Of a DNA stretch of 64,000 nucleotides, positions 1 through 64,000 are shown one piece after another. Source of the DNA: Nitrospirota bacterium (lineage in GTDB: Bacteria > Nitrospirota > Nitrospiria > Nitrospirales > Nitrospiraceae); assembly GCA_963703955.1 (NCBI GenBank), contig CAVPGK010000012.1, forward strand, positions 64,001 through 128,000, read 5' to 3'. The translations under genes were made by a program, and so were the position numbers. The notes beneath the pieces were generated by a model. The model did no database searches. It saw nothing but the letters and a program-made list of their open reading frames with translations, and was not told the origin of the DNA. Each line of letters opens with the position of its first letter. The first letter of the stretch is position 1.

Positions 1-1
1 A

Positions 2-781
2 GCCGAACGGGCGAATGCGGCGGCTCGGGCGGCGGAGTTTGAGCGGCAGATGGTTCAGAAAGAAAACGAGATCAGCGTGCTGCTGGGAAGAAATCCTAGC
101 CAAATCCCTCGGGGTCGATCCCTCACGGAACAGGTGCTGCCGCCGCAAGTGCCGGCCGGCCTTCCGTCGGAGTTACTCCAACGCCGTCCGGATGTGGTCC
201 AGGCGGAGCAAGGTCTAGCGGCAGCGACCGCAAGGATCGGTATGGCCAAGGCAGACCGGTTTCCCAAGATCAGCATCACCGGCATTCTGGGTGTAGCCAG
301 TCCACATTTGTCCCAACTTGTGGCCAACGAGACCGCATTCGGCGTTGTAGGCCCAAGCTTGGTCGCACCATTGTTCAATGCGCAGATTTTGGGCTTTCAA
401 CAGAGAGCGGCTGAAGCGCAAGCTCGGGAGGCCGTGGCTCAATACGAGCAGGCGATCCTTGTGGCCTTTCGGGAAGTCGAGGATGCGCTGGTAGCCGTGC
501 GCACAGCCCGCGACCAACGCAATGCCCAAGCTGAGCAGGTCGATGCGCTGCGGTCGGCGTTACGTCTCGCTAACCTGCGCTACAAAGGCGGGCTCGCTAA
601 CTATCTGGATGTGCTCATCGCTCAGCGGAACCTCTTCGAGGCGGAGTTGGCCCTCACGGGAACCCATCGGCTGCATCTCGTGTCGATCGTCCAGCTCTAC
701 AAGGCACTCGGCGGCGGCTGGTCACCGGACGATACAACCGAGGTCAGACCCGCTGCTTCGCCGGTGAGCCGCCAGGGATGA
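2..781 (+). CDS. RND efflux outer-membrane factor (NodT/OprM family), 5'-truncated by the window edge
   Basis: Frame is open from base 2; motifs GLPSELLQRRPDV, AFREVEDAL, GLANYLDVLIAQR and LYKALGGGW. Confidence 0.9.
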   Translation, partial: AERANAAARAAEFERQMVQKENEISVLLGRNPSQIPRGRSLTEQVLPPQVPAGLPSELLQRRPDVVQAEQGLAAATARIGMAKADRFPKISITGILGVASPHLSQLVANETAFGVVGPSLVAPLFNAQILGFQQRAAEAQAREAVAQYEQAILVAFREVEDALVAVRTARDQRNAQAEQVDALRSALRLANLRYKGGLANYLDVLIAQRNLFEAELALTGTHRLHLVSIVQLYKALGGGWSPDDTTEVRPAASPVSRQG

Positions 782-939
782 TTACACACTGGAGATCGAT
801 GTATTAACTCCTTCGTAACGCAGGGGCCTGTTTGGTCTCAGGTCATGCCGCACGAGTGAAGGATAGGCTACGATACGCTTTTCGGCGCCGATCGGAGTTG
901 ACCCGTGCGAAGTAGGAGAGCCTCCAAGAGAACGGCCTC

Positions 940-2589
940 ATGACAACCCATCAACTTGCCGGGCAGCCCGCCCCTGTGGAATCGCTGATCGATGTCGCCC
1001 AACTTGAACGGGCGTACTACGGGCGCCTCCCCAACCTGGACAATCCCAGCCAACTGGTCAGCTTCGGGACCAGCGGGCACCGCGGTAGCTCGCTGGAAGG
1101 CAGCTTTAACGAGTCGCACATTCTGGCCATCACGCAGGCTATCTGCGAGTACCGCCGCAGCCGCGGCATCGACGGCCCGCTCTTTATGGGCAAGGACTCT
1201 CATGCTCTGTCGTCGCCTGCGCAGCGCACTGCGCTGGAAGTCCTCGCAGCGAACGCCATCGAGACGGCCATTCAGCGCGATGACGGGGTCACCCCGACGC
1301 CGGTGATCTCGCGCGCGATCCTCGCTCACAACCGCGGGCGCAAAGGCCGGATGGCGGACGGCATCGTCGTCACTCCGTCGCACAATCCACCCGCCGACGG
1401 CGGCTTCAAATACAACCCGCCGAATGGCGGACCAGCCGATACCGATGTCACCGGATGGATTCAAGATAGGGCGAACGCGCTCCTTCGCAGCAGCAACAAG
1501 GACGTTAAACGAATGCCCTTCGCATCAGCCCTCACAGCCGGCACGACGCGTCAGGATGATTTCGTGCTGCCCTATGTCGAGGACTTGGCGGCCGTGATAG
1601 ACATGGAGGCGATTCGTTCTGCGGGCCTTCAAATCGGCGTCGATCCGTTGGGCGGCGCTGCCAATGGCTATTGGACCGTTGTCCAAGAGCACTACCGGAT
1701 AAACATATCGGTGGTCAATCCTACGCTTGACCCGACGTTCCGTTTCATGACCGTGGACTACGACGGTAAGATTCGGATGGATTGCTCAAGCCCTTATGCT
1801 ATGGCGGGACTGGTCAAGCTCAAAGATCGGTTCGATATCGCGTTTGGCAACGATCCCGACTCCGACCGGCACGGCATCGTGACCCGTTCCAGTGGACTCA
1901 TGAATCCCAATCATTACCTCGCGGTTGCCATCCGGTACCTGCTCACGCATCGCCCGCAGTGGCCGGCATCGGCGTCAGTGGGGAAGACGCTCGTCAGCAG
2001 CAGTCTGATCGACCGCGTGGTACAGGATCTCGGGCGGAGGTTGTCCGAAGTCCCTGTAGGTTTCAAATGGTTCGTGACAGGCTTGCTGGACGGCTCGTGC
2101 TGTTTCGGGGGTGAAGAAAGCGCCGGCGCCAGTTTTCTGCGCAGGGACGGCACTGTGTGGACGACCGACAAGGACGGACTCATCCTCGGCCTTTTGGCGG
2201 CCGAGATCACCGCGCGCACGGGGAAAGACCCGGGCGCGCACTACCGGGAACTCGCTGAAGCATACGGCACTCCCTACTATATCCGTATCGATGCCCCGGC
2301 CACGCCCGATCAGAAAAAGCGGCTCGGCAAGCTATCTCCTGCAGCCGTGACCGCTACAGAGCTGGGTGGTGAGTCGATCGTCGCACGGCTCACTCGCGCT
2401 CCGGGGAACGATGCGCCGATCGGTGGACTTAAGGTCGTGACCAAAAACGGCTGGTTTGCGGCACGGCCATCGGGCACTGAGAACATCTACAAATTATACG
2501 CAGAGAGTTTCAAGAGCCAGAGCCACCTCGACTCTATCGTCGCACAGGCGCAGGAGATTGTCGGCCGCGCTTTGAAAAGCGATGAGTGA
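940..2589 (+). CDS. pgm: Phosphoglucomutase (alpha-D-glucose-1,6-bisphosphate-dependent)
   Basis: FGTSGHRG, catalytic TPSHNPP, metal loop [21 protein letters not shown]; 549 aa. Confidence 0.95.
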
Positions 2590-2681
2590 TGAATGGCCGG
2601 CGTTCATTCAAGCATGCCGATCGGCCTCAGCTCCTATAGAATGGCTCTCTCTCCTGTTAAGGCCATTGGAGTCTCCATTCC

Positions 2682-3335
2682 ATGACCGCTGATAGCTTTC
2701 GAGCCCATCCATGGCACGGCGTTTCTATTGGCGCACGAGCGCCTCTCACCGTCACCGCGTACATCGAGATCGTACCGACGGACACCGTCAAGTACGAGAT
2801 GGACAAGCTGAGCGGCATCCTGAAGGTGGACCGTCCGCAGCAATTTTCCAACGTATGTCCCACACTGTATGGGTTCATCCCGCAGACCCTCTGCGCGGAT
2901 CGCGTCGGACGATTCTGCAGCGAACGGACGGGCCGCGAAGGCATTGTCGGCGACGGCGATGCGCTCGACATCTGCGTGCTGACGGAAAAGACTATCAGTC
3001 ACGGAGATATTCTCGTCCAGGCCATCCCGATCGGCGGCCTTCGCCTAATCGACCGCAACGAGGCGGATGACAAGATCATCGCCGTCATGCAGGATGATGC
3101 GCTCTATGGTCAGTGGCATGACATTTTCAACTGTCCGGCCTCGGTGATCGATCGGTTGAAACATTACTTCCTCACGTACAAAGACGTGCCAGGCGCAGCC
3201 AAGAAACGGGTCGAGATCACGCATGTCTACGGGCGGGACGAAGCGCATCAGGTGATCGCGCTCTGCTCGGAGGATTACACAGCCGCATTCCCCCGTCCCA
3301 GCCCAGACGCGGCAGTCATCCCTCCCGCACGGTAA
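2682..3335 (+). CDS. ppa: Soluble inorganic pyrophosphatase (family I)
   Basis: HPWHG, VKYE, YGFIPQT, DGDALDI, EADDKIIAV. Confidence 0.92.
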   Translation: MTADSFRAHPWHGVSIGARAPLTVTAYIEIVPTDTVKYEMDKLSGILKVDRPQQFSNVCPTLYGFIPQTLCADRVGRFCSERTGREGIVGDGDALDICVLTEKTISHGDILVQAIPIGGLRLIDRNEADDKIIAVMQDDALYGQWHDIFNCPASVIDRLKHYFLTYKDVPGAAKKRVEITHVYGRDEAHQVIALCSEDYTAAFPRPSPDAAVIPPAR

Positions 3336-3364
3336 GATCGAGGCCGGTTTGGTCGGAGGACAGC

Positions 3365-4051
3365 ATGGCCATGGAACTGAGCGGGAAAGTGGTGATGGTG
3401 ACCGGGGCGGGAGGAGGGCTCGGGCAGACGGTGGCTCCGACCCTCCTCAAAGCCGGCGCCACATTGGTTGCGGTGGACCGCCATGCGTCTCATGATGCCG
3501 GCAAGAGACACATTGCCGTCGCGGCCGATGTGACGGATGAAGCCGATGTGCGGCAGGCCGTTTCAGAGAGCCTTAAGCAAGCCGGACGAATCGATTGCCT
3601 GATCAATCTTGTTGGGGGATTTGCGACGGGCCGGATCGCCGACACGGAAGCGTCCCTGTGGCAGAAAATGCTATCGCTGAATCTGACGTCGGCCTTCTTC
3701 CTGTCGCGAGCGGTCATCCCTCATATGATTGAGCGACATTCAGGCCGTATCGTCCACATCGCGGCCCGGGCCGCTGTGGATCCTTTTCCCGACGCTGCCG
3801 CGTATGTGGTCTCAAAGTCTGGCCTCGTCGCACTGATACGGGTCCTTGCGCTTGAACTTGCCGGCACAGGTGTCACCGTCAACGGAATCCTACCGACGAC
3901 GATCGATACGCCGGCCAATCGGACGAGCATGCCAGATGCCGATCCGTCCACCTGGGTCAAACCCAAGTCGATCGCTGAGCTTCTCCTTTTTCTCGCATCC
4001 AACGAATCCGACGCCCTGACAGGTGCATTGATTCCAATCGGCTCGCCCTGA
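3365..4051 (+). CDS. Short-chain dehydrogenase/reductase
   Basis: TGAGGGLG Rossmann motif, YxxSK catalytic motif, PTTIDTPANR. Confidence 0.9.
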   Translation: MAMELSGKVVMVTGAGGGLGQTVAPTLLKAGATLVAVDRHASHDAGKRHIAVAADVTDEADVRQAVSESLKQAGRIDCLINLVGGFATGRIADTEASLWQKMLSLNLTSAFFLSRAVIPHMIERHSGRIVHIAARAAVDPFPDAAAYVVSKSGLVALIRVLALELAGTGVTVNGILPTTIDTPANRTSMPDADPSTWVKPKSIAELLLFLASNESDALTGALIPIGSP

Positions 4052-4264
4052 CTTGGTCTCTGAACGAACGGACTGCGGACCATCAGCACGCTCTCTGAGC
4101 CAAAACCCACGCAGATTATTGTTACAGTGATCACCATCTTGTCTGGCATGTGCTTGGAGACAGGGACTTCACCCTCCTTCGATGAGTTTGCAGGGTTCAG
4201 GACAAATTTGCTATAGTGCCTCCCAGCCCGGATTGATCACGAGTCATTCCGGCATGGAGGGTCG

Positions 4265-4519
4265 ATGAAGTCCGGACAGTCCTATATTGTGGTGGAAGGA
4301 AGGACCTTCAAGAAGGAGAACTTGACGCTTGATAATCATGTCTTCAAGAACTGCGCGATGGAACACTGCCAATTCTACTACAGCGGCGGCCCGTTCGAAC
4401 TGATCGACACCCATATCACCGATTCGCAACTGATCCTGAACCAGCCGGCCAAGAATATCTATTCCGCCATCCAAATCTTCAAAATGAAATCCCCCGGCTC
4501 CGTCATCGTCTCCGACTAG
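4265..4519 (+). CDS. Small hypothetical protein (84 aa)
   Basis: GGAGG RBS just upstream, extended -10-like TGCTATAGT near 4209-4217, convergent with the next gene. Confidence 0.65.
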   Translation: MKSGQSYIVVEGRTFKKENLTLDNHVFKNCAMEHCQFYYSGGPFELIDTHITDSQLILNQPAKNIYSAIQIFKMKSPGSVIVSD

Positions 4520-4542
4520 ATCAAGCCCCGCTCGCTCTCGGG

Positions 4543-5775
4543 TCAGGACACCGGCACATTGACCGTTCGCTTGATGATCTGAATGGACTGGAAGGCTGGA
4601 TCCTGAGCCCCCTTTGCCGATTCCGCTTCGATTCGTTGAAGAAAAGCGGGTGGTCCCGCAACAGGCGCATAGCTGAGCGACGCCTCCACATCAAACGTTC
4701 GCGTATCTTTAGGCGTTGGGAACGTAAAGGTTTCTACTCTTTTTTCCTCGGGCTTGAGCACGGTGTCTTCCAAGACCTTCGCGGCCTCAAAGTCAAAGAC
4801 GGTCTTCTCCCCTTTGGTATTTGCGTACAGTCGCCCGTAAACTCGTTGCTCCCCGAACACTTTGTTCAGATTCTTCCCCCGAATCGTCAGATCAAGCACA
4901 ACTCTTGCCCAGCCAGGGTGCGTGGTCGGAAGATTGTGCGGCACCAGACTCTGGACGGTGACCGTCACTGTCGTTTGGGCTCCCTTGACCTCAGTCTCCA
5001 CGTCCAGCTTGGCTGCTTCTTGCCGGAGTTTTCCGAGTCGCCCGGGGAATGTGTGATTCGCCACTTTACGCTTGTTCTCCCCGTTGGCCGATTCACCGAC
5101 CTGTTCGGGCATGTGGCAGGTCTGGCACTCCTTGCCTGACTTGACTGTCGGACTGTTCTCCCAATTACCCAGCAAGTCATTGCTCTTGCCAAGATTGACG
5201 GCCGCCGGCACCGAGAGGTGGCAGTTCAGGCAGAGGTCGGATTTCCGAAACAACTCCAGTTCCATGGACTGATGCGCCTTATTTTCAACAAAGTCCTTGT
5301 ACGGGCCGAAGAGTGTCTTACCGGGTTCGTACTTGGGCTTCGGCGGGTTGCTGGTGCGATCGATCTGCTTGATCAGGTGGCATTGGGCACACGCCACGCC
5401 ATCGATCGCGGGATCGCCCGATTGGGTTTGCGAAACAAAAGTTTGGACCTGGTCCATGAATTCGTTGACGTGCGGCGCGTGACACCGGAAGCACAGCGCC
5501 TTGTCTTTGCCGCCTGAGATTGTCATGTACTCGTCCAGCGAGGCTCGAAAGGCCGGGGAATGAATGGATCTTGAGAGTGGCGACGCTTCCCATTCCTCGA
5601 ACACGCGTTCATGGCAACGTTTACATTTGCTGGAACTGGGAAAGATTTTCTCGATCGTCCCTTTTGTCTTGGTCTCCTGGGCGACGCTGAAGCGGGCGAG
5701 CCCCCCGGCCATGACCATGGCGAAGATGATCCCGCCCAAGACAATCCTCTCCCCCATCGTTCTCGATCGCGTCAC
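4543..5775 (-). CDS. Periplasmic pentaheme cytochrome c
   Basis: Signal peptide and five CxxCH motifs (CKRCH, CFRCH, CAQCH, CLNCH, CQTCH). Confidence 0.88.
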   Translation of the reverse strand: MTRSRTMGERIVLGGIIFAMVMAGGLARFSVAQETKTKGTIEKIFPSSSKCKRCHERVFEEWEASPLSRSIHSPAFRASLDEYMTISGGKDKALCFRCHAPHVNEFMDQVQTFVSQTQSGDPAIDGVACAQCHLIKQIDRTSNPPKPKYEPGKTLFGPYKDFVENKAHQSMELELFRKSDLCLNCHLSVPAAVNLGKSNDLLGNWENSPTVKSGKECQTCHMPEQVGESANGENKRKVANHTFPGRLGKLRQEAAKLDVETEVKGAQTTVTVTVQSLVPHNLPTTHPGWARVVLDLTIRGKNLNKVFGEQRVYGRLYANTKGEKTVFDFEAAKVLEDTVLKPEEKRVETFTFPTPKDTRTFDVEASLSYAPVAGPPAFLQRIEAESAKGAQDPAFQSIQIIKRTVNVPVS

Positions 5776-5779
5776 GATC

Positions 5780-7093
5780 CTACCCCTTCTTCTCGGGTGA
5801 CAGTGATTTCGTGCGGAATGTTAGGACTCGTGCCTGCGCATATTCCTGGATCAACTTGGTCGCGGCATCACGTTCCTGGTCCGTCGCAAGGGTGGCCAGA
5901 TACCGCGTCTTCAAATCCGCGCTCGGTTCAGGAATCAGCGCGTAGGTCAGGAGGGCCTCGATCGTCGCCGGAGTGCGATTAACCGGCGCTGAGAAGCTAA
6001 AGGGAATCCGGGTGGTGGTGCCGCCTTTGACCAGCGGATCGGGAATCGGTCCTCTGAGGATTTCGTCATACGGCAACCCGAATCGCTTCACCTCGCTGGC
6101 GATAACCTCGCCCTTGGCGTCCTTCAAGATGATGGTGACGAAGAACTGCTTCAGCACCGGATCTCCGTCCGGGAAGCTGTGCGGAAGGCTTCCTGTTCGA
6201 ACCAACACTGTGCCATCCATGCCGGCTTTCTCAGGAGCCATCTCGATGTCCAGCCTCGGCATCCACTCGGCTTGCAAATTTCGGTTCTTCAACATGATGC
6301 CCGGAATCACCACACCCCGGAACCAATGCCGGCCGATCGGACGGGTCAGCGCTCCCCGTTTTGAGGTGGAGCTGCCGGTCGAAGGCTCCATGTGACAGTC
6401 TTGGCACACCGTACCCTGCAGGATTTCCCCCGGAAGGTCCCGACGCGTCACATCCTTGACCTTGTCGAAATGGCACGCGGTGCAATAGTTGGCGCCCCGA
6501 AACAGATCGGACTGAGTTGACGGATGCACGAGGTTTTCTTCTGCGTCGGCGTATGGACCGTAGATCATGTTCCCCGGAGCCAGCTTGAAGGTCGGGGGAG
6601 CCGCGCTCTTGTCCGCCACCGCATTAATGAGATGGCAGGAAGCGCAGCCGATCCCCTCGATCGCAACCTTGCCGGAAAGCACCTGCATGTTGATCTTGTC
6701 GACGTGTTGCGGAAAGACGGTCGTTGCCGGCACATGGCAGGACAGACATTGAACTCGCTGCTGGGGCGTCGGGTTGGTCTGGAGCCAGAGGCCAAGCACG
6801 GTCTTAAATACCGGCGACTCCAGCGAGGTTCCGTGGAGCAACGCGGCATCCACCCGCCCGAACGTCTTGAGGTCAGGCGTTTGCTCCCGCATGCCCTTCC
6901 ATTCTTCATAGTGCCGGTCATGGCATTGCTTGCAATCTTCAGAACGAATGAACGTTTTCTCGATTTCGTCCACCCACGTGTCCGTGATCTGGCCATCGGT
7001 TTTTTGAGCGACCGCCCGGCCGTCATCGATCAGGCTGAAACCGATGAGAAGCGAAAGAAGCGCGACGCCGACCAGTAGGCTGACTTTCCCCAT
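5780..7093 (-). CDS. Periplasmic pentaheme cytochrome c (paralog of 4543..5775)
   Basis: Signal peptide and five CxxCH motifs (CKQCH, CLSCH, CASCH, CTACH, CQDCH). Confidence 0.88.
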   Translation of the reverse strand: MGKVSLLVGVALLSLLIGFSLIDDGRAVAQKTDGQITDTWVDEIEKTFIRSEDCKQCHDRHYEEWKGMREQTPDLKTFGRVDAALLHGTSLESPVFKTVLGLWLQTNPTPQQRVQCLSCHVPATTVFPQHVDKINMQVLSGKVAIEGIGCASCHLINAVADKSAAPPTFKLAPGNMIYGPYADAEENLVHPSTQSDLFRGANYCTACHFDKVKDVTRRDLPGEILQGTVCQDCHMEPSTGSSTSKRGALTRPIGRHWFRGVVIPGIMLKNRNLQAEWMPRLDIEMAPEKAGMDGTVLVRTGSLPHSFPDGDPVLKQFFVTIILKDAKGEVIASEVKRFGLPYDEILRGPIPDPLVKGGTTTRIPFSFSAPVNRTPATIEALLTYALIPEPSADLKTRYLATLATDQERDAATKLIQEYAQARVLTFRTKSLSPEKKG

Positions 7094-7127
7094 CTCTCGC
7101 TCCCGGACGTCCCGGAGGAGTTTCGAT

Positions 7128-7586
7128 TTAGTCCCGCTTGCACCCGACGAAATGGAAATTGATCACTCCCCCAACACCTTGATTGTCCGGATCCGCTGGC
7201 TCATAAGTTCCCACCGTAAAGTTGCACGTGGGCATGGCGCGCTTCAATGCGTGACCAAAATCCACCAAGTTTCTGACTTCGACCTTATCGATCTCTTTGA
7301 TCACCGCTCGCACTTTGATGCCGGCCAGATCGGCGGGAGTCCCTCCGATCACCTCAAACACCACTACCCCTTCCGGCTTCTGCATCTTCAGCTCTTTCTG
7401 AATCTCCTCGTCCACGGAGTCCACCACGATGCCGAACTCTTCCCCCAGACGCCTGGCTTCGGCCTCCGTCATCTCCCCATTGCTTCCGGATGACGCGGCC
7501 ATCGATCCCCCATTTCCCCCGATCAAGATGATGAGGTACATGAAAAAAGCCCTGCCTAACGGGAGGGCTTTCAGTTGGCTTGGCAT
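7128..7586 (-). CDS. PDZ-domain protein (start uncertain)
   Basis: GVVVFEVIGGTPADLAGIK...VIKEID resembles HtrA-type PDZ domains; hydrophobic N-terminus. Confidence 0.7.
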   Translation of the reverse strand: MPSQLKALPLGRAFFMYLIILIGGNGGSMAASSGSNGEMTEAEARRLGEEFGIVVDSVDEEIQKELKMQKPEGVVVFEVIGGTPADLAGIKVRAVIKEIDKVEVRNLVDFGHALKRAMPTCNFTVGTYEPADPDNQGVGGVINFHFVGCKRD

Positions 7587-7679
7587 GTTAACGACCCGCA
7601 GCCTTTCCCATTCATTTCTGGATGCCGCGTGTGCGGAGTTGCGGCATCACCCGACCTATCCAAGGTACCGTGATCACAA

Positions 7680-8511
7680 TTAGATGACCGCATCGATTGA
7701 GAGCTGAAACCAAGGAGCTACGGCTTTCTGGCCGTTCCGTTCCTTGTTCTCTCCATTCCAGACTGCGAAAGCAATGGTTTGGAGACGGCCCGGTTCAAGC
7801 CTGGCCTCATTGTCCTGGCCGACGCTGGCGAGAGGCCTTCGGATCACCACGTGCCAGACGCCGTCCTTCCACGTCGCTTTTCCCCTGCACCCGTCCTTGT
7901 TCCTCTTTCGTCGTGAGGGTGCTGAACCCTCCTCCGATCAGATCTTCGACCGAGGATTTTCGTCGCGGGATGACTTCGAATCTTCGAACCTCCCCTTCGC
8001 CTTTGCGTTCGGTCGGGCGGACCGCCCGCCGGTCGATGTCGCTCTGCCAATCGGCTTTCCAGTGCCAGATGTTGATGTAGTGATCCAGTTGCCCATGCAG
8101 AAAAAGGCCGGCGCATCGCCGAGCGGCAGTCCGATGGCCGCACCATCGCGAAACGTGCCGGGCGTCAGCCGATCGTTCTTGGTGTTGTCCTGCCATTCAA
8201 GCAAGAACGCGATCTCCGTCCCATCATGTACGGATCGCACCGTCAGGGCGCGCTGCCGCCGGTTCCGGCCACACTGGTCTGGTGATCACCTGACCGCTCA
8301 GAGGCAGCGTCATCGGAGGAATCTTGTCCCAGGCCGGGTCTTCAGGAGCCGTAGGAATTGCGCCGGAAATCAGGTGGGAGCGGATAAACATGCCTGCGAG
8401 CTGACGATCGGAATCCCGAACGATGCGAGGATCAAGGCGCAGACCATCAATGCCAGAAGGAACGGAGGAATGGCAGAGAGACCGAACACTCATTCGCCTC
8501 AATCGCGCCAT
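7680..8511 (-). CDS. DMSO-reductase type II gamma-subunit-like heme-b protein (NxrC candidate), split by several frameshifts; start approximate
   Basis: Fragments in different frames join to LPLSGQVITRPVWP, FLLEWQD, PAFFCMGQ, INIWHWKADWQ, GGFSTLT and IAFAVWNGENKERNGQK...DAVI-stop (TAA at 7680), collinear with 14202..15155. Confidence 0.78.
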
Positions 8512-8593
8512 ACCGAAGCCTCGCTCGAATCCGCCGACACACTGGCGTGACTCTCGGTGCTCGCTCGCCACAGCAGGTCCTGCCTGCCATGCA

Positions 8594-9850
8594 TTACCAC
8601 AATTTGGCTCGACGGATCTTGTTCTCGCTGCGTTCGCAGATGTAGGAGGTGCCCCTGGGAATCGAGCGCCAGGCCGACCGGCGAATTGACGACCGCCTCG
8701 ACCGCAAGAAGGCCGTCGCCGTGTTTAATCATGCCCGCGGCTTCCTTGGCGACGAATCTCGCCATCCCGCACCCGCCCATGTTCTTATCCTCATATCCAC
8801 TGTCTCCGTTGCCGGCGATAGTGGTGATGACTCCCGTCTTGGCATCGACTTTTCGCACTCGATGATTCATGGTGTCGGAGACGTAGAGATTCCCCTGAGG
8901 GTCGAAGACCACGGCTTCCGGCGCATGCAACATCGCCTTCACGGCCGGCTTCTCATCCCCGTCATAGCCGTACCGACAGACGCCGACGACAGTGCGAGAT
9001 GAACGCCCGAATTCCGATCGATCTTTCGGACTCGATTACTCCCCTTGTCCACACAGTACACATCGCCGTGGCTGTCCACGGCGATGCCGACGACGTCGTA
9101 CAACCTCGCCTCGAGTGCGGGCCGGCCGTCATCCAGATAGAGAGATAAGTCCAAACCATCGGAACATTCCGGCCTCAACCAGCCATGGTCGTCGCTGAAG
9201 TCGATGCCGATGGAATCACCGGACAGCACCACGAGGTTCCTGGCGACCAAGGGTTGCTCGCGGGCGTCATCGTCGACCGACCAGGTTCCGGCAATGGTCG
9301 TCGCCTTCCGGTTCCGGGGTCATACCGACGAATCCGATGGGCTTGTGTGTCGGCGATATACAGCACATCGTCGGCGTCGAATGCGATCGCGGCCGGGTAG
9401 GTCAGATTGATCTCAAGAGCAGGCCCATCACCATTGAACCCGAATCGTCCCGTTCCGACGACGGTGGTAATGATGCCCGTCTCGTGATCCACCCGACGGA
9501 TCCGATTGCTGCCGGAATCGCACACATAGAGATTGTTGTGGGAGTCGAAACGCGACGCCAAGGGGCAAGTACAGGCCGGCCTCTCCACACAATCCCGAGT
9601 CGCCGCTATAGCACGTTTCCCCGATTCCCGCGAAATTATGCAGCGTGCCTTCTTTGAGATCGATCCGGCGGACACGATCCGAGCCGGATTCGGCGAAATA
9701 CAGATACCGCTCGTCCTTATCGACAGTGACGTCATGGGGAAGCGGCACCCCGGCTTTCGTCGACAGTTTCCCGTCTCCAGTGCTCCTGGCTTTTCCGTTA
9801 CCGGCGAATGTTTCAATGTACCCGGCGCCTAACTCAACTTCGGTTCCCAT
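8594..9850 (-). CDS. NHL-repeat beta-propeller protein, split by several frameshifts
   Basis: Repeated LYxxD...RIRRxD...GIITTxxGxG units across frames; ends ICERSENKIRRAKLW-TAA at 8594. Confidence 0.8.
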
Positions 9851-9933
9851 GGCCAGTTCCTTCCTATGCGCTCATCGACTGCCCATGCCTCACCGCTGGA
9901 ACGGAAGATGACATGGGACTCCGCTCTGGTCCG

Positions 9934-10242
9934 CTACACTTTCGATGGAGGCGGTACCGCCGCAGCGTGAGAATCCGGCACCGGCACCTGGATGGACGGC
10001 GCGGCTTGCGAGACTTGCGCCGCGCTTTGCATCGGCTGTCCCTGCGAGACGCCCTCGGTCTGCGTCTGAGCTTGCGCCTGGGCTTCAGCTTCGATGGCGT
10101 CGGCTTCGTGAACGGATTTCTTGAAGCCCTTAATCGCCTTTCCCAACCCTTCCCCTAACTGAGGAAGTTTCCCGGCCCCAAAGATGATCAAGACAATGAC
10201 CAAAATCAGAATCAACTCCGTGAACCCAATGCTTCCAAACAT
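9934..10242 (-). CDS. tatA: Twin-arginine translocase subunit TatA/E
   Basis: [38 protein letters not shown]. Confidence 0.93.
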
Positions 10243-10264
10243 AGATGTGACTCTCCTTCATAGT

Positions 10265-11080
10265 CTATGGATGGCTCGCTTCTCGCGATCGCTTGGCGAA
10301 ACGATCCTTCAGCTTTTGACGGGCTTGTTCGGCCTGCTCAAACATCTTGCATTTGTCATAGGTGCTGATTAAGTTGTAATAGGCCAACGGCTCATCCGGG
10401 TTGTGTTCCACGGCCTCTTCCATGACCTTGATCGCGAGGTCCATTTTCTTGTGGTTCAACGCTATTTCCATCAATTTGAAGCTGGACTCCAGATTCTTAG
10501 GGTCTAATTCCAAGACCTTCAGGTAGCACTGCATGGCCATATCAATGGTATTGTAATCGGAGACCGCAGGATTATCCAACTCGACATAGACGCCAGCGAG
10601 GTTATACCACGCCACGGGGTCTTCAGGAGTCACCTCGACCAGCCGCTCGTAGTACCCCTTCGCGTCCATAAACTTTCGCTTGTCGGAGTAGACACGCCCC
10701 AAATTAAAGAGCGCCAGGACATCGTCCCGATAGATCTCAAGCGCCTTCTTGAATTGCGACTCGGCCTCGTCGATCATTCCCTTGGTGCCGTAAATCGTCC
10801 CGAGGTTCGAATAATACATGGCGAGCGAGCGGTTCATCTCGGCCCTCAGGCCTTCCGCCATCTCAATCGATTTCTTGACTTCGGTGAGTGCGTCGTCCAG
10901 CCGGCCCTTACTGAAATACAGTTCCCCCAACCGGCAACGGGCTTGAAAATCGTCCGCTTCGGTCGCGAGAAGTTTTTCCAGCTCCGCGATTTCTTCGTCC
11001 GGCGCCAACGGCCGATCGGCCTGCTCCGTCGCCGCGCCGCCGGCTTCGGTCTGCCCGGGAGGCTTTTGTTCGTCCATCAT
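10265..11080 (-). CDS. Tetratricopeptide-repeat protein
   Basis: Repeated YxNLG/LFNLG/WYNLA TPR helices. Confidence 0.85.
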   Translation of the reverse strand: MMDEQKPPGQTEAGGAATEQADRPLAPDEEIAELEKLLATEADDFQARCRLGELYFSKGRLDDALTEVKKSIEMAEGLRAEMNRSLAMYYSNLGTIYGTKGMIDEAESQFKKALEIYRDDVLALFNLGRVYSDKRKFMDAKGYYERLVEVTPEDPVAWYNLAGVYVELDNPAVSDYNTIDMAMQCYLKVLELDPKNLESSFKLMEIALNHKKMDLAIKVMEEAVEHNPDEPLAYYNLISTYDKCKMFEQAEQARQKLKDRFAKRSREASHP

Positions 11081-11094
11081 CACCCCTATTCCGA

Positions 11095-12213
11095 TCAAGA
11101 GATGCGTTCGCCAACCATCGGCCCCGCCGACCCGGCTAAAGCCCTTTCTCCAACAGTCTGATTCACCGCCACGCTAACCCGCCGTTTATCCAGGTTCAGC
11201 AACATGAATCCGAGCATGACCATGAGCGTCAAATGCGACAGTTGCAACGCGTAGCCGGCCATGTACATCAATCCAAGCCCGTACCCGGCCAGACGCCCCA
11301 TCGTGATTTGTTTCAACACGGCGTACGACCAACAAAACAAGCCGGCGACATAGAAGGCAAACGGCAAATAGAACGTGTAGCCCATACCCATTTGGAAGAT
11401 CCACCCGATACCTTCTCCCGCCTTTCGAATACTTTCGGCAACCGCTGGGTCATACCGCGCGAGAACGTAATCCAAAAACAGAAGCGCCAGAAAGACGGCC
11501 GCTCCGATACTTGCAAACAAAATCACGCGCCGACGCTGCCGGACGTTTTTGCTCCTCAGGGAAATGTCGCCGTAGGCCCACAAAAGGAGAATGCTCGAGA
11601 GGACGATCAGCGCTTCGCCGGCGCGGTTGACCTCGTGGACCAGCGGAGGGATGGACGACAGCCCAAGAAACCCGTAGGCGGTCGACACCGTCTGGTAATA
11701 GAGCCAACTGAATACGCCGAGAAGAAAGCACAGGATGGTCACCCGCTGGATCCAGAGTGGATGCGTCCTGAAATATTCCAGCGCGAGGATGATCAACACC
11801 GCGACCGAGACGACATTGTAAATGATTCCCCCCAACATCGCGGGAGGGACAATGAGAAACGCCACCGTCAGGACCATGAGGAGAGCCATGACGGGGATCA
11901 ACCATGCCTCGTACCGGCTGCCAGCGGCTTCTTTCATTTTGCTGAACAACAGAAGAGAGATGGCAAGAAATACGAGCAAGGAGACAAAATTCAGCAGCGC
12001 AAATCCGATCGAGGAGAGCCCTTTAAACAGGAGCCGGACAACCTCATACTTGGCCGCCAACTTGCTGAGATGCATCCCAAGACGTGAGACCAGACGATAG
12101 AGGATGAGTTCCAGAAAACTGGCGAGCAGGAGAAATTTAATCGTGTATTCGAACAACATGCCCTGCTCGTCAACCTTTCCGCCTCCTTTCTCTAACGCTG
12201 TGGCTTCTACCAT
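11095..12213 (-). CDS. Polytopic membrane protein of unknown function
   Basis: About 9-10 hydrophobic segments; start moved so that it does not overlap the upstream gene. Confidence 0.75.
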   Translation of the reverse strand: MVEATALEKGGGKVDEQGMLFEYTIKFLLLASFLELILYRLVSRLGMHLSKLAAKYEVVRLLFKGLSSIGFALLNFVSLLVFLAISLLLFSKMKEAAGSRYEAWLIPVMALLMVLTVAFLIVPPAMLGGIIYNVVSVAVLIILALEYFRTHPLWIQRVTILCFLLGVFSWLYYQTVSTAYGFLGLSSIPPLVHEVNRAGEALIVLSSILLLWAYGDISLRSKNVRQRRRVILFASIGAAVFLALLFLDYVLARYDPAVAESIRKAGEGIGWIFQMGMGYTFYLPFAFYVAGLFCWSYAVLKQITMGRLAGYGLGLMYMAGYALQLSHLTLMVMLGFMLLNLDKRRVSVAVNQTVGERALAGSAGPMVGERIS

Positions 12214-12232
12214 GGATCGATCCCACCACCCC

Positions 12233-14014
12233 TCAGGAGCCGGTCGCCTGCGGAACCTGTCTGGCTTGAGCTTGGGCCCGAGCGATATAAAGCAGCCCAT
12301 CCGCCATCGAGTAGTTGAAAGGCAACTCGCAGACGACTTCGCTGATCTTCTCATAGACATGCTGATATAACTTCTCAGCCTGGTCCGGAGTCATTCCTTC
12401 CTGCACCTCGTAAAAGAACCCGAGACTGAGATCCTCGGAAGCCGGTCTCATGATGCGTCGAATCCCGTAGCCGCCCGGATCGCTCATGATAGGGGCTTCT
12501 TTTTCGAGATCAAAGAGGCAGGGCTGGCACGAAAATCCGTAAGAGGAATTGAGTCGAGTGTTGTCGACGATAAAATTCATCGTCTCCAGCGCCTCATCCT
12601 CCTTCTCGGTCGGGAAGCCGACAATAATGTAACAATGAATCGCAATGCCGAGATCCAAGCAGTCTTCGGTAATGCGACGGACGCTCTCCTGTTTGATCCC
12701 CTTCTTCATGAAATCCATTACCCGCTGGTTGAACGATTCCAGACCGTAGACGATCTTGAGGCACCCGGCATCCCGCATCAAGGTCAATAAGTCCCTCGAT
12801 AGGTTCTTCTCAAACCGCATCTCGGCTGTCCATTGAAGGCTCAGGTTCCGCTCGAGCATTTGCTGGCACAGACGTTTCGTGGGGGAGAGAGCCAGGCACT
12901 CATCCGTAAAGAAAAAATACGGCGTCTGATATTTCTCGGAGAGCATCTGGAGATCATCGACCGTTTTCCCCGGATCTTTTTGCCTGAAATTTTGGTGATC
13001 CAACGTGAGCGCGCAGAACGCACAATCTTTGTAGTAGCACCCACGGGAGAACTGGACCGGCAATACCGTCCCGGGCGCCAAGTATTTTCCGAGCGGAAAC
13101 CCGTCGTAGTTGGGTGCCGGCACTTCGTTGATGTTTTCCGAATAGAACGGCTGATTAACCGTAATTTTCCCGTTCTGCCGGTAGATCAAGTTCGGAACTT
13201 TGCTCATGTCCCGCTTGCCGCTCAGCTGATTGACCAGCTCTAACAGAGCGGTTTCACCCTCGAACACGATAAAATCATCCGTTAATTCAAAGAGGCTCGT
13301 GCAGCGTCTCAGGTTGTCGACCAATCGCGTGAAAATGCTGCCGCCTATAGTGAGGTGGACATGGGGGTTGGCTTCTTTGATCAAACGGCACAGCGTTAGC
13401 CCCGGAACAATCTGTGATGTCGCGGTGATCGAGACGCCGATCAAGTCAGGTCGGTCGTCCAAAATAGAAGTCAGAATCCGATCTCTGAACAGATCGACGT
13501 AAGGATTCTGCCCTTCGTCCTTGATCGCCTTGACGATATCTCTGGAAGAATAGATGGAATAACTGCTGAATTGATTGTCGACCACAGTCATCCGACTCGG
13601 AAAGTACAGGGTGGAGACGAGTTCCAACCACTTATCAATGAGGAACAGACTTTCCCGGTAGCGATCGACGTCATAGAATTCTTCTCCCCTGAGGACCTCC
13701 TTCGCCGGCTCAATGCGGTCGATGAGATAAGGGAATCGGTCCAAGGATTCGACGACGCGCGTATAATGCTCCTGGCTGTTCGGACCGGTTTCCCCTTGCG
13801 CTTCCCGCTCCAGTTTTTTGACCTTATCCAGAAGCCGAGGGTACACTTCCCGACCATAGGTCTGGGTCAACAGGTTGTCGAGAACCTCAATGTTGAGGTC
13901 GCGCTGGGTGACCGTCTTGACCCCGGCCTGGTCCAAGAAACCGGTCAAGGAAGGGAGACTGAGATAGGGTTGCGAAGGGTGCCAACTCGGCGGAAATAAA
14001 AGGGAGATTTTCAC
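12233..14014 (-). CDS. Cobalamin-binding radical SAM protein
   Basis: N-terminal B12-binding region (PYLSLPSL, LIGVS, TIGGS, EGE), SRGCYYKDCAFC cluster motif, YGLES, IVGFPTE. Confidence 0.9.
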   Translation of the reverse strand: MKISLLFPPSWHPSQPYLSLPSLTGFLDQAGVKTVTQRDLNIEVLDNLLTQTYGREVYPRLLDKVKKLEREAQGETGPNSQEHYTRVVESLDRFPYLIDRIEPAKEVLRGEEFYDVDRYRESLFLIDKWLELVSTLYFPSRMTVVDNQFSSYSIYSSRDIVKAIKDEGQNPYVDLFRDRILTSILDDRPDLIGVSITATSQIVPGLTLCRLIKEANPHVHLTIGGSIFTRLVDNLRRCTSLFELTDDFIVFEGETALLELVNQLSGKRDMSKVPNLIYRQNGKITVNQPFYSENINEVPAPNYDGFPLGKYLAPGTVLPVQFSRGCYYKDCAFCALTLDHQNFRQKDPGKTVDDLQMLSEKYQTPYFFFTDECLALSPTKRLCQQMLERNLSLQWTAEMRFEKNLSRDLLTLMRDAGCLKIVYGLESFNQRVMDFMKKGIKQESVRRITEDCLDLGIAIHCYIIVGFPTEKEDEALETMNFIVDNTRLNSSYGFSCQPCLFDLEKEAPIMSDPGGYGIRRIMRPASEDLSLGFFYEVQEGMTPDQAEKLYQHVYEKISEVVCELPFNYSMADGLLYIARAQAQARQVPQATGS

Positions 14015-14050
14015 AAGGCCCTCAAGAAAAGCATGAAAGTGCCCTCATTT

Positions 14051-14080
14051 CTTATACACCCTCCTCTCTTTCCAATGCAA
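14051..14080 (-). promoter_or_regulatory. Putative sigma70 promoter of the radical SAM gene
   Basis: TTGCAT-N18-TATAAG on the minus strand. Confidence 0.4.
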
Positions 14081-14129
14081 CTGCCTTGGAGAGACGTTCG
14101 GTGAGAAATGCTGCGACAGGAACGCAGAG

Positions 14130-14182
14130 AAAAAAAACCCCGAATTACCCTGCCCATTCAGGCAAGCAACTCGGGGCTTTTT
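14130..14182 (-). terminator. Rho-independent terminator after the nxrC-like gene
   Basis: CCCCGA...TCGGGG stem with a long T tract on the minus strand. Confidence 0.75.
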
Positions 14183-14201
14183 CAATTCGCTAACGAAGAG
14201 A

Positions 14202-15155
14202 TCAGGGCAGCTTCAACGTGAACCAGGTTGAGATACCCTTCATGCCATTCCGCTCTACGTTGCTCCCGTCCCACACGGCAAAGGCCACAGGAACCGATGC
14301 GCCCGCTTTGAATTGCACATCGTTGGCATCGTTGGTGGTGAGCGGCCGCTTCACCACAATCCGCCAGGTCGGGCCGACGCAGCATCCGCCCTTGATCGAT
14401 CCGGCTGGTTCCCACAGGCCGTTTCCGATGACATCCTGGTGGGCTTGCGTGGTCAAAGTGCTAAAGCCATTGGAATTCAAATCTTCCACGGAACTCACTC
14501 GCAGCGTGGGATCCGACATGATGTTCCCGGACCAAATCCCAGGGTTGAACGGCCCAAGGCTCCGGCCGATACGATCCGGATAGGTCACGCCGCCGGCGGG
14601 CTCCTCAAAGTAGTAGTCCCAGAAGATCCCCGGGTATTGATCATCCACATCCCAAATACCGGCGCTGTCCTTGCCCAAATCCTTTTGCCACTCGGCGTTC
14701 CAGCGCCAGATGTTCACGGTGCCGCCGGACTGCCCCATACACTGGAAGGGGGGAGCGCCTGAGGTGCTGACCGGGAACTGAAGAGCAGCCTGGTCACGAA
14801 AGTCCTGAGGTCCGATCGTGGTGTTATTGAGCGTCTGATCTGACCAGTCCAACCGGAAGCCGATCTCTTTTCCGTTGGTCACTGCCTTTACGAACACGGA
14901 CTTCACCGCGATATTGGGATGCATCGGGGTGGTGATCGTCTGACCGCTCAACGGCACGACCACGCCCGGCACTCCCTCCCAGATGGGATTCGCTCCGTCC
15001 ATGGGAATTGGCCCCTTGATTGACTTCACCGGAATGGTCACGGGCTGGCTCACCGCCAGTGGCACCTGGCCGATCGTCAGCATGATGCCGACGATCAACG
15101 CAGTGAGGAGAATGCCAAACACTATTTTTTTGTTACGTGTCTGCACCACGCTCAT
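14202..15155 (-). CDS. DMSO-reductase type II gamma-subunit-like heme-b protein; nitrite oxidoreductase gamma-subunit (NxrC) candidate
   Basis: N-terminal hydrophobic helix, PPFQCMGQ, VNIWRW, AFAVWDGSNVERNGMK (EbdC-type Met/Lys ligand motifs); follows a TorD-like chaperone gene. Confidence 0.82.
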   Translation of the reverse strand: MSVVQTRNKKIVFGILLTALIVGIMLTIGQVPLAVSQPVTIPVKSIKGPIPMDGANPIWEGVPGVVVPLSGQTITTPMHPNIAVKSVFVKAVTNGKEIGFRLDWSDQTLNNTTIGPQDFRDQAALQFPVSTSGAPPFQCMGQSGGTVNIWRWNAEWQKDLGKDSAGIWDVDDQYPGIFWDYYFEEPAGGVTYPDRIGRSLGPFNPGIWSGNIMSDPTLRVSSVEDLNSNGFSTLTTQAHQDVIGNGLWEPAGSIKGGCCVGPTWRIVVKRPLTTNDANDVQFKAGASVPVAFAVWDGSNVERNGMKGISTWFTLKLP

Positions 15156-15237
15156 ATGAATATGCCCTCCCCCTGATTAAAGTTTTAATAACTGCTGGAC
15201 ATGACGCCCACAAACAAAAGCGAGAATTCCCGTACTA

Positions 15238-16200
15238 TCAAGCGGTCCCCACTGGTCCCGACTCATCCTTGGTCTTTTCTTTTTGGTCCATGAATGATTG
15301 GGCCCCGACTTCGTCTAAAAGCATGTTCAATTCATTACCTTGATCCTGCGCGCCACACTCATAGGTCTGACCCTCGGGTGCGTTGAAGGTTGCCGGACGA
15401 TAATCAGCTTCGGAGTAGGGCTTCGGAGTCACACCCAGATATGCGGCGTCGAATTCGATCCAGTCCGAGGTTAACTCCGCCATGTACCGGAAGAACCCGG
15501 TATCCGCCTTCTTCACCAACATCCGGGCGAAGAGCGGCACCCAGCGGCCGATGTGTTCCTTGATGAATTTCTTTTGCGCATCGACGACGATCTGAGTCTT
15601 GTCGGGTCCGTCATGGCACCGTGCGTACGACTCTTTGTACGCGAGGAAGTGCATGAACTCCAGCTCGACACTGAGATGGTCCATCCGCTCATGAATGTCA
15701 CGAGACAGCTCCACACCGAACGCTTTGTAGAAACCGGCAATGTCTCCCATCACATGGGCTTGACCGAAGACGTGATCATTGCCGAACAGCGTTTCATAGG
15801 GAGGGCAATCGAGGGTGATGACGTTGCTGAAAACTCGGCGGTGCTCAGCCTGTAAATCGGTCACCTGCCAATTCGTACACTCAGACGCCACCCACCCTTC
15901 AATCTGGTCCAGCTCTCGAGACAGCGCAGCCAACCTCTTCTTCATGCTGTCGCCGCCGATCCTATCGAGCGATTGGGTCAGGCTCTGAATGGCCGAACGG
16001 CCGTCTTCAACAAACTCCCCGCTCTGGAGGTAATCCAAAAACTCGTCATCCTCCGGGTACAACATGGACCACGATACCAGGAGATACAGCTTGCTCCGAC
16101 CTAATGCGCGTTCAACAGCGGGAGAATCTTTGAGAGCCACCGGGCTGGGAGGTATTTTGGAGGATTCCAGCACTCTTCTTTCACTTTCCTTCATGTTCAT
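15238..16200 (-). CDS. TorD/DmsD/NarJ-family molybdoenzyme maturation chaperone
   Basis: CPPYETLF, DIAGFYKAFG, ERMDHLSVELEFMHFLA, FIKEHIGRW. Confidence 0.9.
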   Translation of the reverse strand: MNMKESERRVLESSKIPPSPVALKDSPAVERALGRSKLYLLVSWSMLYPEDDEFLDYLQSGEFVEDGRSAIQSLTQSLDRIGGDSMKKRLAALSRELDQIEGWVASECTNWQVTDLQAEHRRVFSNVITLDCPPYETLFGNDHVFGQAHVMGDIAGFYKAFGVELSRDIHERMDHLSVELEFMHFLAYKESYARCHDGPDKTQIVVDAQKKFIKEHIGRWVPLFARMLVKKADTGFFRYMAELTSDWIEFDAAYLGVTPKPYSEADYRPATFNAPEGQTYECGAQDQGNELNMLLDEVGAQSFMDQKEKTKDESGPVGTA

Positions 16201-16292
16201 CTCACTCTCCTTACAGCTCGACGCTCGAATTCCGGCATTCACGTTCGCGCTCTCGGACTTCGAACTTCGATCTTTCAGGCGCTGGCTCGGCT

Positions 16293-16321
16293 ATCATAGG
16301 AAATGCGATATTTGAAGTCAA
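16293..16321 (-). promoter_or_regulatory. Putative sigma70 promoter of the chaperone and nxrC-like genes
   Basis: TTGACT-N17-TATGAT on the minus strand. Confidence 0.6.
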
Positions 16322-16410
16322 GCGAGAACTCGACACGCTCAATTATCGAACTCATTGTTTCTGAAAGACATTCTGACGCCCACCTCATCGACCTCAGATT
16401 CATCAGGATG

Positions 16411-17016
16411 TCATAGCGTCGCTTCGCCCGGCGTTAGATGTCGAACCGGGCGCACCTTGATGGCAATGCGGTCATTGACCGTTTTGCATGTATATTCGCA
16501 AAGCCCGCACCCCACGCAGCGGTCTCCATCAACGACCACCCGCAGCGCGGTGAAGTCCATTGCGAGCGCTCCAGTCGGGCATTGCGAGACACAGGCGTTG
16601 CACCCCTGATCAGCCGTGCAACTTCGCTGCGAGACGACAGCTACCCCCATCTTGATCAGGTTCAGGCTTTCGGGAAACAGGAGCGCGTCAGTCGCGCAGG
16701 CGGCCACGCAGGGAAGCGTCTCGCAGAAGTGACATGGAATCTCGTCTGGAAAGAGAACCGGCGAGCCATCTCGAACATCGAACGTAATACTTTCATAGGG
16801 ACACGCTTTCATGCAGTCCCCGCATCGTGTGCATCGCTCGAGAAACAGCGCCTCCCCCACGGCTCCGGGAGGGCGCAACCAATCCGTTCTCGGGGGCGGC
16901 GCTTGCTGTTCAGGGGGCGCATCACGGTGCTTGACGAATTCCTGCGCGGTCTTCGCAAAGGAGATCAGAGAGTCTTTCAGGAAATGACGACGTCCGTACT
17001 GTGGTTCAGCGGGCAT
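16411..17016 (-). CDS. NapF/NapG/MauM-family polyferredoxin
   Basis: GRRHFLK, LRPPGA, four Cys clusters (CTRCGDCMKACP, CHFC...C...C, C...CNACVSQCP, CVGCGLCEYTC). Confidence 0.88.
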   Translation of the reverse strand: MPAEPQYGRRHFLKDSLISFAKTAQEFVKHRDAPPEQQAPPPRTDWLRPPGAVGEALFLERCTRCGDCMKACPYESITFDVRDGSPVLFPDEIPCHFCETLPCVAACATDALLFPESLNLIKMGVAVVSQRSCTADQGCNACVSQCPTGALAMDFTALRVVVDGDRCVGCGLCEYTCKTVNDRIAIKVRPVRHLTPGEATL

Positions 17017-17023
17017 CTGCGAC

Positions 17024-18022
17024 CTACATCACGCCCTCGGCGCGCAACTTATAGACCTCGACGCAGCGATCGCACGCTCCGTACTCGGTGTCCCATCCAG
17101 GATGATTTTCTCGGATGAAATCGAGGACATGCTTTTCCACCTTCTTATCGAGATCTTCCACCCAGTCATAGGTCGGGAATCGGCAGAGCGGGCAGGGAAA
17201 CCCCGGCATGAGCATCACCTTATTTTGTGCCGGGGGAACCTCCCCTCCTTCCACTTCGACTGCTCGGTCCATGACCCGCAACGTGTCGCTGGCCATTTCG
17301 ACCAATTCCGAATGCGTGATCATATCCGCTTGCCATAACCCTTCGAAGACGGACTTGAGTTGGATCGGAGGGATTTTTCGGTACCAGGATCGGAACTCTT
17401 TGAATCGATCCTCCCGGCTCAACATGGGGTCCTTGCCCGCCCGGATGAGCCGACTATCGATATTGAGGCACCAGAGGACGCGATAACGGTGGAGAATCAA
17501 CGTTTCTTCTCCGGGGTTCTGTCCAACCTTCGTGTCGGGATCGTAGTTGAAATTCTGATCTAAAAGATCCGCGATATGGGTCAATTCGTGGCGACAGTAT
17601 CGGCTCAAAGCCGGATCATAAAAACGACGCGGGATGAGCTTGATCCCGACCCCCTTGAGCCCTTTTTCCTCAAATTGCTTTGCCAGGTCCTGTTCAACCG
17701 ATCCCCATTTTCTCAGGATGTCGACGCCCTCCTGATCTTCTTTGAGGACTCCCTTGATCAACACAATTCCCACCTTTTCCTTCAGCGACGGGAACTCGTT
17801 GAATGCATCACGAATGATGTCTGAAAACCCCCAAATCCCGAACAGGTACTGGTAGAGCTTCTTGAACTCCGACTCACGGTCGTCCAACGAGAACTTTTCA
17901 TAGATCGGGTCGGCCAGTTCGTGGAACTCTTTGTAGTAGGTCGGATCGCCCTCGCGTTCCGTTTTCTCCACGAACGAGTCAATCACTTCTTGCAGCAAGG
18001 CTGGTTGGAACCGGATTTCCAT
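17024..18022 (-). CDS. Hypothetical protein with HExxH motif and C-terminal CxxC/CxxC
   Basis: 332-aa ORF; RHELTH, CPLC, CDRC. Confidence 0.75.
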   Translation of the reverse strand: MEIRFQPALLQEVIDSFVEKTEREGDPTYYKEFHELADPIYEKFSLDDRESEFKKLYQYLFGIWGFSDIIRDAFNEFPSLKEKVGIVLIKGVLKEDQEGVDILRKWGSVEQDLAKQFEEKGLKGVGIKLIPRRFYDPALSRYCRHELTHIADLLDQNFNYDPDTKVGQNPGEETLILHRYRVLWCLNIDSRLIRAGKDPMLSREDRFKEFRSWYRKIPPIQLKSVFEGLWQADMITHSELVEMASDTLRVMDRAVEVEGGEVPPAQNKVMLMPGFPCPLCRFPTYDWVEDLDKKVEKHVLDFIRENHPGWDTEYGACDRCVEVYKLRAEGVM

Positions 18023-18143
18023 CGATCACACTTCTTCTTTGATTCTTGGCTTAGACGACAAACGCGGCGGCTCTTTGTGACTTGACTTGGTTTCCGACCT
18101 TCTCTTAAGATCCAGTTGTTCGCTTCCGCTTTACAGAAACTTG

Positions 18144-18173
18144 ATTATAGCGACCGATGCGCGAGATTTGCAA
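18144..18173 (-). promoter_or_regulatory. Putative sigma70 promoter of 17024..18022
   Basis: TTGCAA-N18-TATAAT on the minus strand. Confidence 0.5.
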
Positions 18174-18229
18174 ACCGCTTCAGAACAGGTTCATGACGAT
18201 GATCGTCGCGAGGGAACCGAGGCATCACA

Positions 18230-19333
18230 ATGGCTGATTCTACGACCGATCCGCTCGTCGCCAGCGTGCAGGCTAGCCTTGCCACCGACGCGAACCAGCA
18301 TCCGACCATCGATCTGTTGGAATATTGGAAAACGGGAACCCGGGAGGTCAAGACGTTTCGAGGCCACACGCATGGAGTCTGGACTGTCGCATTCGCGCCT
18401 GACGGGCAGACGCTGGCCAGTGCAGGGGTTGATCGCCTCGTGCGTTTGTGGGACATCGAAACGGGGCGGATGCTGAAATCATTGCGCGGTCACACGAATG
18501 ACATTCGAGCGGCCATCTTCACGCCCGATGGACAGACCCTGGCGACCGGAAGTGATGACCGTACGATTCGTATGTGGAATCCGAAAACCGGCGAGCCCAC
18601 GAAGCTGCTCTTTACCCGCTATGACCACAATGTCGTCAGCCTATCCTTGTCCCCGGACGGTCTGATGCTCGCGCGCGGAAGCCACAACAAAGACATCAAG
18701 ATTTGGGAGGTCACAACCGGAACCGAGTTAATGACTTTGCTCGGCAAGGATCAATATGACCATCATTGGTCAGTCTGTCTAGTCTTTTCACCAGACGGCA
18801 TTCATCTGGCGAGCGGAAACGACATCGGGAAAATCAAGCTGTGGGAGGTGCTCCCAAGCGGAGAGGAAAAGATCCAGCACAACGGGCATTGGCAGGAAAC
18901 AATCGACGATGAAACCACCGAAAGCCGGGGATTCTTTGTGGAGGATGACGGCGGTTTTCAAAAGCCCATGGATTACTGGATCGGCGCGATGGTCTTCACG
19001 CCGAACGGCAAACTGCTCGTGACCGGCAGCCGGGACTCCACCATCAAGTTGTTTGAAATGCCGTTGCTGACCGAGGTTCGGACGCTGAAAGGACATGCCG
19101 GCTGGGTGCGTTCGCTCGCTGTCTCCCCGGACGGCAAGGTGCTGGTGAGCGCCAGCGATGATCAGACCGTCAAGTTCTGGGACATTGGATCCGGCCGCCA
19201 CTTCAGAACCTTGCGAGCCCATGCCGGCCCTGTGCGGTGTGTGACATTTTCGCCCGATGGCCTTCGCCTGGCAAGCGCCTCGTGGGACCGGACCGTTAAA
19301 CTGTGGGAAGGTGGGGCTGACTCGGCAACCTAG
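18230..19333 (+). CDS. WD40-repeat protein
   Basis: Repeated GH...V..VAFSPDG..LASAS.D.TVKLWD units. Confidence 0.92.
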   Translation: MADSTTDPLVASVQASLATDANQHPTIDLLEYWKTGTREVKTFRGHTHGVWTVAFAPDGQTLASAGVDRLVRLWDIETGRMLKSLRGHTNDIRAAIFTPDGQTLATGSDDRTIRMWNPKTGEPTKLLFTRYDHNVVSLSLSPDGLMLARGSHNKDIKIWEVTTGTELMTLLGKDQYDHHWSVCLVFSPDGIHLASGNDIGKIKLWEVLPSGEEKIQHNGHWQETIDDETTESRGFFVEDDGGFQKPMDYWIGAMVFTPNGKLLVTGSRDSTIKLFEMPLLTEVRTLKGHAGWVRSLAVSPDGKVLVSASDDQTVKFWDIGSGRHFRTLRAHAGPVRCVTFSPDGLRLASASWDRTVKLWEGGADSAT

Positions 19334-20775
19334 TCCGAAGTCTCTCCTGGATCGGGTTTGCCGTGGGAAATGCTATAGCGCTTGCATTTTTCCCACAAGG
19401 CTTTTCGGGATAAGCCAAGCGCTCGAGATGCGACAGTCCGGCTTCCCTGCACACGATCCAGCACGGACACGATGTATTGACGCTCAAACCGCTCTCGAGC
19501 GGTTGCCAACGACTCAATCGTCTCGACGTCATCCCCTAGTCCGCTAAGCCCTTCACTGCAAAACCCGCATTCCGGCTGAGCCACCCCTCCCACGTACGGA
19601 CAAGACGCAAACCCGCACAGGGTCGAGGCCTGAACCTCCTCATTGGGGTGGCCCAAGGCTACCGCACGCTCGATAAGATTTTCGAGTTCTCGAATATTGC
19701 CGGGAAACGAGTACCGGAGCAGCACTTCCTGGGCATTCTGAGAAAAGCCTTTCAGTGGCTTGTTGAATCGCTCGCATCGTGTCCGAAGCATATGTTCGGC
19801 GATGATCATGAGGTCTTCACGACGCTCCCGTAACGGCGGCAAAGCCACGGGCACGACGTTGAGTCGATAGTAGAGATCCTCTCGAAAGCGACCCTGCAGC
19901 ACTTCCTTCTTCAGATCCTTCTGGGTGGCGCATACGAGCCGGACATCCACTTCCAATGTGTCGTTCCCGCCGACGCGCTCGAACTGCCGCTCCTGCAAGA
20001 CACGGAGGAGCTTTACCTGCACCACGGGGGAGATCTCGCCGATCTCATCCAGAAACAGGGTGCCCTTGTGCGCCAATTCAAAGCGACCACGCCGCTGTTT
20101 CAACGCTCCTGTGAAAGCGCCTTTCTCGTGTCCGAACAGTTCCGCTTCCAATAACGTTTCCGGAAGAGCCGCACAACTGATTTTGATCAGAGCCCCGTCC
20201 CGCCGCGGGCTGTTGCGATGAATGGCATTGGCAACCAATTCTTTTCCGGTTCCGCTCTCACCGATAATCAAGACCGTCGAATCCGTCGCCGATACCAGCT
20301 TGACCTTTTCCAACACCTCACGCATCCGGTTGTTCTTGCCGAGAATGCCTTCGAAACTGAATTTGCCTTCGAGTTCCTCCCTGAGTTGGAGATTTTCCTC
20401 GCGAAGCGCCAGGACTTTGGACACGCGATCAACGATCAACAATAATTCTTCCATCGAGAACGGCTTCATGATGAAGTCATAGGCGCCGCCTTTCATGGCC
20501 TCAACGGCGGTTTCCACGGAGCCGTGCGCCGTGATAAGAAGGACTTCGGTCAGCGGCGATCGTTGCTTGCACACTTGCAACAGATCGAGGCCGTTCGTCC
20601 CGGGAAGCCGGAGATCGGTGATCACGATGTCGAACGTGGCTCCGGCGAGCAGATCGAGTCCTTCTTGCCCGGTCGCAGCGGCGTGCACGTCATACCCGAC
20701 CGCCTTGAGAGCATCGGTCATCGAGAGGCGAATCAGAGGTTCGTCATCGATGATCAGTACGGAGGGAGGTTTCAT
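19330..20775 (-). CDS. Sigma54-dependent response regulator (NtrC/AtoC family)
   Basis: REC domain (IIDDE, TDLRLP), GESGTGKE, GAFTGA, FLDEIG, Fis-type HTH; ATG overlaps the kinase stop codon. Confidence 0.93.
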   Translation of the reverse strand: MKPPSVLIIDDEPLIRLSMTDALKAVGYDVHAAATGQEGLDLLAGATFDIVITDLRLPGTNGLDLLQVCKQRSPLTEVLLITAHGSVETAVEAMKGGAYDFIMKPFSMEELLLIVDRVSKVLALREENLQLREELEGKFSFEGILGKNNRMREVLEKVKLVSATDSTVLIIGESGTGKELVANAIHRNSPRRDGALIKISCAALPETLLEAELFGHEKGAFTGALKQRRGRFELAHKGTLFLDEIGEISPVVQVKLLRVLQERQFERVGGNDTLEVDVRLVCATQKDLKKEVLQGRFREDLYYRLNVVPVALPPLRERREDLMIIAEHMLRTRCERFNKPLKGFSQNAQEVLLRYSFPGNIRELENLIERAVALGHPNEEVQASTLCGFASCPYVGGVAQPECGFCSEGLSGLGDDVETIESLATARERFERQYIVSVLDRVQGSRTVASRALGLSRKALWEKCKRYSISHGKPDPGETSD

Positions 20776-23700
20776 ACGACTCGTTCCACAGGGGCGCGTT
20801 CCGCTGTGAGTGGGAGACACACTGTAAAGACCGACCCTTTTCCGACCTCACTGTCCACCAGCAACTGACCGCCATGCCGCTCGACGATTCCCAAACTGAC
20901 CGACAAGCCTAAGCCTGTCCCTTCCCCGATACCCTTGGTCGTGAAGAACGGATCAAAAATGCGCGGCAACACATGGGAAGGAATCCCGCACCCCGTATCT
21001 CCCACTTCGATCGCGCAGCGGTCATCGACCAGGCGAGTTCGGATTCGGATCACCCCGCCGCTCTTGATGGCTTGAATCGCGTTGAGAATCAGATTCATCA
21101 GAACCTGCTCGATCATATGTCGGTCGGCCATCACCGACGGTAGATCAGGGCTCAGGCGCTTCTCCAGCCTGATCCGATTCGCCGTGAAGGCATGGTCCGT
21201 CAAGACGAGGACCCGTTCGACGACAGCATTGAGATCCGTCACAGACAATGCGGGCTCGTGCTGCTGAGAAAAGTCCAACAATTGCCGGACGATTTTCTGA
21301 ACGCGGCGGAGACCGTCCTCCATGGAAAGGAGGTATTCCTCCTGCCGATCGGACGACAACGTTCCTCTCCGGATATTGTAGAGACAGTTGAGGATCCCGC
21401 CCAACGGATTGTTGATTTCATGGGCCACTCCCGCCGCCAGCATCCCGACCGACACGAGTTTTTCCGAGTTCCGAATCTGCTGTTCGAGCTTTTTCGTCGC
21501 GGTGATGTCCCGCGCGATGCCCAGCACTCCCATGATGTGTCCCTCCGGACCGCAGAGCGGGGACACACTGACCATGACCACGCGGGTCTGTCCCGATCGG
21601 GTCATCACTTCCACCTCATACATTTGCTTGGCGCCGATATCCAACGTGCTCTTCAGCCGGCGGCCCCGATGCCGCTTGGATAGCAGAGAAAGATACGGGC
21701 GGCCGATCAGATCCTCCTTGCGATATCCCCACGCCTCGACCTTGCTGTTGACGTACGTGAACCGCTGCTCTACGTCCAATGTGTAAATGACGTCATTCGC
21801 GTTCTCCAACAGATTTTCCAGGTATCGCTTGGTTTCTTCGATTTCCCGCGTCCGCTCCCGTACTTTCGCTTCCAGCTCTTCACTGTATTGCTGAAGCCGT
21901 TGCTCGAAGCGCTTGCGCTCGGTGATATCGTGAAGTTGGACCATCACGGATGGCGAGGCCCCGTCCATGATTCGAATCAGGTCCATCTCGACCGGCCTCA
22001 ATGTGCCAGGCTGATTGATGACTTCAATCTCGTGCGCCGTCACCTGGCTCTCGCCCTGCACAATTTTCTTGAACAACGTATCCGTGACTTCATGGTAGGC
22101 AGACTGCACGAATTCAAGGAACGGCCGCCCCACTACGCGAGCTTCAGCGTAACCCAGCGTATGTTCCTCACGTTTATTGACGGCGATCACGCGACCTTGG
22201 CCATCGACCATAAACACCGAATCGGCCGCCAGATCGAAGAGCGCTTTGTAGCGTTGCTGTGATTGGGACAGTTGCAGAGTCCTCTCCGCCACTTCTTGTT
22301 CCAACTGGGTCGTGTAACGCTGCACCTCTCGTTCAAGCAGCTTTCGCTGTGTAATATCCCGGACAAACGCCCGTGAATAGACAAGCCCCCCGCCTTCCGA
22401 ATCAAAAAGGGCGGTGGAGTGAATTTCGACATCGATCGGCCTTCCCTCCCGGGTGAGGAACACCGTTTCGATCGTCCCTTTGCCCTCCGACATCAGCCGC
22501 TCCAGGTAGGCCAGCGCTTCCCGCTCTCTTCCCGGCGGGACGATATCCCAGAGACGCATGCCCAACATTTCCTCGCGGGCATAGCCGAGCTTCTCCAACT
22601 CCGTCTTGTTGACATGCACGAACTGACCAACCTTGTTCAACTGGTGAATCATCTCCGGGGAGTTTTCAATCAAATCGCGGTACTTTTCCTCAAGTCTGCG
22701 GATCTCAGCCATCCGCTCTTCGAGCTGGCCGAATGATTGCCTCAAGTTCCCGGCCATTCGATTGAATGCCTCGGCGAGGTGTTCGATCTCATCGCCGGTC
22801 TGGATGGTCAATTGATGATCGAGGCTGCCGGCTCCGATCTGCTGGGCACCTTCATGCAGGAGCCGGATGGGTCGGACAAGGCGACGAGCGACCACCACCC
22901 CAGTTCCCCACAGCACCGCCAAGACAACCGCTCCATAAGCGGCGACCTGGCCGAGCAGCTGATTGATCGAGGCATAGGTTTCATCGGGATCCTGGCGCAC
23001 GAACGTCAACCATCGTTTGCCTCCAAGGCTCGCGGGAGCCAGTTGATCCCCCAAACGAACCGGGGCGATGCCGACGATCGAATTTCGTCCGCCGTGCGAA
23101 TCATCGGTCGCCACAAATGATCCGGCGTGTGAGCGGTCCACTTCCCTGAGGAGATCCGGGCTGGTCACGTGTTCTTCCGGAGATAAAACCGGACAGATCA
23201 GCGGAACGCCGTCGGAACTCATCAACATGGCGTGGCCCGTCGCGCCGATCGTGACCTCCGAGATCGAATGAAAGAGGGAATCCCGACGGAGCAGCAGGCT
23301 GACGGTGCCGACGGGAGCCCGTTGCTCGTCATCAAGAATGGGCACCGATACATTCAGCACATGGGTTCCAAACGAAGGATCAAAATAGATGTCGCTCACG
23401 TAAACCTTTCCGCTCCCCTCCAGAAAAGCGGCTTGCCACCACGCGCTTTTGCCGTAGTAGTACTCCACCTGCGGGATGGAACTCACGACCAGCGCGCCCC
23501 GATTGTCCGTCACCAGGATTGCGATGTAATCAGACTTTCTGATGTCATGCCACCGAATCAGATAATTTGTGACGATCCGGTTGATGAAGAGAGGAAACTC
23601 GTGCCGACGTTCCCGTCCCCGCCATTGTCGTTGCCAGTCTCCAATCATCGCCTGGACGCTTCGTTCGTCCTTCCCGGTATAGCTTCGGTTGGCTTCCGTG

Positions 23701-23951
23701 ACCGACGTCCTGAGAAACGGGATGGTCGCGAGCTGTTGGGCTTCATTGATGCCGCGGGTCACCTGCATCTCGATTCGACGGGCAGCCTCGACCGCAAGTT
23801 CCTTAAAATTGGCGCCGACGGTTTCACGGAGCGCTCGTTGCTCTTCCTTGTAGGTGAGGATTAAGGACAGGGTGAGCGGCAGGAGACCGACCATCACAAT
23901 GGCTGTGATGATCTTTCGCTGGAGGCTCTGCGATCCACTCCAGAGTTTCAT
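20772..23951 (-). CDS. Membrane sensor histidine kinase (Cache-HAMP-3xPAS-HisKA-HATPase)
   Basis: Two TM helices around a periplasmic domain, DEIEHLAEAFNRM, three PAS repeats, AHEINNPL, NLILNA, FFTTK, GTGLGL. Confidence 0.93.
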   Translation of the reverse strand: MKLWSGSQSLQRKIITAIVMVGLLPLTLSLILTYKEEQRALRETVGANFKELAVEAARRIEMQVTRGINEAQQLATIPFLRTSVTEANRSYTGKDERSVQAMIGDWQRQWRGRERRHEFPLFINRIVTNYLIRWHDIRKSDYIAILVTDNRGALVVSSIPQVEYYYGKSAWWQAAFLEGSGKVYVSDIYFDPSFGTHVLNVSVPILDDEQRAPVGTVSLLLRRDSLFHSISEVTIGATGHAMLMSSDGVPLICPVLSPEEHVTSPDLLREVDRSHAGSFVATDDSHGGRNSIVGIAPVRLGDQLAPASLGGKRWLTFVRQDPDETYASINQLLGQVAAYGAVVLAVLWGTGVVVARRLVRPIRLLHEGAQQIGAGSLDHQLTIQTGDEIEHLAEAFNRMAGNLRQSFGQLEERMAEIRRLEEKYRDLIENSPEMIHQLNKVGQFVHVNKTELEKLGYAREEMLGMRLWDIVPPGREREALAYLERLMSEGKGTIETVFLTREGRPIDVEIHSTALFDSEGGGLVYSRAFVRDITQRKLLEREVQRYTTQLEQEVAERTLQLSQSQQRYKALFDLAADSVFMVDGQGRVIAVNKREEHTLGYAEARVVGRPFLEFVQSAYHEVTDTLFKKIVQGESQVTAHEIEVINQPGTLRPVEMDLIRIMDGASPSVMVQLHDITERKRFEQRLQQYSEELEAKVRERTREIEETKRYLENLLENANDVIYTLDVEQRFTYVNSKVEAWGYRKEDLIGRPYLSLLSKRHRGRRLKSTLDIGAKQMYEVEVMTRSGQTRVVMVSVSPLCGPEGHIMGVLGIARDITATKKLEQQIRNSEKLVSVGMLAAGVAHEINNPLGGILNCLYNIRRGTLSSDRQEEYLLSMEDGLRRVQKIVRQLLDFSQQHEPALSVTDLNAVVERVLVLTDHAFTANRIRLEKRLSPDLPSVMADRHMIEQVLMNLILNAIQAIKSGGVIRIRTRLVDDRCAIEVGDTGCGIPSHVLPRIFDPFFTTKGIGEGTGLGLSVSLGIVERHGGQLLVDSEVGKGSVFTVCLPLTAERAPVERVV

Positions 23952-23983
23952 TTTGGTAACAGGGCTCAGGAATCTAAGTCTTT

Positions 23984-24012
23984 ATTTTCATTCATGCTCT
24001 GCCCCATGTCAA
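23984..24012 (-). promoter_or_regulatory. Putative sigma70 promoter of the kinase-regulator pair
   Basis: TTGACA-N17-GAAAAT on the minus strand. Confidence 0.4.
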
Positions 24013-24032
24013 GCAGGGGTAACGTTCTGACC

Positions 24033-24951
24033 CTAGCCGCGTGTGAGTAATCGTCCCTTGCCGCCTGGCCACATGATCAACAGCGGGCTGGCCACGAAGA
24101 TCGACGAATAGGTCCCGATGATGACACCCCACAGAAGCGTCAGCGAGAAATCATGCAGGACCTCGCCGCCCGCCAGCGTCAACGGAATGAGGACCAGGAC
24201 CACGGTCAGACTGGTCACGATCGTCCTGCTTAAGACTTGGTTAATGCCATTATTAATGACGGTCCCGATATCATCCCTCCGGCGAAGCCGCAGATTTTCT
24301 CGGATCCGGTCGAACACCACCACGGTGTCCGTCAGCGAATAGCCCGCCAGCGTCAAAAGCGCTGTGATGACCAGCAAGGTAATCTCCCTATCAAGAATAT
24401 AGAAGGCGCCTAACACAGCCAACACGTCGTGAAAGGTCGCGATGGCGGCCGCGATCCCGAATCGGAATTCGAACCTGGCGGCGATGTAGAAAATAATGCC
24501 GGCGAAGGAAATGACGATTGCGATCAGCGCATCCTGCTGCAGCTTTTTCCCGATGGTCGGGCCGATCTTCAGTCGAAGAATCCACGATGAATTTATTATC
24601 GGGAAACTCCTTGGCGAAGACCGCCACAATACGGTCGGCGATCTTCTCCTCGATTGTCGTCGTGGCTTTGACTCTGACCAGGATCTTTTTCTCTTCGACA
24701 AATTCCTGCAACTCGACGTTCGCGAGCCCATTGGCCTCCAAGGCTTTGCGCGCTTCATCTATGCGAATCGGCCGGTCGAATTTCAGCTGGACGGCCGTGC
24801 CGCCGGCAAAATCGATGCCTAGGTTAGCGGCGCCGCGGGCTATCTGAACAACTGCGATAACGCCCAGTACCGTCAGGATGCCGGAAAAGATAAAGGCAAG
24901 ATGACGCTTCCCCATAAAATCGATATTAGTCTTCCCCAGGATTTCGAGCAT
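24033..24951 (-). CDS. secF: Protein translocase subunit SecF (one frameshift near 24570)
   Basis: LGIDFAGG in the 5' fragment; IGPTIG, FHDV, GYSLTDTVVVFDRIRE and GTYSSIF in the 3' fragment. Confidence 0.9.
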
Positions 24952-25063
24952 GCTATCTCCTACTGCAGAACTCAGTGATCTTCGCCTCAGCGATCACCGG
25001 CCAATTTTCAGTCCTCTTGGACGATGCGGAAGCCTGAAAACTAATGACCGAACCCTCTTCCCA

Positions 25064-26707
25064 TCAAATGCTCAGTCGCTCGACCTTCCAGCGTGCGTTC
25101 AGCGTGTCGAAGACGACTTTAGTTCCGACGAGCGCCGTGAACAGATTGATGGCGATGCCGAGACAGAGGGTAACGGCGAAGCCTTTGATCGGGCCGGTTC
25201 CGAAAAGAAAGAGCGCCAACCCGGTGATCAAGGTCGTCACGTGGGAGTCGATGATGGTCAGCAAGGCCTTGTCATATCCCCCGTCCACCGCCAGACGAAC
25301 GGGTTTGCCATGCCGCAACTCTTCACGAATCCGTTCAAATATCAGAACGTTGGAATCTACCCCCATCCCGATTGTGAGAATGATTCCGGCGATACCGGGA
25401 AGCGTCAGCGTGGCATTGAGCGCGGCCAGAGCCCCGATCAAGCAAATCAGATTCAGAGCAAGGGCAACGTCCGCGATGACGCCCGACAGCCGGTAATAGA
25501 CCATCATGAACAACACGACCGTTGCGCCGGCAATCAAAGTGGATCGGATGCCCTTTTCAATGGAATCCCTCCCCAGGGAAGGCCCAACCGTCAAATCCTG
25601 AATGATTTTCAGCGGGGCTGGCAGCGCACCCGCGCGAAGGACGATGGCCAGGTCATTGGCCTCCTGCGTGCTGAAGGTACCGGTGATCTGCGCACGACCA
25701 CCGCTGATGCGTTCTTGAATGACCGGGGCGGAATAGATGGTATTGTCCAGCACGATAGCCATGCGTTTTTTGACGTTCTCCGCAGTGATCCGATCGAATT
25801 CGCGGGCTCCCTTGGCATCGAAAGTGACCGAGACGTAGGGATCATTGAACTGGCCAATGGAGACACGGGCATCACTTAACACATCTCCGGCTAACATCAC
25901 CCGCTTCTTCACCAGGTAGGGAATGCGGAATTCCCGCCCGCTATCTTTGTCCAAGACCTTCTCAAAGAGAATCTGGTCCCCCTCCGGCAGCTTGCCTTCA
26001 AACTGCTGAAGGACCTCCGCTTCCTTCGATTTGGGTACGCGCTGAGGCAGATCCATGGCGAGCTTGCTCGACTCATCCAACAGCTTGAATTCCAGCAGCG
26101 CCGTTTCCTTGATCAAATCCTTGGCTCGTTTTGGATCCTGAATGCCCGGCAGTTGGACCACGATCTGCTTGAGGCCTTGCCTCTGGATCAGTGGTTCTGC
26201 GACGCCAAACTGATCGATGCGGTTTCGAATCGTCTCCAGCGCCTGGTTGATCGCGGAGTCCTTGATCCGCTTCATCTCCCCATCACGCAAGGCATAGACG
26301 AGACTGTTGGAAGAGCCCGAGCCTTCGACCTCGAAAAATGAAGGAAACTCTTCCATGACCTTCTGAACCTGCGATTTCAGTTCCGCGTCTTGAAACCGCA
26401 ACGTGACTTGAGCGTTTCCCGTCCGTTTGATGGATTCAACCGGAATCTTCTTATCGACCAAGAGATCTTGGATCGCGTTCACGGATCGATCCACGGCAAT
26501 TTCAACCGCGCGTTCCTCTTCGACCTCGAGAACCAAATGAATCCCCCCCTGAAGATCGAGCCCTAGTGTGATTCCCTTGTTCGGCATGATCTTCTTGAGC
26601 CAGTCCGGAAGCGCCTGATACGCCGTTGGGTAAGAAGGAAGGAAGAACACGATCGAGAGTACGAGTACTATTCCGACCAAGGCAAACCGACCGCCGACTT
26701 TTTTCAT
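25064..26707 (-). CDS. secD: Protein translocase subunit SecD
   Basis: LGLDLQGG, RIDQFGVAEP, LRAGALPAP, VGPSLG, VDSNVLIFERIREE. Confidence 0.96.
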   Translation of the reverse strand: MKKVGGRFALVGIVLVLSIVFFLPSYPTAYQALPDWLKKIMPNKGITLGLDLQGGIHLVLEVEEERAVEIAVDRSVNAIQDLLVDKKIPVESIKRTGNAQVTLRFQDAELKSQVQKVMEEFPSFFEVEGSGSSNSLVYALRDGEMKRIKDSAINQALETIRNRIDQFGVAEPLIQRQGLKQIVVQLPGIQDPKRAKDLIKETALLEFKLLDESSKLAMDLPQRVPKSKEAEVLQQFEGKLPEGDQILFEKVLDKDSGREFRIPYLVKKRVMLAGDVLSDARVSIGQFNDPYVSVTFDAKGAREFDRITAENVKKRMAIVLDNTIYSAPVIQERISGGRAQITGTFSTQEANDLAIVLRAGALPAPLKIIQDLTVGPSLGRDSIEKGIRSTLIAGATVVLFMMVYYRLSGVIADVALALNLICLIGALAALNATLTLPGIAGIILTIGMGVDSNVLIFERIREELRHGKPVRLAVDGGYDKALLTIIDSHVTTLITGLALFLFGTGPIKGFAVTLCLGIAINLFTALVGTKVVFDTLNARWKVERLSI

Positions 26708-26787
26708 CCTGAGATCAATCCTTTCTCAATACGACCAGACGCCGGAGAGACTGTGGAAAGAACAGTAGTGGGCAGTCCGGCCCCTCT

Positions 26788-27110
26788 CTACTCCTCATCT
26801 TCCGCTCGTACTCGCGCAATATGATCACGCTGAATTTTTATCTTGGTGTTGTCCCCCACCTGCAGGGTGACCGTCTCTTTTCCGAGGTTGGTAACGGTCC
26901 CCCAGATACCGCCAGAAGTGACCACCTTGTCGCCCTTCTTCAGGGCATCCACCATCGCCTTGACTTTCTTCTGCCGTTTCTGCTGCGGCAAGATCAGGAG
27001 AAAGTAAAAGACCACAAAAATCAGAATGAACGGCACAAAAGACAACCAGGTTCCGCTGGCGTTCCCCGCGGGTTGACTCCCTTGCGCCCAGGCCACTCCA
27101 GCCATCATCA

Positions 27111-27114
<4 letters not shown>
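26788..27114 (-). CDS. yajC: Preprotein translocase subunit YajC
   Basis: FYFLLILPQQKRQK, LKKGDKVVTSGGIWG; lies between tgt and secD. Confidence 0.93.
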
Positions 27115-28292
<1,178 letters not shown>

Positions 28293-28403
28293 CTCGTTTC
28301 TTTGGTGGAACCGTTAAGACCAAAACCGCTCGCTCGTGCCCATTCAAGAGAATGTCCGGATGGACACGCGAGCGCGGTGGGCAGCCATACCGGTCTGTCC
28401 ATT

Positions 28404-30160
28404 TTACATTCGATCTGGGCAGACACTCCCAAGAGCGTCAGGCCGTTTCTGATCACGGTCTGAATCTGGCGCATCAGGACCAACCGCGCGGCCGTGAGAG
28501 AGGGCGTCACGGTCTCCCGCTGTTTCACAAGAGACACCCCATCCTGAAGAACCCGTTCATCCGTCGGATCGCCTTCAACCGCCGCCGGCATGATGCGATG
28601 TTTGTAATAGAAGGTGTGAAGTAGTCCGGCAAGCTCCTGCAAATAGAACGTGAGGCGATGCGGCTCGAGCGCCGCCGCGCTGGCCTGGACAACCGAGGGG
28701 TAGGCCGACAGTTTTCGGATCAAGCCGAACTCCTCAGCGTCCTGCAGTACCGTCAGATCCGTCTCCTTCGCCGTTGGGACCGGAATTCCCCGCTCTGCTG
28801 CGACACGAAAGAGACTCGACAGCCTAGCGTGCGCATACTGCACGTAATAAACTGGGTTCTCCGCCGACTGCTGTTTCGCCAGGTCCAGGTCAAAATCCAG
28901 GTGTGTGTCGGACCGCCGCATCAAGAAGAAAAACTTGGCCGCGTCGGCCCCCACCTCATCCATCACCTCGCGCAGCGTGATAAACTCGCCGGCACGCTTC
29001 GACATTTCGACCTTCTGACCGGCTCTCATCAAACTGACCATCTGGACAAGCACCACGCGCAGGCGGTCCTTCGGATGGCCATAGGCCTCAACCACAGCTT
29101 GCATTCTGGAGATGTAGCCATGATGGTCGGCGCCCCAGACATTGACGAGCAGATCATACCCTCGCAGAAGCTTGTCCCGATGATAGGCGATATCGGACGC
29201 CAGGTATGTCCATTCTCCTTCACGTTTTCGAACCACACGATCTTTATCGTCACCGAATGCCGAAGAGCGAAACCACAGCGCGCCCTCTTCTTCGAACAAC
29301 AAATCGCGTGCCCTCAACTCGTCCAAGTTTCGTTCCACGGACCCCGATGTGACCAAGGATGCTTCGCTAAACCACGAATCGAACGTGATGCCGAACTGCG
29401 CAAGATCGGCCCGGACCATGGCCAGCAGCTCCTGGCCGGCCAGTTCGCGGCATCGTTCCTCAGCTTCCTTGGCCGGCATATCGAGCAGGTTATTTCCGAC
29501 ACGTTCACTAATATGCAACGCCATGCGTTTGATGTAGTCTCCGTGGTACCCGTCTTCCGGAAACTCCGCAGCTCGGCCGTAGAATTCCAGATAGCGCGCA
29601 TAAACCGAGGCGCCCAGCAACTTCATCTGCCGGCCCGCATCGTTCACATAATATTCCGTCACAACGTCATATCCGGCCGAGTTCAGCAGATTGGAGATCG
29701 CCTGCCCGACCGCCGCACCCCGTCCGTGACCGACATGTAGCGGACCGGTCGGATTGGCGCTGACGTACTCAACCAGGACCCGTTTGCCCTGACCGATATC
29801 CGACCGCCCGTACGCCACGTCCTGTTCCTCAATTTCGAACAGGACCTCGAGCCAGAGATCGCGCTTGATCGTCATGTTTAGAAAGCCAGGACGAACAATG
29901 TCGACCCGATCGAAGATCCTGTCCCGCTGACTGATGTTGTCCAGGATGATCTGCGCGACCGCTTCGGGGGATCGGTGCTCGGAGGACGCAAGGGTCATGG
30001 CAACCGTGGAAGCCAAATCACCCCATTCCGGTCGTTTCGGAAGGTCCAAGGACACGACCGGAATGGACGCGACCTTCAATTCTCCCTTTTGTTTGGCCTG
30101 GCGTAGGGCGTTCTGAAGAGCATCAACGACCTTTTCTCGTACAATATCCTGGGACACCAA
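28404..30160 (-). CDS. argS: Arginine--tRNA ligase (likely one-base deletion just before the natural end)
   Basis: SANPTGPLHVGHGRG, GADHHGY, MSKRAG, NPVYYVQYAHAR; restoring one C gives the canonical end LGVSAPDRM-TAA at 28404. Confidence 0.95.
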
Positions 30161-30204
30161 CGTCTCCTAACTCCTTGACCTTTCTCAAAAAGCAGCACGG
30201 GAAT

Positions 30205-31245
30205 CTAGCACAAGTCCTTCGACATAACAAGACGATCGGTCATCGTGGAATGGCCATCACGACGTGTCAGCATGTGGTCACACGCTCGAATGATTGTCTC
30301 CGGATGAATTCGCAAACACGACTTCTCAGAACACGTCCGGATCGACTCCCACCCTTCGCATCGGCAGGTCTCCCCCGTCAGCACGGTGACGCCCACGCTT
30401 CTGGGACTCCACCGCCGAGGGTCGGTCGGCCCGAATAGGGCCACGGTCGACCGGTGGAGCCTGACAGCAAGATGCGTCAGGCCCGAATCATACCCCACAA
30501 AAAGGCTCGCATGCGCGAGCGCTCCAGCGATCGACACCAAATCATCACCTTGCAGGACCGGCGGAACGCTCTTGCAAAGAGCAGCAACACGTGACAGCGC
30601 GTCATCATCGGCCGGTCCCCCGACAAGTACCGACATCATGTCTCGATCCTGACACCAGGAAACCACCTCTACGCACAGCGCCGGATCTCCGCACTTATGA
30701 CGACTGCCGCTCCCCGGGTGAACGACAACCACCGGGCAACCAACGATGACACCAAGGGTTCGCAATCTAGTCCTCCCTGCCTCCACGACCACCTTCGGCA
30801 AAACAAGCGGTGTCCCATCTACTATCCCAGGTGCGACATCCTTAATGGTTTCCAGGAGCCGATCCTCTTGATGTACAGCAACACAAGGAGAGGAGAGGGC
30901 GGATTGCGCAATAACGTGTCGGACACCCGCCTTCATGAGTTCCACACGAAGGATGCTGTCGGCATCCGCCGTCCAGCAGATGGCCAGGTCACACCGTTCA
31001 AGCCAATGTTGCAATTCAGGCCTTACTGACTCGGCTCCTGACAGCATGCTGCTGAGTGACTGGCTCTCCGTTGGGAATATCGCTTGAACCTCCCCGCAAA
31101 CCAGCAGGAGCCGGCTGACCTCACCTTGGGCAAGAAGTCCCAGATCGCAGTGAGGGTATGCTGTCCGCAGTCCCCGAAGCGCTGGAACCGCAAGAAGGAC
31201 ATCACCTATTGCCCCAGGATGGATGGCGAGGATTGTACGTCGCAC
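30205..31245 (-). CDS. Glycosyltransferase family 9 (heptosyltransferase-like)
   Basis: GAIGDVLL, VHPGSGS, DSGLTHLA, ALFGPTDP. Confidence 0.88.
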   Translation of the reverse strand: MRRTILAIHPGAIGDVLLAVPALRGLRTAYPHCDLGLLAQGEVSRLLLVCGEVQAIFPTESQSLSSMLSGAESVRPELQHWLERCDLAICWTADADSILRVELMKAGVRHVIAQSALSSPCVAVHQEDRLLETIKDVAPGIVDGTPLVLPKVVVEAGRTRLRTLGVIVGCPVVVVHPGSGSRHKCGDPALCVEVVSWCQDRDMMSVLVGGPADDDALSRVAALCKSVPPVLQGDDLVSIAGALAHASLFVGYDSGLTHLAVRLHRSTVALFGPTDPRRWSPRSVGVTVLTGETCRCEGWESIRTCSEKSCLRIHPETIIRACDHMLTRRDGHSTMTDRLVMSKDLC

Positions 31246-31248
31246 GAG

Positions 31249-31884
31249 TCAGGCACCTCCTGAACTCAGGTGAGGTCCCGCGTCAAGCTTTCTTGCAAAC
31301 TCGAGGTCAGCAGGACGGTTGACATTCAAAAAAGACAGGAGCTGAGGATCGACGGATTGGATCTCTTCTTCTGAGACAATGCGGACTGCGAGTCCAGGAG
31401 TTTGTGCGAGCTCGTGCAGTCGCAGATTCTGGTCTTTGATCATCCGTTGAAGGTGGGGAAGACAGGTTTTTGAATAGATGGCATGCATGGGCTCCAATCC
31501 GGTCGTTAACCGCGGGATGACAATATCCGCATCGGGGTCAAGACCCGCCATCAAAGCAATGACGGCCGGATCCAAAAACGGCATGTCACATGCGGCGGCG
31601 AACACCTGATCATAGGTCGCGTGTGATAATCCCGTGTACAATCCGCCGAGGCTTCCGCAATTGGGGAATAGGTCCGTGACCACGCGATGGTGTACCCCTG
31701 CCAGTTCGTCGAGCGGTTCCGCCACGACGACGAGTACGTCTGAAAACAGTTCTTCGTATGTCGAGAGAGCCCGCGCGAGTAACGTTTTCCCCCCAAGTTC
31801 GAGAAAGCGCTTATCCTTGCCCATTCGCCGGCTTTTCCCACCGGCCAACAGGACCCCCGCAATGCCCGCAGTAGTAGGGTTCAT
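31249..31884 (-). CDS. mobA: Molybdenum cofactor guanylyltransferase
   Basis: LAGGKSRRMGKDK, ACDMPF, EPMHAIYS, NVNRPAD. Confidence 0.92.
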   Translation of the reverse strand: MNPTTAGIAGVLLAGGKSRRMGKDKRFLELGGKTLLARALSTYEELFSDVLVVVAEPLDELAGVHHRVVTDLFPNCGSLGGLYTGLSHATYDQVFAAACDMPFLDPAVIALMAGLDPDADIVIPRLTTGLEPMHAIYSKTCLPHLQRMIKDQNLRLHELAQTPGLAVRIVSEEEIQSVDPQLLSFLNVNRPADLEFARKLDAGPHLSSGGA

Positions 31885-31914
31885 AAGAGTCCTTACTGAG
31901 TTTGAGTGCGAAAT

Positions 31915-31947
31915 AAAAAAAGGGGGTGGGATAGCCCACCCCCTTTT
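31915..31947 (-). terminator. Rho-independent terminator closing the bd-like oxidase/cytochrome operon
   Basis: AGGGGGTGGG-loop-CCCACCCCCT stem followed by a T tract on the minus strand. Confidence 0.85.
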
Positions 31948-31971
31948 CCGGCACCTCAAGACACGAAAGGA

Positions 31972-33750
31972 TTACATTTTACCCTTCCTCTTGTTTGCCC
32001 TGCGAGTAAGTATCCACCCTTCCAGCACCACGACGCCTACTGCGATTAGTGTTGGATAAATATACGTCTCCTTGGGAATCGGCGGCTCTAACACCGTATA
32101 GTAGAAGGCCGACACCGCCATCTTTCGACCAACATCACCGTTGTGGCCATCCCACACGAAGAAGACTGAGGGGATATACTTGCCTGATTCAAAGTAGGTG
32201 TCTTCGTCGTAGTCCGCCTTTAATGGCCGCTGGACGATAAGGGTCCAAAGACCGTCTTTCCATTCGGCCTTGAGGAGTTTCAGCTTCTCGGTGTAGTCAT
32301 CACGTTCCTCAAAGTCCTGATCCCAACCCGTGCCCTTGAATGCTCTCAGCGAACCATCGGCGTCCCACTTCACGATATCGACCGAGTACTTCTGATCTCC
32401 CCACAGAAACCGTGGCTTCTCCGGAGGAGGCAGCTCCTGCCACTTCACGGGGAACTCCATTGCAAATGCATCATTGTAGACGGTGTATTTGTTCTGGTTG
32501 GCTGCGATCGATTCAGGCTCACCGGTCTTGGGCGCCTGCTCCTTGATTCCATATTCATCCAAATTCACTTCCATCGGCTGGAACGGTAGTTTCCCTTCCG
32601 CAACGCTCTTTGACCGATCTTCCCACCGGAACATGAAGGCAATGTGCTTGTCGTTGTACAGGGACTTCACCCACATGTCGTCGATTCGGTTCACAAAGTT
32701 ACGCGGCTTGTGGGTGATCTGCCCGCCAAGGGCCACTAAACGACGCTCTTGTTTCTGCCACATTTCACTCTCTGGATCGTCCGAGATCTCACCTTCGATT
32801 GGACTGGACTTGAGGACGAAGCTGATCTTCGGCTTGTCCGTCAAAGGATCGATTGGAAGCGGCTCTCCCTTCGCGTCGCGCTCACACAGTGATTGGACGA
32901 AGTTGGCAATATGCCACCGCTCTTCAACTGTGGTGTTGTCAGCGAACGACGGCATCGGCGTCCCGTTCACACCGGTCGAAAAGGTCCGGAAAATATTTTT
33001 CACGTTGTACGCATCCTGGCGGCTCCCTCTAAAGTTCCAGCACTTGTGCCAACTGGCCGGCTGGATGGGAAAGCCCCAGTCATCCTTCAAATTAAAGGCG
33101 TTTCCATCTCCACGCCCATTGACTCCATGGCACTCGATACATTTCTTGTCGACAACGAGCTGTGCGCCTTTCTCAATACTCTCTTTGGTCGGCGGGATCA
33201 CTTTCATGCTATCCAACTGAAGAACGGTCTGAGTTTCCGTTGCTTGGTCATCAAACTTCCGATCCTTCACAAGCTGCGACGTGACAAATGAAAGCACCTG
33301 AAGACGCTGTTCCTCCGACAGAATACCTTCCCATGACGGCATGGCTGATCCAGGCAGCCCGTGCGTGACGGTTTCAAACAGGTCATTCTGACCTGGGATG
33401 GGCTTCTTCGCATCGAAGAGCGGTAACTCTCCACTTGCCGTATGCCGGATCTTAAAGGTCCCCTGATTGAAATTGCGCGGGCGTGGCCACAGGCGATCGG
33501 CTGCCGGGCCGTCTCCCGCTCCATCAACCCCATGACACCAGACACACTTGGTAAAATACACGCGCTTGCCGGCCTCAATCATCTCCGCGGGAGGCAGGGG
33601 AGCCAGATCCCCTTTCTTGAAGCCCTCGGGAAGCCCGGAGCCACCTTCCTGGGCAAAGATTGACGGGCCTGTGCTACCCGAAACCATGATGACGCTCAGC
33701 GCGACGATCACGATCAAGAGCGGCTGAGTCTTAAACCGAAAGTACCTCAT
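31972..33750 (-). CDS. Membrane-anchored diheme cytochrome c fused to a DMSO-reductase gamma-like domain (alternative NxrC candidate)
   Basis: Signal peptide, CVWCH, CIECH, LGGQIT...FRWED...FFVWDG domain, C-terminal TM helix. Confidence 0.82.
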   Translation of the reverse strand: MRYFRFKTQPLLIVIVALSVIMVSGSTGPSIFAQEGGSGLPEGFKKGDLAPLPPAEMIEAGKRVYFTKCVWCHGVDGAGDGPAADRLWPRPRNFNQGTFKIRHTASGELPLFDAKKPIPGQNDLFETVTHGLPGSAMPSWEGILSEEQRLQVLSFVTSQLVKDRKFDDQATETQTVLQLDSMKVIPPTKESIEKGAQLVVDKKCIECHGVNGRGDGNAFNLKDDWGFPIQPASWHKCWNFRGSRQDAYNVKNIFRTFSTGVNGTPMPSFADNTTVEERWHIANFVQSLCERDAKGEPLPIDPLTDKPKISFVLKSSPIEGEISDDPESEMWQKQERRLVALGGQITHKPRNFVNRIDDMWVKSLYNDKHIAFMFRWEDRSKSVAEGKLPFQPMEVNLDEYGIKEQAPKTGEPESIAANQNKYTVYNDAFAMEFPVKWQELPPPEKPRFLWGDQKYSVDIVKWDADGSLRAFKGTGWDQDFEERDDYTEKLKLLKAEWKDGLWTLIVQRPLKADYDEDTYFESGKYIPSVFFVWDGHNGDVGRKMAVSAFYYTVLEPPIPKETYIYPTLIAVGVVVLEGWILTRRANKRKGKM

Positions 33751-33779
33751 GGCGACACCCCTTCACCGAATGTGTGGGA

Positions 33780-34733
33780 TTAATCCCAAGTCCTTGGATA
33801 ATAACCAGTGTGCCAATATTCAAACATCACGACCTTCCAGATCTCGTCCGTGGTCAGGTGCTGCTCCCAAGGCGGCATGACTGAGGCCCACGGGAACCCC
33901 TCGCGAGGCAATCCAATTCCACCCTTTGAGACGCGCCAAAAGATGAAGGTTTCTTGGAGCTGAGCAATCGTCCCTGGGTCGGTGAAATTCGCAGGAATAG
34001 GATTGAACGCAAAGGCATGCAGACCACGGCCGTTCAGGTTGTCACCATGACAGAAGTGACAATTCTGAAAGAAGATCTCTCCGCCCTCGCGAACGTACTT
34101 GAGATAGCCTTCCGCTTTCGGATCCCACGGATTGGCATCGGGTTTCAGCAAGCGGCCCATGCTCTGCTCGACAATGCGAGCATTGGTATAGTCCTGGTCG
34201 TATTTCCCTTCTCCGTTGACACGAAATGGGTTCGAGGATGTCTGCAGTACAAAGGTCTTCCCATGCACCTTCGTGCTCGCCGGAGGCGCCGGGTGGACCG
34301 TTCTCAATTCGATTGGTTCTTCGAGGTTCGGGAGAAATGAGTTGTAGGAAAACGCCCAAAACACGAAGGGCAGGATAATCAGATATCCCCATTTTAAAGC
34401 CTTATGGAACCCTGTCTTGCCATCCAAAACATTCAAGATAGGTTGCTTGAATTTCCTCCAATCTTCCTCGTTGCTGGACATCCACATGAAGACCGCGATC
34501 ATCGTGACGAAGCCATACATGGCGCGCACGCTGAACGGGATCGGGGGATAGATCCTGTACTTGAGGTACAACAGGATGAAGGCCACGAATCCGATCCCTT
34601 GCCACAGTCTTGGAATCCCCAGTCCACTCTTGTTGAGCAGATGACTGACGAGCGCAAACACGGCCACGCAGACTGCCAGCTCGAAGAGCATTTGCATCGG
34701 CATGTAACCTTCAACTAACTTCAAGGACGTCAT
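33780..34733 (-). CDS. Membrane-bound monoheme cytochrome c
   Basis: About four N-terminal TM segments, CHFCH, distal SVMPPW. Confidence 0.85.
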   Translation of the reverse strand: MTSLKLVEGYMPMQMLFELAVCVAVFALVSHLLNKSGLGIPRLWQGIGFVAFILLYLKYRIYPPIPFSVRAMYGFVTMIAVFMWMSSNEEDWRKFKQPILNVLDGKTGFHKALKWGYLIILPFVFWAFSYNSFLPNLEEPIELRTVHPAPPASTKVHGKTFVLQTSSNPFRVNGEGKYDQDYTNARIVEQSMGRLLKPDANPWDPKAEGYLKYVREGGEIFFQNCHFCHGDNLNGRGLHAFAFNPIPANFTDPGTIAQLQETFIFWRVSKGGIGLPREGFPWASVMPPWEQHLTTDEIWKVVMFEYWHTGYYPRTWD

Positions 34734-34778
34734 GATCGACTCTCCTTTTTAGGACAAAGCGATTCCCCAAGAGCGCGG

Positions 34779-36086
34779 CTAGATTTTCGGTGGCTCCTTC
34801 CCTTCCTCGATCTGTGACAGATAGTCCACTATCTTGTTGAGGGCTCCGGCGCTGAGCTTCTGCCCGAAGATCTTGGGCATCACACCGTCTTGGAATGGCT
34901 TGACCACGTATACGCTCGGGGCAATCACAGATTCAGTAATATATTCGCGCACCGTCTTGGCGGCCCCTTTGTAGCCGGGGTCTTTCAAGCGACTCGGCGC
35001 ATTGGTTTTTTCTACCAGCTTCGGACCGACGGTTCCCATGGCTCCAGGGATGCCGGGAATCGTATGGCAGACAATGCACTGAGCCTTCGCGAAAATTTGA
35101 TCGGTCGGCTCCGAGCCGTCAGCCAACAGCCCACCCCCTCCGGCGGCAGGTTTATCCTCTGTCTGCTTCGGACGATCGGCTTCAGGGATGAATTTCTCGT
35201 AGGCTTTGACGATCTCCTCGTAGCTTGGCGCATCTTTTCCTTCGCGGACATACATCCAGGTATCCACAGCCGCCAACTCGCCCAGCGACAACGATATGGG
35301 TGGTTTATGGATAGCCGGCATCGGGCTCTCTTTATCATTCGTCCCTTTCGTGCCGAATCCAGCTACGACATAGCAACTCGGACACGCGTGCGATTCAGAA
35401 ATGTATTCCTGCGCATTCTCAGCAGTCCCGGCACCGGGAAAAGATTCTTTTTGAGCAGAGTCGCGATCTTGCGGTTTACCCTTGTGATAACGGGCATCTT
35501 CGATCTGCTGCTTGGATCGATCCGGAATCCCGAACAGGTTCGGAGCACGTTCACTTAAAAAGCCCTGGTTGAATCCATGGCAGAGGGGACACTGTCCCTT
35601 GCCGATCGCCCCTTGCACCGCGCTCTGACCGATCCCGCCGAAGATAATCTTTTCCCCTTCATCAGCAAGCTGCTGGGCCGACATGCTCCCGAAATCCAGC
35701 TTCACCTCAGGTGGAGGAAACCCGCCTTCGACCTGGGGCAACCAATTGCCATAGCCGGAAAGCCCGGCGGCCACAAGAAACATGAATCCGCCGATCTTGA
35801 AGAGAGCGCCCACACTGGAGAAATACAGGCCCATCATAAAGGCGAGCGCTGTAATCATGAAGAGAGAAACGGGCAAGAGACGAGAATTACCAAAAAAGTT
35901 GATTTGGTAATTGGCAATCGCCATGAGCAACATGACTGTGGCGATCATACCGATGAAGGTCTTAAAAATGGCGCGCTTCTTTAGCGCCGGGTCTTCAATG
36001 CTGACCTGGAAGTAGACAATCAAACCTAAGAGTAGGACCAAAATCGGCCAACCGAGATCAAGCGCTGCCCCCAGTAACTCCGCCAC
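34779..36086 (-). CDS. Membrane-bound diheme cytochrome c
   Basis: About four N-terminal TM segments, CPLCH and CIVCH in two repeated domains. Confidence 0.85.
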   Translation of the reverse strand: MAELLGAALDLGWPILVLLLGLIVYFQVSIEDPALKKRAIFKTFIGMIATVMLLMAIANYQINFFGNSRLLPVSLFMITALAFMMGLYFSSVGALFKIGGFMFLVAAGLSGYGNWLPQVEGGFPPPEVKLDFGSMSAQQLADEGEKIIFGGIGQSAVQGAIGKGQCPLCHGFNQGFLSERAPNLFGIPDRSKQQIEDARYHKGKPQDRDSAQKESFPGAGTAENAQEYISESHACPSCYVVAGFGTKGTNDKESPMPAIHKPPISLSLGELAAVDTWMYVREGKDAPSYEEIVKAYEKFIPEADRPKQTEDKPAAGGGGLLADGSEPTDQIFAKAQCIVCHTIPGIPGAMGTVGPKLVEKTNAPSRLKDPGYKGAAKTVREYITESVIAPSVYVVKPFQDGVMPKIFGQKLSAGALNKIVDYLSQIEEGKEPPKI

Positions 36087-36158
36087 GTGGAAACCTCCTG
36101 GGCCGCTCTCCGGTTATTGCCGGATTGCGGCCCGTTAAGTCCTACAATGCGTAGAGAA

Positions 36159-38096
36159 TTAGTGAGCTGGCTCCGGAGCCCCTCCAGGAACCGGAGCTTT
36201 CGCTCCAACGGGCGCCTTCTTGGCCGCAAGCGTTCCGAGCCAGAAGACGAACATAATGCTGATCCAGAAGAAGAGTACGTTGAACGAGATCATATTGGCC
36301 CCGAATCCAACCGTATGGGTATAGGCCCATGGGGAATTGTCACGCATGATCTCATTGACGTGCCAGAACAGACGGACCGACGACCGAATGTATCCCATCA
36401 ATCCCATCATCCACGTAAATGCCGTCGCGAGCATGATGATCGCATACTGAGACCGGACCGAAATCTTCCCCCACTGAATTGGCCCGATCTCCTTGGCGCC
36501 TTTCAGCATAGCGATATTGAGCGCCGTCATGAAGAACAGACAGGAGAGCGTTGTCGCCACTTGGGGAACAGAGAGACCCACACGCACGTTTGCAGGAATG
36601 TAGTACCCGTAGATGGCGAGCCAGACAATATTCACGTAGGCCAAGAAGAAGAAACAGCCCATGAAAATATTCCCGAACTTCGCCCAGGATACAGCCGGTA
36701 TTTTGTTTCCTCGCTGATACCAAATGAAGCTCAGCACGGTTGTGGTGATAATCACATTGATGCCGCCGTTCTTGGCTGACATCACACCGTAATTACCCAA
36801 CACAGGGTGCTGCTGGCCGCCCATCGCCTTCAGCTCGGCCGGGGTCATCACGATCGTGTGCGGCGTAATAAAGACCAAGAATCCGCAGACCAGAATAAAC
36901 ACGAAATACTTGATCCAACGCTGGAACCGCTCTGCTCCGGTCATCCGGCCCAGTGCCTGCCACAGATAGTAGTTCGTGCTCAGGAACAGAATGCCGATCA
37001 TGGTGGCCTGGATAATAAAGAGCCACGCAAGCAAGCCACCCATCAGCGTAATGCCCATCTGTTGGCGGTAGGCATAGACCTCGCGCATCAACCAGTAACC
37101 TGCGAACGGAAGAGGAATGAGGAATGCCACACCGAGGGACATCGCGATATAGCCCATCCAGTCATAATGGGCGCGCTCCTCATCGTTCTTCGCGGACAAG
37201 AAACGATACGCGGCGTAGGCCGCGACCACGCCGCCCCCGAAGGCCATGTTTCCGAGGATACGGTGCACGTTCAGCGGATTCCAGAGAGCGGTATGAATAA
37301 CGTGCCAAATGTTGCCCAAGAAACGTCCCTGTTCATCCACGCCCGCCGGGGACATCATGAACCCGATCCAGGAATTGGCAAGCATCATCAACAGGGTGCC
37401 GATCACGTTGAGAATGACCGACATGCTCAAATGGACCCACTTCAACAGCCCCTCCTTCATCTTGTCCCAACCGTAATAGTAGATGTAGAGGGTTCCGCTC
37501 TCAGCCACGAACGTGAGCGCGTAGATGTGCATGACCGGGCGGAAGATACTCGACAGATACCCAAAGAAGGCCGGATAGAGCGTCAAGAACGTAAAGATCA
37601 GGATGCCGCCCAGAATAGCTGTTAAGGAATACGCGGTCAGGCTGATCTTGATGAAGTCATAGGCGAGCTGATCGTACTTCTTCGCCATCGCTTTATCCTT
37701 CGTCACCATACCCATGAACTCAATCACCATGCAGAAAATGGGGACCGCAAGAACAAAGCTGCCGTAGTAGAGGTGCTGTTGGTTCGCAAACCAGAGAAGC
37801 ACGCGACTCTCAAAGTTGTAACGGGGATAATCTTTGGGGCCGTCGGTGGTCTTCGGCGCCGGCGCCCCGGACACAATCCCTTCGGTCTTATAGTAGACGT
37901 CGCGAGACTTCTCGACCTTCTTCTCCGGCTCGGCGCCTGCCTTTTTGGCCACATCAGGAGGAGGGCCCCCGGCCGTCTCGCCCCCTCCACCGCTGGCAAG
38001 CGCAGGAATCGAAACAATGACCGGGAGCAGCAGAAGGCCGATCATTGCGCTCAACGCCATAATTGACAGCGTCTTCTTACGGGTTAAACTACCCAT
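36159..38096 (-). CDS. Cytochrome bd-like oxidase subunit I (CydA-like), copy 1
   Basis: QQHLYYGSFVL, FVAESG, ANSWIGFMMSPAG, NVHRILGN, GYIRSSVRLFW; many TM helices; GGAGG RBS. Confidence 0.85.
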   Translation of the reverse strand: MGSLTRKKTLSIMALSAMIGLLLLPVIVSIPALASGGGGETAGGPPPDVAKKAGAEPEKKVEKSRDVYYKTEGIVSGAPAPKTTDGPKDYPRYNFESRVLLWFANQQHLYYGSFVLAVPIFCMVIEFMGMVTKDKAMAKKYDQLAYDFIKISLTAYSLTAILGGILIFTFLTLYPAFFGYLSSIFRPVMHIYALTFVAESGTLYIYYYGWDKMKEGLLKWVHLSMSVILNVIGTLLMMLANSWIGFMMSPAGVDEQGRFLGNIWHVIHTALWNPLNVHRILGNMAFGGGVVAAYAAYRFLSAKNDEERAHYDWMGYIAMSLGVAFLIPLPFAGYWLMREVYAYRQQMGITLMGGLLAWLFIIQATMIGILFLSTNYYLWQALGRMTGAERFQRWIKYFVFILVCGFLVFITPHTIVMTPAELKAMGGQQHPVLGNYGVMSAKNGGINVIITTTVLSFIWYQRGNKIPAVSWAKFGNIFMGCFFFLAYVNIVWLAIYGYYIPANVRVGLSVPQVATTLSCLFFMTALNIAMLKGAKEIGPIQWGKISVRSQYAIIMLATAFTWMMGLMGYIRSSVRLFWHVNEIMRDNSPWAYTHTVGFGANMISFNVLFFWISIMFVFWLGTLAAKKAPVGAKAPVPGGAPEPAH

Positions 38097-38179
38097 GACT
38101 CCCTCCTTCAACAGTCGATGATGTTCTTCTGTAAGAGCACGGTTGAAACAGCAATAATCGGAACCTATGCGATGATGAT

Positions 38180-38302
38180 CTACTTCCTGAACAGATACCA
38201 ATAATCCAATCCCTGCATATCCATCAGGAAGTGATCGACCAGAGTAAAATAGACCAGAGAGATAGCCAATGACACGACGACGTATAACACTGTCTTTCCC
38301 AT
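38180..38302 (-). CDS. 40-aa single-helix membrane microprotein (not in the ORF track)
   Basis: Hand translation MGKTVLYVVVSLAISLVYFTLVDHFLMDMQGLDYWYLFRK; G-rich RBS; co-oriented inside the operon. Confidence 0.7.
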   Translation of the reverse strand: MGKTVLYVVVSLAISLVYFTLVDHFLMDMQGLDYWYLFRK

Positions 38303-38350
38303 ACTGCGCCCCCCGATTAATTTAATTAGGCCGACGAACCGATACCTGTC

Positions 38351-38470
38351 CTAGCAAGGGCACTGGATTCCGGCAAACCAGTAAAAAAACCACAAACTAA
38401 CCGCGCACGTGGCATAGAAAATCATCTTCCCGATCTTGATCTTGATATCACTCTGAGCTACCGCTTCCAT
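38351..38470 (-). CDS. 39-aa single-helix membrane microprotein ending in CPC (not in the ORF track)
   Basis: Hand translation MEAVAQSDIKIKIGKMIFYATCAVSLWFFYWFAGIQCPC; AAGGAG RBS; first ORF after the promoter. Confidence 0.72.
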   Translation of the reverse strand: MEAVAQSDIKIKIGKMIFYATCAVSLWFFYWFAGIQCPC

Positions 38471-38612
38471 TTCATCTCCTTGCCGAAACCGTCGAATAGG
38501 TTAGAGCTGCTTAACCTCAACATTTCTTGACAGATTTGGACGGGTATGTTACCTATTTCTTTCTGTTAGGTAAAAAGGGCGGAACATGAAGAAAAATTCA
38601 AAATTGTTCGAC

Positions 38613-38641
38613 ATTATAGTTTTGGCAGGAATGGTTGTCAA
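38613..38641 (-). promoter_or_regulatory. Consensus sigma70 promoter of the microprotein/bd-like oxidase operon
   Basis: Exact TTGACA-N17-TATAAT on the minus strand in an AT-rich intergenic region. Confidence 0.85.
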
Positions 38642-38660
38642 TATAATTTTGGCCGTGTTC

Positions 38661-39596
38661 CTAATCCTCTACTACTTTGATTTTCTTTGATTTTTCTACG
38701 ATTTTTTCCTCCTGAGCCGAGGCAGCGGCCAGGCCTCCATCGCGCGCAGAAACCGCACACCGAAAGCCGATAGTTTCATCACGGAAATCGGGAACCATCC
38801 GACTACGGCTTGTGATCCTGATATCGGTGCCGGTACTCGTGTATCCTCCCCCCCTGAGGACCTTAAACACGCCATGATCCGGTCCGTTAGGACTCTTATC
38901 AGTTGGAACGCGATAGGCATCTTCTGCGTACCAATCCGCCACCCATTCCATGACATTCCCTGCGCCGTCCGCGACACGAAACGGGCTGACGTCGCGTTGA
39001 AACGATCCCACCGGAGCGGTTACATCGAATCCATCCCGCGCAGAGTTCCAGTTTGAAGCCGTATAGTCGGGGTCATGTCCCCACGGCCACAACCGTCCAT
39101 CTGTTCCACGCATAGCCTTCTCCCATTCGGCTTCGGTTGGAAGACGCTTCCCTTTCCACCGACAATACGCATCCGCATCCTCCCACGACACATAGGTGAC
39201 CGGCTGGTTGACCCCGGACATCCGCGAGAGATTCTTGGCATATCGTGAAGGCGGAGCCGCTTTGCGATGGCCTGTCGCCGTTACGAAGGCCTGGTACTGA
39301 TGAGTCGTCACTTCGAAGCGGTCAATCGAAAACGCATCGAGGTAGATCTTCCGTTCTGGCTGCTCATCGTACCCCCCGACCATGGTCCCACGGATAAACG
39401 GACCTGCGGGGATCAGAACCATCTCTTCTTGAACAGGTGTGTCTTGTGCAGAGACGGGCGAAGATTCGCCTGAGGATTCCGAAAGCGATGGTTCCATCGG
39501 CGGCGGCGTGGTGCCTTTGAGAATCCCCATGACCGGCAAACTGGCCATGAAGAGCACGACCAGGAGGAAGGCGATTTTGAATTTCGTCTCTAGCAT
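38661..39596 (-). CDS. FGE-sulfatase (SUMF1/EgtB/PvdO) fold protein
   Basis: IDRFEVT, PVTYVSWEDADAYC, RLPTEAEWEKA, GNVMEWV, RGG, IGFRCA. Confidence 0.88.
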   Translation of the reverse strand: MLETKFKIAFLLVVLFMASLPVMGILKGTTPPPMEPSLSESSGESSPVSAQDTPVQEEMVLIPAGPFIRGTMVGGYDEQPERKIYLDAFSIDRFEVTTHQYQAFVTATGHRKAAPPSRYAKNLSRMSGVNQPVTYVSWEDADAYCRWKGKRLPTEAEWEKAMRGTDGRLWPWGHDPDYTASNWNSARDGFDVTAPVGSFQRDVSPFRVADGAGNVMEWVADWYAEDAYRVPTDKSPNGPDHGVFKVLRGGGYTSTGTDIRITSRSRMVPDFRDETIGFRCAVSARDGGLAAASAQEEKIVEKSKKIKVVED

Positions 39597-39620
39597 GCGT
39601 CGTCCACACCTCAGGCACGC

Positions 39621-40535
39621 TCAAGGGGCATTCTGATGATCCGATGAATCCGCGCTCTTCGCGCAGCGAATGCCGATCGTGCTGTCGGTTCGCCACATCT
39701 TGGCCTGGAATCGTTTCGAGAGCCGCGCATTATGCTGGGTTTCACGCCAGGAACCGCCACGGATGACCTTGTGCTGTCCGTGATCAGGCCCCTTTGGGTC
39801 CCGAAACGGGGTCTTTTGATAATATTGCTCGCCGTACGTATCAGCCACCCACTCGGCCACATTCCCCGTCATGTCATAGACGCCATACGGGCTTCGGCCG
39901 GATTCAAAGGAACCCGGAGGGGCTAGATACTTAAATCCATCTTCGTCGCTATCGACGTTGGCATGGCCCGATCCGAATTCGTCGCCCCAGGGGTATCGCC
40001 GCCTACCTTCTCCCCGTCCCGCTTTCTCCCATTCCGCTTCTGTCGGCAACCGCTTTCCAGCCCACATGCAATAGGCTTCGGCGTCCCCCCAGGACATACC
40101 CATCGCGGGCAGCTCGGGTTTCAGAATGAGCGACTGATCATCCTCGAACACAGGCACAAACGGCTTGCCCCGCTTGGTCATGCGTACGAAGCGATCGTAC
40201 TCAGCCTGCGTCACTTCCTTCTTATCGATGTAGTAGGCGGTGAGAAACACCTGATGCTCCGGGGTTTCATCCGGGTCGCCTTCTTTGCTCCCCATGATGA
40301 ATGGCCCTTCCGGAATCTCCACCATTTCGCGCCCATCATCGCCGACACTCGTCTTGTACATGGAAAAATCGCGAGGAGCGACCACCGAGGCCGGCTTTTT
40401 CTCGGTCACAATCGAAGCCACGAGTTCTCGCTGCTTCTTGGCTTTATAGGATTCGTAGACCAAGCCCACGATCATGAGGATAAATGAAGCAAACACGAAC
40501 ACGATCGACCCGATCAGGACACCTCGATTTTCCAT
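39621..40535 (-). CDS. FGE-sulfatase (SUMF1/EgtB/PvdO) fold protein, membrane anchored
   Basis: N-terminal TM helix, RLPTEAEWEKA, DMTGNVAEWV, RGGSW, IGIRCA. Confidence 0.88.
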   Translation of the reverse strand: MENRGVLIGSIVFVFASFILMIVGLVYESYKAKKQRELVASIVTEKKPASVVAPRDFSMYKTSVGDDGREMVEIPEGPFIMGSKEGDPDETPEHQVFLTAYYIDKKEVTQAEYDRFVRMTKRGKPFVPVFEDDQSLILKPELPAMGMSWGDAEAYCMWAGKRLPTEAEWEKAGRGEGRRRYPWGDEFGSGHANVDSDEDGFKYLAPPGSFESGRSPYGVYDMTGNVAEWVADTYGEQYYQKTPFRDPKGPDHGQHKVIRGGSWRETQHNARLSKRFQAKMWRTDSTIGIRCAKSADSSDHQNAP

Positions 40536-40595
40536 AATCCCCTACCGAAAGAGCCAGAACCCTCGCAACCGTACGGATACCCTGTGAGAAGGCAA

Positions 40596-40979
40596 TCAGG
40601 GTCCTCCGTCATGCGGCAGCGCCGCCCGCTTTCGTTCCGTCCACATGTCCAAGAGCATGGAGAATTGCACCCCCAGAAACCCTCCCATCGCCGCGCCGGC
40701 ACCCGCCCCTACAGTAATTTTCTCTGACCCTGCCAGCGCCCAGGCCAACACGCCGCCCAACACGCTGCCGATCAGAATGCTGATGAGAAAGCGGCGCCCC
40801 CCCAATACACCGACAACGGTGCCCAAGGCCACGCCGACACCGGCGGCCACAGCAGGAGCCTGGCCGCCCATCAGCAACCCGATCATAGTGCCAACGGCGC
40901 CCATCAGGATCGCGCCGAACACCATGTCGATGATCTTGCCGCGGGACAGTTGAGACGAATTGGTGCTCGGCTGATCCAC
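40596..40979 (-). CDS. Small glycine-rich membrane protein
   Basis: Four GxxxG-rich hydrophobic segments; GAGGA RBS before a GTG start. Confidence 0.65.
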
Positions 40980-40996
40980 GAGCGAGTCCTCGAAGG

Positions 40997-41656
40997 TTAG
41001 GGAGTAGAAACCGTGATCGGTCCAAAATCCACTTCGACACCAGGCCCGCCTAGCAACGAGATGCCCCACGCTTTTTCAGCGGGCTCATGCTTATGAATGC
41101 GCTTGAAGTCCTCATACGCATTCACCCGTTCCTCGATCCATTCCCCAATGGGCTGCGCTCCGCTTCGAAGCACGATCTCGGACGCTCCGAAGGTTCCGCC
41201 TTCGGTCATCGTCCCAATGACCTTCGTCGCACTCCACACATACTTGGTCGTTACCGGAATGAACATGAGGTCCGTATCCAAGGAGACAAACACTGCCGCA
41301 ATCGGGTCAGCCTCGGCCGGAGCCGATTTCAGTCTCCAACGCCAGGTGACGATCGGCGTGGCCTTGGGATCCCACCCAATTTTCTTGTAGACCCGCTGAT
41401 CGGCCGCTTTTGCCGTTAGGAAAAAGGGGGTCTCATGATCCGATTTGACGCTGTAGGCCTCTTTCGCTTTCGTCTCGCTCCGCTGGGCTCTCCAGCCGGC
41501 CGGAAATCCAAGTTCATCCCTGTCGTGGAAATCCTCCAACACCGTTTGACCTGCTTCTTGCGCGTTTGCGGGAAGCGGTCCGGCAGACAAAAAGACCATC
41601 AAAAAGACGAGGTAGAGCAGTCTCATTCGTCGTGACAGGAGCGGTCGCCACTTCAT
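40997..41656 (-). CDS. Exported protein, DUF3047-like
   Basis: Signal peptide, [31 protein letters not shown]. Confidence 0.7.
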
Positions 41657-43554
41657 GAAGGCTGCACCTCTTCAGAGGGAGATTGGATCAGGTTCGGTTG
41701 ATTCTCGGACGCGTGTTCCATGAGCGGAATGCGATGCTCATCTCTCCGGCTGATCCAAAATAATAGTAAGACGGCAAACCAGAAGACCACCATGTTGAAC
41801 GTCACCATCTTCGCGGCAAACCCGAGAGAGGGCGTGAAGGCCCATGGCGACACATCCGGCATGATCTCGTTCACGTGCCAAGACTGTCGTCCCGATGACC
41901 GGATATAGCCCATCAATCCCATCACCCATGTAAAGGAAGCTGCCAACGCAAACAAGGCCAGCATGCCTCGAGTGGAGATCTTTCCCCACTCAACCGGCCC
42001 GTGAATGATGGCCCCCCGCATCATGCTTCGATTCAATAAGAGCCCTCCGATGAGGACGGTGCACGTGGTAAAGGCCTGCGGCCAGGAGAGCCCCACCCGC
42101 ACACTCGCCGGTACGTAAAACCCATAGACCGCAAGCCAGATAATGTTGGCGATGCCGGTGCCGAAGAGAACCCCCAGCGCAATGTTTCCCGCGGAGGCCC
42201 AAGGGACGACCATTGTCCGGTTCGCTCGCCGATAGAAAAGATAGCTCAGCACCGTGAGGCAAATCATCACATTGATCGCCCCGTTCTTCGAGGACATCAC
42301 GCCATAATTCCCGATGACCGGATGCTGGGCCCCGCCCATGGCTTTGACTTCGCTCGCCGACATCACCAGGGTATGAGGGGTCAGCCAGACACAGAGACAC
42401 GCGATGAGGGCATACACCAAATACTTGAGATGATGCTGATATCGCTCCCCACCGCGGATTCGTCCCATGCTTTGCCACATATAGTAATTGACGCCCAAGA
42501 ACAATACCCCCACCAACAACGCCTGGACCACGAACAGCCAGGTCAGCAATCCCCCCATCATGGTCATGCCCATGCTCTGTCGGAACGCATAGACCGAGCG
42601 CATCAGCCAATAGCCGGCAAACGGCATCGGCAGCAGCGCACAGACGGTCACGAATAAGAAGACATACCCGACCCAGTCGTAGTAGGCGCGTTCGTCATCC
42701 GATCTGCTGGTTAGGAAACGGTACGAGGCGTATGCGATCACCACCGCTCCCCCCGACATCAAATCCGCCAAGAACCGGTGGACGTTGAGCGGGTTCCATA
42801 AGGCCGAATGCAGCAGGTGCCAGACATTGCCCAGGTAACGTCCGTGGTCGTCCACACCCGCCGGCGACATCATGAAGGCGGCCCAGGCATTCACCAGTAA
42901 GAGCAGTACGGCTCCGCATCCGTTCGCCACGACGCCGAGCGCGGCATGCACCCATTTTGACGCAGGTGTGCTGAGAGCGTCCCAACTGTAGTAGTACGCG
43001 ACCAGCAAGATCGTCTCGCCGAGGAAGACTAGGGCATAGAGGGGCATCATCGACTTGAAGGTGCCCCCCATGTAATTCATGAAGCTCGGGTAGAGCCCGA
43101 TAAACACACCCAGCATGATGCTGCCGACGACGGCCGTCAATGAAAGAGCCAGCAGCGCGACCTTCAGGAAATCGTGAGCCAGCCGGTCGTATCGTACCGC
43201 AGTGGACCGGTCTCGCGTGATCAGTCCCACAAACTCGATAATCACGCAGAAGATCGGCAGCGCGAGGACAAAGCCGCCGAAATACGTATGCTGCTGCGTC
43301 ACGAACCACAGCAGAATTCTGTTGTCCAGAGAGCCATAGCGCGGATAGACCATCGATTCCGAAGACGGCGCCGCCGGTCCGCTCGGTGTCCCGTTGGTCT
43401 TGTAATACACATCCTTGGCGGTTTGCGTCGCCTCGTGCGCAGACGTATCGATCGCCCCGCCTATGAAACCGATGAGGAGTACGGAGCAGAAGATCACCCG
43501 GACGATAGTCGGCATCATGACACCGCGTGCCCGCCTGCCCCGCAGCATCTCCAT
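41653..43554 (-). CDS. Cytochrome bd-like oxidase subunit I (CydA-like), copy 2
   Basis: Collinear paralog of 36159..38096: QQHTYFGGFVL, FMMSPAG, NVHRFLAD, GYIRSSGRQSW. Confidence 0.85.
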   Translation of the reverse strand: MEMLRGRRARGVMMPTIVRVIFCSVLLIGFIGGAIDTSAHEATQTAKDVYYKTNGTPSGPAAPSSESMVYPRYGSLDNRILLWFVTQQHTYFGGFVLALPIFCVIIEFVGLITRDRSTAVRYDRLAHDFLKVALLALSLTAVVGSIMLGVFIGLYPSFMNYMGGTFKSMMPLYALVFLGETILLVAYYYSWDALSTPASKWVHAALGVVANGCGAVLLLLVNAWAAFMMSPAGVDDHGRYLGNVWHLLHSALWNPLNVHRFLADLMSGGAVVIAYASYRFLTSRSDDERAYYDWVGYVFLFVTVCALLPMPFAGYWLMRSVYAFRQSMGMTMMGGLLTWLFVVQALLVGVLFLGVNYYMWQSMGRIRGGERYQHHLKYLVYALIACLCVWLTPHTLVMSASEVKAMGGAQHPVIGNYGVMSSKNGAINVMICLTVLSYLFYRRANRTMVVPWASAGNIALGVLFGTGIANIIWLAVYGFYVPASVRVGLSWPQAFTTCTVLIGGLLLNRSMMRGAIIHGPVEWGKISTRGMLALFALAASFTWVMGLMGYIRSSGRQSWHVNEIMPDVSPWAFTPSLGFAAKMVTFNMVVFWFAVLLLFWISRRDEHRIPLMEHASENQPNLIQSPSEEVQPS

Positions 43555-44633
43555 CAGCTTCGCCTTCCTGATTCACCCAACGCCATCTCCGTTGGGGAAA
43601 GGATCTTGTCATGGCTTCCTCGGCCATTCTTCGAGAGGATGCCCATGACGAAAGGACAACGCAGTAGCGATGACGGAACGGTCTGTTGAATGCGGTCCTC
43701 GTGATGACGGCGATGTCCCAGGTAATAGCCGTAGAGCGCCATCAGACCGGTAACCAACCCGGCCATCAGACCTTGACCCCACAGCGCCGCTTCCTGCTTC
43801 AGCACGAACAGGACGATGCCTAAGACCACCAGATAATACGTGGCCCCGAAGGCCAGCCCAGGCCACCACCAGAACTGAAAAAGCTCCGCCCAACCGACTC
43901 CCGTCAGCCCGTCCGGCCGGCCGTCGAAACGCCCCTCTCCAGCGAGGTATGTCGCCAATGCAATACTCCCCGCCACCCCGGTGACGAGGATGAATTGGGC
44001 CAACTCGCTTCGTCCTGCCTCGCCTAGAAGCGCAAGCCCGACTGCCGACAGGAAGCCGGCCGCCCCCGAGAGGAGCACCCAGGGCGCGAGCCGCCGGGGC
44101 TGCTCGAAGATGAGCGCGCGCAACGGCGCGCCATGAGGAAACGTCAGAACCGGATCGCCACGTTGCTGAAGTTTTCTGACGTGCCCGATCTCGAAGGCGT
44201 CGCGTGCCACGGAGGTACAGGCAATGATGACGGCCATCATGGCGGGACCGTCCGGATGACGGAGGAAATCATAGTGAGCCAGGACTCTCAGGAGAGCCAG
44301 AACCAGCAGTGATAGTTGAATGCCATACACGAATCCAATCCAACCGATGACCCAACTTAACTTCTTGAGGCCGTCTTGTTGCCAGAGCAACGAGACAGGA
44401 GCTTCGCGCCCCATCCGATATGCCCACGCCGCGGCGAGGGCCGAAATCAACCCACTGACCCCGAGCAACAGCAACGGATCGGAGAGCGGATCGACCTGCT
44501 TGATGACTCGGAAGGTGGCAAACGCCACCAAGCCCGGAACGAGCATGACCAGTCGTTTTCGTTTTCGAACCTGCGCCTCGGTGACCGACAAGGTCAGACT
44601 CGGTAGGACGCGGAGGGCAAGCCTGTGGAGCAT
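43554..44633 (-). CDS. Polytopic membrane protein of unknown function
   Basis: About eight hydrophobic segments; stop codon overlaps the start of the CydA-like copy 2. Confidence 0.72.
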   Translation of the reverse strand: MLHRLALRVLPSLTLSVTEAQVRKRKRLVMLVPGLVAFATFRVIKQVDPLSDPLLLLGVSGLISALAAAWAYRMGREAPVSLLWQQDGLKKLSWVIGWIGFVYGIQLSLLVLALLRVLAHYDFLRHPDGPAMMAVIIACTSVARDAFEIGHVRKLQQRGDPVLTFPHGAPLRALIFEQPRRLAPWVLLSGAAGFLSAVGLALLGEAGRSELAQFILVTGVAGSIALATYLAGEGRFDGRPDGLTGVGWAELFQFWWWPGLAFGATYYLVVLGIVLFVLKQEAALWGQGLMAGLVTGLMALYGYYLGHRRHHEDRIQQTVPSSLLRCPFVMGILSKNGRGSHDKILSPTEMALGESGRRS

Positions 44634-44705
44634 AGACAACCTAACGATAAACGCAGAATGATGAAGGAAAAACAGACTCCAAGACTTTCTCCAGGTATCC
44701 ATTTC

Positions 44706-45242
44706 TCATCGTTCATCACTCATGGACTTGGAAGCGAACAGGCCGAAATATCGCGCCTTCACCTCTTCCATCAATAGGATCGTCACCTTGGACTCCCCCC
44801 GATCCAACGCGGTGCGCTCCAGTTCCATGCGCGCCATCGTTCGCACCGGGGCCGGTATCTTGTCCAGCCGCTGTTCGGCGTCGAGGTCCCAAGACACCGT
44901 GGCGCCTTGTCGAGCTTGGGCCAATGACGCGAAGGTAACGACCCGCTGCCCCTTCACCCTGGCAAACTCTTCGGCCTCGTGTTTGACCAACGGCGAGACA
45001 TACGGAGGCATTCGATCCAGAGCATGCCGCGCATCATCCGTCCACATCAATCGATCCACAAAACGGATCGCTTCCCCGTCGGGCGCGAAGGCCCCCAGGC
45101 GGAAACCGCACGCCCGGCACTCGGACCGGACCAACCAGCACGGCGATCCGGACTCGTCTGTGTGCTCATCGACCCCCTCGGTATGCATCAAATGGCCGCA
45201 ACCACAGATAATCATTGCCATCCGTTTTTCCCTGATGTTCAA
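44706..45242 (-). CDS. Protein with N-terminal Cys cluster and two PCP_red (BchB C-terminal-like) domains
   Basis: CGCG...CRAC; two W..A...L...P..V......E..A...G repeats. Confidence 0.7.
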   Translation of the reverse strand: MNIREKRMAMIICGCGHLMHTEGVDEHTDESGSPCWLVRSECRACGFRLGAFAPDGEAIRFVDRLMWTDDARHALDRMPPYVSPLVKHEAEEFARVKGQRVVTFASLAQARQGATVSWDLDAEQRLDKIPAPVRTMARMELERTALDRGESKVTILLMEEVKARYFGLFASKSMSDER

Positions 45243-45254
45243 CAGGGCTCATTA

Positions 45255-45337
45255 CACCCGCCCACCCCAGGCGCGCCAAGACGCGCCCCTTCCCGTACGA
45301 GGCCGCAGCCGTAGAAACCTCGCAGGCGTACCCTGCG
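45255..45337. repeat. Intergenic hairpin repeat, copy A
   Basis: CACCCGCCCA...GGCGCG-CCAAGA-CGCGCC, then a second hairpin CGCAGG-CGTAC-CCTGCG; matches 47147..47187. Confidence 0.6.
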
Positions 45338-45396
45338 GGAGCGAAGGATAAGGCGGATAGGTGCACCCGGACGAGAAAACCTTGTCCACATCCTGC

Positions 45397-46113
45397 TTAA
45401 CCGATCTTTCCGGGATAGAGGATGTACAGCATCGTATACGTGACACTGCCGGTTACGAAGAGGACACAATAAACGACCATCGTGAAACGACCCAGTACGC
45501 GGTGCCGTCGTTCACCGTTCGGCCAGATTCGCTGGATCACAATCTCCACCGCAAACACAATCGCGACCAACACCAACAGCCCGAGATAGACCACTAATTT
45601 GCGGGAAGAAAACCCCGCCGTGGCGACGCGTGAAAGAAAGAGCAACAGAACCAGGGCGGTAACTCCTCCGAAGATCGTTCCGATCTTTGCCCAGGACGTC
45701 TGCAAAAGCCCGCTCCGCAATGTCCGCCGCCCTCCGTTGGTCGTCTGCGCGCGGAATCCAAGCACAATCATGTAGACCGCCATCACCAAGCCGACGACGA
45801 CCAGCATAATATGGAACGTCAGGAGCGGAATGAAGACGCGATCGTAGAGCGCCTGCGAGCCACCGAACCCTGCCTTCCCCTCAAATGCCAATACGCCCAA
45901 TTTCCGAAAAAGATAATAGCTGACGAAGAACGCCAGCATCGCTCCCATCCCTCCCAACATCAACCAATGGTGGTTGGTTCCTTGCTGCTTCTTAGCCTGA
46001 ACCCAACCGATTATGAACAGGAAGGTAAACAATGCCGCCATGGTCTGGCTCAGATCCGCTCCAATTGTCGCGTGCGTGCCGAAAAACCCAGGTTGCTTAA
46101 GCCATTCCTCCAT
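45397..46113 (-). CDS. DUF420 (CtaM-like) membrane protein
   Basis: HHWLM, FVSYY, GFGG, LTFHIML, RHRVLGR...VTGSVTY. Confidence 0.75.
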   Translation of the reverse strand: MEEWLKQPGFFGTHATIGADLSQTMAALFTFLFIIGWVQAKKQQGTNHHWLMLGGMGAMLAFFVSYYLFRKLGVLAFEGKAGFGGSQALYDRVFIPLLTFHIMLVVVGLVMAVYMIVLGFRAQTTNGGRRTLRSGLLQTSWAKIGTIFGGVTALVLLLFLSRVATAGFSSRKLVVYLGLLVLVAIVFAVEIVIQRIWPNGERRHRVLGRFTMVVYCVLFVTGSVTYTMLYILYPGKIG

Positions 46114-46128
46114 AAATCGACGATCTCC

Positions 46129-47112
46129 TTAGTCCTGTTTGATCCCTTGAATGACCGCGGTCCGTTCAATTTCAGTGACAGACTGAAATCCGGCCCGAAC
46201 CATCCATTGTGTTGCGTCGGAAACGCGATAGCAGCGGCCCCGCTCCGTGTTCACCAGAATGTGAACGGCGAAGGCCGCTACCCATGCCGGAGCCGTCCCT
46301 GTCTCGTCGAGGAATCGATCTTTGATGATCAACCGCCCCCCCTCTTCAAGATGACCGAATACCTTCCTCACCAGCGCCGCGTTCGCTTCGGGCCCTTGGT
46401 AATGGAGAATGTCGGACATCAGCACGGCCTCGTAGGGCCCTCCCAACGAATCCCGGTTGAAATCTCCGGCGCGTAACTCGATTCTGGATTCGAGGTTCGC
46501 CTCCTTCACCATCCGCTCGGCCATCTTCAGCGTCTGGGGCAAATCAAACACCGTGGCCCGTATGCGGGGATACATGCGACAGAAGGTGATCGCGTTCGTT
46601 GCGGCCCCGCCTCCCAAATCGAGAAGTCGTTGTACTCCGTCCAGCTTCAATCGCTTGGCGAGTTCCGGTCCGCTCTGCTGTCCGATTCGATCCAAGACAG
46701 AGAGGACGCTCGCTCCCAATTCCGGATCGGTTTCGAATACATGGCGATTCACCGGTGAATGTCCGGTCCGAACCGTTTCTTCCAGCTTGCCCCAATTTTG
46801 CCACTCGGCATCATGGAGCAGCAACAGATGCCCGACGTAGTTCGGCGACGTCCTGATCAAATGCATGGTTCCGACCTGCGTATTTTCAAACCGGTCGGTC
46901 TTCTTCCCTAGGACTCTCATGGCCACCAGAGCGTTCATCACGATTCCAAGGATTTCCGCATTGGCTCCGATCCGCTTCGCCACCTCGTCGACAGTGAGGG
47001 CTTTGGTGTCAAGGACTGTAAAGAGATCCAGCTTGACCGCCGTCAGCAGAATCTTGGTTTCCCAGTAGTAGCCAAGCTCGAAAATATCGGCAAGGGAGAG
47101 CTCACGTGGCAC
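46129..47112 (-). CDS. SAM-dependent O-methyltransferase (dimerisation domain plus Methyltransf_2)
   Basis: TAVKLDLF, LLDLGGG, VFDLP, AGDF, ILHY. Confidence 0.88.
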   Translation of the reverse strand: MPRELSLADIFELGYYWETKILLTAVKLDLFTVLDTKALTVDEVAKRIGANAEILGIVMNALVAMRVLGKKTDRFENTQVGTMHLIRTSPNYVGHLLLLHDAEWQNWGKLEETVRTGHSPVNRHVFETDPELGASVLSVLDRIGQQSGPELAKRLKLDGVQRLLDLGGGAATNAITFCRMYPRIRATVFDLPQTLKMAERMVKEANLESRIELRAGDFNRDSLGGPYEAVLMSDILHYQGPEANAALVRKVFGHLEEGGRLIIKDRFLDETGTAPAWVAAFAVHILVNTERGRCYRVSDATQWMVRAGFQSVTEIERTAVIQGIKQD

Positions 47113-47146
47113 TATTCCACCCGCCCATACCCTTCACCTGCCGTTG

Positions 47147-47187
47147 CACCCGTCCAATCCCCGGGCACGCCAAGACGTGCCCTTCTC
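47147..47187. repeat. Intergenic hairpin repeat, copy B
   Basis: CACCCGTCCA...GGGCACG-CCAAGA-CGTGCCC; extra partial CACCCGCCCA at 47118. Confidence 0.6.
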
Positions 47188-47407
47188 CTTTCCGCAGTCC
47201 TCAACAGCGTTCAAGGTCAATGAATTTTTGATATTACTCAGTTCAATCTCAGAAACGCAAGAAGGGAAAGGGGTTGTCAAAGCGGATCGGACGCGCGCAG
47301 GTGGAGGAAGTCCGTTACCGGAGGTAGAAAGACAGCAGTTGATCTTCAGTCGGGGAGTTTTCCAAACAGGGAACGAGCGTGAAGCTTTTACAGCGGTCCC
47401 ACAAATG

Positions 47408-47444
47408 AAAAGGGCAACGGCCGGATGCCCGGCCGCTGCCCTTT
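47408..47444 (-). terminator. Rho-independent terminator
   Basis: AAAGGGCA.CGGCCGG/CCGGCCG.TGCCCTTT stem after the 47484 stop codon. Confidence 0.7.
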
Positions 47445-47483
47445 GAAGGCTGGCCACGAAGAAGCCTTCGCCGCAGCGAGAAG

Positions 47484-48275
47484 TTACTTCTTTTTGATCT
47501 CGAACTTGGCCTGAGCGCTGCCTCCCTCCGGCACATCCACTTCAGCCTCGACCTTGCCGGCAAATGGATGCCAGGCGACCAGCTTGTGCTTGCCGGCCGG
47601 AATGTCCTTGATTTCGAACGTGCCGTCTTCCTTCACGACTGCATAGTGCGGGTTCGACACCGGGAGGAAGAAGCTTTGCATGAACTCATGTTGGTCGCAC
47701 TGCAACCGGAACATGGAGCCCTGCTTGTCCTTGCGCAGGACCACCGGCTTGTCCAGTTTCGATCCTTTTTCCGCGAGACCGATGTTGAACACGGTGCTGG
47801 AGCTGGGTCCCAGCACTTCAAAGGAGTGGGGGTTGTGCAACACACCCTTCACCGACTTCGGGTCATCCGGATCGTTATCGTGGTTCTCCACATGGAAGTT
47901 TTTCTGCTTGACGACCACACCGGTATAGGGCAGAAATTCACAAAATTCCGCCACCACGTCGGTTCCCTTGTACCCATCCACAAAGGCCTTGTCCTCAACA
48001 TCCGTCACGGCTACCACGGCGGCCTTCAGCGCCCCGTCTTTGCCCACCTCAATCGTCGGCAGGATTCGCTTTTCCCCTCTGATCAGTTCCTTCTTGGGGA
48101 TCTTCGGGCAGAACTTCGGATTGGGGAACTTGGAGAACAGGAATTCCTTCTCCTCCGCCTTGCCGCTAAAGGTCACCTTCCCCGTGACCGTCCCTCCCGC
48201 GAAGGACGCAAGGGGTGCCAGTAGGAACGCCCCCATAACAAGCCCTGATGTGACCAGAAACACTCTCTTCTTCAT
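47484..48275 (-). CDS. Exported protein with carboxypeptidase-regulatory-like and cupredoxin-like domains
   Basis: Signal peptide, GTVTGKV, LHNPH, CDQHEFM, DGTFEIKDIPAG...AWHP. Confidence 0.78.
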   Translation of the reverse strand: MKKRVFLVTSGLVMGAFLLAPLASFAGGTVTGKVTFSGKAEEKEFLFSKFPNPKFCPKIPKKELIRGEKRILPTIEVGKDGALKAAVVAVTDVEDKAFVDGYKGTDVVAEFCEFLPYTGVVVKQKNFHVENHDNDPDDPKSVKGVLHNPHSFEVLGPSSSTVFNIGLAEKGSKLDKPVVLRKDKQGSMFRLQCDQHEFMQSFFLPVSNPHYAVVKEDGTFEIKDIPAGKHKLVAWHPFAGKVEAEVDVPEGGSAQAKFEIKKK

Positions 48276-48479
48276 GGTACTGCCTCCTTGTGATTGAAAC
48301 GATAGGTCATAATACCTCATGATTTACAGCCCGGACCATCACTCGCGTGATCCAATCCTACGTACTCCGAGCCAGCGTGATTTCGGAGGGAGAGGCGATG
48401 CCATTGAACGTTTCGCGCTCGATGAAAACCCGTTGGTCCGACAGTCCTGGAGGGGCCGTCCTAGAGGTTGAGAATGATC

Positions 48480-48509
48480 CTTATAGCAGTAACCGACAAC
48501 GGGTGTCAA
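48480..48509 (-). promoter_or_regulatory. Putative sigma70 promoter of 47484..48275
   Basis: TTGACA-N18-TATAAG with an extended TG on the minus strand. Confidence 0.55.
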
Positions 48510-48530
48510 GGAGAATTCGCCGGCGTCCTA

Positions 48531-49912
48531 TTACCGTTTTTTCAATGGCTTGTCGTGAATATCGGCAGGCGTTAGTATCCGGCCCAACGCGCCGCCCGCC
48601 GTTGCCCGGACGGCTTCATCCTGGTCATGGAGGGCTTCCTTCAATAGAGGGGCGACCGTCTCCTTGCCGATGTGGCCAAGCGCGCGCGCGGCCGCAATAC
48701 GAGGACGAGGCAGCGGATCAGCCAGAAGGACACGCAACGCCTCGATCGCTTCCAGATCCTGGCTTCTTGCCAACGCTCTCGCCGCCGTCGCTCGCAGACC
48801 TGGATCGGGGTTTTGAGTCAACTCCCGAACCACCTCGCGCACGTCTTGGTACGGAGCGCCCAGATGCAGCAGCGCAGAGATGGTCGCTGCGCGGACCGCC
48901 GGATTGGCATCCTGCAGAGCGCTCTTTAGAGCGGGCGCTGACTCGGGTACTTGAAGTTCTCCCAGGCTCACAGCCGCCACCGCTCGAACCGCGGGAACGG
49001 GATCACTCAAGAGCGTCGCAAGTGCGGTCCCATTTGCTGGATCCGCCAGGTCACCGAGTGCCGCCGCCGCGGCACCCCGTACCGACGGCTGATTGTCCCC
49101 CAATGCCTTCTGCAGTATCGGAAGAGCCTCACGGTCACGAAGATCGCCCAGCATGCGGAGCCCCGCCGCGCGTTCCTCAGGGTTTCTAGACTCAGCCGCC
49201 TCACGGACATGGGACAGCGCCTCAGTCCGGCCAAGCTTGACCAGCCCACCGGCGGCCGCCACCCGAACGGTCGCCTGTTCATCATTGAGGGCAGCTTCCA
49301 TCAGAGGAATATTCGAAGGATCCTGTGACCGTCCCAGCGCCTTCAACGCCGCTGCACGCACGATTGCAGCCTGATCTCCCACTGCTTTCCGGAGGCGAGG
49401 AGACCGGCGGCCTGCGGGAAGCCTTCCCAACCCTTCTACGGCAAGCGCACGGACCAAACCGGCTCCATCGCTCAACCCATCCTCCAAGTACGGGATGGTC
49501 TCGTCAGATTCCAATTCCTTCAGCGCCGTGTAGGCCGCCCCGCGCATCTGCTCCCGCATATCGGTCAGCAATGGCGTGATAAAGCCAACGGCCACCTCGC
49601 GCAACAGTGGTCTATCATCCGACCGAGTCAATGCGATCAGCCGTTCATATTCCACCAGCGCCTCTTTCGGCCTCTCAAGACGAACCAAGCTCTGCACCTT
49701 GAGACGCCGCGCATCGAGAGGACCACCGTCGGTGCCAACAACGGTTCGAGCAACTGGAGCGTCCGCTCAAACTGCTTGCGGTCAAAGGCCAGCCGAGCCT
49801 CTTTGAGTGGGTCTGCCTGCGCAGACGGCTCTGAAACGGCCACGACTGGTCCGAGAGCAGAGCACAGCAAGGCCAGAGCCTTGCACAGCTCTCCGGCGGA
49901 TGATCAATAGCA
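48531..49912 (-). CDS. HEAT-repeat protein, probably exported; frameshifted near the 5' end, start approximate
   Basis: About ten L.D....VR.AAA.ALG repeats; N-terminal portion lies in ORF 49637..49870. Confidence 0.8.
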
Positions 49913-49981
49913 CTCGTGCGGTTCCTCCCCCAGAGGCGGGTAAGCTTCAAGATGAGACAGCGAGGATAAGCTCGGGCATCT

Positions 49982-50920
49982 TCATCGCTGACGTTCGACG
50001 AACGGGACGATCTCCAACGGTCGGCCCAAGATGCCCGCTCCGAACCGCGGATTTTCCATCACCTCATAGGCGGTCCGGTGTCCAAGGGGAGCCTGGAGGG
50101 AAAGATTCACCACCGCGAGCCCTTTCGGCGGCACGGTGACAATCCGTTCTTGAAACGGACCGGTCTGCGGATGCCAGGCGATCAGGCGGTAGGTTCCCGG
50201 CGGGACATGATCGATGGCAAACGCGCCAGTGGGATTCGTGATATCGTAATACGGATTCCTGACGACGAACGCCCAACTCTCCATAAACGCATGGAATCCG
50301 CACTGCATCACAAACACGCGGCGTCCCTTGGTCAGATGAATACGCTCCAGCATGGATGGACCGGGCAGGTGGCGATGGGTAGCGTGCAGATCTCCTCGTT
50401 TGTGATGCTCATTCATCGGAAGCGGAGAATTGAACAAGACGCGGGTCCCCAACTCGTAAGAAGTCTCATAGGCCTGGACATCGTGCATGATCGGGTCCAT
50501 GTTGACCACTTCCACGGCATGCTCATCACGGACCACAGTCACGAAGGGCCCGAAGATGCAGTCACGCGCCTCCACACGCGGGACGGAGAAATCGAAGGGT
50601 TTGCCGGCCTCGATCCCCTCCAACACCACGACAACATCCTTGAGCCCTTCGATGCCGCCTTCCTGACTCACCGTAAAGTCCCGGAGCAGCCTCCAGCCGC
50701 TCCCGTTTGAGATTCGACCACAATATTCCGGATCTGGAAAGGTCACGAGATTGAAGGCCTTCGGGGCCGGCGCCGGGCCTCTCAAGGTCACGATTCCCGT
50801 CACGGTTCCCCCGTTGTTGACATCCACCACTTCATACGCATGAGTCGATGGAACGAGGAGGGAACACAACGCCAGGCAGATCACGACCGTCGCAAGAGGC
50901 CGGCTCGGTAACCTGTTCAC
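49982..50920 (-). CDS. Exported protein with carboxypeptidase-regulatory-like and cupredoxin-like domains
   Basis: Signal peptide, MHDVQ, CGFHAFM, VPPGTYRLIAWHP. Confidence 0.8.
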   Translation of the reverse strand: MNRLPSRPLATVVICLALCSLLVPSTHAYEVVDVNNGGTVTGIVTLRGPAPAPKAFNLVTFPDPEYCGRISNGSGWRLLRDFTVSQEGGIEGLKDVVVVLEGIEAGKPFDFSVPRVEARDCIFGPFVTVVRDEHAVEVVNMDPIMHDVQAYETSYELGTRVLFNSPLPMNEHHKRGDLHATHRHLPGPSMLERIHLTKGRRVFVMQCGFHAFMESWAFVVRNPYYDITNPTGAFAIDHVPPGTYRLIAWHPQTGPFQERIVTVPPKGLAVVNLSLQAPLGHRTAYEVMENPRFGAGILGRPLEIVPFVERQR

Positions 50921-50931
50921 ATCCGTCTCCC

Positions 50932-51864
50932 CTAGGGAATTTGACGTTCTAATGTCGGCAAGATTTCAACCGGCTTTCCTAACGATTCAAGGCCGAAATG
51001 GGGATTCTCCACCACTTCATGAGCGCTCCGGTGGCCCGTGGGAGCCTTAAACTCAAAATCGGCCGTCACGCTTCCTTTCGCCGGCACCGTGATCGTCCGT
51101 TCCAACGTCGGGCCGGTTTCTGGGTGCCATGCGACCATTGTGTATTCGCCCGGAGGGACATCCGACATGGAGAATGTGCCATCTTGACCCGTCACCGCAT
51201 AGTAGGGACTATCCACCGCCATTCCCCAGCTCACCATATACGCGTGAAACCCACACTGCATGACAAAGATTCGCCGGTCCTTGGTCATGTGGACGGTCTG
51301 GGTCATCGGCTCACCGGCCAAATGCTCATGGCTATGGGCGGTGACCTCCCGCTTGTGGTGCGGATTCATAGGCAGGGGAGTATTGAACAGCACTCGAGGT
51401 CCCAGATGCGACGTCTCGTACGCTTGGATGTCGTGCATCACTGGATCCATGTTGATGACGACTACTTGATCATGGTCACGCACCGTCGTGACGAACGGCA
51501 AGAATCGGCAATCCCGTGCTTCAATTCGAGGAGGGGTGAAGGTGAACGGCTTGCCTTTCGGCACTTCCGCCAGCCACACCACGACTTCTTTCAGTCCGCC
51601 GTCAGGGCTGGTAGTGAACTCTTCCAACAGGCGCCATCCCGTGCCGGTCGAGATCCTTCCGCAATAGACAGGGTCGGGAAACGTGATCAAGTTAAACCCT
51701 TTCGGGATCGGCTTCCCGCCGGTCAACGTGACCTTTCCAGTGACGGTGCCGCCGTCCGTCACGGTGACTTCTTCATAGGACCACGCCGGCCCCGCTATCA
51801 GACACGTCAGGAGAGCGAAGGTTGCAATCCATATTCTTGGAATTCTTGGGTTGAAAGAACGCAT
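50932..51864 (-). CDS. Exported protein with carboxypeptidase-regulatory-like and cupredoxin-like domains (tandem paralog)
   Basis: Signal peptide, MHDIQ, CGFHAYM, VPPGEYTMVAWHP. Confidence 0.8.
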   Translation of the reverse strand: MRSFNPRIPRIWIATFALLTCLIAGPAWSYEEVTVTDGGTVTGKVTLTGGKPIPKGFNLITFPDPVYCGRISTGTGWRLLEEFTTSPDGGLKEVVVWLAEVPKGKPFTFTPPRIEARDCRFLPFVTTVRDHDQVVVINMDPVMHDIQAYETSHLGPRVLFNTPLPMNPHHKREVTAHSHEHLAGEPMTQTVHMTKDRRIFVMQCGFHAYMVSWGMAVDSPYYAVTGQDGTFSMSDVPPGEYTMVAWHPETGPTLERTITVPAKGSVTADFEFKAPTGHRSAHEVVENPHFGLESLGKPVEILPTLERQIP

Positions 51865-51934
51865 ACATCCTCCGAATGCCTGTAGCCTTGAACGGATCAT
51901 TCACCTATTCCCAATAGTACCCAACGCATCGTGT

Positions 51935-51967
51935 AAAAAAAAGGGGGGAGCACAACAGCTCCCCCCT
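51935..51967 (-). terminator. Rho-independent terminator after the multicopper oxidase
   Basis: AGGGGGGAGC/GCTCCCCCCT stem with a T8 tract on the minus strand. Confidence 0.85.
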
Positions 51968-51988
51968 GAATCTGCCGACAGCAGGCCG

Positions 51989-54900
51989 TTACCGTGAAGC
52001 GACCGGAACAGCTTGCGACGAGACAGGCGGCTCGGTTTCGGCCTTCTTTACCCCTGCCGCGGCGCCGCTGAGCGGCAACAGACTCTGATCGCCGACCGGC
52101 AACACCCGCAGATAGCCCCACTGTCCCGACTGTGAGTATGGGAGCCGCTGGTTGCTCCAGACATAATCCCCCGGCAGCCGATACGGCCCGCCCGCTGAAC
52201 CGATGAACGCGTCGATCGTCTCGGATCCGGAGAACTCCACGACACTGATCTCATCAGCCCCGCGCATGAACGGCTCGATCGGCCACTCATGCTTCTCGAC
52301 GCTGAACATCTGGTTTTGTTCGTTGTTCGCACCGAACACGTGGATCCGCACCGGATCTCCGGCATGCGTCTCGATGATCGGCGTCACCGGATCCTCCGGC
52401 TTGTCTGCGACACAGGGCTGGAACATCTTGCCCAAAGAGCAGCCCGCCTCCTCCCGGTACTTGTATGGTTCCGACCGGTAGTTGACCCCGGTGAGGCCAG
52501 CGACGTTTTGCACATAGGGCATGAAGCTGGTCCCGATGATGTTGTCCTCATCCTGGAAGAACAGTGAGGCGTCTCGATAATTGACGCGCGTCTCGTTTCC
52601 TGGAATCGTCCGGTCGATGATCACATCGGCCACCCAACTGTTCTTATTGGAAAGATCTGCCCCGGTCTTCGGGTCACGATACTTCGAGCCACGCGGCCCG
52701 ATAACCACGGCTCCGAACAACCCGTTACGCGGATTGGTCATGACGTTCCCCCAATCCCACACAAGGGAGCTAATCTCCCCCAGGAACGGATCGGCATAGT
52801 ACGTGTACGTCCGGCTCTCCCCGGGAGCGATGGTTTGATCGCCGGGGTTGTTGCCCACGTTCGCTCCCAGCGAGTCTTTCGGATCAAACGCCAGGCTGAT
52901 GGCCGAGAACGAAGCACGGCTTTCTTTCATCTTGTTTTTCAGATTGACCTTGATGCAGTCCCCGATGTTCGCGCGAATCGTCAGCGGCATCGGCTGCAAT
53001 CCTTCAGCGACTTTGGAGGCCTCTTCCTCCAACGTGTAGATCTTCGCCTCGGGGTTCGCGATTTGGATCTTCCGCTCGAAGTCCACCTCGATAGCTTCAG
53101 GTGCCTTCTGGTTGAACTTCATGTTCGGGAAGTCCTGCGCCACGACATTGAAGGTCTTGACCGGCGCGCCAGTCGGGCAGACCGGCTGCTTCTCCGGAAT
53201 CTCATTACGATGGGAGTAGCCCGCCGGCAGCTTCTGCAGATCCGGCGCGTCTTTATCCAACACCCGAACGATCCCCCAGGCGCCTTCCGAGAACTTCGAA
53301 GAGCGACCGTTGAAGTGGATGTAGTCACCGGCTTGCAGCCTCGGTCCGCCGGCCTGCGGCACGACGAGGTCATACCGCTCGGCAATGCCGATGTGAATCG
53401 AGTTCTTCCGATTCGGCGTCGCCCGCATACCGTTCCGACAGGAAGGTGTGACCCGACAGCGTCCAGGTCATCGTCTCGTTCATGAGGGTATGGAGCAACC
53501 GAAACACCATCGTGTCCCCAACATAGGCCCGTAACAATGGTGTGTAGGGATCCCCATGGATCTGGCTATTAAAGATTTGCGACACATCCGGATTGACGGC
53601 CAACCGCTCAGCGATCGGTCCGGCCCGGAAGTTCAGTCCGCTCCCCGTCGTATGGGTCCCGCCATTCAGGAACGGCATCGGTGACGAATAGATTTTATCC
53701 GGCATCATGAACGACACGGTCTTCCCGGCTTCCAGAGCCACCTCGACCGGTTGTCCAGGAGGATTGCCCGCTGTGACGATGTTCACCGTATGCGGGACTG
53801 TATCGTGCACCTGGACCATCAGTTCCCGGAAGCTGCCGTTCACACCATGTCCCACCGGCTCCACGGTCCGAATGTCGGCAATAGGACCACTCCGAATTTC
53901 CTTGCCGGTCTTGGGATCGTGATACGTAGATCCAACGGGCTCGGCAAGGAAGGTGCCGAAGCCACCGTGAGGCCAGGTGGTCGCCCCAAAGGCGTGATCG
54001 TGCCAGAACACCGTCCCCACGTCGGCATCCACCCAGAACCGTTGCCGCACGAACTCCACGGTGATGATATCGTTCGCCGGGTGGTCAAACTTCAGCGGCT
54101 TGCGTGAGGGTGATCGTATTGCCCTTGATCTCCTTGACGCGGGCAACCTCGTTCCCGTTCACGTTATCCGCACCGACCAGGATTTCAGTGTTCGCATGGT
54201 ATGGCGCGGCATTCTTGACAGTCACGGTGCTCGCACCTTTCTTGGCCGGCGCAGTGAGCACCGTGTTCATCGGCAACGGAAGCCCCTTCTTGTTCTTTTT
54301 CTCCAGCATCGTGAATGGCCGCACCGACTGCTCATAGGAAAAGCCGCTGATCACGCCGTCCGACGCCTGGTTGTCGAACTGCAGGAAATGCCAGTGCGTG
54401 TTGATCTTGGAGGACTGGAAGTTCGTGTAGTCGTCATCCTCCCATTCGCTAGTCAGCATCCAGTCTATGCAGTCATAAATATTCCCGCGGACGACGAGCG
54501 GATATTTCAGGTCATCGTTCTTGCGAATGGCGGCCTCCTCCTCATGCAGGACATAGATCAAGCCGGTTTGGTCGATCACGGCAGGTTCCTTGCCCTCCGC
54601 CTTGGCGATCTTGATCGGGAGCTTAATGAAGTGAACGTTGAAAGACTTGCGACCGGCGTTTTCCGGACACAGACTCCAGCGCCCCTGCTCGCCAGGCTTG
54701 GCCTGCTCAAGGCTCGGCTCACCATTCTCGTCCCTGGCGATCATATCCAACCATGGCGCGCCGACGTGCCTCGGCGAGAACATCACCCGCTTGCCGAAAT
54801 GCGGCGTCAGGTGCGGCCAGGCCACCTTCCCGGTAGTCGCCTCAAAGAGGATCGGCCGTCGCTGACCAGGGGTTGGCGACTTGTACTTGGGATTGTCGAT

Positions 54901-56860
54901 CGTGCTTTCTTTTTCGGTCATCGCCCGATTGCCGTTCCAAGCCCAGTCCAACACGGTCGCATCATACGACACGATCTGTCCCTTCTCATCATCCTTGTGA
55001 CCAGGCTTCCCTCGGGTGGGTAACTGCATCTCAACCCAATCTTTGATGTTGATCACGGCTGGGTTGGACTTCCAGTTGCTCTTTCCCTTGTCCACGATCT
55101 GAAACGTCTTGCCGAACCAGTCCATGGTCTTACCGACCAACTGGTCGGAACTGACGCCCGCCTTCATGCGGCCCTTGCGGTCCGGCAGTTCTCTGAAGAT
55201 CGGGCATGACATCATTCCGAGAATCCCCGACTTGCAGGGTGTTATACACACGCCAGTAGCCCCACATGCCCGCGACGTAGTGGTGCGCCACGTGGCAGTG
55301 GAACAGGAAGTCGCCGGCCAACTGCTGACACAGGCCTGAACCGCACTCGGTTTCCAGATCCAGCGCTTCCGACGGTCCAATGACTTCCACGTCCACCCGA
55401 TCTGTCTTAGCCCTGATCACCGGATACTTGACCGGGCCGTTCGTGGCCGTCGCCCAGAGGTTCATATCGTCGATGGCCCGCGGGCTTCGCGGCCAACGAA
55501 TCGACCCACCGTGTGGGTGGTGCGAATGAAAGACCTCCGAACCGCCATGCACAAGTCGGTACTTGGCCGGATCGCCCATGTAGGAACGAGGAATCGTCGT
55601 CGGCGCATCGCCGAACGTATAGGAGCTGTAGCCCATCGACTCGTCCTCGAACCCAAAGTACTCATGCTGCACATGCATATTGTTGATGCCGAACGGCTCG
55701 CTGCGGTAGTTCAGCGCACGGCCACCCGGGCGATAGGCATCGGTTAACGGGTCCCGTTGCGGGAGGAATTCCCCCTTCCTATTCACGGGGCGGAAGGCCT
55801 CATCGCCCACCTCATGGTAGATGATGACGAACTCGCGGAAGTCCGGACCGGTTCCATTCTTGATGATTGCTTGCCAACCACTCTTCATTGGAGTCGCATC
55901 ACCAGTACCGAGCGGATCAAGGTACTCCGACCCCTTGGGCTCAACAACAAAGGTGCCGAACAGTCCCATCACGGTGAGCTCGCGGTCATTACTGTAACTG
56001 TGAAACTGACGGCCACCCTCCTGTGCGCTAGGGTGAATATACCATTCAAGATCCTGCGCCTTCCCTTGCGCGACGATCGAATCCGGGTTGGTGGTGGTTG
56101 CAATCTTCCCGGTCGCACTGATGATCATGCTAGAACCGTGGATGTGCAAGCTGACATCCTCGCCGCCTTCCAGCTTGTTCTGAAGCTTGACTTTGACGCA
56201 ATCGCCTTGATTGGCTCGAATGACCAAGGGCTGAATCCACTGGTTCTGCAAGCCATTCATCACGGCACCGGGATCGTACCCCTCTTTTTCACGTGCTGCC
56301 TTGTTCTTGGCCTCTTCTTCTCTCACCCTGTCAAGGTTCTCGGTCAACACATACATGTAGCCGGGATAGTAATCCAGCCACTGATTGAGCGAGATCTCAA
56401 CATTAATTGCGGAGATATCATAGGCTCTGACCGGTGCGCCTGCCGGACATCGACCACCCTGCATCGAAACCGGTTCGTTCCGCGGATCCGACACAAGGAG
56501 CATGTCCTGACCGCCAGCTCCATACTGGTGCATCATCGACATGTTGTTGTAGAGCCCGTCCGTGTGTTGCATCTGCGCATCCTGCCCCATCTGAAGCATG
56601 ATCCGCTCATGTTGCCGTTCCACCATCGCTGCCCGTTCCGGCCGCCCTTCCATGGTGTCTTCGACAACGGTTTGTCCTTTGAGCTTTTCTGCCCACGTCT
56701 GGGCCTGGTCGGGCATGGCAACCTGCTGCGCCGAGACGTGTCCTTCATGCGAGGATGAAGGTTCGGCTGAGGCAACAAGCGGCAAGCACACCAGCACGCC
56801 GCCGGCTACGACGCCGGTGACACGCCTGAGGAAGTGAGAGGGAACAGTGGTGTAATGCAT
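51989..56860 (-). CDS. Giant multicopper oxidase (MnxG/ceruloplasmin-like, about 1620 aa), split into four ORFs by frameshifts near 55195, 54105 and 53420
   Basis: AAGGAGG RBS, signal peptide, SLHIHG, HSHHPHG, HCHVAHHYVAGM, THWH, WHDH; fragments join at single-base shifts. Confidence 0.85.
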
Positions 56861-57027
56861 GACCGGCCTCCTTAACATAAGATTAGGTCTGGATGAACCG
56901 ACTGTAGTGAGTCTTCGTCTTATTTCGTCTTAGGTGGCGGTAAGCTTTTTACGATAGCTCCCGATTCCTTACTCTCTAGCACGCGAACGTCCTGCCGAGA
57001 GGCTCATTCGCCCCTCCGGGAGGGCTC

Positions 57028-57056
57028 AACATACTCGCGTTGAAATTCTCTGTCAA
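57028..57056 (-). promoter_or_regulatory. Putative sigma70 promoter of the multicopper oxidase
   Basis: TTGACA-N17-TATGTT on the minus strand. Confidence 0.55.
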
Positions 57057-57271
57057 CCCCATATACTCAGTGCCATCCGCATGTTTTTTCCTCCTTATCT
57101 TCGGGACCATTTCCCAGACCCCGCAAGATCCAGACCATGCAGACCCGGCATGGTCGGCCCTACCTGCATGCACACCCAAGGCAACTAGGTCCTGCCCCTT
57201 CCTTGCTCCCCTCGCCCCACGAATCCTGTGAGGAGCATGAAGTTACGCACTGTCTTGTGAGATAATGGACC

Positions 57272-59095
57272 ATGGTTCTGAAGCGCTGGTTAGTAGGGCC
57301 GGCCCTGAAGACAACTCAGGCGGCCGATGAGCGGTTATCGAAGCGTCTGGCCCTGGCCGTTTTTTCCTCCGATGCTCTTTCCTCGGTCGCCTATGCGACT
57401 GAAGAAATCCTCCTCGTTCTCGTCTTGGCCGGGTCCGCCGCTGTGACCTGGTCCATTCCCGTAAGCGTAATGATCGTCACCCTGCTGGCGATCCTCACAA
57501 TCTCATACCGGGAGATCATCTTCGAGTACCCTTCGGGGGGCGGCGCCTATATCGTGGCGAAATCCAATTTAGGTGAGATGCCCGGACTCATCGCCGCCGC
57601 CGCGCTGATTATCGATTACGTCCTGACCGTTGCGGTCAGCGTGGCGGCGGGAGTCGCCGCCGTGACTTCGGCCATCCCGGTCCTGTTTCCCCACCGCGAG
57701 GCGTTGGGGCTGACGGCGATCATCGTGGTGTTGATCGTCAACCTACGGGGGGTACGTGAGTCCGGTCGAATTTTCGCCGTTCCGACCTATGTGTTTATCG
57801 GTTCGATTCTGCTGATGCTGGGCGCCGGTTTCATGCAGATCTTCCTGGGTCACAGCGTGCCGGTTGCTCAGGGACCGGCCGTTGCGAAGGACACGATCAC
57901 CGAAGGGCTGACTTTGTTCCTGCTCTTGCGTGCCTTCTCTTCGGGCTGTGCCGCATTGACGGGAGTCGAAGTGATTTCAAACGGTGTCGCCGTCTTTAGG
58001 CGACCCGAATCCAAGAATGCGGCGACCACCATGGCGGGGATGGCCACAATCCTGGCGATACTTTTTCTCGGGATCACGATGCTCGCCTATCATTTTGGGG
58101 TGCTGCCAAAGGAAGATGAAACGGTTGTCTCGCAAATCGCCCGCGCGACGTTCGGTGGCGGTCCGCTCTACTATCTCGTCCAAGCATCCACGATGGCTAT
58201 TTTGATTCTCGCTGCCAACAGCAGCTTTGCCGGATTCCCGCGCCTCGCATCGATCCTGGCCCACGACGGCTATATGCCGCAGCAAATGAGAGCCCGTGGG
58301 GATCGGTTGGTCTTTTCGAACGGGATCATCATCCTCGGCCTTTTTGCCTGCGCGTTGATCATTGTCTTCCGCGGGGATACCCACGCACTCATTCCGCTCT
58401 ATGCCGTTGGCGTCTTTTTGTCCTTTACGTTGTCCCAAACAGGCATGGTGAAACACTGGCTGGTCAAGCGAGGCCGGCACTGGCGCAAGCGCCTCACGAT
58501 CAACGGCTTAGGGGCACTGGCGACTGGGCTCGCGACCCTGATCATCGCCGGCACCAAATTCATGAACGGCGCGTGGATTGTGATCGGCCTTCTTCCTCTG
58601 CTCATTACCTGCTTCCGGGCGATTCACCGGCACTATGTGATCGCCGGGAAGCAGGTTGAGTTGGAGCGGGACCATCGTCCTCCCCAACCGAAGCGGAACA
58701 CAGTGGTCATCCCGATCAGCGGCGTGAATCGGGCCGTTCTGCGCGCGCTCGACTATGCACGAAGCCATTCCTCGACGATACGGGCGGTCCTGGTCAACGT
58801 CGATAAGGAAGAAACCGCACTGACTGAGATCAAGTGGGCTCAATGGGGATGCGGCGTGAACCTCGTGGTGCTTCCCTCGCCGTACCGTTCCGTGTTGAGA
58901 TCGCTGTTGGATTACATCGAGGATTTGCTCCAGAAGGATCCCAACGGCTGGGTCACCGTCGTCATTCCTGAAATTCTTCCGGCACGATGGTGGCAGAATA
59001 TCCTGCACAACCAGCGAGCTCTCATGCTGAAGGCAGCATTGCTTTTTAAAGAGAGGGTGATTCTCATCGACGTGCCATTTCATTTAGAGAGGTGA
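57272..59095 (+). CDS. APC/KUP-family permease (KimA/YdaO-like, possible K+ transporter)
   Basis: SSDALSSVAYATEE, YPSGGGAY, ALTGVEVISNG, LIPLYAVGVF, cytoplasmic SPYR...LHNQ domain. Confidence 0.88.
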   Translation: MVLKRWLVGPALKTTQAADERLSKRLALAVFSSDALSSVAYATEEILLVLVLAGSAAVTWSIPVSVMIVTLLAILTISYREIIFEYPSGGGAYIVAKSNLGEMPGLIAAAALIIDYVLTVAVSVAAGVAAVTSAIPVLFPHREALGLTAIIVVLIVNLRGVRESGRIFAVPTYVFIGSILLMLGAGFMQIFLGHSVPVAQGPAVAKDTITEGLTLFLLLRAFSSGCAALTGVEVISNGVAVFRRPESKNAATTMAGMATILAILFLGITMLAYHFGVLPKEDETVVSQIARATFGGGPLYYLVQASTMAILILAANSSFAGFPRLASILAHDGYMPQQMRARGDRLVFSNGIIILGLFACALIIVFRGDTHALIPLYAVGVFLSFTLSQTGMVKHWLVKRGRHWRKRLTINGLGALATGLATLIIAGTKFMNGAWIVIGLLPLLITCFRAIHRHYVIAGKQVELERDHRPPQPKRNTVVIPISGVNRAVLRALDYARSHSSTIRAVLVNVDKEETALTEIKWAQWGCGVNLVVLPSPYRSVLRSLLDYIEDLLQKDPNGWVTVVIPEILPARWWQNILHNQRALMLKAALLFKERVILIDVPFHLER

Positions 59096-59102
59096 TAGCG
59101 CA

Positions 59103-60164
59103 ATGCAACGTAACAAGCTAAAGGCAAGAAGTACAAAGCTGGTCCTGAGCTTTTGCCTTTTTGCTTTTACCTATTGCCTGTTGGCCCGCACCGAACATGC
59201 GCTGGCCTTTAGGATCATAAGCCCGACCGAAGGCAGCGCCTTGAAGGCAGGTGAAACTGTGCAGGCCAAGGTAGACCTCGGGAACGACCCCGGTGTCGTC
59301 CAAGTTCGGTATTACTGGTACGCCGAGATGGATGAGACACTGGTTGAAAAAGAGGAAGTCTCCTCCACCGGCTCTATCGTCGCAAAACCCGGGCTGGTCG
59401 CGACGGCATCGGACGACCCGCCGTTCAGCGGCAAACTGCGAGTCCCGGAGGAAGCCATCGGGACCATGCGCCTACTTGCCGTCGCGGATATCTCACGCGG
59501 GCGCCTCGGAGGCCGATCGGCCTTTGACGAAATTTTGGTGAAAGTTGAACCCGAAGCCGAGATCACATCTATCGAATTCGAAACGGACAAACCACTGCGC
59601 CTCGGGAGGGCCGGGCAGGCCGCGACCTATGGTCAGGTTGACTCTCTGGGCAAGATCTTCGAGCTTCCGGTCGTGGCGTTGTTCTCCGACGGCGTCCTTC
59701 GGTCGATACGGCAGCCGGGCACAGGAACTTCATATCGATCCTCTAACGAGAAGGTCATCAAAGTCCATTCCGGAGGACTTCTTCAAGTGGTCGGAAACGG
59801 GAGATCCACCCTTACGGTAAGCAATCGCGGCAAGCAGGCTGAACTCGATGTGATCGTGGAGGTTAATGAAGAGCCGAATGACCCGCCAATCGCCGACGCC
59901 GGAATGAGTCGGACCGTCAAGGCAGGGACTCGCGTGGAGCTGAATGGGATCAGAAGCCGGGATCCTGAAGGGGAGGCGTTGTTTTATTCATGGAGCCAGG
60001 TAAAAGGCAGCAAGGTGCCGTTGCTCGATGTCAACATGCCCAAGGCCTCCTTCGTGGCGCCACAGGTTTCAGAAAAGCGTCCTTTCCGATTCAAGCTGCG
60101 GGTAACCGACAAGTTAGGCGCGGACAGTTTACCGGCCTATGTCGATATTGACGTGGAACCATAG
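59103..60164 (+). CDS. Exported Ig-like/PKD-domain protein
   Basis: Signal peptide, YRSSNEKVIKV, NDPPIADAG...LNG..S.DPEG..L.YSWSQ. Confidence 0.75.
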   Translation: MQRNKLKARSTKLVLSFCLFAFTYCLLARTEHALAFRIISPTEGSALKAGETVQAKVDLGNDPGVVQVRYYWYAEMDETLVEKEEVSSTGSIVAKPGLVATASDDPPFSGKLRVPEEAIGTMRLLAVADISRGRLGGRSAFDEILVKVEPEAEITSIEFETDKPLRLGRAGQAATYGQVDSLGKIFELPVVALFSDGVLRSIRQPGTGTSYRSSNEKVIKVHSGGLLQVVGNGRSTLTVSNRGKQAELDVIVEVNEEPNDPPIADAGMSRTVKAGTRVELNGIRSRDPEGEALFYSWSQVKGSKVPLLDVNMPKASFVAPQVSEKRPFRFKLRVTDKLGADSLPAYVDIDVEP

Positions 60165-60193
60165 CGGCATTTCGAACCTGAGTTCACCGTTGG

Positions 60194-60472
60194 TCAGGAT
60201 GCCAGCATCAGATTCGCCGCCGGTTCGTTCCCTTTCAGGGAGACCAGATAGTCGCCCCGCTGCCGATGCCACAGCAGGACTTGGCCCGAACGGCTGAGCC
60301 GATCGACGGCTAAGAAGAACTGCGCCCAGTTCACGCCAGGTAACGAATCGGCCAGTTGGTCCAATGTCTGCGCACCTTTTCCCTTCAAAAGCCCAATGAT
60401 CCACTCATCCACTGAAGGTCTTTCCTGCATCGCCGTGGCATTCGAACGTCGGTCGTCAACTGAGGCGCTCAT
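60194..60472 (-). CDS. Small hypothetical protein (possible winged helix)
   Basis: GGAGG RBS; TLDQL...NWAQFFLAVDRLSRSG. Confidence 0.6.
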   Translation of the reverse strand: MSASVDDRRSNATAMQERPSVDEWIIGLLKGKGAQTLDQLADSLPGVNWAQFFLAVDRLSRSGQVLLWHRQRGDYLVSLKGNEPAANLMLAS

Positions 60473-60554
60473 GTTCGACCTCCATTTCTCGGCCCGCGAT
60501 TTGACGCTTGTGAAAAGCTCCAATGATGTGACAGTTGTCGAGTGACAAGATACT

Positions 60555-60583
60555 ACAATAATTAGACCAGTGAGTCATGTCAA
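60555..60583 (-). promoter_or_regulatory. Putative sigma70 promoter
   Basis: TTGACA-N17-TATTGT on the minus strand. Confidence 0.45.
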
Positions 60584-60726
60584 TATCGGGTAATTACTTT
60601 CTTGTGTAAGCTGGCGCCGAAGATGATCCCCCGCATACTGACGTTGTTCCTTCTGTCCTACCCCTCGTAAATGTTTCTTTCGCGGCATCGATACTCCCAG
60701 CATGAAGCGCCATGAGATCTTGCGAG

Positions 60727-60951
60727 CTATGTTGATGTCGGCTGCGATCGACTTCTTCCAGCCATTTGGTTAAGGCTGTGTTGACTGGCTTTTTCACAGT
60801 CGGTCTCGCGTTCCTCGACGGGTGTGCCTTCTATCCCACCCGGCCTACCTGGGCTCGGCGTTTCATGCTCCTCGACCGGCGTTCCTTCGATCACGCCACG
60901 CTGATCGGCACGATCTTCATCGTGTTCGTTCTGTGTTTCCTTCATACCCAC
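60727..60951 (-). CDS. Small acidic hypothetical protein with duplicated IEGTPVEExET motif
   Basis: Peptide repeat is conserved despite synonymous DNA differences; GAGG RBS. Confidence 0.5.
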   Translation of the reverse strand: MGMKETQNEHDEDRADQRGVIEGTPVEEHETPSPGRPGGIEGTPVEERETDCEKASQHSLNQMAGRSRSQPTST

Positions 60952-60993
60952 CTCTCATCCTGCTCTCATGTTGAGGATTTGCGGAAGTACGTG

Positions 60994-61317
60994 TCATGCA
61001 ACCCACCGCATGAACTCGGACGTCTGGCGCCGTACTTTCTTCCCGTGGGCGCATCCGTACAACTGTTTACTGCGGTTGCGACGGATGACCGGATCGACGA
61101 CATCACCGCACTGCACACAGCGCTCGGCCACAAACTCCAACTGTCCTGTGTCGTCCTGCAAATCCATGTACCGTGTGGGCGCCAGAAATCCCCCGCAACG
61201 AAGGCATTCTCCGATCGCCCGTTGTTGAATGACTAGGCCAGGCCCCTTCGCCTCCACACCATCTTCATGTGCGACCTCGTCCTCAACCACTTGAAGTGCC
61301 ATATTTTGAGATGCCAT
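60994..61317 (-). CDS. Small zinc-ribbon hypothetical protein
   Basis: AGGAGG RBS; CLRCGG...RCVQCGDVVDPVI. Confidence 0.65.
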   Translation of the reverse strand: MASQNMALQVVEDEVAHEDGVEAKGPGLVIQQRAIGECLRCGGFLAPTRYMDLQDDTGQLEFVAERCVQCGDVVDPVIRRNRSKQLYGCAHGKKVRRQTSEFMRWVA

Positions 61318-61899
61318 ATCGAACCTCCTCTCCTTTCGGATCCCGTCCATGAGAAGGATGCATTGAGGTCGGAGACTGCAAATGTTGCACCCCACGGCAT
61401 CTTTTCCACGGAAGAAATCATCGATGAATGAATTCTCAACGAGATAGAGAAAGAGCAGCCTTTATGGCGTGATATCGTAGCGATTCAGCAATTTGGAGCG
61501 TCTTGTCAAGCGGCCTCGGGTAAGACCAAGATGAATTGACTTGCAGTACGCAAGTTTCTGGCAACCTCCCAGCTTGTCCGGAAGAGGACAGACCGCTCCG
61601 CTATGGGATAGCTGATCCTTCTCCTCGTCAGACAACTCCCTGCATGGAGCAGAGAAAAAAGATGACACCGAGCGACCGACGTGCTGATTTCACCTGCGTG
61701 GAAAGGCAGCTAACAATAGCAGACACGGGGATCGTCTTGGGCATGGATCACGATAACGTTCGGCTTCGTCATTACATTAGCGGACGGGCGATCAGCAATC
61801 AGCCACGGCCGACGCGGAACTGAAGGAACAAGGAAAAGCAGCGACTTACCCACCAAAGTTAGGGATCAAATCACCTTATCAGGAAATAAGGGAGGTGCC

Positions 61900-62580
61900 A
61901 TGGAAATGACTAGGGAGGCCCAGTTGGGAAAGCACGAAACATCGGTGAGCCAATATGAGAAAGCGAAGGCGTCCTTCGCCGTCGGAAAGATGGACAGCAT
62001 TGCATCGACCGCAGGCGAGAAGCTGGAAGCTGCGGCGAGCCAGCTCGAAGAACGGGTACAGGAGACCATGCGAGAAGTCAAAATGTCCGTCCTCGATATC
62101 GTGGACCATGTGAGAGATACGGCCGAAAGCTTTATCGACAGGACAGAGAAAGTGGTTGAACAAACAAAGCAGGGGCTTGATCCTCGATATCAAACGAACC
62201 GCCACCCTTGGCTGATGATGGGAGCCGCTGTTCTAGCCGGCTTCGTCATAGGCACGATCGAACAGCGGCGAACCTCCGGTCGGCCCGTGGGTTCTTCCCG
62301 CTACGCTTACCAAGGTCCACCTTATGGTCGAGGCTCCCGTCTCGTCCCACGAACGAATATTTGGGACGGCGTTGTTGGGAAGGTTCAAGAGGAAATCGAG
62401 TACGCCAAAAGAGCGTTGATTAAGGAGGGAAGAACCTTTATTCACGATTTCTTCCAGCAAGTCCTCCCCGCGTTGCTTACGCCCCTCCATCCGAGACGTC
62501 CGCAGGGATCGACGTCCTCGTCGAGGCTCTGTGACGAGGCTCAGGATGATGGATCACACTCTTCCCGCCTCAGAGGCTAA
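61900..62580 (+). CDS. Hypothetical protein, ElaB/YqjD/DUF3618-like
   Basis: GGAGG RBS; coiled-coil followed by HPWLMMGAAVLAGFVIG. Confidence 0.65.
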   Translation: MEMTREAQLGKHETSVSQYEKAKASFAVGKMDSIASTAGEKLEAAASQLEERVQETMREVKMSVLDIVDHVRDTAESFIDRTEKVVEQTKQGLDPRYQTNRHPWLMMGAAVLAGFVIGTIEQRRTSGRPVGSSRYAYQGPPYGRGSRLVPRTNIWDGVVGKVQEEIEYAKRALIKEGRTFIHDFFQQVLPALLTPLHPRRPQGSTSSSRLCDEAQDDGSHSSRLRG

Positions 62581-62662
62581 GCGGTCGTACAGGCGATGAA
62601 AGGTCGTGCGGGTCTTGCATAATCAGGTGTAACTTGCACAGCCTTTCCGTGGCACATCATCT

Positions 62663-63181
62663 ATGGATACCTTTCATGATCTGGCCCGACAGGTGACCGC
62701 CTTCGCACCACGTCTGGCCATCGGTGCATTCGTTTTTCTGATCTTCTGCCTGGCCAGTGTCGTCACACGTCGGCTTATTCTTCGTGTCAGTAAAACTGCG
62801 GACGTCAATACACGCTTCATCATCAGACTCGCAGGTCGAACAGCGGCCATCGCGCTACTGGCGTTTGGAACGGTCAGTGCGCTCGGTACGATGGGCATCA
62901 ATGTGTCGGCGCTCGTGGCTGGATTGGGGCTGACTGGTTTCGCGCTGGGATTTGCGCTCAAAGACGTGTTGTCGAATTTCTTGGCGGGAGTCTTGATCCT
63001 TCTCTACCGACCCTTCGAACTCAATGACTACATTGTCGTAGCGGGATCAGACGGGGTCGTCACCGAAATCGATCTGCGTTATACCACCCTGCAGAAGGAG
63101 GGACAGAGGTTTCTGATTCCCAATTCAGTACTCATCACCAACAGCATCAGCGTCCTCGAGAAGAATATGGGGGCAAAGTGA
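62663..63181 (+). CDS. Short MscS-family mechanosensitive channel protein
   Basis: LVAGLGLTGFALGFALKDVLSNFLAG, RPF, GVVTEIDLRYT, IPNS. Confidence 0.85.
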   Translation: MDTFHDLARQVTAFAPRLAIGAFVFLIFCLASVVTRRLILRVSKTADVNTRFIIRLAGRTAAIALLAFGTVSALGTMGINVSALVAGLGLTGFALGFALKDVLSNFLAGVLILLYRPFELNDYIVVAGSDGVVTEIDLRYTTLQKEGQRFLIPNSVLITNSISVLEKNMGAK

Positions 63182-63273
63182 TAAGGCAATGGCGGACAGA
63201 TGAAGAAACAAAGACGACCAGAACCGTTCAATCCTGCTCTACGCCATTATCTGCCTAGCTCTTTTGCCCTACC

Positions 63274-63783
63274 TCACAAAGTCTGCGTTTTCGAGTCAGC
63301 CGGCCGCTTGCCCGCCGACTCTAATAGGTCTCTCCCCACCAGAATCGGCGCCTTGAAGTGAACGGCCAGCGCAATCGAGTCGGAGGACCGGCTATCGAAG
63401 ACCTTGATCGTGTCTTTCATGGCAACCGTCAAGGCCCCGTAGAACACGCCGTCCTTTAACGAAATGACAGTCTGCGTGACCTTCCCACCGAACGAATCCA
63501 GAATCGTGCGCATGAGATCGTGCGACAGCGGTCGGCTCAGCTTCTGCCCGGTGAGTGCTGCCTGTATGGATCCGGCCACTGTCGCATCAACGAAAATTGG
63601 GATAATCCGATCCTCCGCTTTTAGGAGAACCACCGGGCCATGGTCCGAAAGACGGACCTCCACATCCCTAATCTGTACCTGGCCGTCTTGAGGATCACCC
63701 TCAGCGCCGGAAAACGACCCGGGCAACACGAGAAAGAGACAGACACCAAAGAGCGCCGGTATTGTGTGCAGGTACTTCATCAT
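63274..63783 (-). CDS. Bifunctional nuclease family (DUF151) protein
   Basis: PVVLLK, IPIFV, RPLSHDL, FYGAL, DSRSSDSIALA. Confidence 0.85.
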   Translation of the reverse strand: MMKYLHTIPALFGVCLFLVLPGSFSGAEGDPQDGQVQIRDVEVRLSDHGPVVLLKAEDRIIPIFVDATVAGSIQAALTGQKLSRPLSHDLMRTILDSFGGKVTQTVISLKDGVFYGALTVAMKDTIKVFDSRSSDSIALAVHFKAPILVGRDLLESAGKRPADSKTQTL

Positions 63784-63826
63784 TTCCTCCTTCGGCGTCG
63801 AGATCCGGCAAAGTTTCGGTCTCATC

Positions 63827-64000
63827 TCACTCGCATCTGATGAAGGGATTATATTCCCTTTCGAACCCGATCTCCGTCTCCGGCCCGTGACCGGTAATGA
63901 CCTGGGTGTCCTCGGGCAAGGAATACAGCCGTTCGCGAATCGAGCGCTCGATCGAGTCAAAATTCCCGCCCCAGAGGTCCGTTCTGCCGATCCCGCTTCG
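63827..64000 (-). CDS. MBL-fold metallo-hydrolase, C-terminal part (cut by the window edge; not in the ORF track)
   Basis: Hand translation GIGRTDLWGGNFDSIERSIRERLYSLPEDTQVITGHGPETEIGFEREYNPFIRCE-stop. Confidence 0.85.
   Translation of the reverse strand, partial: RSGIGRTDLWGGNFDSIERSIRERLYSLPEDTQVITGHGPETEIGFEREYNPFIRCE

Follow-up and report, generated by a model that had tools for sequence, protein, structure and literature searches.

The closest described systems are the microproteins of the canonical bd oxidases. According to the part of a review that we draw on here, CydX, CydS and AppX bind CydA via transmembrane helices (TMs) 1, 4, 5, 6 and 7 near haem b558, and they are needed for assembly, stability and activity. 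The same part of the review describes CydH (CydY, YnhF) as the product of an orphan gene outside the operon, which is lineage-restricted and binds between TM1 and TM9. With CydH as its second single-helix subunit, independent of the first, E. coli bd-I sets a precedent for a bd-type enzyme that carries two different microproteins. A survey of CydX reported it outside Proteobacteria in only two Leptospirillum species.

For the bd-like proteins of Nitrospira, the sections of Mundinger et al. (2019, PMC6606698) that concern the present genes describe a cluster in N. moscoviensis made up of bd-like_3, two cytochromes c and alt_NxrC_2 (NITMOv2_3640-3643), with bd-like_4 a few genes away. The cluster ranks within the top 40 gene sets of that organism by transcription, and its proposed role is to anchor nitrite oxidoreductase in the membrane or to feed reverse electron flow. 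The terminal oxidase proposed in the same sections is bd-like_2, which is different from bd-like_3. In the portion of the Murali et al. bioRxiv preprint that deals with the OR-N family, these enzymes are said to share with CydA the N-terminal helices and the His19-type ligand, to have no quinol site (Q-loop), to lie in operons with alternative electron donors and to occur as a/b paralogue pairs (OR-N3a/b) with about 50% similarity.

We find the bd-like_3 cluster on the minus strand of the window (the whole 64-kb stretch of DNA that was analysed), and ahead of it lie two small ORFs, here called A and B. The features are as follows.

38351..38470, minus strand: ORF-A, 39 aa (MEAV...IQCPC), with the core KxGKxIFYxTCAVxLWFFYWFAGIQCPC-stop; predicted N-in/C-out single-pass protein
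38476..38481, minus strand: Shine-Dalgarno AAGGAG of ORF-A, 5 nt 5' of the ATG, read from the sequence
38180..38302, minus strand: ORF-B, 40 aa (MGKT...LFRK), single-pass, with the conserved C-terminal motif LMDMQGLDYWYLFRK
38309..38314, minus strand: G-rich ribosome-binding stretch (G-run) of ORF-B, 6 nt 5' of the ATG, read from the sequence
36159..38096, minus strand: CydA-like "bd-like_3" protein, 645 aa, PF01654 at E 2e-20 over profile positions 2-241 of 418, putatively OR-N-type
34779..36086, minus strand: cytochrome c gene (PF13442/PF00034), as in the cluster description
33780..34733, minus strand: second cytochrome c gene (PF13442/PF00034)
31972..33750, minus strand: protein with cytochrome c and EB_dh domains (PF00034, PF13442, PF09459), alt_NxrC_2-like, as in the cluster description
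41653..43554, minus strand: paralogous bd-like gene, bd-like_4-like, 53% identical to bd-like_3, 3.5 kb upstream, with no micro-ORFs before it

This operon corresponds to the bd-like_3 / two cytochromes c / alt_NxrC_2 cluster already published for Nitrospira. Its downstream genes are the same as in N. moscoviensis, and the gap between bd-like_3 and the FGE-family gene measures 557 nt there and 564 nt here. It shows the OR-N trait of an alternative-donor operon (two cytochromes c and the cytochrome c/EB_dh protein) together with a paralogue 53% identical, and cydB is absent from it. We infer the OR-N3a/b label for the bd-like_3/bd-like_4-like pair from these traits, as a label and not as a phylogenetic placement. 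The original prediction spoke of a bd-like oxidase operon; the bd-like gene is indeed there, but the cluster is that of bd-like_3 and alt_NxrC_2 and not that of the proposed terminal oxidase bd-like_2.

The bd-like_3 protein is 70-95% identical across the order. Against solved structures it matches one CydA only (E 4.9e-6), in an alignment that spans residues 111-301. In the Pfam and PDB alignments H108 stands opposite the His19-type ligand. We read H222 as the likely counterpart of the conserved helix-IV His, a reading taken from residue offsets and not from an aligned column. H278 aligns with a His of the solved CydA in a low-confidence part of the alignment, and the pair H278-R279 is invariant; going by E. 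coli numbering, H278 is presumably the b558-type ligand.

As to the two ORFs themselves, the coordinates, the ribosome-binding sites, the hydropathy and the aromatic counts all agree with the original description of two minus-strand ORFs of 39 and 40 aa, each with one aromatic-rich helix. Each has a single hydrophobic stretch, with a best 19-aa Kyte-Doolittle window of 1.57 in A and 2.31 in B, and aromatic residues number 8/39 and 8/40, respectively. A GGAG-type motif stands 5' of A in most related loci, and the in-frame residues before the Met of B are G/R/E codons in most of them. The CydA-like gene starts 84 nt past B, and between the promoter and this gene there is no ORF longer than A or B. 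There are 18 ORFs of at least 20 aa within these 900 nt and 224 ATG-ORFs of 30-60 aa across the 64-kb window. Because ORFs of this size are so frequent by chance, the case for A and B rests on the comparison with other genomes. Judged from sequence comparison, it is through conservation and not through ORF size that the two stand above chance.

Among 61 genomes of the same order, A was matched in 57 and B in 55 at E <= 10, weak matches included. For A these are 33/36 in f1, 10/10 in f2, 9/9 in f3 and 4/5 in f4 (our labels for the families), and for B 32/36, 10/10, 8/9 and 4/5. Extra matches of B in relatives are weak, with E of at least 0.02. Removal of duplicates left 53 distinct Nitrospirales loci with both A and B; the order A, B, bd-like gene on the same strand is kept in 52 of them, and the 53rd is cut by a contig end. 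The spacer between A and B ranges from 19 to 257 nt across the loci, yet neither frame is interrupted and each ends at the same residues throughout. Five high-quality genomes of the family gave no match to A or B: in three (G008, G193, G027) the contig breaks exactly at the start of the bd-like gene, and in the other two (G185, G222) the bd-like orthologue is not assembled. Within the order we found no intact upstream region that is missing A and B.

The substitution pattern is that of protein-coding genes. In the core of A (27 codons), pairwise differences average 0.24/0.19/0.55 at codon positions 1/2/3, and in that of B (35 codons) they average 0.38/0.23/0.58, so that third positions are 2-3 times more variable than second positions. 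The cores have pN/pS of 0.26 (A) and 0.36 (B), with a median dN/dS over unsaturated pairs of 0.15 for A and 0.26 for B. When the full sequences are compared, pN/pS is 0.36 for A, 0.38 for B and 0.24 for the bd-like protein, values that come from different row sets. Synonymous sites of A and B are saturated (pS about 0.8). The original prediction had proposed frame conservation, synteny and dN/dS in related genomes as its check, and both the order in 52 of the 53 loci and the dN/dS values bear it out. Taken at the level of sequence, A and B are genuine genes, conserved as proteins under purifying selection and always linked to this operon. We infer further that they are translated, and that the products are single-pass membrane microproteins. 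By the positive-inside rule, the lysines N-terminal to each helix, and the KKK loop of a longer form of B described below, would put both conserved C-termini on the periplasmic side.

The original prediction also placed A and B first after a perfect promoter and directly 5' of the CydA-like gene, which is what we observe. The upstream features are these.

38585..38651, minus strand: conserved promoter block, -35 TTGACA at 38641..38636 and -10 TATAAT at 38618..38613
38527..38551, minus strand: leader boxes TAACA and invariant TGTCAA; TGTCAA at 38532..38527 is the reverse complement of the -35 hexamer

The promoter is a 12/12 match to TTGACA-N17-TATAAT (sigma-70; 38641..38613, minus strand), 142 nt 5' of A and just past the stop of the FGE-family gene. 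A simple scan gave 3 promoter-like sites in 3.1 kb where 2.7 are expected. Among the related loci, 46 of 52 have the perfect 12/12 promoter, 110-207 nt 5' of A, where shuffled sequences reach a mean best of 8.06/12; the imperfect ones are the four f4 loci (9/12) and two others (8/12). This genome has 7 perfect N17 consensus promoters in total, and the present block is unique in it. The region is almost invariant across three families, including the 17-nt spacer and about 25 nt past the -10 (GTCGAACAATTTTGA...), and it looks like a regulator-binding promoter. The leader boxes, seen in alignments of 18 and of 46 leaders, follow about 85-95 nt downstream of the promoter region. The bd-like_3 operon begins with the cistrons A and B, which share its conserved promoter.

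Upstream of this promoter lie tandem genes of the FGE-sulfatase family (38661..39596 and 39621..40535, minus strand), and the product of the first has a hydrophobic, signal-like N-terminus. An FGE-like gene stands just upstream of the operon promoter in 55/56 loci of f1-f5, whether A ends in CPC or in His. We considered a link between the CPC tail and the FGE gene and rejected it, since the gene is also found beside the lineages with His tails and the two do not co-vary.

Since A and B come early in the transcript, after a 142-nt leader that has conserved boxes, it could be argued that they are regulatory leader peptides (uORFs), such that the act of translation would control the bd-like operon. 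We give this hardly any credence. The amino acids are conserved while the synonymous sites are saturated, which is not the poor peptide conservation by which uORFs are recognised. Each product has a TM helix, invariant C-terminal motifs and its own ribosome-binding site, and neither a consensus RNA structure or attenuator (leader alignment) nor an Rfam match was found in the leader.

With respect to expression, the section of the supplement of PMC6606698 relevant here gives N. moscoviensis bd-like_3 an RPKM of 2645 (ranked 37th) and the upstream FGE-family gene one of 217. A rise of this kind across the gap fits a promoter between the FGE gene and bd-like_3. Contigs from metatranscriptome libraries span 38032-38344, taking in the whole of B together with the beginning of the bd-like gene, with 0 differences; from a relative, they span 38378-38552, which is most of A and the leader. 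All these contigs are to be read as presence only, and DNA carry-over is possible. RNA-library contig cover is absent between 38602 and 39024, a gap that is no guide to the transcript start.

Turning back to the known small subunits, A and B resemble CydX and AppX (E. coli bd-I and bd-II) and CydS (Geobacillus thermodenitrificans) in being about 30-40 aa long, in having a single TM helix and in being encoded with a cydA-type gene. They share no sequence similarity with CydX or CydS, however: neither matches a Pfam family at E <= 0.01, YbgT_YccB, the family of CydX/AppX, included. The profile of A finds no PDB chain at E <= 10, and that of B finds one chance-level match, a tRNA ligase, at E 2.1. 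The gene order differs too, since the CydX and CydS genes come after cydB whereas A and B come before the cydA-like gene. Their partner is putatively of OR-N type, with cytochromes c, without an operonic cydB and, going by the portions of the literature cited above, without a quinol loop, and in this it is unlike the partner of CydX and CydS. CydH is likewise without sequence match to A or B, and its orphan gene contrasts with the operonic gene of B. Hence A and B are analogues, not homologues, of CydX, CydS and CydH.

The A family has a short acidic/basic N-terminus followed by the core given above, up to the stop. G14, F18, F29 and W31 are invariant, and the terminal CPC is conserved in f1-f3. 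In the B family the helix is followed by (D/N)-(H/W/Y)-x-L-M-D-M-Q-G-L-D-Y-W-Y-L-F-R-K, with F19, M27, Q30, G31, L32, D33, Y36 and R39 invariant. The original prediction pointed to the CPC end of A and to a DH just after the helix of B. Both are present here, but the DH is not a conserved feature, because its His is confined to f1, with W or Y at this position in the families f2-f4. A longer B of 67-70 aa, with two helices and a conserved N-terminal NPxFW, is seen in some f1 genera and explains the database entries of 64-70 aa. Forms of B fused to another protein, which would have tied it to a partner, were not found among 42 longer proteins, all of 71-113 aa.

Cys or His residues occur in the post-helix tail of A in nearly all lineages: in place of CPC, the tail reads SSHSYGGH in f5 and SHGVKPGH, SHGVAPHE or THGVAPHHGG in other classes, and f9 is the exception, with neither Cys nor His. 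B has no metal-type residues conserved outside f4. Such a Cys/His tail is not known from CydX or CydS, a point in which A would differ from them. In f4 (L073-L076) the tail of A reads VVHH, B carries an extra 9-residue C-terminal tail ending in GGH, and in the bd-like protein His265 is changed to Leu with a new His at position 270. These changes in the A tail, the B tail and the bd-like loop look coordinated at the predicted periplasmic contact.

That contact comes from a prediction of the complex of the bd-like protein (26-row alignment) with B (23 rows) and A (31 rows), in which A was the scored partner. This too had been proposed with the original prediction, as a modelling run with the product of 36159..38096. 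A obtained an ipSAE of 0.75 (0.75, 0.73 and 0.75 in the separate runs), and the best of 3 controls obtained 0.00. The score mark of this prediction is reached by 116/157 solved complexes and by 2/215 mismatched pairs; at least 92% of contacts recur between runs, and pLDDT for the partner is 80 or higher. Unrelated natural proteins of 39 aa served as control partners; since these need not have been hydrophobic helices, a generic preference for TM helices is possible. Given that A has no PDB match and that the bd-like protein has a single CydA match at E 4.9e-6, the sequences make it unlikely that the model reproduces a memorised solved complex. A is thus predicted to bind the bd-like protein, where the score is a measure of model confidence.

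In the predicted model, residues 7-39 of A lie along residues 216-238 of the bd-like protein, which the Pfam and PDB alignments identify as helix IV. The face in contact with A (220/221, 223/224, 227/228, 231, 234/235, 238) has helical periodicity, and the predicted orientation agrees with the positive-inside rule, with KIKIGK on the N side. The tail of A (residues 36-39) is predicted to contact Y69, T71, N262, W264, H265, I267, H268, W272, N273 and N276, and the residues contacted by the tail lie in the periplasmic loop before H278-R279. The predicted placement along helix IV resembles that of the CydX-type subunits, which, as the relevant part of the review has it, also sit on CydA helices including TM4. 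It differs from the TM1/TM9 cleft of CydH in that the predicted site of A is helix IV and the loop that follows.

In our opinion A and B are probably accessory subunits of the bd-like_3 complex, specific to Nitrospirota and analogous to CydX/CydS and CydH. That they might be small subunits or assembly factors of a bd-like complex was the core of the original prediction, and it is supported by the synteny, the purifying selection, the shared promoter and, for A, by the controlled prediction of binding. One conserved consensus promoter would drive A, B, the CydA-like protein, the two cytochromes c and alt_NxrC_2, in this order. The hydrophobic helix would pack against the four helices that form the haem-binding core of the CydA-like subunit, which it would stabilise or tune. 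In the case of A, the N-terminus would be cytoplasmic, the helix would run along helix IV (216-238), and the QCPC tail would come to lie at the periplasmic face, against the conserved loop N262-W264-H265-I267-H268-W272-N273.

A more specific idea is that A is a cofactor-bearing subunit, whose periplasmic Cys/His tail would form, together with His265 and His268 in the loop that precedes helix V of the bd-like protein, an inter-subunit metal site or a haem axial ligand. We regard this as quite unlikely. To our knowledge no bd-type small subunit bears such a cofactor site. We saw no clear co-variation of bd-like residues with the CPC or His tail: six positions differ (Q143, I244, L433, F478, I554, I614), and there is no Cys, His or Met among them. 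Where A is absent, His265 and His268 are conserved all the same. If the idea were true, the site at the tail of A would determine where the NXR-linked bd-like_3 complex has its point of redox entry or exit.

The distribution of A and B outside the order bears on the subunit reading as well. When the profile of A was run on 301 genomes of the phylum, it matched 46/50 in f1, 24/24 in f2, 1/1 in f3 and 3/3 in f5, with weaker matches in f9, f14, f16 and f17. Nine of the weak-match loci were retrieved. In six, A-like and B-like ORFs are directly followed by an orthologue of bd-like_3 (47-64% identical); another runs into a contig end, and the remaining two have no such gene nearby, one of these being probably non-homologous. 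Diverged A/B pairs are therefore found 5' of the same bd-like gene in other classes of Nitrospirota. The A-like ORF at one locus (L100, G101:C3:3456-3593) is near-identical to its counterpart in a sister genome, and neither a B-like ORF nor a bd-like gene follows within 3.4 kb, perhaps owing to a rearrangement or to an artefact of assembly. A homologue of B that is 63% identical (P0096) is filed under Petrachloros mirabilis, a cyanobacterium-like name, and may reflect assembly contamination or transfer.

In the phylum of a Nitrospinae-labelled MAG, 75/81 genomes have a bd-like orthologue that is 59-64% identical. A and B were not detected in 30 loci fetched from that phylum (4 rows at E of at least 0.066 for the profile of A, none for that of B), and in 14 of these 30 inspected by eye nothing like A or B was seen. 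It follows that A and B are dispensable to the core enzyme in some lineages. The search was also extended to 80 loci of distant bd-like genes in many phyla (Entotheonella, Methylomirabilota/Rokubacteria, Gemmatimonadota, Acidobacteriota, Rhodothermales and others). It gave no significant match (3 rows at E 0.21-0.93 for A, none for B), and a conserved small TM ORF was not seen in 17 of these 80 on inspection by eye. Nor are there such micro-ORFs 5' of the other three bd-like paralogues in this genome. As they were not found outside Nitrospirota in the loci examined, A and B appear to be additions specific to this lineage, much as the canonical bd oxidases have small subunits of restricted range.

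The A family has a second, stand-alone type of member, with the sequence PEWExKLGKxIFY...WFFYWLNGIQCPC; its N-terminus is longer, and it shares the WFFYW...CPC end. In this genome it is found on another contig.

G000:C16:120396-120503 (L080, 4361..4507), plus strand: stand-alone A paralogue

It was found in 12 further loci, of which one is in this genome, and (L083-L094 among others) in many genomes of the family. Its neighbours differ from genome to genome, with no shared partner and no bd-like gene nearby; they include hemerythrin, response regulators, a MEDS domain protein, a transporter and an acyl-CoA synthetase. The A fold is thus in use outside the operon too, the A family need not be tied to bd-like_3 alone, and the notion of an exclusive tie is slightly weakened. 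B is single-copy in this genome (G000), without a paralogue.

These paralogues, together with the lack of homology to known families, might suggest that A and B are small membrane proteins with an unrelated role (a stress peptide, a toxin-like peptide or the regulator of another transporter) that merely share the promoter. We consider this highly improbable, given that the gene order beside the bd-like gene is invariant over family, order and class divergence while the spacers change, that B was never found elsewhere, its extra matches in relatives being weak, and that the prediction yields a specific interface.

It is also conceivable that A, B or both are transient, non-stoichiometric factors for assembly or cofactor insertion, which would, for example, hand over metal or haem at the periplasmic face. 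This, the chief rival to the subunit reading, we think unlikely, though it has several observations on its side: the tail of A is rich in Cys and His in nearly all lineages, the stand-alone paralogues could serve other complexes, the orthologous enzyme of the Nitrospinae-labelled phylum does without both, and an exported FGE-family gene is the constant upstream neighbour. On the other hand, the predicted helix-helix interface is long and confident, as is typical of a stable subunit. The two genes head a very highly expressed structural operon, a position that suggests stoichiometric amounts, and in B no metal-type residues are conserved outside f4. We thus retain accessory subunits as the preferred reading.

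The original prediction called the two microproteins hidden. This holds in part only. Both proteins are already present in many public genomes and metagenomes as "hypothetical protein", without a Pfam domain and in one source mislabelled DUF106 or YidC, and in the ESM Atlas they fall in unnamed "hypothetical protein" clusters only, with scores below 0.9. They are indeed hidden in the RefSeq-based expression table of N. moscoviensis, in the part of which that covers this cluster RS16745 (bd-like_3) is followed by RS16750 (FGE family) with no gene between, and the MicroScope genes 3644 and 3645 have no row. With no gene rows in the gap, that transcriptome could not report A or B. Our full-text literature searches returned no paper describing them; the passages of PMC6606698 on the cluster do not mention the two small genes, and those of PMC6606698, PMC12342949, PMC8115632 and the Murali preprint that deal with OR-N enzymes mention no small subunits for them.

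A large share of the nitrate formed in soils, waters and treatment plants is the work of Nitrospira and its relatives, and none of their bd-like membrane complexes has been purified or solved. Canonical bd oxidases, as the review states in the part used here, need CydX-type peptides for a stable, active enzyme. Proteomic, structural or heterologous-expression work that omits A and B may in the same way miss parts of the bd-like_3 complex, and the Cys/His tail of A would offer a concrete, testable handle on its cofactor content.
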